Under the pieces are notes generated by a model, which made no database searches, was not told the DNA's origin, and saw nothing but the letters and a program-made list of their open reading frames with translations. Made by a program: the position numbers and the translations under genes. This document shows positions 1-64,000 of a stretch of 64,000 nucleotides of DNA, one piece after another (within the stretch, counting starts at the first letter, position 1; every line of letters starts with the position of its first letter). Location: contig CM000436.1 in assembly GCA_000165345.1 (NCBI GenBank), forward strand, positions 288,001-352,000, given 5' to 3'.

Positions 1-1276
1 GATATTCTTTTTGCTTTTTAAGTGAGATATTATTTGTAATAGAATCCTCAACAGCAGATTCTTGAATATTACCCAAATTATCATACTTTTCTACAAACTT
101 CTTGATTGAAACTTCGTTTAAATTAACACTAATATCATCACCACTCTCTTCTTGTCCATCATCATCATCTTCATCTTCATCATATCCATCAGGAATAACT
201 TCTCCATTTTCAATTTCAGGTTTTAAAGAAGAACCATCTTTCATATTAGAGTTAGTAGCACTTGATACTTTAGTTTTAGGGTCTTTTTTAAACTCCTTGT
301 TAGAGAAAGGAGATTTTGATGTACTTGAAGTAAATACTGTACTTTTCCTATTTCCATGGCTTGTACTTGATAAATAACTACATTGTATTTTACCTGCCTT
401 ACCTAATATAGTAGAATGTCTACGATCACAATATATTTTGGTACCTTTTTTAAGTAAGTCATTATTTACATTACTTTGTTTAGATAAGACGTAGAATGGA
501 GATGAAATTGGACCAAATGTGTCTATAATTGCTCCTACTATTGTCTTATCCTCCAAACATAAAACTGATCCCAAATCTAACATTATAGTGGATGGGTCAC
601 TTTTTACTATAAAGATTCCCTCCATGCCAAATATTGCTCCGTCATCAATAATGGAGTAAATTTCTCCAACAAACTCACAAGGAAGAGTAAGATCTACCTT
701 TTCTGGCATATCCAAAATCTCAATATTTGGTAGCCAGCTTAATTTTTCTTCAAAGTTGTCTAATTGACCATCTTTTCTTATGTTACTATGCTTTCCTTTC
801 TTAATCACCTCTTCTTCTGATTCTGCCATCTCATTTTCGCATTCACTAATATCAGATAAAGTACTCTTAGTACATTTATTATTATCCAGAATAATACCAA
901 ATTGAGATAAATAATCATCAGATAGCTTCTCACCCAAAATTTCATTTTTAGATTCATGAACTTCAGAAACTTTATGGCGGTAAATCATCTCCTTCCTAAT
1001 TAACTCCTTAATCTCGTTATCCTCATTTTCGCTGGATTCATAGCCATCATCTTCAGAATTATTCAACTCATCATCTGTTAAGATAATATCAACATTATCG
1101 GATGTCTTCTCATTTTGTATTTTCCTACCTCTTGAAGAATCTATCGCAGATAGAATGGAAGCAGACTTGTAATTTTCTAGTTCTGCGAACTTGGATGCAA
1201 GTAATAAATCGTCAATTTCTGTTTCTCCATCAATAATTATCTCACCTCCACATAACTCATCAGCTTGAACTTCCAT
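1..1276 (-). CDS. NAF1-like H/ACA snoRNP assembly factor (Gar1-fold core), 5' part only; the 3' end runs off the left edge of the window
   Basis: A continuous minus-strand reading frame starts at ATG 1274-1276 and is open to position 1. It is absent from the ORF track because no stop lies inside the window. The translation contains IFGMEGIFIVKSD...LCLEDKTIVGAIIDTFGPISSPFYVLS (the Gar1/NAF1 core motif FGP[VI]..PFYV) flanked by acidic D/E-rich stretches as in NAF1. There is an in-frame TAA upstream of the ATG. Confidence 0.6.
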   Translation of the reverse strand, partial: MEVQADELCGGEIIIDGETEIDDLLLASKFAELENYKSASILSAIDSSRGRKIQNEKTSDNVDIILTDDELNNSEDDGYESSENEDNEIKELIRKEMIYRHKVSEVHESKNEILGEKLSDDYLSQFGIILDNNKCTKSTLSDISECENEMAESEEEVIKKGKHSNIRKDGQLDNFEEKLSWLPNIEILDMPEKVDLTLPCEFVGEIYSIIDDGAIFGMEGIFIVKSDPSTIMLDLGSVLCLEDKTIVGAIIDTFGPISSPFYVLSKQSNVNNDLLKKGTKIYCDRRHSTILGKAGKIQCSYLSSTSHGNRKSTVFTSSTSKSPFSNKEFKKDPKTKVSSATNSNMKDGSSLKPEIENGEVIPDGYDEDEDDDDGQEESGDDISVNLNEVSIKKFVEKYDNLGNIQESAVEDSITNNISLKKQKEY

Positions 1277-1817
1277 TTCCTGATTTTGATGAGGAAGTCC
1301 TTCAAATGAAAGTTCTCTTTTAACTTTCGATTAAATATTTATTAATAATTTATTTACTTACGTGTCAAATTTGACATGTCTGGCGCCTAAATGGGAATGT
1401 ATCTTTAATTTTACAAGGGTAAGAGGCGTAAAGAAATTTTAGGGTTAAAATAAAACGAGAAAAGATGAAGAGAGTTAAGAATGGAGAAAAATGAGCACTT
1501 TTGGTTAAGGTTTGTTCATGTTTAGATTAAAGGATGAATTTTTTTTTTAGATATATAAATATAGATATATATATTAAATTTTCCTTTTTGTTAGTTACAA
1601 TTTGGATTAAAAAAAAATAATTCAAAATAGTTGGCGCCATTTGTTTTAATATGTTTTCAATTGATAAATTCTTTAATTAATAGTATATATTAATATATTT
1701 TCAATTATAATAAAAATCAGGAAAGAAAACGCAGAATTAGCATGAAATTGTGTGTGAGACAAAAATAGTTAACTAATAACAAAGATAATCTAGAAGTGGG
1801 AAAAGGTGCATAAGAAG

Positions 1818-2987
1818 ATGGATGAAATAGGAACAAATAAAAACTATATAATAATATTACTTGGAAGACGGCATGTAAAAGCAGGATTTTCTAAAAAAAT
1901 GGAACCATTTGTAATTTTGCAGACAAGTGAGCTCTTTTCTAAGTGTGTGGATGTATTAGAAATATCAGAAAATGATAATACAAATTTTTCTAAAGAATCA
2001 AATTATGTGACAGTTTTTAAAGATCCCATAAACTGGAAAAGAAGCTGGAGTTCTTTGATACGTATGTTGTACACTGATTATTTGATGTCAAATCCTAAGG
2101 ATTATCCAGTAATACTATTAGAAAGACCATTTTTTCCAATAGAACTTTCAAATTATATTAAACAGATTCTATTGGAGAACTATCAGGTTCCTGGTGTTAA
2201 GAGAATTAGTGAGCCAATAGTAAGTCTTTTCACCACAGGATTTAAAACAGGAATAGTGGTTGATATAGGAACAAATGAGACAATAGTTTGTCCTATTTAC
2301 GATGGATATCCAATTGAATATAATGTTAAAATAATTAATTGTGGATATGATGATTTTAAGAAGAAATTTATGAATGAATTATTTTCTCAATATAAAGAAA
2401 AACCAGAAGAAGACATAATTAAAGAAATAAGTAACGATTTAATGGATGATATTATCTTTCAGAGCGGAATAGTAAACCACGAATTTAACGATAATATTGA
2501 AAGTAATCCCAATATTACAGATTTTACATATGAGAATTTAATAGTTAAAGATAAATACATTAATTTAGTTGTTGATAAAAATACCAGAACCAAACCATTC
2601 GAGATTTTCTTTGGAGATAAAGCATTTCCCAATTCAGAAGTCATTCATCATATTGTTTTAGATGGAATCATCCAAGTTTTATTAAATTCTAATATTGAAA
2701 CAAGAAAAGAGCTTTCTCAAAATATATTAATTTGTGGCGGGCTTGCATCCGTACCAGGTTTTGAAAGAAGAGTCTCTTCTGAACTTGGAGAACTAATTTC
2801 AAATGAAAAAATACTAAAACCTTTAGCAGATCATTTCTTCGTTACTTGTCCCCCCATTTCTCCTTTTATCAGATCATACTATGGTGCAGCTCTTATGTTA
2901 CAACATGAAAAAATTAATTATAATTTTGAAAACACTAATTTACAAAGAATTTCCTCTAAAATTAACTCAAAATTAGAAATTGCATAA
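1818..2987 (+). CDS. actin-related protein (ARP/actin-like, actin fold)
   Basis: The 393-aa ORF in the track begins at GTG 1806; the first ATG is at 1818. Actin-fold signatures are present: IVVDIGTNETIVCPIYDGYPIEY (compare actin GIVLDSGDGVTHxVPIYEGY) and ICGGLASVPGFERRVSSEL (compare LSGGTTMFPGIADRMQKEI). The protein is divergent, so the ARP subfamily is not assignable by eye. Confidence 0.7.
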   Translation: MDEIGTNKNYIIILLGRRHVKAGFSKKMEPFVILQTSELFSKCVDVLEISENDNTNFSKESNYVTVFKDPINWKRSWSSLIRMLYTDYLMSNPKDYPVILLERPFFPIELSNYIKQILLENYQVPGVKRISEPIVSLFTTGFKTGIVVDIGTNETIVCPIYDGYPIEYNVKIINCGYDDFKKKFMNELFSQYKEKPEEDIIKEISNDLMDDIIFQSGIVNHEFNDNIESNPNITDFTYENLIVKDKYINLVVDKNTRTKPFEIFFGDKAFPNSEVIHHIVLDGIIQVLLNSNIETRKELSQNILICGGLASVPGFERRVSSELGELISNEKILKPLADHFFVTCPPISPFIRSYYGAALMLQHEKINYNFENTNLQRISSKINSKLEIA

Positions 2988-3226
2988 ATGCCAATTACGT
3001 GGTGCATGCGCATGATTTGCGCGCCTCAAAGTTTCTCCCCACACTTTTGGAGGCAGTGTATAATTTTAGGAATAATTAGTCAAAAAAAGGGGAATTATTC
3101 GATATAGAAAATTTAAAAGCTGATTAAATAACTGGTCATTTTTATTACATATGATATCATGTAGAAACTGTGTATGACACTTTTTTTGGTTTTTCTTTTT
3201 TCTCCCAAAATTTCAACAAGGAAGAC

Positions 3227-5215
3227 ATGAGTTTACTTAATCATTGTAAGAGGAGGATCATAGAGGAGATCATTTCACCGGTACGTGCAATGTCTGCTTC
3301 TGGAAGTGATGGATATTTAACTATGGTAGTTGATCAATTTACACTTAAAGTAATTTCCTCATGTTGTTCATTCTATGATATTATTGAGGCAGGAGTTACC
3401 ATTGTCGAGCAGTTACATTCAAAAAGGCAGCCATTAAGAAAAATGGATTGTATTTACTTTGTAACAAACGAGAAGAGAAATCTTGAACGGATTCAGAAAG
3501 ATTTTGAAGGTGAAGGGATGTATAGGTCAGCTCATTTGTTTGTTACTGGTTTTAGGGGAGAAAGAATGGCAGGTTTTGATATACTTTCTAATCACGAAGG
3601 TCTTTTGAAGAAGTTATTAGCTTTTAAAGAAGTCAATTTAGACTTTATTCCATATGATAGCAGAACCTTCTACATTGATATTGATGGTTTATTTACAACT
3701 AGTCTTGATCTTTCTGAAAAGCTTCAACAACAAATTATGTCTGGAATTAATACATTATGTAAGACTCTTGGAGTTAATAGTAAGCCAGTAATAAGATATC
3801 AAGCATCAGGAAGAGTAGAAGTGTCAACAGAATGTAAGAACTTGGCTGAAAAGCTCAATTACTTGCAGAATGGAGGAGCCGAAAGCAATGAAGAATGTAC
3901 AATATTATTATTAGATAGAAGTTTTGATACTGCTCCATTGTATATACATGATTATCACTATCAAGCATTAGCTTATGATTTATTGAATATTCCAGTATCT
4001 ATTAGTAATCCTGATCATTATAACATTTTATCAAGTACTAGACTTGACAACACTAACTTGAAGAATAAGGACGAAAACCAAAAGATGGATGATGTATATG
4101 AGTACGAAGTCTCTAGTACAGGAGGAAAAAAGGAAATAAAGAAGGCAGTGCTTGATGAAAGGGATTCAAAATGGGTATTATATAGGCATGAACATATTGG
4201 AAATGTAAACCAGGCAATTACGGATGAAACTTTAAAGTTTACTCATAATAATGTTACTGCAAAGATCCATAGAGGGGAAAATAAAGGGTCAAATTTTTCA
4301 ACAAGTGAGACAATACAAGCAGTTAGAACTCTTCCTCAATATCAACAAACTCTTTCCCGATACTGGACACATATTAGTTTGATCGGAGAATGTTTTAATA
4401 TTTTAAAGAAGAATGATATTACATCAATAGGGGAAATTGAGCAATGTATTACAACAATGTTAGATTCTGATGGGAAATCCTTAACTGCAAATAAGCAAAG
4501 AAGTAATCTGCTTACTGTGTTGGATCAATCTGCATTGGGAAAATCGGAAGGAGAATTTCCAATAATTAATAACAATAATGACAAACTTAGATTGATCTTA
4601 CTATATATCTCGCATTATACAGGAATAAATAATGATGATTTGAATCAATTAATTGAGCATGGAAGGCTCTCGAATAACGATCAAATTGTACTTAAAAAAC
4701 TTCTTGGACTTGGCTTGTGTAACTCATTTGATGATATTGCAGCTGGAAATGGAAAACATATTCACAAATACGAGCTTAATAATAAAGAAAGAGTTAAATA
4801 CTATAAACAAAGATTGAGAAATATAGAAATCAATCTTTCCAGATTTGAGCCTTTAATAAAGACAATAATCTATCACCTTCTTTGCCAACTCAATATTGGA
4901 AACAACTCATTAATTTCTTATAATAGTTTTAATCAAAATAGTTTTAACGAAGAATTTCCTTGCATCAGTAAATATTATGCTAATGAAGGTTCACATTACT
5001 TGCTTGGAAACTTGAACCAAATACAATCTCATTCTTCTATTCCTAGGTATTCTTTAAAAAACAAACTTGTGATTGTATTTGTGATAGGGTCTATTACATT
5101 TCCCGAAATTAGATGCGTTTACGAACTTATGAATGAATCCAATTCAAATATTTATATTGGAGGAATTAATATTACTACTCCTACTCAACTTATAAGGCAA
5201 GTTCTACACTCATAA
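3227..5215 (+). CDS. Sec1/Munc18 (SM) family syntaxin-binding protein
   Basis: The track ORF starts at GTG 3170; the first ATG is at 3227. The N-terminal block YLTMVVDQFTLKVISSCCSFYDIIEAGVTIVEQLHSKRQPLRKMDCIYFVTNEKRNLERIQKDF closely parallels Munc18 [64 protein letters not shown]. A length of 663-681 aa is typical for SM proteins. Confidence 0.8.
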   Translation: MSLLNHCKRRIIEEIISPVRAMSASGSDGYLTMVVDQFTLKVISSCCSFYDIIEAGVTIVEQLHSKRQPLRKMDCIYFVTNEKRNLERIQKDFEGEGMYRSAHLFVTGFRGERMAGFDILSNHEGLLKKLLAFKEVNLDFIPYDSRTFYIDIDGLFTTSLDLSEKLQQQIMSGINTLCKTLGVNSKPVIRYQASGRVEVSTECKNLAEKLNYLQNGGAESNEECTILLLDRSFDTAPLYIHDYHYQALAYDLLNIPVSISNPDHYNILSSTRLDNTNLKNKDENQKMDDVYEYEVSSTGGKKEIKKAVLDERDSKWVLYRHEHIGNVNQAITDETLKFTHNNVTAKIHRGENKGSNFSTSETIQAVRTLPQYQQTLSRYWTHISLIGECFNILKKNDITSIGEIEQCITTMLDSDGKSLTANKQRSNLLTVLDQSALGKSEGEFPIINNNNDKLRLILLYISHYTGINNDDLNQLIEHGRLSNNDQIVLKKLLGLGLCNSFDDIAAGNGKHIHKYELNNKERVKYYKQRLRNIEINLSRFEPLIKTIIYHLLCQLNIGNNSLISYNSFNQNSFNEEFPCISKYYANEGSHYLLGNLNQIQSHSSIPRYSLKNKLVIVFVIGSITFPEIRCVYELMNESNSNIYIGGINITTPTQLIRQVLHS

Positions 5216-5375
5216 AGTAATTACAATTAAAAATAAATACTAAATAGTTAATAAATAACATTATCAAAGTTTAGTTTAATTACTTTTATACTCACTGTGT
5301 TGTTTCATATTTAAGTAAAAATATTAATTTCCTAATTCAGATTTATCAGTTCATTCGAAATTAATATTACATTTT

Positions 5376-5425
5376 TTGTCCACATGCAAATATGCAATGG
5401 CCATGGCGGGCAATTTTTGCCGCCC
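5376..5425. promoter_or_regulatory. promoter motif cluster: TTGTCCACATGCAAATATGCA plus an inverted pair of E2F-like sites (TGGCGGGCAAtttttGCCGCCC)
   Basis: A GC island in AT-rich spacer about 180-220 nt upstream of the 5600 ATG. GGCGGG and CCGCCC half-sites face each other. Confidence 0.5.
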
Positions 5426-5599
5426 GAAATTTATAAGCAAGGTCTAGAGATCTTATTTGACATTCAATGTGTAAAATTGGATGAAATAAGGAGAAAAAAA
5501 GATAATAGTAGGAGAGAAAAAAATAAGGAAATATTAATTGAGCAAATTCTAGTATTATCAAATAAAAAGATTAAGAGAGAGGTATAAAATTGATTAAAA

Positions 5600-6694
5600 A
5601 TGGGGAGAAAAAGTAGTGATGGATCCGGAATGGGAGCGGATATTCTGCATGCATTGGGGTTTAATAAGACCTCAAACTCAGATAATTCTGATACTGCAGA
5701 TAATAAAAGCAAGGGTCAGACAAAATTAGGTAGACTTAAATTTCCTAAGAATAAAAAAAAATCAAAAAAACATAATATTGAGGTGGATTCTGCTAAATTT
5801 AGCACAGAAATTGATTTAAAAGCAAATGACAATAGTGAGATAGAGCAAGCAAGTGAAAAGCCTACAAATTCAAGTTTAATGGATGTTCAATTATCTTTTG
5901 AAGGAGTTCTTACTGAGCTAGAAAAATCTTTGGAAAATATTAAAAAGAATGTAGATCATGCAGAATCTTGTTTGGAGAATATTTATATATCTGTAGATAA
6001 GCTGGAGAAGTTTTCTGAACTTTGTAAAGTGGAAAATAAAGATGTTATATTAGGTTTGCATAAACTAGTAAATGTACACAAAGGAGCAGCATTACTTTCA
6101 ACATTTTCTAGTGACCCTACATTTAAAAAGAATTGCGATTACAACGTAAGTGATGAATCAAAATCTGCTGAAAAAAGGCTTGAAAGCAAAAGATCTGGTG
6201 ATACTAATGTAGTGGAATCTGAGCATGAATCAAATGTTGCAACAGTAATAGAAACTCATAATTCAAATAACTCGGAAACTAAACCAGCTTTTGTTAAATC
6301 AAATTCTAAGACTTATAATGTAAAGAACAGTCTATCAAATAATGTTTTTAATAAGACAGAAATGGTTACACCTAGTAAAAGCAATAATAATTTTAATTCT
6401 GAATCTCCTAGTGCTAAAAGCACTATGAAAAGTGAACCAATTAATAAAGAATTGGAAATAACAAAAGATGTTAATGCTTCATATTCTGACAAAAATAATA
6501 GTGAAAAGTCACCAAAGGAAGGTAAAATTAGTAAAACTGAAAAATTTAAAGAGAAGCTTAACCTCAAAATGAGGAAGAAAAAAGACAGTACACATGAGTC
6601 CAACGATCCAGATTCAGCTGATGCAGAAAATAGTACTGGTATTCAAACCAGAATGGAAAGGTTTAAGAAAAAGTTTGACCGAAAAAGTAAATAA
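5600..6694 (+). CDS. hypothetical Lys/Ser/Glu-rich low-complexity protein
   Basis: A 364-codon ATG-initiated ORF is unlikely by chance in roughly 30% GC DNA. It is highly charged (KKKSKKH, KMRKKKD) and I recognise no domain in it. An inverted pair of E2F-like sites lies at 5404-5425, upstream. Confidence 0.5.
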   Translation: MGRKSSDGSGMGADILHALGFNKTSNSDNSDTADNKSKGQTKLGRLKFPKNKKKSKKHNIEVDSAKFSTEIDLKANDNSEIEQASEKPTNSSLMDVQLSFEGVLTELEKSLENIKKNVDHAESCLENIYISVDKLEKFSELCKVENKDVILGLHKLVNVHKGAALLSTFSSDPTFKKNCDYNVSDESKSAEKRLESKRSGDTNVVESEHESNVATVIETHNSNNSETKPAFVKSNSKTYNVKNSLSNNVFNKTEMVTPSKSNNNFNSESPSAKSTMKSEPINKELEITKDVNASYSDKNNSEKSPKEGKISKTEKFKEKLNLKMRKKKDSTHESNDPDSADAENSTGIQTRMERFKKKFDRKSK

Positions 6695-7051
6695 TTTCTA
6701 CTTTCTTTTCTCCATTATATTTTAATATAATGCATGTAGTCAACAACATGTGGCGCGTGTTTGGCGCTGGCGGGCTACTGTATGTCAAGAAAAAACTGAA
6801 TTTAGTGAATTAAATCTAATTAGGAAATAGCTTGAAACTAAAACGAAGGAGAATAATCTTAATTGAAAAGAATACTGGAATTTAGACAAAAGGTTATAGA
6901 TTTCTTGTATTTTTTTTAGTTTTAACTCCTTTATCTTTAATTTTATAATTTTGTTATTTTCAATTAAGCTTAATAGTTTTTGAGACCATAATTATTATAC
7001 GATAAGTCTATAAGGTTAGAAAAGTATAGAGAGAGCTTGAAAGGTTGGAAA

Positions 7052-10000
7052 ATGAAGCAAAGTAAGCCTCAAGATAAAAGACAGGTGAGGCAGAGGTACA
7101 AACAGCATGCAAAGGATGCAAATGATATATTTGAGTTAAATTCTCCTATTGGAGTTAGTTGTTTGGATTCTGCATTACAAGATAGGCTAAATATTATTCT
7201 TCAAAAGTATAAGGATTATGGGACAGAATCTAAGAATATGGTATTGGGAGCTTTGCCTTATATTGTTTCTATGTTAAAAAAGGTGGGATATTTAGAGTTT
7301 AAGACTCCATTAAAGAGTACTATTAGAGAGAATAGTAAAACAATGCTATTTGCAGATATTTTGAAACTTGATGAGGAGTTTGGATTGTCCGGTACCTTTC
7401 AAGGATTGTTGGGAGAAAATATTCCCATAAGCAATTTAAGATTAAAGAGTCCGATAAGATTAATGAACGTGGAATTTGCTATTAATCAGGAATCTGTTGT
7501 GGATTTAGTTTTTGATCTTCCAGGATCCTTGATAGAATCCAAAGATTATACTAACTATTCTTATTTTATTAAGAGGGGAGCATTAGTTATGGACTTATTT
7601 CATAAGTTACTTAGCAAAAATAAGGATAATAAGATACAAAACATTGCAGAAAATGAGGCAGAAATGATAAATAGAGAATTATTATCTAAGGAAGATCTTC
7701 AAACTATGGGTAAGAATGGATTACCTACGCTTTTGTCAGTCAATCAAATCAAGGAAATTCAAATAGAAATTGACTATTTGTATGATCTAAGGTATATTCC
7801 AGTTGTTTCAATTGTATTAGTATTAAAATCAGGTAAAGAGTCGAAAGATTTATTTCTATCAAAATTTAGATTCAGAATCCTACCAAGTATTCCTGAATCA
7901 TCCAAATTGAGTAAAGATTCTATCTCAGTATATAGAAATTGCGTAAGAAGGAGTTTTATGAATTACGATACCTTCAAATATTATCAAGATCAATTAAATT
8001 CATGTTTTTTACCACCAACACCACAATATAATGGGGCTATTTTGAGTAATACCAAAAATCAAATGCTTAAATTATCTCAAATTATTAATGAAGTTTTATC
8101 TTCTGTTATGCTTGAAGATACTTTCCTACTTCTCAAACTTTGGTGTATAAGATGGAAGATTTGGAATCACTTAAAAGTTAATGATCAATTTAGACTTTCT
8201 GGTCAGTTTGATGAAGAAATTCTCTTATATCTTTTGTTTCATACTCTGGAATTAAATAGAGATGTATTAAATTCAAGAAAAACTAGCTCATTACAATTAT
8301 TTAAGCTTGTATTAATGACTCTACAAAAAATGATCACAAATTGGAAATCTCAAGATAAAGATCAACCCGGTACCTATTACGTGTTTGGCGAATTATCACC
8401 AAAATATTATGAGAAAATATTTGTACAAGGTAAAGACTTTAAGAGGACGAATTTATTACATTTATTTAATAGAGATTATATTGGAAACCAAGTTTTTATT
8501 TTAACAGATGAAGAAGATCAAGTATATAATGTATTTTGGAGATGTCAAGATTTACTCAAGGAGGAGTTACCTGAGATATTAAATAAAACTTTGTCACTTT
8601 TTGACAATAAAGAAATTCTTGGTTATTCTGAAACTATTTCTGATATATTTAGTCTTGGAGTTGAGCTTGATAATAAGTTAAGAGTTCAAGGACATGATCA
8701 AAATAAGATTTTGAATGATACTCCTTTAATGCTTACATTATTGGAATTTGATTCTTGTATAATGATATCTTATCCAAATTCTTTTCATAATATTCAACTT
8801 AGTTATTTAATTTCACCAGATAACAATATTCCAAAAGAAATTAGTCTAGGTGAAGATTCAAATCCAAAAACTATCAAGAGAAATTTTGATTCAATTTGGG
8901 AAAATTGTCAGAGTTCAAATTTGGTTGAGATCACGAGACGAATCTTAATTAGAAGCTACACCGATAGAGTCAAAAATATAAATTTGAGAGAAATAGTCTC
9001 AAAAGAAAAGTTTGGATGTATTATTGGTATTCAATTCGCTTCAAAAATTACAAGATCTATAGATAAAGGTCCTTTTGTTGATACTTTTGAGGCAAAATTA
9101 TTTAAAGAATTTTGGGGTAATGATAAAATTGAGACAAGAAGATTTAGAGACGGTACCGTATTAGAAACATTAATTTGGAATAATGAAATTGATTCAAATA
9201 ATGAATTTATTACAAATAAAGGGATTAATGAAGATATTTTAAAATATACATTAAGTAGACATCTCCCACAAGTTAAATTAAATTCAGAAACAATAACAGG
9301 TACCAAAGATAATAATAATATTACTTATTCTATGACACCTTTTGGATCTATTAATCCTTATTTAAGCCGAGAAAAAAATGTACATGAAGAATTCTCCAAC
9401 TTTAAATCTATTATTACTGGATTAACTTCTCTTCCTTTAAGTATTAAATCAATTCAATCATCCAATTCAATTTTGAGATTTATGAAATTTTATACCAACT
9501 TAAATTCTGATCTAAATGAAGGAGAAGGAGAAGAAATACAATGTGTAATAGAAATGGAACAATCTAATAAATGGCCAAAAACAAAAGAATCTATTGAAAA
9601 GATTAAAATTGCATTTTTATTATCAATACAAAAAGAATTAGGAGAATTACATTCTATTTCTTCTGATATTATACCAGAATATAATTATTTAGAAGGTACC
9701 GATAATCCTGATTTAAAAGGCTTTGCTCCATTTTTAGATGTATATTGGAAAGGAGATATCACTTTTAGAATTAGTATATTTCATCCAACAGAATTAGAAC
9801 AAATTGCAAAAATTACTATTGAACCTGAAAATATGTCAGAAAAAGTTATTGAAGAAAATATTAAATTTCCACAGGAAAACCTTTCCCAATTACGTAATTT
9901 GTGGTGGAAAACACAAACTGGAGCAAAATTACTCAATCTAAGTAATTATTTCCCTTCTTTAAGACAAACTATTAAGAAATTAAAACAATTTGCCTCAGTT

Positions 10001-10957
10001 AATAAGATCCCAGATTCTCAAGAATTCTTAGAACATGTTGCTGCTTATGTATATACAAATAATGATCTAATGAATTCTATATATAAGGTACCCGGTACTT
10101 CTACTACTGGATTCTTAAGATCTTTATGGTTAATTTCAAGATTTGATTGGGAAAAAAAACCATTAATTGTAGATTTTGATTTTCAAATTAATGAAGATTC
10201 TGAAATTAAAAGAATTTCTACTTCAGAATTTCAAAAGCTTGATCAGATTCATTCAATTCAGTATAATTATATTAAAAAGCATAAATTACCAAAGAATTTT
10301 TTTTATGTATCATCACAATATGATCCACAATCTTTGTTGATTAAACTACCAAGTTTCTATAATTCTACTAGATTAGTTCATTTTTCAAAATTATATATTA
10401 ATATTATTGTTTATCAGAATTCATTCAATCTGCCAATTAAAGAGATTAAATCATCATTCTTAACTCAGCCTAAAAATGACATTATTATTTGTCTTCAACA
10501 AGATTATATGAGTCTTATTAATCCTCAATCAAAAAAGTTTAAATCTTCAAATGTACTAGCACTTAAAAAACAATATGTTAATTTGAATTCTACTCAAGAG
10601 TTATTAAGTAACTGTAATATCAAAGCTTCACCTTATAATGTTGCTAAAGAGATTTTTGAGAGTTTTATATTGGAAATTAAATCACTTTGGAATCATCAAG
10701 TTGATATAATTTATGATTCTTATGTACTTCCTTATCCAGAAAAGATTTATCTTAAAGTAAGAACAAGTCAATTCTTTCCTTCAAAAATTACTGAAAGTCA
10801 AAATAAAAAAAGAAAGAATCATCTTCCTGGTTGTATTATTTCCTATTCTAATAATTCCACTGGAAATTACAATATTTTTACAATACCTAATTTACCTCTT
10901 ATTTTAAGTACAATTTGGAGTAGATATTCTGGTTTTATCACTGATATACAGATATAG
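7052..10957 (+). CDS. large conserved hypothetical protein (about 1300 aa); possibly Nrap/UTP22-like nucleolar protein, very tentative
   Basis: The track ORF starts at TTG 7037; the first ATG is at 7052. It is an uninterrupted 3.9-kb ORF. Its size and a degenerate nucleotidyltransferase-like stretch (FGLSGTFQGLLGENIP...MNVEFAINQESVVDLVFDLPGSL) are reminiscent of the Nrap domain 1, but I cannot confirm this without a profile search. Confidence 0.55.
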   Translation: MKQSKPQDKRQVRQRYKQHAKDANDIFELNSPIGVSCLDSALQDRLNIILQKYKDYGTESKNMVLGALPYIVSMLKKVGYLEFKTPLKSTIRENSKTMLFADILKLDEEFGLSGTFQGLLGENIPISNLRLKSPIRLMNVEFAINQESVVDLVFDLPGSLIESKDYTNYSYFIKRGALVMDLFHKLLSKNKDNKIQNIAENEAEMINRELLSKEDLQTMGKNGLPTLLSVNQIKEIQIEIDYLYDLRYIPVVSIVLVLKSGKESKDLFLSKFRFRILPSIPESSKLSKDSISVYRNCVRRSFMNYDTFKYYQDQLNSCFLPPTPQYNGAILSNTKNQMLKLSQIINEVLSSVMLEDTFLLLKLWCIRWKIWNHLKVNDQFRLSGQFDEEILLYLLFHTLELNRDVLNSRKTSSLQLFKLVLMTLQKMITNWKSQDKDQPGTYYVFGELSPKYYEKIFVQGKDFKRTNLLHLFNRDYIGNQVFILTDEEDQVYNVFWRCQDLLKEELPEILNKTLSLFDNKEILGYSETISDIFSLGVELDNKLRVQGHDQNKILNDTPLMLTLLEFDSCIMISYPNSFHNIQLSYLISPDNNIPKEISLGEDSNPKTIKRNFDSIWENCQSSNLVEITRRILIRSYTDRVKNINLREIVSKEKFGCIIGIQFASKITRSIDKGPFVDTFEAKLFKEFWGNDKIETRRFRDGTVLETLIWNNEIDSNNEFITNKGINEDILKYTLSRHLPQVKLNSETITGTKDNNNITYSMTPFGSINPYLSREKNVHEEFSNFKSIITGLTSLPLSIKSIQSSNSILRFMKFYTNLNSDLNEGEGEEIQCVIEMEQSNKWPKTKESIEKIKIAFLLSIQKELGELHSISSDIIPEYNYLEGTDNPDLKGFAPFLDVYWKGDITFRISIFHPTELEQIAKITIEPENMSEKVIEENIKFPQENLSQLRNLWWKTQTGAKLLNLSNYFPSLRQTIKKLKQFASVNKIPDSQEFLEHVAAYVYTNNDLMNSIYKVPGTSTTGFLRSLWLISRFDWEKKPLIVDFDFQINEDSEIKRISTSEFQKLDQIHSIQYNYIKKHKLPKNFFYVSSQYDPQSLLIKLPSFYNSTRLVHFSKLYINIIVYQNSFNLPIKEIKSSFLTQPKNDIIICLQQDYMSLINPQSKKFKSSNVLALKKQYVNLNSTQELLSNCNIKASPYNVAKEIFESFILEIKSLWNHQVDIIYDSYVLPYPEKIYLKVRTSQFFPSKITESQNKKRKNHLPGCIISYSNNSTGNYNIFTIPNLPLILSTIWSRYSGFITDIQI

Positions 10958-11653
10958 GATTTTGTTTTAATTTCAAACTACTTAATTTACTTGGATAATT
11001 TTAGATAGATAGAAAAAGAGAGATAATGAAGGAAAAAGAAAAAAAAACAAGAAACAAATCAATTCAATATTAATCGCTATATTACTAGTCCATAGGAATA
11101 ATCTGTCAATTTTACGATTTGTACTCCAATTTTACTTTCTTTCATTATATTATTCATTTAAATATATTATTTCTATAATCTTATTCAACGAATCCTTTTT
11201 TTTATTTTTCTTTCAAATTTGATCTTAATTCATCTTTTTTTTTCCCCTATTGAAATTAACCGATATAATCAATAAATTAAAAAAAAGTTTCCCACATGCG
11301 GCGGGAAAATATTGGCGCCTCATGCCAGATTAATTTATATAATTTTATATAATGGATCATTAAGTTAAATAATAGTGCAGTTAATAATAATAAAAGTTAA
11401 TAATTGTAATATAATAATAATATTAATATTTGAAAAATTAGTATTAAAAATATATTTATATATAAATAAATATACATAAATATATAAACATTTATTTATA
11501 AATATATATTGGAGTTTAGTGGGAAAGAAAAAAGATCAAGTAAATAAGAAGGTTTGTAGAAGATTGTGTGCAAAGAATTTAAGTAATATTAGGATAGTGT
11601 AAATAAGTTTGGATATTATATATAAATATAGAAAAGTAAGTGTTTGGTAGAAA

Positions 11654-12313
11654 ATGAATGGGTTTAGATTGTGTGGTGATATGCTCCACCTTTTGAGCAT
11701 TTTTCTTCTTTTAAAAAAGTTAAGAAAGAGTAAGAGTTGTTTGGGTATTTCATGTAAGATGCAGGAAATCTATTTGATAGTATTTTGTAGTAGATATATT
11801 GATTTATTATGGAGTTTTGTATCAGTATATAATACTTTAATGAAAGTTGTATTTATTGCAAGTACTAGTTATTGTATATATTTAATGAGATATCAAATTC
11901 CAATCAGTAGAACTTACGATTCAAATGCAGATAGTTTTCCATATCATAAATATTTATTATTACCAGCCCTATTATTGGGTTTTATTACTTCTGAAAAATG
12001 GATAGTTTCTGAGATATTATGGAGTTTTTCAATCTGGCTTGAATCTGTTGCAATTTTGCCCCAATTAGTACTTTTACAACAATTAAGAGAAGTAGAAAAT
12101 TTAACATCAAATTATGTTGTAACTATGGGACTTTATAGATTATTTTATATTTTTAACTGGATTTACCGTTTCTATGCTCAACATTATGTAAACTGGGTTG
12201 GCTGGATTGGAGGACTAATTCAAACAGCAATTTATGTGGATTTCTTTTACTATTATGCAATGAGTAAATGGTATGGCCAGAAATTGATACTTCCTTATTC
12301 TATTGAGATTTAG
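11654..12313 (+). CDS. ERD2: ER lumen protein-retaining receptor (KDEL receptor, ERD2)
   Basis: The 219-aa protein begins MNGFRLCGDMLHLLSIFLLLKKLRKSKSCLGISCKMQEIYLIVFCSRYIDL, matching the ERD2 consensus [37 protein letters not shown]...TRYLDLF. It is a seven-TM hydrophobic protein of the right length. Confidence 0.9.
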   Translation: MNGFRLCGDMLHLLSIFLLLKKLRKSKSCLGISCKMQEIYLIVFCSRYIDLLWSFVSVYNTLMKVVFIASTSYCIYLMRYQIPISRTYDSNADSFPYHKYLLLPALLLGFITSEKWIVSEILWSFSIWLESVAILPQLVLLQQLREVENLTSNYVVTMGLYRLFYIFNWIYRFYAQHYVNWVGWIGGLIQTAIYVDFFYYYAMSKWYGQKLILPYSIEI

Positions 12314-12693
12314 TTCATGTAATTATTTATATTTTCTGCAGTATATATTGAATATTGAGTATAAGTAGAATAAATAAGATGAATTTCTAAGGAAGACTTT
12401 CAGATAAGTGAGGGGAGGGGGGAGGGAGGCATCGGAGTGTAGGTCAAATTCACGATCCTCTGCTTTTTTTTTTCTATTTTTTAATATTCTTTCTCTTCCA
12501 ATTAGCATCTAAACTGAGTATAAATTAAGAATCTCATTCTTTTAGTATCAAAAAGAGAAAAAGAAGAAATAAAGGAAGAGAAGTAAAAACATATATTACT
12601 TAGTATTAATTTGGACAAAGTTGAATAAAATAGAGAAAGAATTAGTGACCTATTATTTCATGTTCACTCTAATTAAAAAGTATATTTTCAATA

Positions 12694-13360
12694 TTAAATC
12701 TTTGAGTTTTTGATGATTTGGTCCAACATAAGTTTTTCAGCTATAATAAGTTTTTCTTGTATATATGGAGATCCTCTATATTTTCCACTTGCTTCATTCA
12801 ATTCAAGCATTCTTCTTGCAATCTAAAGAACAATATGAATAATTCAAGTTAGAAATAATGCCAATATATGAAGATACATTTTTTTAAAAATTTCTTTATT
12901 AGTTGAGAAAGATTTGAACCATATTTCAACAGAAATTTGGTTATACAAACTTTCAGAAGAGATTGATATAATGATATTTATTATAAACTACAACACTTAC
13001 CTTTTGTATATCTTCTACAGAATACTTCTTCCCAAATTCGGTACCTAGGATTTTGTTTGCTTCTCCAAGAGTCATTTTACTTCCAAAATTGATAGATCGA
13101 ATTGCTTTAATACCATCTAAATCAATTTTAAAGTTTTAATGATAGAATTATATTTGAATATTTAACAAATTTTAGATAAACAAACCTTTATATGAATCTT
13201 TAAAACATTGCTTTACAACACTTTGTAAGGATCCTGAAGTAATCTTAATTAACTTAGTTATTACTCTGGAAATAGTTATTATTAATTATTATGAGTCAGA
13301 AATTTTGGTAAATTATTCAAGTCAACACATCTTAGCTTACCTTAAAGTCCTCGGAGACAT
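12694..13360 (-). CDS. PAM16: PAM16/TIM16 (Magmas)-like mitochondrial import motor subunit, four exons
   Basis: This gene is not in the ORF track. The minus-strand exons are 13341-13360 (ATG TCT CCG AGG ACT TTA AG|GTAAGC), 13186-13265, 13001-13116 and 12694-12822 (ending at TAA). The three introns are 13266-13340, 13117-13185 and 12823-13000, with donors GTAAGC, GTTTGT and GTAAGT and acceptors CAG, TAG and TAG. The spliced 114-aa product is MSPRTLRVITKLIKITSGSLQSVVKQCFKDSYKDGIKAIRSINFGSKMTLGEANKILGTEFGKKYSVEDIQKIARRMLELNEASGKYRGSPYIQEKLIIAEKLMLDQIIKNSKI. Compare Magmas LAQIIVMGVQVVGRAF...[52 protein letters not shown]. E2F-like (GGCGGGAAA) and GCATGCA sites lie upstream at 13835-13858. Confidence 0.6.
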
Positions 13361-13834
13361 TCTTATTGAAATACCATAAAATTAATAATATGCTTATTTT
13401 TCTATCTTTCCATGTATTTATTAGATTTATATATAATATATATTATATAGCCAAAATGTACTAATATAAGCATTAATTGTTTATATTACCATTTCTTTCT
13501 TAAATAGAAATTCAAAATCCAATAAGAAATAATGCAAAGAAAAGATATAAATTCAATATTAAGAACTGAAATTAATATGAATGAATGTGAAGTAGAAAAA
13601 CTATTATTGTAATCACTTGATAACTTGTATTATTTGTGGGGAAAAGTAAAAAGCTGAAAAATTAAGAAATCTATAATTTATTAACCAATTATTTTATAAA
13701 TGAAATAGACCATTAAAAAAATGAATCTAATTAATGATTTAAATCCTTATTTTATTTCCTTCTTACAATCAAAATTTATTATTAAAATTATAAATGATTA
13801 CCCCCCAACCGCTTTTATAGAAAGAATTTGCGAT

Positions 13835-13858
13835 TTAGGCGGGAAAGATTGCATGCAG
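13835..13858. promoter_or_regulatory. TTAGGCGGGAAAgattGCATGCAG upstream of the PAM16-like gene
   Basis: Lies about 475 nt upstream of the PAM16 ATG (13360, minus) and just 3' of the HBS1-like stop. Confidence 0.45.
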
Positions 13859-13962
13859 AAATGTAGTAGAGAATAACAATAATAACAGTGGTAATAGTAA
13901 TAATAATAATAGTAATAATAATAAAAATAATAATTAATTAATTAATTAAACAATTAAAAAAT

Positions 13963-15555
13963 TTAATGAAAGATCATTTCTCCAATAAGAACGGTGATTC
14001 CAAAAAATCGAACTGAGACTTTACTTAGATTAGTATTATCATTACATGAACATTTATTATATGAAACAATTTCTTTTTCAGTTTCAAAATAAAATATGTC
14101 ATCCCTGACACTAAGTAAAATGGCGGGAGAAGCTTCACAATGGTAATAAATCATAAAAGATTGACCAGGAACATTCCAAAATATATTTTTGGAACTTAAA
14201 AGAATTTCATTCAAGAATTTAAGACATTTTACTTTAAGTTTTGTGGAAATTTGTATTGGATATAAACTTGAAAGTAGAGATGTAATAGGTGTGTTACTAT
14301 TACGTCTTGTATTATTTTTAGAAGAAATAGTTGATACAATAATATTACCAATGCTAGGATGAATATTGCAATTAAATGTTGCAGAAGAGATATAAATGGG
14401 TCCATTACATGTATTGTATGTATGATCATGAATAGAAATAGCTTTACATTTAACAGATTCACTGAAAGGGAGTACATGATAAGATTGACCAACTTTAAGT
14501 TGACCATATTCAATATATAATGATGCTTTAAATTCAGATGAAGATACTGAGATGATTTCTAGAATACATGCAGAAAAAGAAGTAAATTGTTTAGATTCTT
14601 TATGACAATGACATTCAATAGGGCGTGGTATAGATCTTTTTGAACTTTGATTAATGCTTGATAGAATTTCAAACAAACTAGGCCCTTGATACCAAGAAGA
14701 AAGTTCTTTGGGAAAGGTGTTATTTTTATCATTAAGAATATTGACTCCATGATATGCACTTATTGGTAAAAAAATAATATTTGAATCATTTTTAATATCA
14801 GCAAGTTCTAAATTTATATAATTACTTATTGTATTAACAATATTTGAATAAACTTGTTCATCCCAATTACATAGATCCAATTTATTAACAGCAAAAATAA
14901 TATTCGATACATCTGCTAGAAGTGAATAAATAATATGTTCAATAGTTTGGCCTTTTTGAAATCCTGAATCAAATCCTGAGCTATCAATAACTACAATAAT
15001 ATTATCAGAAAACATTGATATTGAAAAGCTGTTAGGTATAAATTCAGAATGTCCTGGTGCATCCAATATTGTAACAAGTTTTTTTTCAATCATCATACTT
15101 TTAGCTGATATATTGATTGTAATTCCTCTTTCCCTTTCATCATCACAATCATCAAATATCCAAGCATATGCAAAAGATCCTTTTCCAATGATCTCACTTT
15201 CTTTCTTGTACTTTCTCATCACTCCCTCACTAATTAGTCCCAAACTCACAAATAAATGACCCATCAAAGTTGATTTACCAGAATCAACATGGCCTAACAC
15301 TACACAGCTGTAATTATCTATTGTAGGTGTTGATATTATTTCATTTTTCATCTGAATTTTTACTCCTTTATCCTGATTTTGTTTAGCCACATGTTTTTTA
15401 TCTGTTTGTACTGTAGGTTTTGTCTTTACTGTTTTTGTTATTGTTTCTCTTTCATATGCCACATTATCATCATCATCTGAATAGTAATCAGAGTCATAGG
15501 CATCATAATAATCATCATCTGTCAATTCCACATACTTTGATCGTGTACGTGCCAT
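13963..15555 (-). CDS. HBS1/eRF3-family translational GTPase (EF1-alpha-like) with an acidic Tyr-rich N-terminal extension
   Basis: The track ORF starts at GTG 15561; the first ATG is at 15553-15555 (MARTRSKYVEL). G1 GHVDSGKSTLMGHL, G3 ILDAPGHSEF and G4 AVNKLD motifs are present in EF1A-family spacing. A length of about 530 aa, the N-terminal extension and the divergent C-terminal beta-barrel region fit HBS1/Ski7 or eRF3 rather than EF1A itself. Confidence 0.75.
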   Translation of the reverse strand: MARTRSKYVELTDDDYYDAYDSDYYSDDDDNVAYERETITKTVKTKPTVQTDKKHVAKQNQDKGVKIQMKNEIISTPTIDNYSCVVLGHVDSGKSTLMGHLFVSLGLISEGVMRKYKKESEIIGKGSFAYAWIFDDCDDERERGITINISAKSMMIEKKLVTILDAPGHSEFIPNSFSISMFSDNIIVVIDSSGFDSGFQKGQTIEHIIYSLLADVSNIIFAVNKLDLCNWDEQVYSNIVNTISNYINLELADIKNDSNIIFLPISAYHGVNILNDKNNTFPKELSSWYQGPSLFEILSSINQSSKRSIPRPIECHCHKESKQFTSFSACILEIISVSSSEFKASLYIEYGQLKVGQSYHVLPFSESVKCKAISIHDHTYNTCNGPIYISSATFNCNIHPSIGNIIVSTISSKNNTRRNSNTPITSLLSSLYPIQISTKLKVKCLKFLNEILLSSKNIFWNVPGQSFMIYYHCEASPAILLSVRDDIFYFETEKEIVSYNKCSCNDNTNLSKVSVRFFGITVLIGEMIFH

Positions 15556-15759
15556 TGTCACCTATTGACAGTTTCTTCAACTAATAATAATAATAAACAG
15601 ATAATTATGTTGCTCTGGTTTTGTTATAGATTTGTATTATTCTATATTTCATTCACCCTTTCTTCTTTTTTTACTGATTTTTATTCCACACTTTTATCTT
15701 GTTTTCTTTTTTTACCTTTAATAACGTAATTATAATAAATATATTATTTTAAACAAATG

Positions 15760-15784
15760 TCGGCGCCAAACATTTGGCGCCGGT
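15760..15784. promoter_or_regulatory. tandem palindromic E2F-like sites TCGGCGCCAAAcattTTGGCGCCGG in a divergent promoter
   Basis: Lies between the HBS1-like gene (minus, ATG 15555) and the CRAL-TRIO gene (plus, ATG 16257). A second island, TGCATGCAGAGTACCGGCAT, lies at 16053-16072. Confidence 0.55.
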
Positions 15785-16256
15785 TCGGTGTAAAGTCTAA
15801 TTTTAATATTATTGCATTGAATAGTGCATGGAGGGAAAGAAAGAAAAAAAGATATTATGAAAATGGAAGTTAACAAGTAGATAAAGTAAAAATTGAAAAA
15901 TTTGTATATATTTATAAGTAAATTTATATTAGTTATAGATTTGTAATGGATTTATAAGAGAAAATAATCACAAATTAAAGAATAATAATTTAGACTTTAA
16001 AAAAAAAAAAATTATATTAAAAAAATTTTAGGGGTAAATATTAAAAAAAAAATGCATGCAGAGTACCGGCATTATAATTATTAGTATTTTTATTAAAAAA
16101 AAAACAAATAAATAAATAAATTTTTATTAATATAAATTTAGGATTAGAAATATTAATATAAATTAAAATTAACTAATTAAATAATAAATACAATTTCTTA
16201 GAATGATAATAAAGTTTAAAAACTTTGATTTACTTGATTAAAAAGTTAATACAAAA

Positions 16257-17556
16257 ATGGAGAGTATAAATAAAAGATCAAATAGAATAGAGTTAGCATT
16301 GGATGATTGGGCAAAGCTCGTGAAAAAATCATATTCAGTAGAAATTGATCAAATTAAAAAGAAACACTCAAAAATATTAAATCAATATAAACCTGATCGA
16401 ACAATATATATGGAAAATGTATTATCATATCAATATACTAAAAATATTTGTTTATTAGCAAGTGAAATAATTCGAAGAAATGGTGTATCATATTTAATAA
16501 TTGATTTCTTGAAACAAATGTTATTTTTAAGAGGTTTTTTTGCATTAACAAAAGACAGTATACTAATGCAACTTACAAGATTTTCAACATATATGAAATT
16601 AGTAGAGGTAAGTTTTCCTATTATTATATTAATAAAGTAAATGAAATAATTACATTTTTATTACTTATTTAAAATATTAGGATGGAATGAATGCTATATT
16701 TGAATCAAATAATAGTCAACATAAATCAACATTAAATATGATCAAGGAAAATAGAAGAAGAATTCTGATATATAATCTTAGAAAAGTTCTAGGGAGTGGT
16801 ATTGGTCTTAAACATGATAAACAACCAGTATTTTATATTAGAGTAGTTGATCTACATTTGAAAACAACTTTATCATTTGGATCAATCAGTGAACTTAGAC
16901 AATTGATTGTTTGGGAATTAGAAAAAGTAATATATTCTTTTTCAGAAATATCAATGAAAGAAAAGAATTTTATATCTCATATTTCATTAGTTTTAGATTT
17001 TAGTGAAATGGGGATTTATACTTGTAAAGTGGAATTTCAATCTTTTATGAGATTAATTTCAGAAATTTTAGATTTTTATTCTCCTTTATTAATTAATACA
17101 ATAATAATTCACAAATCAAAATCTTTAAAAGAGAATTTATGGTATTCTATTGAGCCAATTATTTCATTATTATATGATAGAGAAATTATTACAATTTTTA
17201 CTGATACGGAAGAAGAACTTTGGAAACTTTTGAAACCTATGAATAATGCTATTCTTCATTCAAGGGGTGGATTTATACCAAATACTTGTTTATACCCAGT
17301 TTGTTCTAGATCAACTGTTGTTCCAAATATTGAATTATGTATTCAAAAAGAAAATGATCAACAACATGAAACTTGCAATAAATATTCTACATATAAAAGT
17401 TTCTTTTTATCATTTAAACCAGATTTATCAATTAAAAAATTCATTAATAATTGTGTAAGTATAGAATGTAAATCTATTGATAGATCATATTGGACTGAAG
17501 AACAAAATGTAATAAAGACTGAACAAGTTCAGAAAAATTTTATTTATGATATTTAA
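16257..17556 (+). CDS. CRAL-TRIO (Sec14-like) lipid-binding domain protein, two exons
   Basis: Track ORFs 16257-16640 and 16687-17556 are separated by a 73-nt intron at 16608-16680. Exon 1 ends ...AAA TTA GTA GAG|GTAAGT and the intron ends ...AAAATATTAG|GAT GGA ATG, in frame. The spliced product reads ...TYMKLVE|DGMNAIFE.... Exon 2 carries a Sec14-like fold pattern: KQPVFYIRVVDLHL, ISLVLDFSEMGI, ISEILDFYSPLLINTIIIHKSKSLKENLWYSIEPIISLLYDREIITIF. Compare Sec14 GRPVYFEELGAVNL...IMDLKGISIS...[40 protein letters not shown]. Confidence 0.5.
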
Positions 17557-18881
17557 TGATTGATTGCTCAGTACCCTTAGATATTATATTAATTATTATA
17601 CTAAATTTATAGAATATGTTGCAACAAAAACAATATGATAGTTGAATAATTTATATATTAAATTCAGGCATTTGAGTTAGTTTTTTGTTTGTAATAAAAC
17701 ACTAATAATTGGATTAAAATATGTTTACTTTAAATAGTTTTAATTAATTAAAAATCAACCTGTTTATTTTACTCTTCTATTTCACACTTTTTTTCTACAT
17801 TTATTCTTTTCATTCTATATTATTTTTTTTCTATTATTAATTATTTTGATTCATAATTTACATGCAAAAAGGCGCCAAATAATTGGCGCCACAAACTTTA
17901 TGTCACAATTTAATAGAGGTTAGAACTAGTTGATAAAAAAGAAAAAAGAAAGAAAGAAAGAAATTAGAACACAATATATATGTATTTGGTAGAAAAGGTT
18001 GAGTTATACTTGGAATGCTATAAATATGAACAAGCAGTAAGTTTTAACAAATATATTTTAAATAGTGATCTATTTGTACATTTTCTTTTTTTTTTTGAAA
18101 ATCAAAATATCATATTAATTGAAAAGAGTATAATTAGATCAAATATATATAATAAATATTTATTGTTTTAACTTGTTATATTAGTGTAATTATAATTGAT
18201 TATAAATCAAAAGAATTAGCAAATATAGTAATGGAATGTATTAAGCCTGATTTTATTTTATCTAAAAATACGAAAGATTCAAGAAGAGAAATAATGGTAG
18301 ACAACACAGAATTAATAGTGTAAGTTAACTTTACATGCTTTTTGTTTTTCAGTTTATCAATAACTTCAGTGAAATAGAAAGTTCTAATGTTCAAATTCTA
18401 AGAAAAACAGTAAATGCAATATATGGAGCTTTAATTTTGTCGACTAAAACAATTGAAGAGTTTAGTAATATATAAGAGTGAATTCTTCACAATTTATATC
18501 TTTATTGAATTTGAGTATGAATCAAGTTCTTTAAAAATAGGTCTAATAAGTAAAAAGTATTAATAATAGATATTAATATTCCAATGAAATTTAATAACTT
18601 TTTAAAAATATATATCTTTATGTATGTAAATATATCTATATGCATAAATAAAAATGTTAAAGCTTGGAAATATATAATATTTATCTATTTACCTGTATTC
18701 ATACATATATATAGATAAATAGGTAAATATTTATTAGTTTTATTTCTTTCCACTTGTGAATGGATATTATCCGTGATTATATCAACTTTTCCCCTTCCCC
18801 TCATATTTGGCGCTCAAAGGTACCGTTGTATGTAATAATTTACTGAGGGAAAAAAAGGATTATTAAGCATTAAATAAATAA

Positions 18882-18931
<50 letters not shown>

Positions 18932-19081
18932 TAAAGGTAAATCAGGAAAGTAGTAAAATTACGAGGATTAATAGTTCTTCACTAATACTTGCATATTTTC
19001 AGTCAGAAAGCCAATATAAAAGAATCTAATATATGTGGATGTAAATAAGTATATACTAAAGGAAAATAAAGTCTTAGATAT

Positions 19082-20199
<1,118 letters not shown>

Positions 20200-20970
20200 A
20201 TGCATTAATTAGTCATTTTGGTAGACGATATACTGCTACTATTACTACTATTCCTATATCTATTACCTATAATAATTTACTGTCTTTCTTCGAAAAATTC
20301 CCGGCTGCAAACATGCATTTTACCTGCATGCGTTTTTTTCAATGTGGACAAAAAAGGATAATGCTTACGTGTTTTTTTTAGTGGATAAAAAGAGTCTGAT
20401 ACCGGTATGCAAGTGCACACATTTTTTTTTTTTTAACTAATTTCATAATTTTTTTTTTTAAATCGATAATAAAAAATTAGGAATAGCAAATGAATTAATT
20501 GTTTTAATTTTTGTTATTAAGAAGAAATTAAATGGCAATGAGTGAATTAATATTTGTCGAGCAATGTGTTATAGTTATCAGAGATCTCTAAACAAAAATT
20601 CGAGTAATAATGAGGGGTGAAAGTGGATATTCATTATATATAAAGTATATAGGAGATATATATTATAAATATAATTTAAGATATAGTACTCTTCGACCGA
20701 TAATGGCGGGAAGATCTACTGAAGTTATTTAAATATTGCAAATTTGCACCATACCCACAGTGGAAATGAATACAAGGGAATAATTATTTTGAATAGAATT
20801 CGAAAAAACAAGTATAATAATAAAGAAAATAAATCTTGAGTGTAATTCAAGTATAAACAAATATTATTAATAAATAAATATATTTTTATTTATATATATT
20901 TATCTATATACATATTTGCATATATTCGGTGTTTCTGAAATACATTAATATAATTTTAAAAAACAAAAAG

Positions 20971-22533
<1,563 letters not shown>

Positions 22534-23243
22534 ATATTTTCTTTAAGAGAGATTAAATAAATATTTGCTATTCAAAATACATCATAAAGAAAAATATTTA
22601 AAAGATTAAATATTAATAATAATAATAATAATTTACAATTTAAAAACATTTTCAGATTTAAACCAAATTACTTTGATTAATATTTAATTTAAGTAGTATG
22701 TAAACAATACACATATTATTATTATTATTATTATTATTATCATTATTAATACTCATATGCTTCTTTTTTCTTCAATCTTTTAATTCTGTCTCATTTTTAT
22801 TTGCATTTATTAATAAAGTTGTAAAATTTGGTTTCCACATTAATTTTTTTATATTTATATACCGGTATATTACGTAATACAATAACGGTATTATTTATGT
22901 GGATATTAAATATATTACGTTTAAATTGCATGTACATGTACATGCAAATGCAAATACGTATGAATACATAAATCTAATATTCTGTATATATTTATGGTTG
23001 ATAATTGGCTTAGAAATATACAAAAAATGTAAGAAAAAAAAATTGTATTGACTAAATAGGAAAGAAATTATTTATTTATACAAAGTAAAATCATCAATGC
23101 TAATTTATAAATATTCAAAGAACTTAACTAAACCTTCTTTTTAATAATTCACATTTTATTGCTTACTTTCTTTGTAATATAAAGTGCCAAAATAAAGCTT
23201 TTAATATATTAAATTTGATTCAAATTGGAAATATGGGACGATT

Positions 23244-24632
23244 CTAGTGGTAAAATAATTTTAACAGTGAATTTACTGATCCAAGTACTGAAATAATGAA
23301 AAATAATGAAAATAATAATCTGACTGGGCTTGAAGTAAATTTCTCCTTTTTATTATAAATTACTCTATGATGAATTAAAGCAGGGAATAAGAAGACAAAA
23401 ATCGAGTCAACAAATCCACCAGCCATAATTACAAGTGAACTTGGCTTATTCTGGAAACATATACCAATAATACATGATAAAAATAAAATTAAGGTAAGTA
23501 ATGAAATTCTTCCAGTTTTTGTTCTAATAAAAGTAGTTTTTTTATTAATAGTACCAGAAGCAATAACATTATTACCGTTATTAATCAATGGCATTCCTTG
23601 TTCATTAAAACCACTCTGGACATTTCTTGAACCTAACATTTCATTCAAATAGTCATTATCAATAAAATTTGTAAGGGCATCCAACATAGGATATATGTGA
23701 AGTGGAATTATAAAGAATAAAGATACCACAACCAGTAATCTTGAAATAAAGAATAAATATGATGTATCAGTCAAACTGTTAAGGAGAAATTCTTCAGTTC
23801 TATCTCCAAGAAATGAAAATGATATCAATGACATTATTGAATATGTAAATACTATTATAATACCAGTTACAGCTGTTAATATACGTAATCTACTTTTGCT
23901 TGGATTATTAAGATTAGATGCTGCTTGAATTATATTGAATTGTGCAAAGAATGCAAAAATACAAATATTCAATAATGAAAAGTAACTTGAAATTGAGTTA
24001 CTGTTGAAAGATATATTTGAAATTTCTTTAATAATATTATTAATACCAAAACCTGATGAAATTGATTGGCTAATTACTGATGCAAAGCATAGGAAAATGG
24101 AAATTACTGATAAAAATGTAAGTCCAATCCAATTAAAGCATCCTGAAGGAATACATATTGGAAAGAATAATAGTGAAAATAATGATATTATTGCAGTTTT
24201 TGAACTAAACATAAATAAATAGTCATTCACAAACCCAAAATATGAAATTAGCGCTGGTATTAAGTCTGATAAAACAATTAAAAATAATGGTATGCAAAAT
24301 AAACAATCTAAAAATACCAGAAAATCAAATAATCTTGGTATAGAAAAAAATGGATTTTCCGATCTCTGAATTCTTAAACTTGTTGTTATCTCTTCACTAT
24401 ATGCCATAAATAATAATGATCCATACGATTCTGCACCTGATTTCACACTTGCATTTGCCAAAGTCTTCATTGATAATACTGAAAATGTACCAACTATTAA
24501 TGAAATTATCAATCCTGCCATTGCACCACAATTCTTAAATGCTGCTGGAATATAAAAACATCCAACTCCAACTGAAGTTGCAACAACTATTAAAATTGTA
24601 GTTAACATTGAACTCTTCTCGTGGGAAAACAT
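23244..24632 (-). CDS. transmembrane amino acid transporter (Aa_trans / AVT-SLC38-like)
   Basis: The 462-aa polytopic membrane protein has about 11 hydrophobic segments. Its N-terminal region ...LTTILIVVATSVGVGCFYIPAAFKNCGAMAGLIISLIVGTFSVLSMKTL resembles the Aa_trans consensus (NLVNTIVGAGILSLPYAFKQAGW...). Confidence 0.6.
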   Translation of the reverse strand: MFSHEKSSMLTTILIVVATSVGVGCFYIPAAFKNCGAMAGLIISLIVGTFSVLSMKTLANASVKSGAESYGSLLFMAYSEEITTSLRIQRSENPFFSIPRLFDFLVFLDCLFCIPLFLIVLSDLIPALISYFGFVNDYLFMFSSKTAIISLFSLLFFPICIPSGCFNWIGLTFLSVISIFLCFASVISQSISSGFGINNIIKEISNISFNSNSISSYFSLLNICIFAFFAQFNIIQAASNLNNPSKSRLRILTAVTGIIIVFTYSIMSLISFSFLGDRTEEFLLNSLTDTSYLFFISRLLVVVSLFFIIPLHIYPMLDALTNFIDNDYLNEMLGSRNVQSGFNEQGMPLINNGNNVIASGTINKKTTFIRTKTGRISLLTLILFLSCIIGICFQNKPSSLVIMAGGFVDSIFVFLFPALIHHRVIYNKKEKFTSSPVRLLFSLFFIISVLGSVNSLLKLFYH

Positions 24633-25918
24633 TATTGTAAACAGTTCTTTATATACTAGTGATAATTTTCCAATTTATTTCTAATAATAATTAAAATATT
24701 AATATTAATAATAATACTAATATTAATATTAATATACCCTTGATTAATTTTCTCTTTTTTTATCAACTAGATTATTATAAATTATATATTTATTTTCTTT
24801 AAATCACTATTTCATACAATATTACATCTTACATATTTCATTAATTAATTATATTATTATTTCTTTATTAAATTTTAATATTCGCCGGTACTAAATTAAT
24901 TTGTGGGAGCATTTCCCGCCCAACTCCTCATATTTCTATTATATCTTTTGCATTATAATTTATATATTTTATTAATACTATTTATCCCGCCAAATTCTCA
25001 AAATTGTGCTTGCTTATCAACCAAATGGAAAAATTACTATAAAGAAATAAGGTTAAAGAAACTAGAGTTTACAAAAAAAAGTAAAATACTGAAAGAATAA
25101 ATCCAAACCAGATTTTATTCATAATTTTCTATATATATTCTAGTCATGGAATGAAAGAAAAGGTCGAATTTTTATCTTAATATTCATATTTACTTGTTAT
25201 AATTAACATTTTTCCTTTAATTTATGTAAAATGTGCACATAATTCAATTATTCTGATTTTGCCGCCCAAATATTCTTTAATTTCTGTTGTGTGTATGTTT
25301 TGTTTTCGTGTAATTTGCATGAATGTATAAATAACAAAGGGCGGCAGCATGTAAAATTTTAATAAGATTACTAATTAAAAGCTATAATTATATTAAAAAA
25401 TATCTATAAAGTTAAACATAATGAAAGTAATATAAGATAATTTAATTTTTAAATTAAATATAAATATTATATTTTTTACTTTTTTCGAGAAAATAAAGTT
25501 AATTTTTATACAAAATATTCGAATATTGCAAATAATTTAATAAAATACAAAAATGCATGACTTTGCCGCCTACACCGGTATATAATTTTGAATTAAAAAA
25601 AAAATTACACGTAATATTAAGAGGAAAAGAATAGGATTTTCTCTTTATTGAAATAACGATGACGATTATTAATATTATCATTATTGTTACTATTACTGTT
25701 GTAAGTGTTACTAATATTAATTTAAGAGTTGTTAATTATTATTGATTTCAATGCATTCAATATAAATGCTATCAAATGATAATAATAAGAGTTTTTTATT
25801 AATATTAGTAATAAAGGAAGCTACATTAATAGTATTTTTCACTTTTTTAATAGTTTTTAGTAGGAAAAAAAAAGTTACAATTAGATTTCCTTCTACTTGA
25901 ATATTACTGTTGTTTTAC

Positions 25919-28399
25919 TTAGAGTTTCTCAGCTGCAACTTTCTTCATACCATTGAATGATTCAGCTAAAATATCTTCAAGTTCTCCATAAAATTCTTTG
26001 TAAAGGCCAAATAAAGCGGATTGTTGTCTATAAGCAGTATTAAGGTCATAGTATTCTGAACTTAATCTTGAAAGTTCGTCTCTAAGTTTAGTAAGTTCTG
26101 CAGATTTATTCTCAATATCTTGTTTTTCTTTAATAGCTTTATGCTTAGAAGGAATATAATTAGATTTTATAGCTTGATCTAGTTGTGAAATCCTCTTGTT
26201 TGCATCTTCTAGATCTCTTCTGATACTGGTAATAATATTTGTTGAAATTGATTCAAAATCTGAACAAGTTGAACTTTTTGAAATAATTGAAAGAGTATCT
26301 AAAGATGCATTACTTGGACTTCTATGAGGAAGACTTTGTTTACAGAGTTTAGCTCTATTAAATCCACAACTTTCAAGCTGAGAAGTTGCAGGATTACAAT
26401 TTGCTGAATTGATTATTTCTACCATTCTTTTAACAAATCCTTTATTACTTAAGGAATTAAAATCTGTATTACATTTTGGACTGTTTAAAGATGAAAGATT
26501 ACATGGTATTTCTGGTTTTCCAAGACTGAAATGGCATGCTGGGAGATCAACAACTGATGTATTTCCTGAATATTCTGCTCTATAGTCAAGTATATCACTA
26601 TATTCAAGTTCCTTCTTTTCAAATAAATTACAGTCTTTTGGATTTGGTGCAACTTTACAAGGTGAATTAAACAGTGAACCAAAATCAGTCACTGGATTGT
26701 AATAACTAGATTTTGTTGATCCTTGAATTGAATTCTTTTCTGAAGGGGTATTGAATATATCATCTTCAATTAAAAGCTCTTCTTTTGGTAGTTCAAAACT
26801 CTTTTTAGATGTAATCTTAACGTTACTAGAACTCTTTTTACCAAATGATAACATTGACCCTAATTTTGAAAAGAAACCTGATGATTTTGATCCTTTTCTA
26901 AGTGATGAAGATCTTCTACTTAAAGAATTTACATCATTCAATTGATCTTCACTTTCTTCAAGAATATGTGGGAGCTCATTAAGATAATTAAAAGATCTAC
27001 TGGAATTTATTGAAAATTGTTTATTTAGTGAATTAATTCTGCTTAAATTAATAGAAGATCCTGATTCACTTCTTTGTATAGATTTTGACCTGATAGAAAG
27101 TTGTTTTGCTAGATCATCTTCATCTTTTGGTAGATATGGCTTTTTCTCAGATTCTGGATTCATTGAAACAAGAACTGGTGGATTTGAAACTCCTTTTCTC
27201 CAATCATCAGAAGTACATGATGGTATACCTGCAAAACAATCAGGGAATAAATCTTCAGAGTATGAATGTTGTTTTCTAGGTAAACAAATACTAACAACAT
27301 CAATAGAATCGGTGTTAACAGCTTTAAATAAGCGAATTACTTCGGATTTTGATACATCTAAACATCTTGTTGGTAAAAAGCAGACTCCTCTTTGTGGTTT
27401 AGTTGTTCTAACTTCTTCCATTAAAGTTAAAGAATCTTCTTCATTATCAAATTTAAAGACTCTGAAATTTCCATCACCTTTACCAAAAACAGTTAATAAT
27501 TTAAAGTTATCATCAAAATTTGGATATAAAGTACTTGACATTATATCTAATTGTATATCAATAATTGGTGATTCTATATTACGTATATCCCAAAGTTTTA
27601 CTGATCTAGATCCTGCTTTAGTAAATCCTGTGGTTACAAATTTATTTTGTATAGTACCAAAGCCACCCATCCAAGTACATTTACCAATACGGGTACCTTC
27701 ATGTGCTAAGAAATTTAATGCTGTCGTTTGTTCTCTAGGATCTACAATTCTAACTAATCTATCTTTATTAGTAGTAGCTAAGATATTACCAAAATAGTTC
27801 CATTTAATATCATAGCAAAGATTCTTGTTTTCTTGATAAGAGAAGATTTTTAAAGATCTTTCAAGATCCCAAATAGCTATTTCTCCATCGCTAGATGTTG
27901 AAGATAAGATATTATTAGCATTTCTATTAAACTCAATCAAAGTTACTCTCTTTTCATGGCCATGTAAACTTGCTATAGGTGAAGCTATTTTTTCAATAAA
28001 TTCTCCTCTTTTTATATTTTGAGAATCATTCATATCACTTTCCAAAACATCAAAGAATTCTCCATTATTTGGTAATTTCCATGTTTTGATACTTCTATCA
28101 TCAGAACTGGTTGCCAAAAAGTTATTATAAAATGGAGAGAATTTCATATCGGTGATTCCTGCTGAGTGACCAGAAACCATCATTATTGGAGGTTTTCTAA
28201 TACCTATTGAATCCATTGATATAATGCTTGCAGACCCTCCTCCTCCATCATTTGCAAAAGCTATGAACTTGGATGAACATGTTAATCCTGGTCCTTCATT
28301 TAGTCTAGTACCTATTCTTAGATCAGTATAGTTTTCCTTGAGTATTTTACTTGACAGGGTTTTGAAGCTATTAACTCCTGATTGCATTCTAAGTGTCAT
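25919..28399 (-). CDS. coronin-like WD40 actin-binding protein with a long Ser-rich insert and a C-terminal coiled coil
   Basis: The N-terminus FKTLSSKILKENYTDLRIGTRLNEGPGLTCSSKFIAFANDGGGGSASIISMDSIGIRKPPIMMVSGHSAGITDMKFSPFYNNFLATSSDDRSIKTWKLP follows the coronin signature (SKFRHVFG...GGGAF.V..L...GR........GH...V.D..W.PF......S.S.D..V.W.IP). It has WD repeats, and the C-terminal heptad coiled coil is typical of coronins. It is 826 aa because of a low-complexity central region. Confidence 0.7.
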   Translation of the reverse strand: MTLRMQSGVNSFKTLSSKILKENYTDLRIGTRLNEGPGLTCSSKFIAFANDGGGGSASIISMDSIGIRKPPIMMVSGHSAGITDMKFSPFYNNFLATSSDDRSIKTWKLPNNGEFFDVLESDMNDSQNIKRGEFIEKIASPIASLHGHEKRVTLIEFNRNANNILSSTSSDGEIAIWDLERSLKIFSYQENKNLCYDIKWNYFGNILATTNKDRLVRIVDPREQTTALNFLAHEGTRIGKCTWMGGFGTIQNKFVTTGFTKAGSRSVKLWDIRNIESPIIDIQLDIMSSTLYPNFDDNFKLLTVFGKGDGNFRVFKFDNEEDSLTLMEEVRTTKPQRGVCFLPTRCLDVSKSEVIRLFKAVNTDSIDVVSICLPRKQHSYSEDLFPDCFAGIPSCTSDDWRKGVSNPPVLVSMNPESEKKPYLPKDEDDLAKQLSIRSKSIQRSESGSSINLSRINSLNKQFSINSSRSFNYLNELPHILEESEDQLNDVNSLSRRSSSLRKGSKSSGFFSKLGSMLSFGKKSSSNVKITSKKSFELPKEELLIEDDIFNTPSEKNSIQGSTKSSYYNPVTDFGSLFNSPCKVAPNPKDCNLFEKKELEYSDILDYRAEYSGNTSVVDLPACHFSLGKPEIPCNLSSLNSPKCNTDFNSLSNKGFVKRMVEIINSANCNPATSQLESCGFNRAKLCKQSLPHRSPSNASLDTLSIISKSSTCSDFESISTNIITSIRRDLEDANKRISQLDQAIKSNYIPSKHKAIKEKQDIENKSAELTKLRDELSRLSSEYYDLNTAYRQQSALFGLYKEFYGELEDILAESFNGMKKVAAEKL

Positions 28400-28500
28400 C
28401 TTTAATAGAATTTTGTTTTATTTAACGCTTCTTATTAAGAATTTCTATTATTAGCAATTTATTTGCTTTACTCATTCATTTCTATGTGTATGTTTATTTA

Positions 28501-28580
<80 letters not shown>

Positions 28581-28783
28581 TTAGTTTTTAATGCTTTCAC
28601 TGAATATATTTATCAATAAACACTCTTTTCTTTGATACAATTGACTCACTACTTTTCTTACCTTTCAATGTTCTTATTTTTCTCTTTTAAAATCTTAAGT
28701 ATTATTATTATTTTTTTTTTTTGCCTTTACCCTTTTTTCTTGTATGATCACTCCCTGACACCTGGTATCTTATGATCATGCAC

Positions 28784-28826
28784 TTCCCGCCAAAATGCGT
28801 ATGCATGCAGAAAATCTGGCGCCAAT
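28784..28826. promoter_or_regulatory. TTCCCGCCAAAA - TGCATGCAG - TGGCGCCAA cluster upstream of coronin
   Basis: Lies about 385-430 nt upstream of the coronin ATG (28399, minus strand). Confidence 0.5.
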
Positions 28827-29197
28827 ACTGTACAAATTAATAATAAAATTATTATTAAAAATGTTTAATTTAATTAATCAAATCAAATCATTTTAAAATT
28901 AAGAAAAAACAAAAAAAAAGAAAATATAAAAATTTTCTTTATTATGCTTTGCTCCATTTTTCCTGTTTGAATCACAAATCTTTTTTTTTCAAAGAAAGTA
29001 AATTATTCATATAATTTTGTAGATAAAGCGCGCAAAACATGAGAGTAGTTTACATATAAAATGTAGGAAAGATGAATACTTGATGTTGAGTGGAAAAGAA
29101 GGGAGGATGGTAAAAAAAAAAAGTTGTAGAATAAAAAGCTTAAGTAAGTGATTATTTCTCCTTTTTTTTTAGAAAAAAAAAGAAATAACTATTTGAA

Positions 29198-29904
29198 TTA
29201 ATTATAGTTAGTTTCAATAGATAATGATTCATTTAAAGAGTAATCAGAAAGATCATCAATAATATCGTCTAACTCATATAAATACCTTTCTTTTTTATTT
29301 TTCCATTTTTCTTTAAGTTCATTTAGAACTAATTTCTTTTTATTATTTATTATATTTCTTTTATCTATTGTAGTATTATTTAAAGAAGAATTCAAAGTTT
29401 CTTCTGAAATAGTTGATTCTATACTATTTTCAGCATGTAATGTTTCTTCTGATTTAGTTAAAGTTTCTTCCAATTGTTCATTTCCTGCTTTAACATGCAT
29501 TTCCATCCTTGTATATTGTAATAATCCACATGTTCTACATCTGCAAATACTAGTATCTAAAAATTTACAAATATTAAAGTTGAAAATTTTAATCTAGCTT
29601 AGAAAGTTCTTGGAATTAATCTCATTTCAAGACTTTCCCGCCATTTCTAAATTACTCTTACCTTTTGGTACTATGGTATATGCAATACATCTAGGACATA
29701 ATACTTTTATGCATTGAAAGGCTTTACCAAAATATGGATATCCAACAAAATTAATGCATTGACAGAAATAACATTTAATAAAAATACCCACTAATTATTT
29801 ATATATAGTTATAGGTTTTATAATAATTCTTATTTTTTTTTTTTTAACTTACTAACATATTCATTCTTAGTATTACATTCAGAGCAAACCACTACATTAA
29901 CCAT
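29198..29904 (-). CDS. small Cys-rich (multiple CxxC, zinc-ribbon-like) protein with an acidic tail, three exons
   Basis: Only the last exon is in the ORF track (29198-29506). I model the exons as 29853-29904 (ATG GTT AAT GTA GTG GTT TGC TCT GAA TGT ...TAT GTT A|GTAAGT), 29662-29790 and 29198-29556. The introns are 29791-29852 (62 nt, acceptor AATTAG) and 29557-29661 (105 nt, donor GTAAGA, acceptor TTTTTAG). The phases are consistent (1/1). The 179-aa product is MVNVVVCSECNTKNEYVMGIFIKCYFCQCINFVGYPYFGKAFQCIKVLCPRCIAYTIVPKDTSICRCRTCGLLQYTRMEMHVKAGNEQLEE...DDIIDDLSDYSLNESLSIETNYN. An E2F-like site (TTTCCCGCCATTT, 29634-29646) lies inside the modelled intron 2, so an alternative two-gene model is possible. 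Confidence 0.4.
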
Positions 29905-30088
29905 GGTTTCCCCTCCATTTGTTTTATTTTTTTCATAGAATACTCCTATTTTAATTAATTTATTCTTCTCTAAAAACTCTAATCTCTCTTTTATTTGTTT
30001 TAATTTCCTTTTTTTTCTTTCCTTTAATTTTTTTTATTTTTAATTTTATATTATATCCATAAATTATTATCTTTATTGCAAATTCAGA

Positions 30089-30144
30089 TTTTCCCGCCAT
30101 TTGTGAGGTATCTAAAATTTGCATTTCCACGCTTTGGCGCCAAT
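30089..30144. promoter_or_regulatory. E2F-like pair TTTTCCCGCCATTT and TTTGGCGCCAAT in a divergent promoter
   Basis: Lies between the Cys-rich gene (minus, ATG 29904) and the HECT ligase (plus, ATG 30410). Confidence 0.55.
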
Positions 30145-30409
30145 ATGAGGGGAAAATTATGGGTAACTGATTAAAAGAAATTGAATTGGAATTAAATTGG
30201 AGGAAAAAAAAGGAAAAAAAAAAAAAAGCAAAATTAAGAGAAGAAGAATTAGAAAGTTAAAGTTTGGAATTTGAGATCCATTTAAGGAGTAAATATTGAA
30301 GGAGGAAAATATAAACAAAAATAAATAAATAAAAATCCAACTATAAATTGATTCATATGTATAAAAAATAAGTGATCAATCACTTTAATTTTGGATTATA
30401 GTATTAATA

Positions 30410-33400
30410 ATGTTTGGGAAACCAAATAGTAAAGGAGTGGGGGGTAACAAATTAGTTATTGGTGCTAATGTGAGAAATAACAAAGATTTAGATATTCCAA
30501 TATCTTTTGGAAGATCTTCTAAGGACTATATAATAGAAAAAAAGAAAGAAAAAGAAAAGAGGATTTATGAAAGAATTAAAGGAAATAAAATGAAAATTAT
30601 ATCTTATTATGTATTACAATACAATTCATATAAACTTAAAAAAAGAGAATTTTGTAATGATTTGATTCATTTAATATCACAAAATCATAAAGACATAAAC
30701 AAATTGATTCAAATCTTTAGATTCACTCTAAAAATTAGTTCTAATGGTATTGAACAAGATATTGAAAGATTTAATATGATTATTGAGAATATTCATACAA
30801 ATTTTGAGAAAGTTTCTATTGAAATATCATTCAGTAATCTTTTATTTCTCTTTAGAAATTGTCTAATATTAATATTTCTTAATGATCAAAATAAAATTCA
30901 TAATATTAATAAAAATTTGGTAAAAAATCTTGCTGATCAAATATTTTACTCATTTTTTTCAAGATCTAATTTTCAAGATCAAAAGGTACCGAATATGCAA
31001 ATTAATAAGAAAAATTTTATTAACATGATTTTTAATTTTTTAATGATTGATTTATTTTTTATTAGATATTTTGAATTAAAAATCTTAAATAAAGAACTTG
31101 AAAATGAAATTATTATTGATATATTTAATGAAGTTTTTCAACTTTGTATATCCAAATTATCCAGCAAAGATAAATTGAATTTTTATTATATGGGTAAAGA
31201 TTTAATAGATTTTCCTAAAAGTGATCACTTTCTATTAGAAAAATCTAAAAAATTGAGTAAATACAATAATTCTCAAATGGAAATATTTTTTAAAAATAGA
31301 TATTTTTGGATTATATCTTGTTTATTTACTATTTTATTTAAAACTAACAATATTATTACAAAAGTTAAAACTCAAGAATTATTTCAAACTTATTTAGAAC
31401 TTTTGGATTTGGATTCTTTTCAAAATTGGATCATGAATGAAAATCAATATTCTATTAGAGTTATTAAAAGTCCATTTCAACAAATTCCTCCAAATTCACC
31501 CTTTTCTTTACTATTACTAAATTATTCTTTCTTTAATTATATTCAAGTTAATAAGAATTATTGTAAATTATCCAAAGTTATCAAACTTAATGAATTAAAG
31601 AAAATGAAAGAAACTGATCAAAAAGAATTTGTAAATACTATTGAAAATAATCTTTTGTCTATTTACTATATAATCAGTTCTTGGAATTTCTCACCAGATA
31701 CTTTAATTACTATAGACGAGACAATTTCTAACAAGAATTATACTAATAGAGATGAAATTATTCAAATGATTAGTTTTTTATTTCAAATAATTATACAAAA
31801 TAATAATACACAAATCAATTCAGATCAATCAAAATTTATCAAAGAAAAATTAAAGATTATGTATTTGATTCGTTTATATACTTTATTTTTAGATTTTCAA
31901 GGGAAATTCTTACTATTAAGTACTTATATAAAAAATACAGATATTATTAAAGATCAAAATATATTTTTTGGAATAAATAATCAACAATTAAATGAAAATC
32001 AACAATTATTCTCAAAAAATACAATTAATCAAATAATTCAACCCATTTTAAATTTGGCCTTGGATTGTGCATGCAGAGACGAGACAAGTTTAAAACATGC
32101 AATTAATATAATAAATTTGATGAATGATATTTATTTTCCATTAAATCAGGTACCAAATATAATATTTGAAAATATATATTTTTATAATAATATATTTACT
32201 AAAAATAAGGTAACTTATTTACATAATGCATTGGATTTATGTATTGATAAATCTGATCATATTAGTAACGATAATTATAATCGTGATCATCATCAATTCA
32301 TGACAAAAAGAAATCAAAGGAGGAATAGAATTAATATTTTCCATGATGATGATGATGATGATGATAATAATAATAATAGTAATAATAATATTTGTATTTT
32401 AAAAAAGATGAGATTTTTCTTCTTAATTAGTGATGATAATAATGATGATGAAGATAAATTGCAAGTATTTCATAAAAGTCAAGATCATGAATTCTTGGAG
32501 AAAATTTATTATAATAATTATTCAAATGATTACCATAATTTTCAACATTTTTGTGATATTATGTCAAAATCTAAACTAAAAGTATTTCATGAATTACAAA
32601 ACTTGGTACTTAATTATCTTTCTTTTGATACATGTTGGGTACTTGTATTATTTTTATCCATACATAATAGAATAATATTCAATAATAATGGAAATATGAA
32701 TTCTTTCTTAATTGATATAATTGAAGGAAAAGATAATATGAATATTGATAATAATGATTATTATAGTAATAATAATCATATTGGAAGACTTTTAACACTT
32801 TTTGGTATTTCATTAAACCATCAACTCCAATTTTTAGATGATTATGAAATTAAGAAAAGCTTAGAAATCATATTATTAAAAAATTCAAGCTCAAATTCAA
32901 ATAATTCTGATTTTAATAATGATAAACAAATAATAAGTTCCAAATTGATTCCATTTTTTAATTCCAATGAAATAATGATAATTGATAATAAAATTATATC
33001 AGGAATGAATGGATCTGAAATTTTGGATAATATTCTGGAAGATTTAAGTAAACATAAAAATTTAACCATGTTAATTAATTATGAAAATATTCAATGTATT
33101 AATAAATCCCAAAAAAATCTGTTAATAAATCCATTTTTATTAATAAACAATAGAAATCAATTAAACTATATTTCTTTATTTATTAATAATTTAACCTTCA
33201 CAATCTTGAAAATGATGATGTTTGAAATAAAAGATAAAAATACTGGAAATGAATTAAATATGATATATAGAAGTCAAAATAGTAATAGTATTAGTATCAA
33301 TAATAATAATAATCATCATCATCATCATCATCATCTTGGAAAATTGATAAATATCTCGATTTTTGGAGAATTGACAAGAAGACTTTATCAGAATTATTTA

Positions 33401-35095
33401 AAATTAAACCATTTCCAAATGAAATTAGATGATCCAATAATAAAAATCCCTTGGACAATTTCTGAAGCTTCCAATTTACTTAAACCTAAAGATGTATTGA
33501 TTAAACAAGCTTTACATATTGAATCACTTGGATCTTTTCCTTCAAATAATCTTGGTGAATATGGATTTAGACTTAATGATGAAGATAGAAATTTGAATAA
33601 TTTTGAAGAATATGATGATCTTTATGAAGATGATGATGATGATAATGATAATATAAGTGGTTTGACCAATAATATTAATTATAATGATAGCAATATTAAT
33701 AATAATTATAATTTTAATATTGATAATGAAAAAAGATTAGCCAGATTGGATTTATTAAGAGTATTTGATTCGACTTTAAAATATGTTTCAAATAAATCAA
33801 AATTTGAATTATTAAGACGAGTATTAAGAGAAATGCCACATTTAATAGGATTTGAGGATAGACTTCATTTCTATTATCATTATATAGCAGAATTAAGATT
33901 TAATCATTATCAACCAGAATTATTTCATGAAATTCCAAGCTTTGAAATTAGAAGAACCCATATAATAAAAGATGGATTAAATAATATTGGAAGATTGGAT
34001 CCAAATAGATTAAGAGTAGCTTTTAGAATAATATTTTTGGATGAACAAGGAGATATAGAACCAGGTATTGATGGTGGAGGACTTTTAAAAGATTTTATTA
34101 CTAGTATTTCCAAAGAGCTTTGTTCAGAAAGTTTTGGTCTCTTTAAATCTTGTAAAGATAATACAATAATACCCAGAGAATATGATAGTTTAATAGAAAT
34201 ATCCAATAAGTTTAAAGACTTATTAATTGATGAACCACTAAGTTTAAAGAAATCCAATAATATTTTATATTTATTTGAATTTTTGGGAAAAATTGTAGGT
34301 AAAGCAATTTATGAAAAGATATTATTGGAAATAGAATTCAATCCAGTATTTTTAAATTCAGTTTTTGAACAAAATAATGATTTTACTGATTTATTAAATC
34401 TTGATGAAGAATTATATAAGAGTTTAAATTATATAAAAAGCTTAGAAAATTACCAAGAAGTGAAGAATCTTTGTTTAACTTTTTCGTTAACTTTAGATTT
34501 GGGATCTTTAACAGACGTTGGTAATAATAATAAACATCTTGAGATTGATTTAATTCCAAATGGAAGAAATATTCCAGTAAATAATGAAAATAAAATTGTA
34601 TATATAAAATTATTAACACATTATAAGTTAATAACAAGTATTAAACTTCAAGCTGAAGCTTTTCTTAGAGGTCTTAGTACAGTAATTCCAAATGAATCTT
34701 TAAGATTATTTTCACCATATGAATTACAATCATTAATTTCTGGAGTATATCAAAAATTGGATGTTAATAATCTTAGATTAAATACTTGTTATACTGGTTA
34801 TACAGAAACTTCTCAACAAATTATATGGCTTTGGGATATTTTAGAGAATGAATTTTCAACGGAAGAACAAGGAGAGTTTTTGTTATTTGTAACTTCTTCC
34901 AGAAAAGCTCCTTTGCTTGGATTTCAACATCTTAATCCAAAGTTTGGTATACAAATTGTTCCAGATAATACAAGATTACCAAGTGCTTCAACATGCTTTA
35001 ATTTATTAAAATTACCATCTTATAATTCAAAAGAAATCCTTAAATTGAAATTAAGACAAGCAATTTTCAATTCTAAAGGATTTGATTTAAGTTAA
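30410..35095 (+). CDS. HECT-domain E3 ubiquitin-protein ligase (large, N/D-rich insertions)
   Basis: The 1561-aa ORF has a C-terminal HECT domain: [25 protein letters not shown]..., [36 protein letters not shown] and [36 protein letters not shown] (the catalytic Cys context TCFN.L.LP.Y). Confidence 0.85.
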   Translation: [1561 protein letters not shown]

Positions 35096-35126
35096 AACTT
35101 TATTTATAATAATAATGTTATAATTA

Positions 35127-36059
35127 TTATTTTTCTAAAGCTTTCTTAATTTCATCATATAATATTAGTACAAGTGCTCCACCTGTTCCTCTTAGTACAT
35201 TTGATAATGAACCTTTAAATAATGCTCCAACTCCTTCTTTTCTAATAATCTTTTTCAAACAATCATAAGCTCCAGTATATAAAACATCTTTCCCTTTCTT
35301 ACCAGCCATCATCATCATTCTTCTACGAATAGTATCAAATGGATAACATATTATACCAGCACTAGTTGTAACAGTTTGTGCAATTATCCATTTATAAAGC
35401 ATATTTTCTTGTTTCTGATTCTTAAAAAACATTTCTTTTGTTGTGTCATATAATCCAAAATAAGCTGCTCTATATACAAAAATTCCTTGTATTGATACAA
35501 AAAATCCTTGATATAAAGATCTAATACCACTTTGTTTTGAAATCTTCATAATGCAATCAAACATTCCCTTAAATTCTTTACTTCCATTCTTACCAATATC
35601 AGTAGCTAATCTTGTTCTTGCAAAATCTAATGGATAAACTATTCCAGAAGATGCAGCACCAGCCAAACCACCTGATAACATATTAACACCAAAAAATTTC
35701 CAGAAATCTGATTCTTTATTATAACGTGGCATCATATCTCTTATCATATCTTTAAATGCAAATCCAAATGCTTGTGTTGGAAAATATCTTATTACATTAG
35801 TTGTATTTCCTCTCCATAAACTTAATATTCCCTGTTCTTTTGATACTCTTCTTAAACAATCAAATATTCCAGCATATCTAGGAATTAAACCTTTAATAAT
35901 ATCTGGATTTGTATCTTGAGTTTGTAGAAGAAGTTTAACTCTTTCTATTGGTGCAACAGCTGTCTTACTAATTGTGGCAGAAATTCCACCTACAATAAAA
36001 TCTGTAAGGAAATTATTTTTTTTCTTTTTATTTTGTTTTTCTTCTTTTTTATTTTCCAT
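35127..36059 (-). CDS. AAC: mitochondrial carrier family ADP/ATP translocase
   Basis: The track ORF starts at TTG 36098; the first ATG is at 36057-36059 ([28 protein letters not shown]). It has three mitochondrial-carrier repeats and the diagnostic ADP/ATP carrier motif RRRMMM ([18 protein letters not shown]). An E2F-like site TTTGGCGGGAATT lies at 36342-36354, upstream. Confidence 0.9.
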
Positions 36060-36424
36060 TTTTAAAAAAATGTTCAGATGATAATTATTTAATTTCAATT
36101 TTCTTTAAAAGTTTTATTATATTAATTTCAATATTACCATATCACACCTTAATATTTCTCAAAAGAATTAATGTTTATATGTTAAATATTATAAACACAT
36201 GTACCAATAAATGTTTATAAATTTAAATACATAAGTGCATTAACAGATATTGAATATTTGTATTTATTTGATTATTCTTATTTTTGTTATTTCTTCCTTT
36301 GAATTTGCATTGATTTAATTTTAAAGTCAAATTTAGAAATTTTTGGCGGGAATTCAACCGTTTTTTTTTTTAAATTATTAATTGTCAATTATTTTCAATG
36401 AATTTATAAATTAAATATAAATAT

Positions 36425-39272
36425 TTAATTAGTGCAATATATTTCTTGTGCTGGAATAAGTTCATAATTAGCTCTATATTTTAAATATGCATTTTGACGA
36501 TGACTATTCCATGTTGTTGGAGCTTCTTGTATATTATCGGAAATTATTGTTTGATTATTAGAATTATTTATTCCTGTATTATTTGAATTAATAATATTAG
36601 AAAATGCAATTCTTTGTGCAATTAATGGTAAAATTTCATTGAGAGTTTCAATGAGTGGTATAAAATAGTCTAAAGTTAGTAAATATGTTCCATTACTTAA
36701 TCTTTTAGAATCAAAATTATCAAAATCAAATGATTCATAAGCCATTTGCATTGTTCTCCAGCCTGGAATGGTGTACTTACCATCAAACCATCCAAATGGA
36801 CCCATTTTGTTTTGTTCAGTAATATACCATCTTTGATCATATTTATATGTAACATTTGGTGCAATACAATGATTCATAACTTTAGTAATATTTGAAACTC
36901 CTTTATCATAATTTTTATCTAAATATGTGCTTTTTGGTATTAATAACCTTTTATTCATTAATTTTTGTGCGTGTAAATACTGTTGCTGGTTTTGCATGTT
37001 TTTCATTGATACAGATTTTGTAGTCTTGACTGTTTTCACTGGTGATTTTGTTGTTACTATTGTCACTCTTTTTGTAGTGGTAGTAGTTATTATTATAGGT
37101 TTTTTGGTTGTTGTTACTGTAGGTTTTCTAGTTGTAGTAGTAACTATTGGTTTTCTAGTTGTGGTAGTAGCTGTAGGTTTCTTAGTTGTGGTAGTTGCAA
37201 CTATGGGTTTCTTAGTTGTGGTAGTTGCAACTGTGGGTTTCTTAGTTGTGGTAGTAGCTGTAGGTTTTCTAGTTGTGGTAGTAGCTGTAGGCTTCTTAGT
37301 TGTGTTTGTCGTTCCAATGGGTTTCTTGGTAGTAGTTGTGTTAGTTGTCATTGTGGTTTTCTTAGTTGTGGTTGTAGTTCCAATGGGTTTCTTGGTAGTA
37401 GCTGTATAAGTTGCCACTGTGGGTTTCTTAGTTGTGGTTGTCGTTCCAATAGGTTTCTTGGTAGTAGTTGTATTAGTTGCCACTGTGGGTTTCTTAGTTG
37501 TGGTTGTCGTTCCAATAGGTTTCTTGGTAGTAGTTGTATTACTTGTCACTGTGGGCTTCTTAGTTGTGGTTGCCGTTCCTATGGGTTTCTTGGTAGTAGT
37601 TGTGTTAGTTCCCACTGGCTTTCTTGTTGTTGTTGTTGTTGTTGTAACCGTAGGTTTCTTAGTAGTTGTAAAAGTTGTAGTATTTAATGGTTTTGTTTCT
37701 TTATTTATTTTATCAATAGAACTTTCTTTTTCATTCAATGTTTCATCTCTATCTTTTTTAGTTAAAGATTCCAAAAAACTATTTAACCCATCCATAATTG
37801 TTGAATCACCAGAATTTGTATCTTTATTTGATTCTTCCTGTTGCATTTCTTCCTGCTCAAGTTCTAATTCGCTACTCTCTGAATCTTCAGTATTTGTTTC
37901 CTCATTACTGGTATCTGAATTGGTAACATCTGCAGAAGAAGAAGAAGAAGAAGAAGAAGTAGAAGTAGAAGTAGAAGTAGTAGTAGTAGTCATCTTCGTC
38001 GTTGTCGTCGTTGTTGATTGATTTTTTGAAGATATTGGCCTTTTTGTATTTGTAACACTTATTTGATTTGAAATATGAACCTTTTTTTCATTGTTACTCG
38101 ACATTTTGTCAATATTGTTACTTTTCGAGCTTTCAAATTGATTGTCTATTGTATTGCTACTTACAACTAAAGGCTCTTTATCTCCAATATATCTAACGAT
38201 TGTATCGTTAAAGTTAATTGGTTGGTAGTAAAGATGATCGTTAATTATTGGATTTTTAGCATTAAACCATTTAATTCCCATATTTGTATTAAAAAAAACA
38301 ATTCCTGCAATTGGGTAACTCATTATCAATGGTATTACATATTTTTGAGTAATACTATTACTATGAGTAACTACAACAATCTTTCTTGTTTCAAATTTTA
38401 AACAATTATTTACAAGCCAAAATAAAAATGATGAACTTGAAATTGTTTCAGACTTATTTCCAATTTTCGAATTAGTTAATTTTCCAGATTTTCCATAACC
38501 TGGTGGTGATACTGCTGCTACAGTAAAACCATTCTTATAAGCTTCATCTAATACTTTTGATTTTAACCAAGTATCCGCTATTAATTTTCCAATAAACAAA
38601 ACTAAACCTTTTTCTTCACTCTGATCTTGCTTCATTAATACTATTTCAATATCTAATTCTGATGAACAAGATAAAATTTGAGTTTTTGTAGTTATTAATG
38701 ATTTTGTATTTTTTGTTATACTATTAGATGTTTGTACTTTATCATTATTTTCATAAATATTACTTTCAATAAATATATTATTTGTATCATATGATGAAAA
38801 TACTAAAATAATCATTAGTTAAATTAAAAAAAAAAAAATTTTCAATTAATTTTAATATTAAATTAAACTTACCTAAAGATTGATAATAAAAATAACTAAA
38901 AATTGCTGGTACAAATATAAAAATTAATGTCAATATACCATTCAATTGTCTTAACTTTTTTCCTCTATGCGATTTTGGTTTTATACATGTTTTACCAATT
39001 ATCCAAGAAATGCCCCATGATATGATTGGAAAACCAAAAAATCCCATAAAAAATAATACTACTTGTATTCTATCTCGCTTATATTTTGTTCTCAGTAATG
39101 ATTTAGATGTTTTTCTTTGAATTATTTCCAGTATTGTTGTATTACTGTCCGTTAAATGATAATAATCATTTTTATCTCCAATATCAAAGTTCTCAAGTTT
39201 TTTATCTTCCTTATTATGCTCTATATTTAATTTTAAATTTTCAATATTATTTTTTCTATTTTCAGTGACCAT
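36425..39272 (-). CDS. chimeric membrane protein with N-terminal TM helices, an alpha/beta-hydrolase-like domain, a Thr-rich mucin repeat region and a C-terminal conserved domain; two exons
   Basis: Track ORFs 38787-39272 (-) and 36425-38815 (-) are joined by a 70-nt intron at 38803-38872. Exon 1 ends ...TAT CAA TCT TTA G|GTAAGT and the acceptor is TTTTAG|TA TTT TCA, in frame, giving ...YYQSL|VFSSYDTNN.... Exon 1 encodes two hydrophobic helices (VVLFFMGFFGFPIISWGISWII, ILTLIFIFVPAIFSYFYY). Exon 2 has a hydrolase-like block (GLVLFIGK...VAAVSPPGYGKSG...VVVTHSNS), acidic S/E tracts, about 25 tandem TTTTKKP(T/I)(V/G)(A/T) units, then a Cys/Trp-containing C-terminal domain. Confidence 0.6.
37040..37660 (-). 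repeat. tandem 27-33-nt minisatellite encoding TTTTKKPxxT mucin repeats
   Basis: The + strand shows repeated units such as gggtttcttagttgtggtagttgcaactgt, ggtttcttggtagtagttgtgttagtt and ccaataggtttcttggtagtagttgtattagttgccactgtgggtttcttagttgtggttgtcgtt. The opposite-strand artefact ORFs 36927-37409 and 37419-38021 are poly-V/L/F. Confidence 0.85.
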
Positions 39273-39656
39273 TTATTATTATTATTATTATTATTTTCCT
39301 TCAAGTTTTTTTAATTATTAACTTAATTTTTCTTCTTCAATTAAAAAAAAAAACAAGAATAAAAGAAAATCTTTTTTAGTTACTTAAAATATTAATGTTA
39401 TTGTATTTGTTGTCCACATAAAAAATGCATTCGTAATTTTACTTGCAATTTTGCATGCATGTAAAAAATGACGTAATTAGTTATTTAATAAAAGAAATTT
39501 TTGAGTGTGCCGGACCCTCCCGCCAATTCCACTACCAAGTAATAAATCAAATAATAAGAAATTATAACAAATAATTAAAAAAAAAAAGAAAAATGAAAAG
39601 AAAGAAAAGATAGAATGACCCAAGAAATATATATTTAAAAAATAAAATCAAAATTT

Positions 39657-41849
39657 TCAAAAATTAGCTACATTTTGTATAAATGGATGTGAGAAAGCTT
39701 CAAAAATATTAGGCCTATTTGCAGGATCATAAGTCAAAAGCCAGTTAATATATGATTTGCACTCTGAAGAAACATGATTTTCAAATATTGCACCCTTTTC
39801 AGCCTCTAAAGGTATCAATGAAAACGCTTCAGCAATAGAATTACTTCTTAAACCAAATGGCCTTCTTAAATGAAGAATCTCAAAAAATATACAACCAATT
39901 GCCCAAATATCAACTTTGTGAGAAACTATTCTTGGATTATCTAAAGAATCTCCTGGCCTTAATAGAATTTCTGGTGGCTGATACCAAACAGTACCACCTC
40001 CAATTCTCTCAATAATAATATTCCCAGATTCCTGATCAGATTGCTTACTAAGTCCAAAATCAGCAATTTTACAACATCCTCTATGGAGAATAATATTTCC
40101 AGGCTTTAAATCATAATGAATTATTGGATTCCTATTTGGAGTTATTCTATCACCATTTTTATCCAAGTTATTTAAATAAAGAATACCTTCAAGAATTTGT
40201 CTTATCCAAATAATTGCTAATTCTTCAGGAACATTACCATTTGTTTTTATAAATGTATCTAAATCTGGACCATCACACAGTTCCATAATTGTTACAAGCC
40301 TATCATTATCTACTTCAAAACAGTGAAGCATATTGACAATATTTGGATGTTTAAGATCTCTATGTAGCTTAATCTCATTACTTACTCTTTCTACGCAAAC
40401 CATTCTTTCATGTTCTGTCATATCAGGAGTAAGTTCATGAATTTTTGCAGCTGAAATACTCCAGGTATTCATATTTAATACTTCCCAAACCTCGGCAAAT
40501 CCCCCTTTTCCTATCATATTCAATAGAGTATATGCTTGAGAATCAGATAAAGTACTCAAACTGTTGTATCTTGAATTTTGTTGATGTCTAAATAGCCTGG
40601 ATTTTTTAACATATAGACTTCTTTCAATATCCAAGTTCATTCCTGATAATTCTAGTTTTTTTGTAAAATCTAATATATAATCTTGTCTTTTATTTAATAT
40701 AGAATAAGCAGTATTCTCTAAATTAGAATCCTGTTTCTTCCCAATCATTTCAATTCCATTCAAAATTTGATATGGAGTCTGATTTAGGTATCCTTGTAGA
40801 CGATTCTTTAAATTCATTAAATTCTGAAAGTTCAACCCATCTCTATAAATTTCATCATCAATATATCCTAGATTAATATGCGAAGTATAATGATTATTCT
40901 CAGCCATGTTGTTATTATTATCATCATTATTATTATTGTTATTCTTATTATTACTATCATTATTATTATCTGGATTAGTCGAGGCTAGTGTATTATAATG
41001 AACAATTTCACTTGAAGATATCTGGCTTTCTTCAATTTCTGATTTTTGTAACTCCTTCAAAGTATAACACGAATTATTCATGGAGTTTATACTACTTCTT
41101 TTACTTAAAGCCATACTTCCGCTGATTATTGATCCTTTAATATAACTATTTGCATCAAATTCTTTGTTTTCACTCGAATGTTGGGCTCTTTCAGTTATTA
41201 TATCTTGTGATATTCTATTGGAATTATCACTTTTTTCTTGTTCTTTTAAAATGATTTGCCTCTTTTTTTTCAATATATTGGCATTTGCAGCAGGAGCAAG
41301 ACCTACTTGAGATTCTTGCCAAAATAATTGATTTCTATTTAACTCTCTTTCAATCTTCTTAAGCTGAATTACTGATGTTTTAAAGCTATTCTTAATCAGA
41401 GCAAGCTTTCTTGTGAGATTTTGCTCATTGTCCTTTAGATTCTCTTTCATCAAAGTAATCTCATTACATTTCTCCATAATTTCTTCTATACTCTTATTAT
41501 TTCTTTCCATACAATCATAATCAACACAAGCTGAAATATTTTCCTTAATTTTAATAAGTTTTTCTTTCAATTTTACAATATTATCCAATATTCTATGCCT
41601 ATTTTCAGTATTATTAGATAAAGGTATCGCAAAATTTTGATCTCCTATTGACTGTTTTTCTTCATCAAGATGAATAAAAATTCCTCTTTTTTGTTGTATT
41701 CCATTATTGGAAGGGGAATGTAATCTCCCATAAAATGATTTATATCTACTCAAATACTTTGTTGCGAGAACTTGCTCATGCGCAGAAATTCTATCAATTC
41801 GATCTGAACTCAGGTCTAAATTACTTTCATTTCTATTTTCTAAATTCAT
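39657..41849 (-). CDS. TLK: Tousled-like serine/threonine protein kinase (TLK)
   Basis: An N-terminal coiled-coil region is followed by a C-terminal kinase domain with TLK-specific features: GKGGFAEV, IIHYDLKPGNIILHRGCCKIADFGLSK (TLK: IIHYDLKPGNILL...ITDFGLSK), GTVWYQPPE (TLK: GTYWYLPPE) and VDIWAIGCIFFEILHLRRPFG (TLK: [21 protein letters not shown]). Confidence 0.85.
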   Translation of the reverse strand: MNLENRNESNLDLSSDRIDRISAHEQVLATKYLSRYKSFYGRLHSPSNNGIQQKRGIFIHLDEEKQSIGDQNFAIPLSNNTENRHRILDNIVKLKEKLIKIKENISACVDYDCMERNNKSIEEIMEKCNEITLMKENLKDNEQNLTRKLALIKNSFKTSVIQLKKIERELNRNQLFWQESQVGLAPAANANILKKKRQIILKEQEKSDNSNRISQDIITERAQHSSENKEFDANSYIKGSIISGSMALSKRSSINSMNNSCYTLKELQKSEIEESQISSSEIVHYNTLASTNPDNNNDSNNKNNNNNNDDNNNNMAENNHYTSHINLGYIDDEIYRDGLNFQNLMNLKNRLQGYLNQTPYQILNGIEMIGKKQDSNLENTAYSILNKRQDYILDFTKKLELSGMNLDIERSLYVKKSRLFRHQQNSRYNSLSTLSDSQAYTLLNMIGKGGFAEVWEVLNMNTWSISAAKIHELTPDMTEHERMVCVERVSNEIKLHRDLKHPNIVNMLHCFEVDNDRLVTIMELCDGPDLDTFIKTNGNVPEELAIIWIRQILEGILYLNNLDKNGDRITPNRNPIIHYDLKPGNIILHRGCCKIADFGLSKQSDQESGNIIIERIGGGTVWYQPPEILLRPGDSLDNPRIVSHKVDIWAIGCIFFEILHLRRPFGLRSNSIAEAFSLIPLEAEKGAIFENHVSSECKSYINWLLTYDPANRPNIFEAFSHPFIQNVANF

Positions 41850-42022
41850 TTTATTCTAAGCTCAAACCATCATCCAAATTTAAGAATCACTATTTACATT
41901 ACATATTATTTAATTAATTGCAAATTAATAACTTAATTTAACCAATTTTACTAAAATTTCAAATACTACCAATTTTTACCAATATTTCTTAAATTTCTAG
42001 TACTTATATATTTTACATACAT

Positions 42023-42092
42023 ACCGGCATTCTGACAGTGTGGGGAAATGCTAAAACACCGGTACTAACATTTGCAGAAATTTGGCGCCAAA
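42023..42092. promoter_or_regulatory. ACCGGCA / ACCGGTAC / TTTGGCGCCAAA motif cluster in a divergent promoter
   Basis: Lies between TLK (minus, ATG 41849) and POLE (plus, ATG 42306). It is a GC island in an otherwise AT-rich spacer. Confidence 0.55.
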
Positions 42093-42305
42093 CACACACG
42101 TAATTATTAGTAATAAAGAATTAAAAAATATATAGAAAACAGATTTACTTTTAATGAACTATAAGCAAATAAAACTAAGGCATTTATAGATATTAGGCCA
42201 AGTTCAGTAATGCCTTATGGCATTCTTAGGTCGAAATTAACTGAAAAGTTGGTAGATATTTGAAAGTTTGGAAATAACTAAGTTAGGAATTATAACACCA
42301 GTATA

Positions 42306-45300
42306 ATGAAGAGAAGTAAAAGCTACAGGGACAATGGTCGAAAAAAGTTTGAGAGGAAGACCACTGAAAGAAAGAAAGGTAGGTTTGAGTTAGGTGGCTC
42401 TTCCAATATTGATAAAAAGTTTGGAATCAATTTTCAAAAAATTGGAGTAAATCATAGGGAAATTGGTTATTTATACAATGTTCAAGTATCATCAGAATTA
42501 ATATCTGAATCTGGAACAGCATTTGATGGAATGGAAATTGGAACTCTAGAATCTTCATCAGAACTTATTGAATCTTATAAAGAACGTTCATGTCTTAATT
42601 TATATTTTATTAATAAACAAGGAATGACATTTAAAAGTCCATTCTTCTTTAGACCATATTTTTACTTGGAAGCACAAAAAGCTGTTGATATCCATTGGAT
42701 ATTAACCAATCTTGAACATAAATATAGAGATACTACTATAGAATTTACTAATATAATGAAAGAGGATTTAACTCTTGATAATCACTTAATTGGTGAAAAA
42801 AGAGAGGTTATTAAAGCTTCTTTTGATAATGTTAAGGAACTTGTTTCTATTAGAAATGAAATTCTTGATCATATCAAGAGAAATAAGCTTGAAAAAAAAA
42901 AGAATGAAAGTTTAAGTGCTTATTACGATCAGGATCAACAAAACAACTATGAAAATAAAACTCTTGATGTATTGGATTCTATTTCAGAAATTTACGAATA
43001 TGATGTTCAATATGAAGCACGAGTTATGATTGATAACTCCATTTCTATTGGAATGTGGTATGATTCTGTACGTTGGACTCATGAACTTTTGGAATTAAAA
43101 TGTTTAGATCATGATACTTCTGCTCCTGATTTAAGAAGTTTAGCTTGGGATATTGAAACTACTAAAGATCCTTTAAAGTTCCCTAATGTAGAGAAAGACC
43201 AAATTATGATGATTTCTTGTATGTTTGAAGGTCAAGGATACCTAATTACTAATAGAGAAATTGTTTCTGCTGATATATATGATTTTGAATACTCTCCTAA
43301 AAAGGAGTATGAATCATTCTTCAAATGTATTAATTATCCTGATGAAAAAGAACTTATTTGGGGATTTATTAAACTTATTCAGACTTTAAGACCTCATATC
43401 ATTGCTTCTTATAATGGAGATAATTTTGATTTTCCTTTTCTATATGAAAGAGCTAAAAAATATGATATCGATGTTTCCAAAGAATGGGGAATACGAATGG
43501 AAATTGATCATTCCTCTGGAGGAGGATTACAATCTTCTAATAAAACTATCTTTTCTGGAACTAATATTATTCATTTAGATTGTTTTAGATGGGTAGAAAG
43601 AGATTCATATCTTCCTTGTGGTTCTAGAGGTTTAAAAAGTGTTACTAAAGCAAAGTTAAGATATAATCCTGTTGAACTTGATCCTGAATTAATGGTTCCT
43701 TATGCAAAAACAAATCCTCAAGGTCTTGCAGAATATTCTGTTTCAGATGCAGTTGCTACTTATTTTCTTTATAAGACTTATGTTCACAGATTTATATTTG
43801 CTTTAGCTACTATAATTCCTTTATCTGGAGAAGATCTTCTTAGAAAAGGGTCTGGTACTCTTTGTGAACATTTATTAATGAAAGAAGCTTTTACTAAGAA
43901 TATTTTATTTCCAAACAAAAAAGTTCAAGAAACTATGGAATTTTATCAAAATAGACCCATCTTAAATAGTACTTATGTTGGAGGTACTGTAGAATCTTTA
44001 TGTAGTGGAGTATTTAGAGCTGATATTCCTGAAAAATTCTGTTTAAATACCGATACCCTTAAACATTTAATTAAAATATTAGATACTACTTTGAATTTTG
44101 GTATTAAAGATTCTGGTACTACAATTGATAATATTGAAAATTATGAACAAGTCAGAAATGAAATTCTTGAAAAATTGCAAAGTTTATTAGAATCTCCCAG
44201 AATTAAAATTGAGCCTTTAATATATCATCTTGATGTTGCTGCTATGTATCCTAATATTATTCTAACTAATAGATTACAACCAACAGCAGTAATAGAAGAG
44301 ACAACTTGTATGAAATGTCCATTCAATTCTGAGTCAAAACTTTGCCAAAGAAGGATGAATTGGAGATGGAAAGGAGATGTTTTTCCAATTTCCAAAGGAG
44401 AGATGGAGAGAATGATTAATCATATCCAAATTGAGACTTTTGAAAATGTTAAGAATGAAATAGGAGCAGTTAACAAGAAAAAGAAATTTGAAGATCATGA
44501 AAGTGATTCAGAAAATGATGATAAGATGGAATTTACTGGAGAAAATGTTAATATTAATAATAAAGAAAAGATTAAATGGTCATCTTTAACTCCTAGACAA
44601 CAATCCGAGATTTTAATACAAAGAATGAAAGCTTATTGTAATAAGATATATAGAAAACAAACTGAGAATATTGAAGAGACAAGATCTTCAATAGTTTGTC
44701 AAAGAGAAAATCCTTTTTATATAGATACAGTTAGACGTTTTAGAGATAGAAGATATGTTTATAAAGGTAAGAAAAAAGAAGCAGAAGAAAAGTTAAAGAG
44801 AGCTGAATTATTAGGAGATTTATTAGCAGTACAGGAAGCACAGAATGAAGAGCTTTTATATGAATCTTTACAATTAGCTCATAAATGTATTTTAAATTCT
44901 TTTTATGGCTATGTTATGAGAAAAGGGAGTAGATGGTTTTCTATGGAAATGGCTGCTATTGTTACATGGGTAGGTGGTAATGTGATTAGAGAAGCAAGAT
45001 CTTTAATGGAAGGTATCGGTAGACCTTTAGAATTAGATACCGATGGGATTTGGGCAATACTTCCAAAAGGATTTCCAGAGGAAATCACTTTTAGATTAAA
45101 GGATGGTGGTAAGAAGAAGATTCATTATATTTGTACTTTGTTAAATCAACAAGTTCACAAAAGTTGGACAAATGATCAATATTTGGAATATGATGCAGAT
45201 CTTGGGAAATATAATATTAAAGTAGAGAATTCAATATATTTTGAAGTGGATGGTCCATATAAATGTTTCTTTATTCCAGCTTCTGATAAACAGAATAAGC

Positions 45301-48300
45301 TTTTAAAGAAGAGATATGCAGTTTTTGATTTTGAAAATAGGCTTAAAGAACTTAAAGGGTTTGAATTAAAGAGAAGAGGAGAGCTTCAATTGATAAAAAT
45401 TCTTCAGGAGGAGTTATTTCCAGCATTTTTAAAAGGTAATTCAAAGAAAGAAGCATATGATCATGTAGCTGCAATATCAAAGAAATGGTTAAGTTTGATA
45501 GATACTAAAGGAAGAGGTATTTTAGATGATGAACAATTATTCTTTTTGATTTCAGAGTCAAAGAATATGTCAAAGAGTGTACAACAGATGGGGAATGCTA
45601 AGTCAATGTCAATTACAACAGCAAAGAGACTTTTTGAATTTCTTCAGAATCCTTCATATATTCAGGATAAGAATATTGTTTGTAAGTTTATTGTTTCAGA
45701 GTTCCCTAAAGGAGAAGATAAAAGTCAAAGAGCAGTTCCTCTTTCTATTTTTTCAACACCTTTAGAGACAAGAGTTTCATGGCTTTCTAAATGGCTGAGA
45801 ATAAGTAAATCTGGTGGAAGGAGAGAAAAGGATGAGTTGGTGGAGCACAGGAGGAAAGCAGATGTAGATATAACGAGTGGCAGTGGTGGTGGCAGTGGTA
45901 TTCTTAATAAAGAGAATGAGAATAACAAATGGAATGTTCGTAACATTCTGGACTGGGAGTACTATAAGAACAGGCTTACAAACACTATTTTAAAGATAGT
46001 TATAATTCCTGCAATTAACCAGGGGGTTCCAAATCCTCTTCCAGAATTAGAGGTACCGAGTTGGGTAAGATACCATTCAGAGATAGTTGGTACAAATCAA
46101 CAAAAGATTTCAGAGTACTTTAATGTTGTTAAGAAGGAGGAGAAAAAGAAGAGCAGTTTCTCTGAACTTCCTAATTATAATTCTATTATTCAAGGCCGAA
46201 GTCAAGATCATGGTCAAACTCAAGATCAGGGTCAAACTCAAGATCAGGGCCAAATTCAAGATCAGGGTGTAATTCAAGACCAGGGCCAAAATCGAAATCA
46301 AAACTTAACTTTAGGTCAAGGCCAAATTCAAGATCAGGGTCAAACTCAAGATCAGGGTCAAACTCAAGATCATGGCCAAATTCAAGATCATAGCCAAATT
46401 CAAGATCATGGCCAAACTCAAGATCAGGGTCAAACTCAAGATCAGGGTCAAATTCAAGATCAGGGTCAAATTCAAGATCATGGCCAAACTCAGGCTTGTA
46501 AAATTGTAGAAACCAGAAATAACAACAGTATTTCAAAATTGAATGGAAAACTGACAAAAAAAGAGAGGATTGAATTATTCAAGGAAAAAGGATTTAAATC
46601 CTGGTTAGAGTACCATAAGAAATTTTGGTTGGAGAATTTTCATGCATTTAATGAAAAACAGTCAGAACTTGAAAAGAAGCTAAAAAATATTGATATAGAA
46701 AAACTTGAATATTTTGGAAAAGGTAATACTGCAAAAGGTATCGAATTTTTATCTGAATATATTTTCTTAACGAAAGGAAGATTTCATATTTTAGATATAT
46801 ATCCTCTTAGTATCCAACAAAGGAATATTAAAAGAAATTATGATGAAGATCTACTGGGATTTTATAATGTTGTTATGTACTCTGAAGAAACAGGAGATTG
46901 TTTTACTGTTACATTTGAGTTCCTTAGACGTTTTTATATTGCTACAAATGTTCAAATTCAAATTATGGATAATGATGATGATGGTGAATTTATTACAAAA
47001 TCTATAGCTACAGGGAAAGAGTTACCTAGAGGGGTACCGTATAATCATTTAACAGAAGTAATAATTTCAGAGAGAAGATTTCAGAAATCAAAATCAACAT
47101 TGATTTGTGATAATAATACTGTTGGTATTTATGAGACAAATTTACCACTTGAATTTTCTATTTTAGAAAAATTTGGGAATATCATAGAAAGTAATACTCC
47201 TAATGTTGAGAAATTACTTCTTAAGAATGGAGCAATTACTGATAAATTTTGGAATTCTGCTGGTGGATTAAAAGAGAAGAATTTGAATTATGGAGATATA
47301 ATACATTGGTTATTTCTTTCAATATGTACTTTTGAAGAAAGAAAATGTTTCTCTTTAACAGATTTAAGTAAGAAAAGAATTTACTTCTTTCTTGGATTAG
47401 GACCAACTATTTCTAATAATATTCTTAAATCTGAGCTTCATAGACAAATTCAACAAGATCAAAGATTGGAAAAGATTACTGAAATTCATGTTAATTATTT
47501 TAAGACAACAAAAGATTGTTTAGAAGAATTGGATCGACTTTTGAAAGATTTAATCCAAGAATTTCCAAAAGAACCTATAGTTCTTTTAATACAATCAATG
47601 GTTAGATTAGAAGAACTTAAAACACATAATAGTGAATTAAATCTTTATAAAACTATATTAAGAGAATATATTTCTGAAATGGAACATAATAAGAAAGTTA
47701 TTGAAACTAAAATAGTAACATTATGGGAAGAAATAATAGATTTTGATTCAAGTAATTCAATATTTAGTAGATTTGATTGGCATAAAGATTCGATTAGATA
47801 TTCATTAAAAGCTTTAAAAGAAGCAATTAATAAACTTCAGCTATCATTAGAACTTTCTAAAGCTTTAAGACTTCCAGTATTATATTTACTTCAATTTAAA
47901 AAAAACTTAACAAACTTTTTATATGATATAATATATTCCAGAGAACTTCATTCTATGGGATTATTAAGCTGGGGATCTTTAAGATCCACTCCAGATCTTG
48001 GGAATCCTAAGTTAATCCAACTTTCAAAAAGTGATTGGGATCTTAGAAGACTTGGATATTTAATGCCAACAAAAGATCTTAATAACTCTAAAGGAGGAAG
48101 AGTAGGTGGAGGACATAGTAATTGTAATACTAATAGCTTAGATGAATTGGATGTATTGGAAGTAGTAAGACCAGGAATCTATAGAAACTATGGGGTTCAA
48201 TTGGATTTCAAGCAATGGCTAATAATTGAATCTGTAAGAAATTGTAGGTTACTCTCTGATAAGTACAACTTGGATGACTTTGAACAAGGAGAGAAACGTA

Positions 48301-50492
48301 TTCTTGGAGCTGATTGTAAGAAAAAGAATTCTGAAAAAGATGATAAGAATAAAGATGTTTTGATCTATAATCTAGGTAGTAGAAAGCATTTGAGTAATCC
48401 AAATAATAAACAAGGCTTATTGATTTCTCAGCCTTTATATAACCATTCATCATTATCCACAAGCTCAGCTTTTCTATGTTTAGAGAAAACTATCAATAGA
48501 ATGAGATCAGTAATTGAAAACCATGAAAAAGTGGAGTCTATCTTTAGAATATACAATGCTCAAAAAACTTGTGAGAATGAACAATTTGATCAAATGAATG
48601 ACAATATTCTTGGTAAAGAAGAAGAGAAAGGGGGGAGAGAAGATAGGAAAAGGAGGAGAGAAGAAGAGGAGAAAGGGGAGGAAGAGGAAGGGGAGGAAGA
48701 GGAGGGGGAGGAAGAGGAAGAAGAAGAAGAAACTTCAAGCTTACTTTTTGAGTTTATGGTAACTCTCCAGGAAAGATTCTACTCTTGGTTATCTTCTTCC
48801 AACTCTCTCTTGTATGACCCAGCTTTAATAGAGATGACAAAAGATTATGCTCATTGGTATTTTAAATCTCTTGAATCTGATATGAGAGAAATGGGAATCC
48901 AAGTAGTATATGGAAATATTAGAAAAATGATCTTAACATTTAATTTGGATGAATTGAAGAATAATAGTATTAGGAATAATAGTGATCTCCAAAATCAGTT
49001 TTCTAAACTTATGCAAATATTAAATAACAGAGAACTATATTCTGGTATTTCTTTAGATCCTACTGTAGAGTATAAGGCTATGATTCAAATTGACAGAACA
49101 AATTATATTAGAAGAACCTTGGGAGGAGGAGGATCTGGAAGTTTGGAAGATCCATATGAAATGAATCTAAGTTTATTGAACTACTTTCCAATAAATTCTA
49201 GAAAATACATTGTTGGCGAGATTTCTAACTTTTTGATGGAGCCTCTTAGAGAATTGAGAAACTACTTCAAGAAGAATTCCAATTTATCTCTTAAGGAATC
49301 TTTGCAAATATTGGGAGACATAGTTTTGGAACAATTTGGACCTTTTAGTGAGAATTTTCAAAACTTTTTGCAGGCTATTTCCAATCCAAATACATATATT
49401 GTAAGTAAATATGGAATTCAACAGTTTGATGATCCACTAAATGATATTGGATGGAATGATGATATAATAGGGGAAGGAGAGGAAGTGAAGGAAAAGAGGA
49501 AGATTATTGAAGAGGAGGAAGAGGAGGAGGAGGAAGAAGAAGAAGAAGAAGGAAAAAGAAGGAAGAAAAAGAATGCAAACTCAATATTAGAAGAAAACGA
49601 CGATACCCTATTACTAAAGAGGAATCTAGAAAATCTAGACATTAATAATAATAGAGATGATATTCCTTTTGCTATATACCCAAATTCAATAAAGAAAAAA
49701 GGAAATAGCCATTCATTAAGGATTGAAGCTTCAACAAAAAGAATGGAAGAAAAAGGAATAAGAAAAAGAAGAAATTTCAAAGACTTATTTGAATTCCCTC
49801 CATGTATTGGAAAAGCTTATAATGGAAATAAACCCTCATTAAGCTTGGAATTAATAAAATTATTTATTTATATTTGGGGATTGGATAAATCCTTTTCAAT
49901 AGATGAATCTAAACAGAAACAATATGAACAAATAATTTTTATGGTTTGCCAAGCTGTGGATATTTCAGAGTTTAATCCAATAGTTACAGAGAAATGGACT
50001 AGTCCTTTAATTCCTTATATAATCAAAGACTTTTCTTGTCCAAATTGTTTTGAAATAGAAGATTTTGACTTTACTGGGAATGCAATACAAGATGAAGATG
50101 ATCTTGGATTATCAAGTAATAATTACAATAATATAATTAGACCAAGGTTTACTTGGTATTGTAGTCATTGTAACTTTTCTATTGATAATGAAATTTTAGA
50201 AGAAAAGCTACTTCTTGAATTCTTTGAAAGATTGGAAGTTATTCAATCACAAGATATTCTCTGTTCAAGATGTAACTCCGTTCAAATAGGTTACATGCAA
50301 AAGCATTGCGATGAATGTATGGGAGAATTAACAACAAGACTTGGAAATCATAAAACTTTCCATAATTTCTTTACTCTATTCAACTCGGTTGCTCAATATT
50401 ATTCTGATCTAAATAATGAAGAAGATGAAAATCCACAATTCCAAGGCCTTATTGAATTTAAAAATATGTATGATAATATTTTATACATTTAA
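42306..50492 (+). CDS. POLE: DNA polymerase epsilon catalytic subunit A
   Basis: The 2728-aa ORF has exonuclease motifs ([19 protein letters not shown]), polymerase motif A ([18 protein letters not shown]), motif B ([24 protein letters not shown]) and the C-terminal Cys modules CPNCF...CSHCNF...CSRCN...CDEC. Low-complexity insertions are present. Confidence 0.95.
   Translation: [2728 protein letters not shown]
46197..46494 (+). repeat. about 16 tandem 18-nt repeats (caagatcagggtcaaact and variants) encoding QDQGQ[TI]
   Basis: Direct reading gives [97 protein letters not shown] inside POLE. The antisense artefact ORFs 46110-46301 and 46186-46557 are periodic. Confidence 0.9.
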
Positions 50493-50831
50493 ATTATGAA
50501 TTTCATAGATAACTAGTTAAAAAAAAAGAAATAGAACGGAATTATTTGTTATATATAACTTACTATAATCTAAATCTATCCTTAAACTACCTATTCTGAC
50601 TTTGTTTTCAATTCGAAGATAAAAACAAATATATAAAAAAACAATTTAATGCATGTGGGTTTGGCGGGCCATTGCGTGTATGAACCTGCATGTAGTGGCG
50701 GTAACATCTTTGCCTAACATTTTCTTTCTCCCATATGATAATAGTAACAATAATAATAATAATAATAATAATATTGATAATATAATTCTCTTTATCTACT
50801 TAGTGTTAGTCTTGTCTTGATTTTTGATAGC

Positions 50832-53800
50832 TTAGGAGTCAACAATTTTGCTTTGCACCAATTTGTGTACGTTGCATAAAAAGTCAACATAAGTAGTTTC
50901 AAATCCATATGCATCTTCAACCAACATAGCCTTGAACTTGGCTTCAATATTCTGAGAAACGGGAGAAACTATAACAACAGGCATATAACAATTCACAGAG
51001 AATCTATCGTTTCTAATTTGTTGTACCACATTTGAGATACGTTTAGAAATACCAATATTGGATTCCATTGTAGGTAAATAGTCCTCAGGTGGAAAAGAAA
51101 GTTTAGTAAAGTTTTCAAAATTGATGGAAGTGACTCCGAAAATTTCTGAAATAACTTTAGAATCAACTTGGGGTCCAAAATAAAGATAGATTTCTTTCCC
51201 ATTTTCTAGGACATAAATTCCATCAGAAAGTATTCTTTCTCCAGAACAAGCAATTGAATGATTGAGCCAATATCTAGATATAATAGGAGCATCAGATGAT
51301 TGGAAGGAGCTAGTATTAGAAGCATTCATTCCCATCATATTATTGGTATTATTTCCAGTATTGATAGATGAATCATTTTGAAAGGTAAGCTGGTAAGGAA
51401 GTCCAACAGATTCAAGCTTTTGCAACTCATTATTAGATTCGGATAAAATAAGAGAATGATGCAAAGGATAGAGTCTTGGGTAAAGAGTTGCTGTAGTGAA
51501 GCTTACTGAAGCATAAAGAAGCTCATATAAACCAACAAGCTGTTCTGATACAGTAAATTCCAAAACAGTATTTAGTGGCATTAACGAAGGATGCTTGAAT
51601 AATGATGAAACATAAATCAAAGTAAGTTTAAGAGAATCAGGAAGAATGAGCTGGCCAGTTGATGATGTATTTGCACAGTGTTCTCTATAAGAAAATAGCA
51701 TATCGATAATTGAATTCAGAGTTTCTTGCTTCCAAGCTGTGAGAATTGAGCTGGAGTTTTTGTTAGTAGAAAATGGAAGACCAGGAACTACTGATGTAGC
51801 TGCAGCTATAGCTCCTGTTGAACTTACAGAAGTAGATCCAGAAGAACCAGAAAAACCTCTTTGACCTTTTGAAACAATATGATGAGCAGCCATTCTAGCA
51901 TATATATTAATAATTGGTTCAATAGAAGCATATCTAAAAGCTGTGGTAATACTAGTAGTAACTGGAATAGATATGGTAAGCACTCTCAACAGTCTTTGTC
52001 GTTTATCTTTGCATGTATATAAGCAAGCAGCTTGTAGAAAGACATTTTTTCTTTGTTCCAAATTCTCCTCATGACGAAGTAGAAATGCTATTGCAGTATT
52101 ACTATCCAACTTGGGAATTTGAAAGGCTGAAAGGTCAGGAGTCGGACCACCAGCAGTCCATGGTGCATAAATCTTAGAAACTGCAATTCCTCTAGAGCAA
52201 CGCAGTTTAAATGTACAATCATAGGCCACATTTTGCACAAAGAATATACTATATAAAGTTTGATAAATATCTCTGTAAATCTTCTCAAAAGGAAATTCTG
52301 TAAATAAACGTAATTTACCACCAGTGTGTTGAGATAAATATGCAAATGTACTTGTAGGTACAGAGTTGGCGCCAAAAGCCGACCCCGCATTTGCATTTGG
52401 ACTAGTAAGACCTTGACCTTGCTCTCCTGTTGAATAATCTCCTTGAATAATTTTTGTTACAATAAATGTGTCAAGGGAGACATTGATTTCTCTGCAAGCT
52501 TGAACCATTGTATCTAGCTGTTGAATATTATGTACCAAATATCCAGAAACAAATCCTAATGATGGTTTCATTCCTTTAGAAGTTTTTCGAGGTGGGGACT
52601 TGGGAGCCACATTGGTTTCCTTTGTGTTAATGGCAGCAAATCCAATATTTGGTACTGAACTGACAAAGGAAAAGATAGAACCGGTCGAATTTCTTGCTTT
52701 AAAAATTTGAGTAGCAAGAGAAACTGCTGAAAAGTATGCATTATGTGGAGTTGAGTGAGGGGCTATGAGAGATGGAATACGATCAATGAGTTCATGGAGA
52801 AATTCCAATCCTTGTGCAACTGGGACACAAAGCTCAGATAAAGGACAAGGTAGGAATGGCTCCATTATGTCTGATACTACGCACATTTTGATTGGAGGTT
52901 TAGAGTTTTCATTCAAATTCTGATATGGGAATAAAAGGATTTCTCTTGAATAAAGTATAAGAGTAACATTAGATTCTGGTGAACTTTGGGCCAGTTGAGT
53001 AAAAATATGTTTAAGACAATAAAGGATAAGATTTGTAACATTTCCTTGTAATGCCATAGAAGAAGCTTCAATTACAAAGCAGTAGCAGGGTAGTTCTGGG
53101 GTAGTTGTAACACCAAGACTAGCTGGGGCAAAGTAGTCTACAACTCCATGATATATTTCAGGATAGTTATTTTGATCATCATTTGGAGATTGATAGCTTT
53201 GTGTCTTGATTTGTGATTGTAGTAATCTTAAGTAGTCCATGGGAATATCAAATGTATGCCCACAAAAGTTACAAAGACACTGACTACCATTTTGAGAAAC
53301 GCATGTAAATGGATTTGCATATGCTCTACATCTAAGACACCTGATTGGCTCTATAGTAGAGGAGGAGTTTACAATAGGTACCGGATTTTCAAAATCATTC
53401 AATAGAGGGAAAGGTTGAATAATTGCTGCACATGGAAGTTTCATAGATTGCAAAATTGAGTGTTGACTTGGAATTTGGTTTAAAGTTAACTTATAAAACT
53501 TTCCTGTTGCATTACCTCTATCTATCAACATCGAATGAGGTTCGGCCAAGGAATTTGGCGGAAGTAAATACTTGTCACTCTCATAGATACAACAATCCTT
53601 ATCAATTATGTTTCCAAACACTGGCCTTGGTATCTGGGATGGATCCACTCTAGATTGTACTGGTTTAGTTAAAGATGTTACAAGATTTGTTGAATTTTCG
53701 GCCAAATGTTGTTGTTGTTGTTGTTGTTGTTGATATTGCTGTTGTTGAGTCTGCAAATTTGTCTGATACTGACCCTGATGGAACTGTGTGGAAGAACCAG

Positions 53801-54284
53801 GATGTGGTGCCGCTATTGTACTTGTTTGCATGGGCGGGTTATTCATTTTTGCCTCATGTTTGGGCGGGAACTGGCTCCCATAGGCCGTATTGTATGAGGA
53901 GCCAGTAGTAGGAATGCTTGAATTGTTGTTAGGAGGGGGGTATGTAGTTTGTTGAACAGGTTGTGGTTGTGAATTTGTGGGATTGTTATATGTATTGTAG
54001 TTATAGCTCTGGTTTATATTTGATGTGAAATTAGTGTTACTTTGAATCTGGTGGTTATTGTTTAGTTGTTGGTTATTAGCATTTTGTAGGTAATTATTCG
54101 TCTGACCATTATTATACTTATTATTAATTACGGAGTAATTTTGGACATACTGAGGTATGTTTGGTTGTTGAGTTGCACTTTGAATTGAAGATGAATTATT
54201 TGTTTGATTAGGAATGTCGTTTACTGGTAAGCTATTTCCATTTTGTGAGTAATTTGATGTACTAAAATTTGGATAAACTCTCAT
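50832..54284 (-). CDS. SEC24: COPII coat protein Sec24 (Sec23/24 family with a Q/N/P-rich N-terminal extension)
   Basis: The Sec23/24 zinc-finger is CLRCRAYANPFTCVSQNGSQCLCNFCGHTFDIP, followed by trunk, beta-barrel and helical regions and a C-terminal gelsolin-like region. The long unstructured N-terminus, rich in N/Q/P/Y (QQQQYQQQQQQQQH), is typical of Sec24 rather than Sec23. Confidence 0.8.
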   Translation of the reverse strand: MRVYPNFSTSNYSQNGNSLPVNDIPNQTNNSSSIQSATQQPNIPQYVQNYSVINNKYNNGQTNNYLQNANNQQLNNNHQIQSNTNFTSNINQSYNYNTYNNPTNSQPQPVQQTTYPPPNNNSSIPTTGSSYNTAYGSQFPPKHEAKMNNPPMQTSTIAAPHPGSSTQFHQGQYQTNLQTQQQQYQQQQQQQQHLAENSTNLVTSLTKPVQSRVDPSQIPRPVFGNIIDKDCCIYESDKYLLPPNSLAEPHSMLIDRGNATGKFYKLTLNQIPSQHSILQSMKLPCAAIIQPFPLLNDFENPVPIVNSSSTIEPIRCLRCRAYANPFTCVSQNGSQCLCNFCGHTFDIPMDYLRLLQSQIKTQSYQSPNDDQNNYPEIYHGVVDYFAPASLGVTTTPELPCYCFVIEASSMALQGNVTNLILYCLKHIFTQLAQSSPESNVTLILYSREILLFPYQNLNENSKPPIKMCVVSDIMEPFLPCPLSELCVPVAQGLEFLHELIDRIPSLIAPHSTPHNAYFSAVSLATQIFKARNSTGSIFSFVSSVPNIGFAAINTKETNVAPKSPPRKTSKGMKPSLGFVSGYLVHNIQQLDTMVQACREINVSLDTFIVTKIIQGDYSTGEQGQGLTSPNANAGSAFGANSVPTSTFAYLSQHTGGKLRLFTEFPFEKIYRDIYQTLYSIFFVQNVAYDCTFKLRCSRGIAVSKIYAPWTAGGPTPDLSAFQIPKLDSNTAIAFLLRHEENLEQRKNVFLQAACLYTCKDKRQRLLRVLTISIPVTTSITTAFRYASIEPIINIYARMAAHHIVSKGQRGFSGSSGSTSVSSTGAIAAATSVVPGLPFSTNKNSSSILTAWKQETLNSIIDMLFSYREHCANTSSTGQLILPDSLKLTLIYVSSLFKHPSLMPLNTVLEFTVSEQLVGLYELLYASVSFTTATLYPRLYPLHHSLILSESNNELQKLESVGLPYQLTFQNDSSINTGNNTNNMMGMNASNTSSFQSSDAPIISRYWLNHSIACSGERILSDGIYVLENGKEIYLYFGPQVDSKVISEIFGVTSINFENFTKLSFPPEDYLPTMESNIGISKRISNVVQQIRNDRFSVNCYMPVVIVSPVSQNIEAKFKAMLVEDAYGFETTYVDFLCNVHKLVQSKIVDS

Positions 54285-54592
54285 TATTTATTTAACTTTC
54301 TGGGTATTAAGTGTTAATAACCCATACAGTAGAGGATTATCTTTGCTCCTAATAGTATTTAATTATTCTCCCCAAATAAAATAAAGAAAGAAATGTAGAG
54401 AAAATATTCTCCTTAATTAATTTAACCATACAGTTTATTAACTAGGTTGTTGCTATTATTGTTAAATTTTTTTTATTAATTAATTTTAATATTCTTTTTT
54501 GATTAATTTTCTATTTTCCCCTCTTTCTAATATGCATTTACTATTATTTCAATTATTATTATTCCCACATTAAAGTAATAAATAAATTGCCC

Positions 54593-54606
54593 AATAGGCG
54601 GGAATT
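54593..54606. promoter_or_regulatory. AATAGGCGGGAATT E2F-like site in the Sec24 / 55210-gene divergent promoter
   Basis: Further motifs in the same spacer are ATACCGGTG at 55008-55016 and TTTTTTTTCAATGTGGAAGG at 55040-55059. Confidence 0.45.
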
Positions 54607-55209
54607 CTTATTTAAATTATTTAGTGGGGAAAATTAATTTAAAAAAAAATGAAAAAAATGCTTTCGTTTATTCATTCTTAAATATTAAAAAAAAAATTAT
54701 AATATATATAAGTTTCTATAATGAAATTGATGGATAATTGTTCTTTGATTTTGTGATTAATAAAATCTGATAATAAATAGAAAGTATTATTGAACTTAAA
54801 TATTAAAATTTTATATTATTTTCTTTCAATGTTTTGCTGTTATAAATAGATTTGTTTCTAGTAAAATATATTTATATAAAGGAAAATTATTTACTATTAA
54901 AGAAAGATCTACCTGAATTTTTAAAATAATTTCTAATTAAAAAAAAAAATTTTTATTCACAATATTTATTGGTAGCAAATATGTGGGGAAATGTTTCTAG
55001 TGTCCTATACCGGTGTTTGTTGGCATTGCATACGTGTATTTTTTTTTTCAATGTGGAAGGGGAACTTAGGTGTAAAGGCAATGCAAAAAAAAAATAAAAA
55101 TAATATTATAGAGTAAGCAGAGAATAGTTATAAATTTTAAGTATTTTTTTTTTTTCTAATAAATAATTAATAAGGTAATTAACAAAATAAAATTAGTAAT
55201 TAGATTAAA

Positions 55210-57363
55210 ATGCTAGATGGGAAAATCAAGAAGCCTGCTCATCAAAAATTACATGAAACAGTTGGAAAACATAACAGTTACATGAAAAATGTTGTATATG
55301 GTGACGAAAATATAACTGAATTAAATAAAATGGAATATCCAAGAAACACACTTTTGAGAAATAATGGATTACCAGAAAAACTTGAAAAGCATTTAAACAA
55401 TGAAAAAGAAAGAGAATTAGAATCATTATATGAAGAAAATCGACAATTATTAATGGAAATTTCAAAACTACGTAAAACAAATCAATTGTTAGTCAAAGAT
55501 GTAAATAAGAAAAATGAAATTATTGATAGTCTTGATTCAAGTCTTGTTGAAGTTGAAGAAAAACTGGAAAATGCAAAAAAGAAGAATTGGAATATGTATA
55601 ATGAAATTTTGAATAGAGAAAGAAAGAATCAACAACAAAATAATACCAGAGAACATAATACAGATTCAAATAATTCTGATGATGAAACTTATGAGCTTAA
55701 GGCCTCTAAAATTGGAACTTTTAATACAGTAAATATAATAAAATCTAATAATAAAAAAGATTTAACTAGCAATAGACCAAAGTCTACAAGTATCTCTACT
55801 TCAACAGAAAATACCAAATGGCTACAAGACATGATTTTAGAATCTTTAAGTGAAAAACATGTGGAAAAGAAAGCATATGATAATTTAAAATATGAAGTTG
55901 AGAAGCTTCAGAAAGAAATTTATTCAATGCAAACTGACTTATTGAAAAGTAATATACATGATGAAGTCATTCAAGAACCAATTGTTGATCATTCTAATGG
56001 AAAGTTATCAGTCTTCCATTCCACTAGCTCTTCAACCAATAATTCTTCAAGCATTATTGGAACATCTGTCAGCGGCTTTAATACCATCAATAATACTTTC
56101 CAATCTACTTCTCTCGCTCAAGAACTAAAGGAGGTCAACAATACTACAACTAATAGCTCCTTTGACTCTTCACAGAAATCTGAAGAAATTCAACAAGAAT
56201 CTGAAAAGGAAAATGAACAAGAAAATGTTGAATCTATTCCTCCAAGAAGTGTTCACATATTAATGGGTAAGACTTTCTCTAGAGACAATAACATTGACAA
56301 AAAAATCAACAAATACAAAAATGGTCCTAGATATAATATTCAGAAATCTGATAATGACAATTTTATTCATCCAACTTCTAATTATTACAGATCTGATATT
56401 CAAACATTCCAAACTCAAATTAATCAACAACCAAGTATAGCTACTAACGGAAATAACTATTATTACTACTCATACTCTAATTTGAATAATAAACATCAAA
56501 ATTACAACAACCTTGATCTAAAGAACTATTCTCATATCTATAATACTAATTACACTAATCCGTTTTTAAGTGTATCTACGAATGATAATTATAATAATAT
56601 GAATAGGCCTTTACAAGCATTCCAAAACAATAACTATTCTATTTATAACTCAATTAGAAGACCCATAAACCTTGCTGAATATAGAGCTAATTATAAAAAC
56701 CAACCGCATATGGACAACTTAGTAAATCACCATCCCCTAATGACTAACTCCATGTTAGATTCAGGCTTAAACCCTCAAAACTTAAAACAAGGATTTATAC
56801 AACATCAATACTCTAAAATTAATTTTCCAGAATCAAATTTAAACTCAATTCCAAGTTTAAATCCATTCTATACACAAACTATTAACTTAAATAATTATTC
56901 AAATTTACCATTTCCACCATTTCAAGTCAAAATTACACAAATATTCAGGAGAAATAGAAACAATTCTGTTCCTCCTCCAAGACCTAAAAATGAATTAAAT
57001 TCTGAAAAAGTTGTTAATGAAGAAAATCATCCAGTATCTAACAAAATTGATCTACCCGATTCTAATAATGATTCAGATAAAGATCTCCCACAGGGATATA
57101 TTCGTTTCAAAACTTCTATTTCTTCTCCATTGAGCCAGGATGATTTCTTTTCCCCAATCTCAGGAAATGTTAATAATATCTGTCCTTGCGATAAAGCCAT
57201 TGATTCATGCGCAGCCATATCAAAAAAGCTAATTCAAAATAACTATGAGAAGAAAAACAAGATGAGATCATCGTCAACATCTCTTCCACTCCCGATTCCT
57301 TTAATCGCAAAAAATAACCAATTTCAGGGAACATCTGGTCTACTCAAGTTTAGTAAATACTAG
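55210..57363 (+). CDS. hypothetical protein: N-terminal coiled coil, long Asn/Ser/Tyr-rich low-complexity remainder
   Basis: A 717-codon ATG ORF. Heptad-like segments are present (EKLEKHLNNEKERELESLYEENRQLLMEISKLRKTNQLLVKD, KKAYDNLKYEVEKLQKEIYSMQTDLLK). I recognise no catalytic motif. Confidence 0.5.
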   Translation: MLDGKIKKPAHQKLHETVGKHNSYMKNVVYGDENITELNKMEYPRNTLLRNNGLPEKLEKHLNNEKERELESLYEENRQLLMEISKLRKTNQLLVKDVNKKNEIIDSLDSSLVEVEEKLENAKKKNWNMYNEILNRERKNQQQNNTREHNTDSNNSDDETYELKASKIGTFNTVNIIKSNNKKDLTSNRPKSTSISTSTENTKWLQDMILESLSEKHVEKKAYDNLKYEVEKLQKEIYSMQTDLLKSNIHDEVIQEPIVDHSNGKLSVFHSTSSSTNNSSSIIGTSVSGFNTINNTFQSTSLAQELKEVNNTTTNSSFDSSQKSEEIQQESEKENEQENVESIPPRSVHILMGKTFSRDNNIDKKINKYKNGPRYNIQKSDNDNFIHPTSNYYRSDIQTFQTQINQQPSIATNGNNYYYYSYSNLNNKHQNYNNLDLKNYSHIYNTNYTNPFLSVSTNDNYNNMNRPLQAFQNNNYSIYNSIRRPINLAEYRANYKNQPHMDNLVNHHPLMTNSMLDSGLNPQNLKQGFIQHQYSKINFPESNLNSIPSLNPFYTQTINLNNYSNLPFPPFQVKITQIFRRNRNNSVPPPRPKNELNSEKVVNEENHPVSNKIDLPDSNNDSDKDLPQGYIRFKTSISSPLSQDDFFSPISGNVNNICPCDKAIDSCAAISKKLIQNNYEKKNKMRSSSTSLPLPIPLIAKNNQFQGTSGLLKFSKY

Positions 57364-57685
57364 ACATCTACTCTCATTGTATCCTAGCGTGACTCAACAT
57401 ACGACTCCCCTTCCCATATCCATCTTATAACTATCTATTTACTGCTAGTCAAATCTACAATCTAAAAGCAACATACAGTATAAAAACCTTAATTAATACA
57501 CAATTATTATTCGTTGTTTTTTAATATAAAATTCATACTCCTAAAAATTCTCCTGTAGAGCTCAACATGAACCCTTCTGTCCATTATACTACCTACAAAT
57601 TATTAACCGCCACATTTTCGAAAGCGCCAAATCGCATGCATTTTCATGTGGACAATTCAATACCGGTATTTATTTAGCTGGTTTT

Positions 57686-60600
57686 CTAGTGAAAGATTAA
57701 TTTATTGTTTGACATTAGATGATAATTATTATTTATTGTATTGGAAGAGTTAGAATTTGAGTTATTATTACTGTTGTTATTGTTCACATGATGATGAGAT
57801 GAAATCAGACCAGGAGAAATTGAAGAATTGGGCCCCATGTCAACGCAACTTGAAATGTTTTGTGAGTTAGAAACACTTGGATGACCGCCAGAAGCCGTAG
57901 TTGCAATGTCAGTAATTTGAAGAGTTTCAAGCTTCTTTTCAAGGACATCAATTCTATTGGTCATATCTCTAAGACTTTGTATGAAAAATGGCATTGTAGC
58001 ATCCAGACAATTATGTTTCCAAGCCATTTCCATTACAGTATCTGGTCTTAAAAACTCATAGCATGTATATAAACAAGCTACAAAGTTCTCCTTCTTGTTA
58101 TTACTAAGGAGGAATTCCAAAAGTTCTTCAATAAGAGCAACATTGCCACTCTTGTAAACCACTAAGATTGCTTCATCTATTAGCATCTCTTTCTGACAAA
58201 TTGAAAGAGCTTGTTGATAATTTGAATTCTTATCTAAGATCTTCACTGCAAGTTTTCTTAAATCATTCATTGGATGCTTTTCTAATCTGGCTGAAAGTTT
58301 TGCCTGGTCATAGTTGTCGCAAGTTAAAATTAATTTCATCAGCTTTTCAACTTCCACCTTCTCTATGTATAAATTAATCAAAGCCTCATTCACAACTTGA
58401 ATGTTCTCATCACTAATAGATTCTAAGAATTCTTGAATTATTGAAATATCGTAATTAGATCCACTCTGTGTTCCACTTTCTTTCCCAACTGAAGGTCTTG
58501 GAGAAATCCCTGTAATTGGACCCACTGTATTAGAGCTTGTTGAAGAAAGTCCTTGACTAAAATACTGTTGAATAAATCTAGTAGTAATATTAGCAAGATC
58601 AAAATTGCTTCCAGATCTTCCTGTCCCTGATTGACTATGAGCTCCACTTGTTGATTTAGTGGGAGAATAGTCTGATATATCACTAGAGTTCGACTTTGGT
58701 ATCATTTCAGAACTTTTTTTAGGCTTTAAAGTTAACATTAATAAACTATTTAGCAATTCTGGATGCTCTTGTAGATAGAAAGTCATTGATTTATAGAGAA
58801 TATCCACATTTGTAACGTTTTGTAGTATACTTAGGAATTGATCATTCTTCCATGCCTCTTTTGGATGACTTATTACTGTTAAAACTGCTTGATCAAACTC
58901 TTGATATTGGAGGTAAAGGTATACCACCTCATTCCAAAGCTGTCTTTGCTCACAGATCCTAGTAAGCTTTGGGATGTTAATTCTTCCTGAGTAAGAAGAA
59001 CAATAATCCATAAGCTTTTCAGGAGTATACTTTGCATAAAGTATTCCAAGTTCTGTGAAAAGGCTACCATTAGCACGATCTGTGTTTTGAATAGCTCCTT
59101 CTAATAGAGTTAGAAGCTCAGCTGTGAGACCCTTCTTCTCATATTCAGATACCACATCCTCACAGTAATCTGGATACACTATTATGTTAAGTCCAGCTTG
59201 ATGTGCTAACTCAGATTCACCAATCTGCATACAAATCTGCAAAAGCTCCTTCCAAGTTTTAGGAGAGTTTGCCTTCTTAGCAGTTTCCAAAGCGTTATTG
59301 TACTCTCCAAGTTGAATATAGCAACTAGTAAGCCTTGAGTAATTTGGTATTGCCTGATAGAAAATGATTGAGTATCTATAATCTTGTTCATCCATAAGTC
59401 TATCTCCAATTTTTTGAAGTTGTACTGTGTTAATACCTTGTAAGAAGCTTTGGAGATCTTGCAAAAGCTCCAACTTAGACATACAGTAAGCTAATTCTGT
59501 ATCAACAATTGGGTCTTTGGATGTTCTAGAATCTTTCAATCTTCGAACCATTTGTAAATACCCCAATAGTTCTCGATAAGCTTTAACTGAGAGACAATGT
59601 TCAATAATAAGTCTATAATCTCTGGTGTTCTCAGATTTAATAAAGCAATCAACAGCGTCCTTTGTTCGAGAAATCTTTAGATATTGTTGACCAAGAACAT
59701 CCCAAACAGAGTTATCATTGCAATAGGATGCAAAATCCTGAACCTTAGATAGATCCATATTAGCCAATTTTTCAATACTAATCATAGAATCCAAGTTTTT
59801 CATAAACTCAGATCCTTGTCCATCAATTTCAATACCCTCATTCTTTAACAATTCAAGCTTTGAAATCATTAATAAGGTCTCAACAGCCTCATTATTAAAA
59901 GAGAACTTCTTATAGATCTGAAAAGCATGTGAATAAAGCCCATGATCTATTGCAACTTTGGCCACCTCCTTAGCATCATAATTATCTAATCTGAGTACGT
60001 AATCATCCAATCTTCGAACATCTATCTTAATAGAAGTTAATAAAAGAAGATTTTGAAGGTTCTTATTCTGAGAAAATTCAGTGTTATTAACATGGAAGAT
60101 AATCTTCTCCAAAACTTCTAATAATGAATTCGGTACCTCTGCATTAATAAATGCCCTAATTACACAGCTAATTTCTTCAGATTTATTATAGAACTCTGGT
60201 AATATTGAAGAAGTAACCTGATCAATAATAGCTTGTCTACACTGCTCATTAACAACAGGTTCAATAGAATTCGAAGAATTTCCCAAAACTTTATTCCAAA
60301 GATCAAGATCTTGACGTTCAACAAGGTACCTAGCTAATAAACGATATAAATCATTTTTGTAGGTAACTTGTATAATTTCATCATCGCATTGTCCCCAAGC
60401 CTTTCTATAAGCAATATATGCAAGATAAGGATCTCTATCTTCACAATAATCTCCAATAGTTTTTGCGTCATAATGAGGATTAGTCTTAAGGAAATTCTCG
60501 GAATCCTTATTCATATCAATATAAATCTTTGCCAAAGCATTATGTAAAGCTGGATCTTGGTACCCTTCTTGAACTCTTTCTTCAAGCCAAGATAACAATA

Positions 60601-63600
60601 ACTTGAGACGATTTCTGTTTTCTGCTTGTTGAATTAGCTCTCCAAAGGAGAATGAGGATCCTAAAGTCTTGATCTCTTGTAAAAGAGATTTAACTAAATC
60701 CTCAGATCCATCAAGATCTATTAAGGTACCGATAACCAAAGGAGTTTGACTTGGATTAATCTTCAAAGTATAAACCTGTATGTACTTATAAAGTGACATA
60801 TGGTACAAGTAACTAATCAATTCTTCTACACGGTGATGAAGATCACAAACCCAAATTAATGGTCTTAAATCGCTCATCTTAATGCTCTTAAAGTACTCGA
60901 TGACTTGTTCTGGTTCGTAAGATTGTGGGAAATCCCTGCAAATCCTCTCAGCCTCTTGGATCTGGCCAAGATGGACTGAAGCTTCAATATACTTGAATAC
61001 AATAAAGGTAGAAAATGATCCTGTTCCACCATTAACCGATCCTGTATTAGAAGATGGTAATCTTCCCGATCCTGCCAGAACCACTCCAGCCCCTCCTCTA
61101 TTTTGAGTACCAGAATCTCCTATTAAGCTTTCACTAGACAAATTCAAAGAATCAGTAGAACCAGATGAAGATAAGCTATTTCCAGATAAATACTGAGTCA
61201 GATTTGACCCTACAACATAGTAAATGCCTTCCCAAATTCCCTGTTGTTCAAATAAAGTAATAATATTCTCTATTCCTATATTATCCACATTCTTAATACA
61301 TACCTGAATGACACTCTGTAAAACGGTGTTATTATTACTTAATGCTATCGAATTTGATGAACTGTTTCCTATTAACCCTGCTTGTCCATTACCTGGTAAT
61401 GCTCCATTAGACGCTAATCCACCTCCCATGGAAACTAATCCACCTGCCCCACTACTATTCTTGCAAACCAACAGTAGCTCCTTCAAACAATCAAATCTTG
61501 TCCTTGGACTTAATTTAGATAAGTAATTTGCCAGCCAATCGGTATTTAAACTCCCACAAGCTACTCCTAATATTCTCCTTATATCACGCATGTCAGAGAA
61601 ATTCTCAAGAGCCCTCTCATAGAGACCCGCCTTTTCGCAAAGGGCGGCAATTGCATGCTTGTCATAATGAGTGAAAAGGTCCATTTGGAAAAGGGCTTCA
61701 GCAACTTGTGGAGCATGAAGGAGATTAACTTCAAGTAGTTTTGTTTGGAGGGCAGAATCTTCTGGTTTATTAGCTTTGAGATGGTCTAGAAGGATAGAAG
61801 TGATTTCCTTATATCTAGAATGGGATACAAAAATCTCAACGACTGAAGTTTTATCTATATTAAGATCAAGAGATTCAGCAGAGGTGGAATTGGCCAGATC
61901 TGTTTGGGATGAAGGAGCAGGAGGGAGTATAACTGTTTTAACAAACTCAACAGTAGCATCAATATTGTTAGCAATTAAAAGACTGTTGAGTAATGACCTG
62001 ATATCAGTAGTAATAGTAGGCCAGTTTGAAGCTCTCTGTTCACGAATAAATTCTGAAACATGTGAGAAATTACCAATTTCAATAAGTGTTTGTAAGATTT
62101 TGGTTGGATTTTGAGGAGTACATTTTTTAAAAATCTTAAGAGCAAGTTTCTTTTCGCCATTCTGAAGTAGTGTATCTCCAAGTTCTTCAGAGAAAGCTAA
62201 CTTTTCTTCATTTATTAGGACTTGTAAGAAAGCTAAAGGTTGTGTAATGGAGGTAAATTCTGAAATTAAACTTGTAGAATTTGGAGAAAGTAATAGTCTA
62301 CAAAACTCAGTACTTTCAAATTGGTTTAAAGTGTGAAATTTGAATACAGTTGTAAAGTACTGGAATAATAACTTATTCGAAGAATCAACCATTTTGAAGT
62401 GATTAAGAGTTGCAGGAGTTCTTAAGCTCCCATTTTTATTAAGAGAAACAACTCTACAAGCATTTTGATAGTCTTGTCTCTTAATTGATTCATTGAACAT
62501 CCTAATTGAGAATTCATCTGTTCCCTGATAACCGTACCTCTGAGTCCATCTAAGAAGATTTGAATTTAGAGATAATTCAGGATTTGATTGGATATATGTA
62601 AGAACTGATGAGCTATTTAAAGTAATATGGAGAACCAGTCCTTTTTTATTTGCCATACAAATCCCGTGAAAACGGCTTGGAGAACCTAAAAACACAGAAT
62701 CCTGGCAGACCTTATTGCAATAAAGCAAAGTATTTGATGTTGGCTCCACGATATACAGAATTCCACCTCTTGTAATAATGAATATGACTCCAAAGTAACT
62801 TGAAACATAAGTATATATTGGAAAGTCAAAGCTATGTGCACCTCCAGCTGAGCCTTCATCTACAGTTGGAAGTTCAATAACAGCTTTGAATGGTGTTGGA
62901 GGAGATAATGATGACCCGAATTCACCAGATCCTGCTCTTTGGCCTGAAATATCCATTACATGAAGTCTAGCATTTGAATGTTCTTGTTTCTTCTCGACAA
63001 AGCAGACAATTGATGCTGGAGAATGTACAAAATCATCAACAATAAGCTCTCCAAAGTTACCAGAAAACCCTTCAATAAGTTGTTGTTGACGTTTTTCTAC
63101 TGAAAATAATTGAAGCTGGCCTTTAACGGAAATTGACCCAGTTGACTCATTTGTTACTGGGCAAAGTCCCATAAGCATACACCATCTTTGGCCAGAGTCT
63201 GTCTGATATCCAACAATTTGAGTTGATTGTTCTGCTAATTTTCCAGCTCTCTCAAAAATTCGAACAGGAATTGAATTAGAATTTCCTGATTCTATTGTCC
63301 AGTGATATATACCCTTATCACCAACAATTGCTAGAATTCTTGGAGTCAACCATCTCCAAAATACTACAGATTCAGGAAATAAGAATGCTCCAAGCTTCTC
63401 TTTAGAGTCTAGATTAAAGATTTGGACTGTACAACCATTATCTTCATATCTTCCTCTGACTACTAGAATATTTTCAATGGGATGTATTAAAGCGCTTTCT
63501 GCTTTCATTGGCTTTCTATTTATTCCTTTAGATTGAGTATCAATCACAACAATCTGTGAACCGCCATCAACACTTGTTTCCTTTACACCGACATATTTAT

Positions 63601-63709
63601 CTCCTTCCAATGTCAGGCTACCAAATCGAAAACATGATGAATTGATTCCAAGTTCCTCCAAATTTGCCAATACATTGGTAGTAATAGGGATTCCTCCCTT
63701 GTTCTGCAT
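57686..63709 (-). CDS. CHC: clathrin heavy chain (expanded, 2007 aa)
   Basis: The N-terminal beta-propeller matches the CHC N-terminus ([38 protein letters not shown]... versus [63 protein letters not shown] versus [23 protein letters not shown]). CHCR alpha-solenoid repeats run throughout. There are several Ser/Gly/Asn-rich insertions and an Asn-rich C-terminal tail. Confidence 0.95.
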   Translation of the reverse strand: [2007 protein letters not shown]

Positions 63710-64000
63710 CTTCCTCTACAATGAAAATCTATTATTTCTGCCTTCTCTTTTTATTTCTTTAATTAATAATTAAATAAGAATTTGTATTGTTTAGCCAAGT
63801 ATTAGTAATTATTCTTTTACATATACCCAGTTTAGATTAATAGCAAAAAATGTATATATATTGTGATATAAAGGGAAAATTAAGAAATAAGTTTCAGAGA
63901 ATTTTTGTTTAAAATATCTTAAAGCTCGTACTGTTCAGGGTCTCGATTACATAAATATTGCATATATATTTATATATATACTACATATACATATATATAC

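Follow-up and report, generated by a model that had tools for sequence, protein, structure and literature searches.

A conserved cluster of candidate factor-binding motifs between the convergent 3' ends of cgd8_1260 and the clathrin heavy chain gene in Cryptosporidium parvum

Introduction

What would a set of promoter-type motifs be doing in a gap where two genes end and none begins? The question is raised by a short spacer on chromosome 8 of Cryptosporidium parvum, located within the 64,000-nt stretch of that chromosome that was analysed here (hereafter 'the window'). The window is AT-rich, with a G+C content of ~20-38% per kb, and contains long open reading frames (ORFs) that are tightly packed. 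It had been predicted from the DNA sequence that a 322-nt spacer within it is flanked on both sides by the 3' ends of genes, and this is borne out by the ORF ends, which leave positions 57364-57685 between two converging genes. The locus is arranged as follows.

cgd8_1260: 55210-57363, + strand; 717 aa, uncharacterised protein; forms the left border of the spacer
Convergent 3'-3' spacer: 57364-57685; 322 nt, from the stop of cgd8_1260 (+) to the stop of the clathrin heavy chain gene (-)
Clathrin heavy chain: 57686-63709, - strand; 2007 aa, stop codon at 57686-57688

The ORF to the left terminates with TAG at 57361-57363 and its product is identical to C. parvum CPATCC_0001310/cpbgf_8001260, which belongs to the cgd8_1260 family; in the CpBGF assembly the spacer corresponds to CP141125.1 337209-337530. 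The best relatives of the clathrin heavy chain are all from Cryptosporidium, at identities of 100% (a Logan contig), 90% (C. ubiquitum) and 87% (C. canis), with more distant relatives in C. felis (78%) and C. muris (63%). The convergent order of the clathrin gene and the cgd8_1260 orthologue is kept in every assembly compared. A search of the C. parvum literature revealed no mention of cgd8_1260 or of cpbgf_800126x identifiers, and when transcript-derived contigs carrying cgd8_1260 or clathrin were sought only genomic contigs were returned.

Components of the motif block

The original prediction listed five strings, all of which are found in the spacer, and placed them in a block running from 57605 to 57668; the start of the block is correct, and the end was set one base short. 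The block was also said to begin 18 nt past the clathrin stop codon, a distance that was measured here as 16 nt, with 241 nt separating the block from the stop codon of cgd8_1260. It is composed of the following elements.

Motif block: 57605-57669; 65 nt, holding two E2F-like sites, the ApiAP2 string TGCATGCG, CATGTGGACAA and the palindrome ATACCGGTAT
Weak E2F-like site: 57605-57613; AACCGCCAC, with a GGCGG core
Predicted E2F/DP site: 57621-57632; AAAGCGCCAAAT, which reads ATTTGGCGCTTT on the - strand
Predicted ApiAP2 'AP2_1' site: 57633-57642; CGCATGCATT, which reads TGCATGCG on the - strand and fits TGCATGYR
String spanning the M5 site: 57644-57658; TCATGTGGACAATTC
M5 site: 57645-57655, - strand; TTGTCCACATG, the reverse complement of which is CATGTGGACAA
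M4 palindrome: 57660-57669; ATACCGGTAT, which resembles the published 'Motif4 CCCATACCAGGTGGA' (Li et al.)
Core strings of the block: TGTCCACAT, TGCATGC, GGCGC and ACCGGT

The E2F consensus has been defined as TTTSGCGC or [A/T][C/G]GCGC[G/C][A/T] (PMC3734150, PMC12246861). The string ATTTGGCGCTTT contains TTTGGCGC (- strand, 57624-57631), which is the canonical TTTSGCGC, and 57624-57631 is hence a predicted E2F/DP binding site that agrees with the consensus. The strings published for the E2F/DP1 'motif1' (table S3 of PMC7840661) include two that resemble the weaker site AACCGCCAC, namely TTACCGCCATA and CAACCGCCTAA. Adjacent to the stronger site, TGCATGCG matches the AP2_1 core (TGCATGCA or TGCATGYR) and is likewise a predicted site. 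The AP2 domains of both cgd2_3490 and cgd1_3520 bind TGCATGYR, a motif that is enriched in the promoters of macrogamont genes (PMC3734150, PMC11078545). The M5 site TTGTCCACATG equals 'Motif5 TTGTCCACATK', as listed in table S3 for the regions upstream of long non-coding RNAs (lncRNAs; Li et al. 2021), and it also fits A[T/A]G[T/A]GGA.A, an unnamed motif found upstream of class II COWP genes (Oberstaller 2013). Published instances of Motif4, the counterpart of the palindrome, include CCTATACCGGCTGTC and CCCATACCGGCGTTC (PMC7840661). The ApiAP2 binding study lists no factor for TTGTCCACATG, nor for ACCGGT. Three of the elements of the block are palindromes.

Excess of the motifs over chance expectation

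In 20,000 dinucleotide shuffles of the spacer, four motif classes were not once brought together within 70 nt (0/20,000), and three classes were brought together in 19. Across the whole window, five clusters with at least three classes in 70 nt were found against an expectation of 0.02; all of them are intergenic, and the only one to hold four classes is the block at 57605-57669. The motif classes were set after the block had been seen, which inflates these cluster figures as they apply to the block, and the classes nonetheless coincide with motifs that had been published independently. The individual motifs are also in excess: with up to one mismatch allowed, TTGTCCACATG occurs eight times in the window (0.87 expected) and ATACCGGTAT seven times (0.54 expected), with all seven copies of the latter being intergenic. 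The strings GGCGC/GCGCC are found 14 times on one strand of the window and 13 times on the other, nearly always in 5' regions, with one copy in coding sequence and one in the block. Because the classes were chosen with the block in view, it is conservation between species that offers independent support.

Conservation of the block across Cryptosporidium

Orthologous clathrin loci were taken from ten other assemblies, plus further C. parvum isolates. The named assemblies are those of C. meleagridis, chipmunk genotype I, C. ubiquitum, C. canis, C. felis, C. xiaoi, C. ryanae and C. muris, whilst lgn90 and lgn85 are Logan assemblies with clathrin identities of 90% and 85%. In the aligned spacers, six lineages (C. 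parvum, C. meleagridis, chipmunk genotype I, C. ubiquitum, lgn90 and C. canis) share two cores without any change: TGTCCACATG (10 nt) and TGCATGC (7 nt), which begin 23-36 nt from the clathrin stop codon. With C. felis, TGCATGC is invariant in 7 species, and in C. felis it is retained beside an E2F palindrome, GGCGGGCCCGCC. The M5 site TTGTCCACATG is exact in six species and matches at 10 of its 11 positions in lgn85, which carries TTGTCCACATA together with a second, inverted copy; here the motif has been displaced by an insertion that itself holds GCGCGCGC and ATACCGGC. The E2F core GGCGC(C) is kept in C. meleagridis, C. ubiquitum, lgn90 and C. canis, in the form GGCGCC in C. ubiquitum and lgn90 and GGCGGC in C. 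canis.

The remaining elements are less widely kept, deep conservation being confined to three of the five that were listed. The weak E2F-like site AACCGCCAC is found in C. parvum only, its counterpart in C. meleagridis being AACTGTCAC. The palindrome ATACCGGTAT is exact in C. meleagridis, has one mismatch in C. ubiquitum (ATACTGGTAT), and is missing from chipmunk genotype I and C. canis; in lgn90 it has become ACACCGGTGT by a symmetric double change that leaves the palindrome intact.

Conservation was also apparent in an alignment-free comparison, in which the 8-mers ATGTGGAC, TGTGGACA and GTGGACAA were common to four of the five distant species, with 0.2 such 8-mers expected per shuffled spacer. 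The neutral background is given by the identity to C. parvum at four-fold degenerate sites in the neighbouring clathrin gene.

C. meleagridis: 0.81
C. ubiquitum: 0.67
C. canis: 0.35
lgn85: 0.33
C. felis: 0.23

Values of 0.23-0.35 indicate that neutral sequence is saturated in C. canis, lgn85 and C. felis, and the cores persist in these lineages nonetheless. Conservation in related genomes had been named beforehand as a test of the original prediction, and its outcome is positive. Judged by its sequence, the block is a genuine cluster of candidate DNA-level factor-binding motifs that selection has maintained. That it is instead a chance cluster, or a neutral relic without function, is very hard to believe: the post hoc definition of the motif classes, the restriction of AACCGCCAC to C. 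parvum and the loss of ATACCGGTAT from two lineages would all fit such an origin, but none of the 20,000 shuffles reproduced the cluster, and the 10-nt and 7-nt cores are invariant across lineages in which four-fold sites are saturated.

The block is not present in the orthologous spacers of C. xiaoi, C. ryanae and C. muris. As a positive control for the depth of conservation, the promoter of the neighbouring gene was followed through the same species.

cgd8_1260 5' promoter module: 55007-55061, + strand; ATACCGGTGT ... TGCATAC ... AATGTGGAAGGGG

This module, traced as CTTCCACAT...ACACGTATGCAATGCCAA..AACACCGGTATAGG, is kept from C. parvum to C. canis and in part in C. felis, whereas no alignment was possible in C. 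xiaoi, C. ryanae and C. muris, such that its depth of conservation is the same as that of the block. As the two patterns are identical, the absence of the block from the latter three species can be ascribed to general promoter turnover over such a distance.

A second stretch of the spacer has also been conserved.

AT-rich conserved block: 57472-57534; TTTTATATTAAAAAACAACGAATAATAATTGTGTATTAATTAAGGTTTTTATACTGTATG on the - strand, 70-130 nt to the left of the motif block

It is conserved in eight species, with its - strand also given as TTTTATATTAAAAAACAACGAATAATAATTGTGTATTAATTAAGGTTTTTATA, and the AT-richness persists in C. canis and C. felis, the spacers of which are GC-rich. We infer that 57472-57534 may be a poly(A)/3'-end region used by both convergent genes.

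A DNA element rather than an RNA gene, a small ORF or a 3' UTR signal

A conserved sequence in an intergenic spacer may be part of a gene that has gone unannotated. No structured small RNA gene (tRNA, snRNA, snoRNA or Rfam family) was detected: ARAGORN returned 0 tRNA genes, Rfam gave 0 matches at the gathering score in the window and 0 at E <= 1 across 57200-57900, and the predicted RNA fold of the block was no better than that of shuffled sequence on either strand (z = +0.49 and -0.63). Between the two conserved blocks, the spacer differs among species in both sequence and length. Nor was a small protein-coding gene with a conserved ORF found in the spacer. The ORFs within the gap are of 23-36 aa only; a 25-aa ORF on the - strand, the only one to lie between the conserved blocks, has its ATG changed to GTG in C. 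meleagridis and falls in a stretch that is unalignable in C. ubiquitum, and the indels of the spacer do not come in threes.

With the clathrin stop codon 16 nt away, the block falls within the clathrin 3' UTR or at its beginning. It could in principle be read there by RNA-binding proteins as an RNA-level element that governs the stability, localisation or translation of the clathrin mRNA. The block is almost certainly transcribed as part of this 3' UTR and its distance to the stop codon is conserved, both of which agree with such a role. We nevertheless consider it highly unlikely, as identical motifs are present on either strand of untranscribed 5' regions, three of the motifs are DNA palindromes, the sequence has no excess of fold (z = +0.49/-0.63), and the one RNA-binding-protein motif reported in the literature surveyed, CAMCAACAR, is a different one that sits in coding sequence. 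Indeed, TTGTCCACATG (M5) occurs in both orientations within 5' regions, and this use of either strand, alongside the palindromes and the symmetric double change in lgn90, points to recognition of the block as double-stranded DNA and not as RNA.

Related motif modules in the window

It had been proposed that the elements of the block are the promoter-associated set seen elsewhere in the window, and this was confirmed by the finding of modules with like motifs in five true 5' regions (5376-5425, 20312-20408, 28762-28823, 39410-39530 and 55007-55061). The motifs TTGTCCACATG and ATACCGGTAT co-occur at 20342/20399, 22832-22897, 55007/55051 and 57646/57660, a repeated pairing that points to a DNA-binding factor or pair of factors. 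One of these pairs belongs to the cgd8_1260 promoter, and the module at 55007-55061 and the 3' block have two unusual kinds of motif (M4/M5) in common.

This likeness raises the question of whether the block serves cgd8_1260 itself, as a 3' enhancer or gene-loop anchor that is bound by the same factors as the 5' promoter. Both ends of the gene carry a palindrome of the ATACCGGT type and ATGTGGA on the same strand, the clade over which they are conserved is one and the same, and the promoter of the clathrin gene has E2F sites only, at about -500. Against this, distal or 3' enhancers are undescribed for the very compact C. parvum genome, and the block is composed like a complete proximal promoter, E2F included, whereas the promoter-proximal module of cgd8_1260 is without E2F; an enhancer or anchor is considered quite unlikely.

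Clusters of the promoter type are also found in two other convergent gaps of the window, 22534-23243 and 50493-50831. (The gap at 12314-13962 was considered as a further convergent example and rejected, as it conceals an intron-split small gene on the - strand.) Together with the report of antisense transcripts at ~10% of the genes of C. parvum (PMC7840661), these gaps show that the premise from which the original prediction started, that a convergent spacer should contain only terminators, was too strong. For annotation, the lesson is that the convergent spacers of the C. parvum genome are not to be presumed terminator-only.

Termination by roadblock is established in yeast, where it is brought about by general regulatory factors (Reb1, Rap1). 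A block of bound proteins could act in a similar manner here, as a roadblock or insulator that halts RNA polymerase II reading through from cgd8_1260 or clathrin, shielding the convergent partner from antisense interference with no need for a transcript of its own. Its location, at which two genes converge and some 240 nt beyond the stop codon of cgd8_1260, agrees with this, and similar clusters occupy the convergent gaps 22534-23243 and 50493-50831; conservation fits any function that depends on binding, and both position and conservation are explained equally well by a roadblock. Such a role is nonetheless unlikely in our estimation, in that no precedent is documented in the Cryptosporidium literature surveyed and the motifs are of stage-associated activator types (E2F, AP2 TGCATGYR) rather than those of one dedicated factor. 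As a terminator for clathrin, moreover, a block 16 nt past the stop codon would leave almost no 3' UTR.

Similarity to the upstream regions of antisense lncRNAs

Antisense transcription in C. parvum has been catalogued by Li, Baptista, Sateriale, Striepen and Kissinger (2021), who described 396 lncRNAs, 363 of which are antisense (PMC7840661). Antisense transcripts were found on ~10% of genes, mostly over the 3' end of the sense mRNA. A MEME search of the 100 nt upstream of the 396 lncRNAs yielded E2F/DP1, the ApiAP2 motif TGCATGCA, poly-T, CCCATACCAGGTGGA and TTGTCCACATK; of these five significant motifs, which include Motif4 and Motif5, E2F/DP1 and ApiAP2_1 rank highest (PMC7840661). Sites of the TTGTCCACAT type lie at -16 to -99 and are often paired with TGCATGCA, as in Cp_lnc_215, 227, 241, 291, 311, 329 and 353 (PMC7840661). 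Four of the five published kinds of lncRNA-upstream motif (E2F/DP1, ApiAP2_1, the ATACCRG-type Motif4 and Motif5) occur in the block, which, like these regions, is located where a sense gene ends.

The two differ in their surroundings. The published lncRNAs are mostly head-to-head with an mRNA (309/363 antisense lncRNAs are so arranged with the upstream mRNA, which according to the authors may reflect bidirectional promoters; PMC7840661), whereas the block sits between two gene ends and serves no mRNA. Given this proportion, stand-alone promoters in convergent gaps would be a minority case. The pipeline also discards transcripts that resemble same-strand read-through and those that are weakly expressed (PMC7840661), and a start in a convergent gap is for both reasons the rarer kind and the one most prone to be filtered out. 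The newer annotation of CpBGF, which is based on Iso-Seq, holds 766 lncRNAs.

The locus itself could not be matched to the lncRNA tables of Li et al. by gene identifiers or coordinates. None of the 396 catalogued lncRNAs is antisense or adjacent to CPATCC_0001310 or 0001320; in the 2021 tables, CPATCC_000128x-000133x appear only in the mRNA cluster sheet, and never as a lncRNA, sense gene or neighbour gene. The motif strings of the block are not among the lncRNA upstream sequences of table S3 (PMC7840661), and the part of the lncRNA FASTA that was searched, which lacks ~105 kb, holds no 17-mer antisense to cgd8_1260 or clathrin. The kind of element is already known in C. parvum, and this instance is absent from the 2021 catalogue.

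The block has a similar relationship to ordinary mRNA promoters of C. parvum (Oberstaller 2013, PMC3734150), in that its kinds of motif, their density and the depth of conservation are those of the cgd8_1260 promoter and other 5' regions of the window. Those promoters serve ORFs, whereas the block has no downstream ORF on either strand, both of its neighbours ending there. E2F has been shown to be the dominant motif in the ATAC-seq peaks of sporozoites (Xiao et al. 2025, bioRxiv 10.1101/2025.01.17.633476). What sets the block apart is that a deeply conserved module stands alone between the ends of two genes.

A stand-alone promoter and its likely direction

The original prediction had offered three explanations of the motifs: an unannotated short or non-coding transcript, an antisense promoter, or a part in 3' end formation or insulation. 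The first two of these options are favoured by the make-up of the block, which matches both true promoters and the published upstream regions of lncRNAs; that transcription is initiated here we infer from the same likeness. As there is no coding gene for the block to serve, it would start a non-coding RNA in the gap. Of the readings considered, the best supported is that the block is a stand-alone promoter without a protein-coding gene, starting a non-coding transcript that is probably transcribed from the + strand and would overlap the clathrin 3' end in antisense; we put its chance at about even.

In the proposed mechanism, the block would be occupied by E2F/DP, by an ApiAP2 factor that binds TGCATGYR and by the proteins that recognise TTGTCCACATG and ATACCGGTAT, the bound factors would open the chromatin, and RNA polymerase II would then start within the gene-free gap. 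The product would be a + strand RNA running from about 57670-57750 into the clathrin 3' end in the antisense orientation; it would be on the same strand as cgd8_1260 and just downstream of it, with the M4/M5 pair common to the promoter of that gene. Less probable would be a - strand RNA that runs antisense to cgd8_1260, or a promoter that fires in both directions. That factors bind here, that transcription starts and in which direction, and that clathrin or cgd8_1260 is in any way affected are all put forward as proposals.

Two considerations would favour the + strand. The first is that a start on the - strand would meet the presumed poly(A) region of clathrin within about 100 nt, which would truncate the transcript, whereas a start on the + strand would lie past the presumed poly(A) site of cgd8_1260. 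The second is that the two unusual motifs are common to the cgd8_1260 promoter, on the same strand, the clathrin promoter having E2F sites only. [quoted passage not shown]

Promoters that lie at, or downstream of, the 3' end of a gene and fire back to tune the sense gene are familiar from other organisms, and include those of the gdv1 antisense RNA in P. falciparum, COOLAIR at FLC in Arabidopsis, and GAL10-ncRNA and RME2 in yeast. The factors that act in these systems are unrelated to those predicted for the block.

A more specific form of the stand-alone promoter would be one that is dedicated and under selection, with a non-coding RNA antisense to the essential clathrin heavy chain as its sole product, co-activated with cgd8_1260 by the readers of ATACCGGTAT/TTGTCCACATG, possibly in female/sexual stages. 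It is possible, and on balance rather doubtful, that all of this holds. If it did, the conservation of the block would be clean evidence of selection on antisense transcription, as no mRNA promoter shares its sites, and a new composite cis-element and its regulon would be defined. Head-to-head antisense RNAs may be functional or may be by-products, an ambiguity that the block, with no mRNA to serve, avoids. It thus provides a clean test case, in a 9-Mb genome without RNAi, for a function of antisense transcription or for factor-mediated insulation, and it is here that the orphan motifs TTGTCCACATG and ATACCGGTAT gain a conserved and testable context.

Matches to sexual-stage motifs

The macrogamont motif TGCATGYR (PMC11078545) and the oocyst-wall (COWP) motif A[T/A]G[T/A]GGA.A (PMC3734150) both have exact matches in the block, as TGCATGCG and ATGTGGACA, respectively. 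In their published context these motifs are located upstream of protein-coding genes of the female stage, whereas in the block they are found in a gap between gene ends; their presence hints that the block may be active in the sexual stages.

The palindrome and its paired site

The palindrome ATACCGGTAT, which forms one end (57660-57669) of the promoter-type motif cluster in the convergent spacer between cgd8_1260 and the clathrin heavy chain gene, was found to be over-represented: with at most one mismatch allowed, it occurs 7 times in the window versus 0.54 expected, and every occurrence is intergenic (7/7).

20399, 22859, 22882, 25572, 42021, 55007 and 57660: palindrome ATACCGGTAT, at most one mismatch

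At four of the seven occurrences a TGTCCACAT-like site lies within 70 nt of the palindrome, a level of pairing that was matched by 10 of 20,000 random placements, and by 45 of 20,000 when placements were confined to non-coding sequence. One more pair, TTGTCCACATG...CAATACCGGTGTT, is contained in a published lncRNA sequence. The pairing suggests that ATACCGGTAT and the TGTCCACAT-like site belong to one composite element, which some as yet unnamed factor would read.

The convergent spacer and the promoter of cgd8_1260

The 322-nt spacer (57364-57685) differs at a single base from its counterpart in five further assemblies of C. parvum (CpBGF CP141125, IOWA-ATCC CP044415, 43IA8 CP029787 and two Logan contigs): position 57618, non-conserved and located between the two E2F-like sites, is T in the window and G in all five. 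The middle of the spacer is occupied by an AT-rich block, 57472-57534, that is conserved in eight species.

Within 57472-57534, + strand: TATAAAA
Within 57472-57534, - strand: TTTTATATTAAAAAA plus AATAATAAT

This block is probably a poly(A) region shared by the two genes, although it may instead have a core-promoter role. Annotation has been unstable at these gene ends, since the old 2004 model of cgd8_1260 has 719 aa and is marked partial, whilst the present ORF has 717 aa (PMC12179316). At the other end of this gene lies its own promoter.

55007-55061: 5' promoter of cgd8_1260 (+ strand gene), holding ATACCGGTGT, TGCATAC and AATGTGGAAGGGG

Conservation of this promoter spans parvum to canis and is partial in felis, with no alignable counterpart in xiaoi, ryanae or muris.

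Motif clusters elsewhere in the window

No credible ORF is present in the convergent gap 22534-23243 (710 nt). Its motif cluster at 22832-22950 is symmetric, consisting of TTTCCACATT, ATACCGGTAT, ATAACGGTAT and TATGTGGATA followed by three TGCATG sites, and is a candidate for a further stand-alone promoter, possibly bidirectional, or ncRNA locus. The stretch 17557-19422 (1866 nt without an ORF of at least 100 aa) has two separate E2F/AP2_1 clusters, at 17861-17890 and 18809, and may house an intron-rich or non-coding gene.

18874-18931: (ATAT)n run
19033: TGTGGA site

An apparent convergent gap at 12314-13962 was ruled out as such, as a small intron-split gene is concealed on the - strand.

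12953-13075, - strand: ORF piece, MTLGEANKILGTEFGKKYSVEDIQK...
12694-12810, - strand: ORF piece, ...GSPYIQEKLIIAEKLMLDQ

By eye, the predicted pieces resemble Pam16/Tim16. The promoter of this gene is probably at 13838-13857, where an E2F site is paired with TGCATGCA.

In the convergent gap 50493-50831, flanked by a 2728-aa ORF (+) and a Sec24-like gene (-), the cluster 50650-50704 brings together TGCATGTGGG, TTTGGCGGG, TGCATG and GTGGCGG inside 55 nt; the flanking gene ids are listed for no lncRNA in the 2021 catalogue (Li et al., PMC7840661). Separately, in-frame tandem repeats were observed in two long ORFs, including the 2728-aa one.

37070-37666, - strand gene: tandem repeats, units of 27, 54, 66 and 114 nt
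46190-46492, 2728-aa + strand gene: tandem repeat, 18-nt unit x16.8
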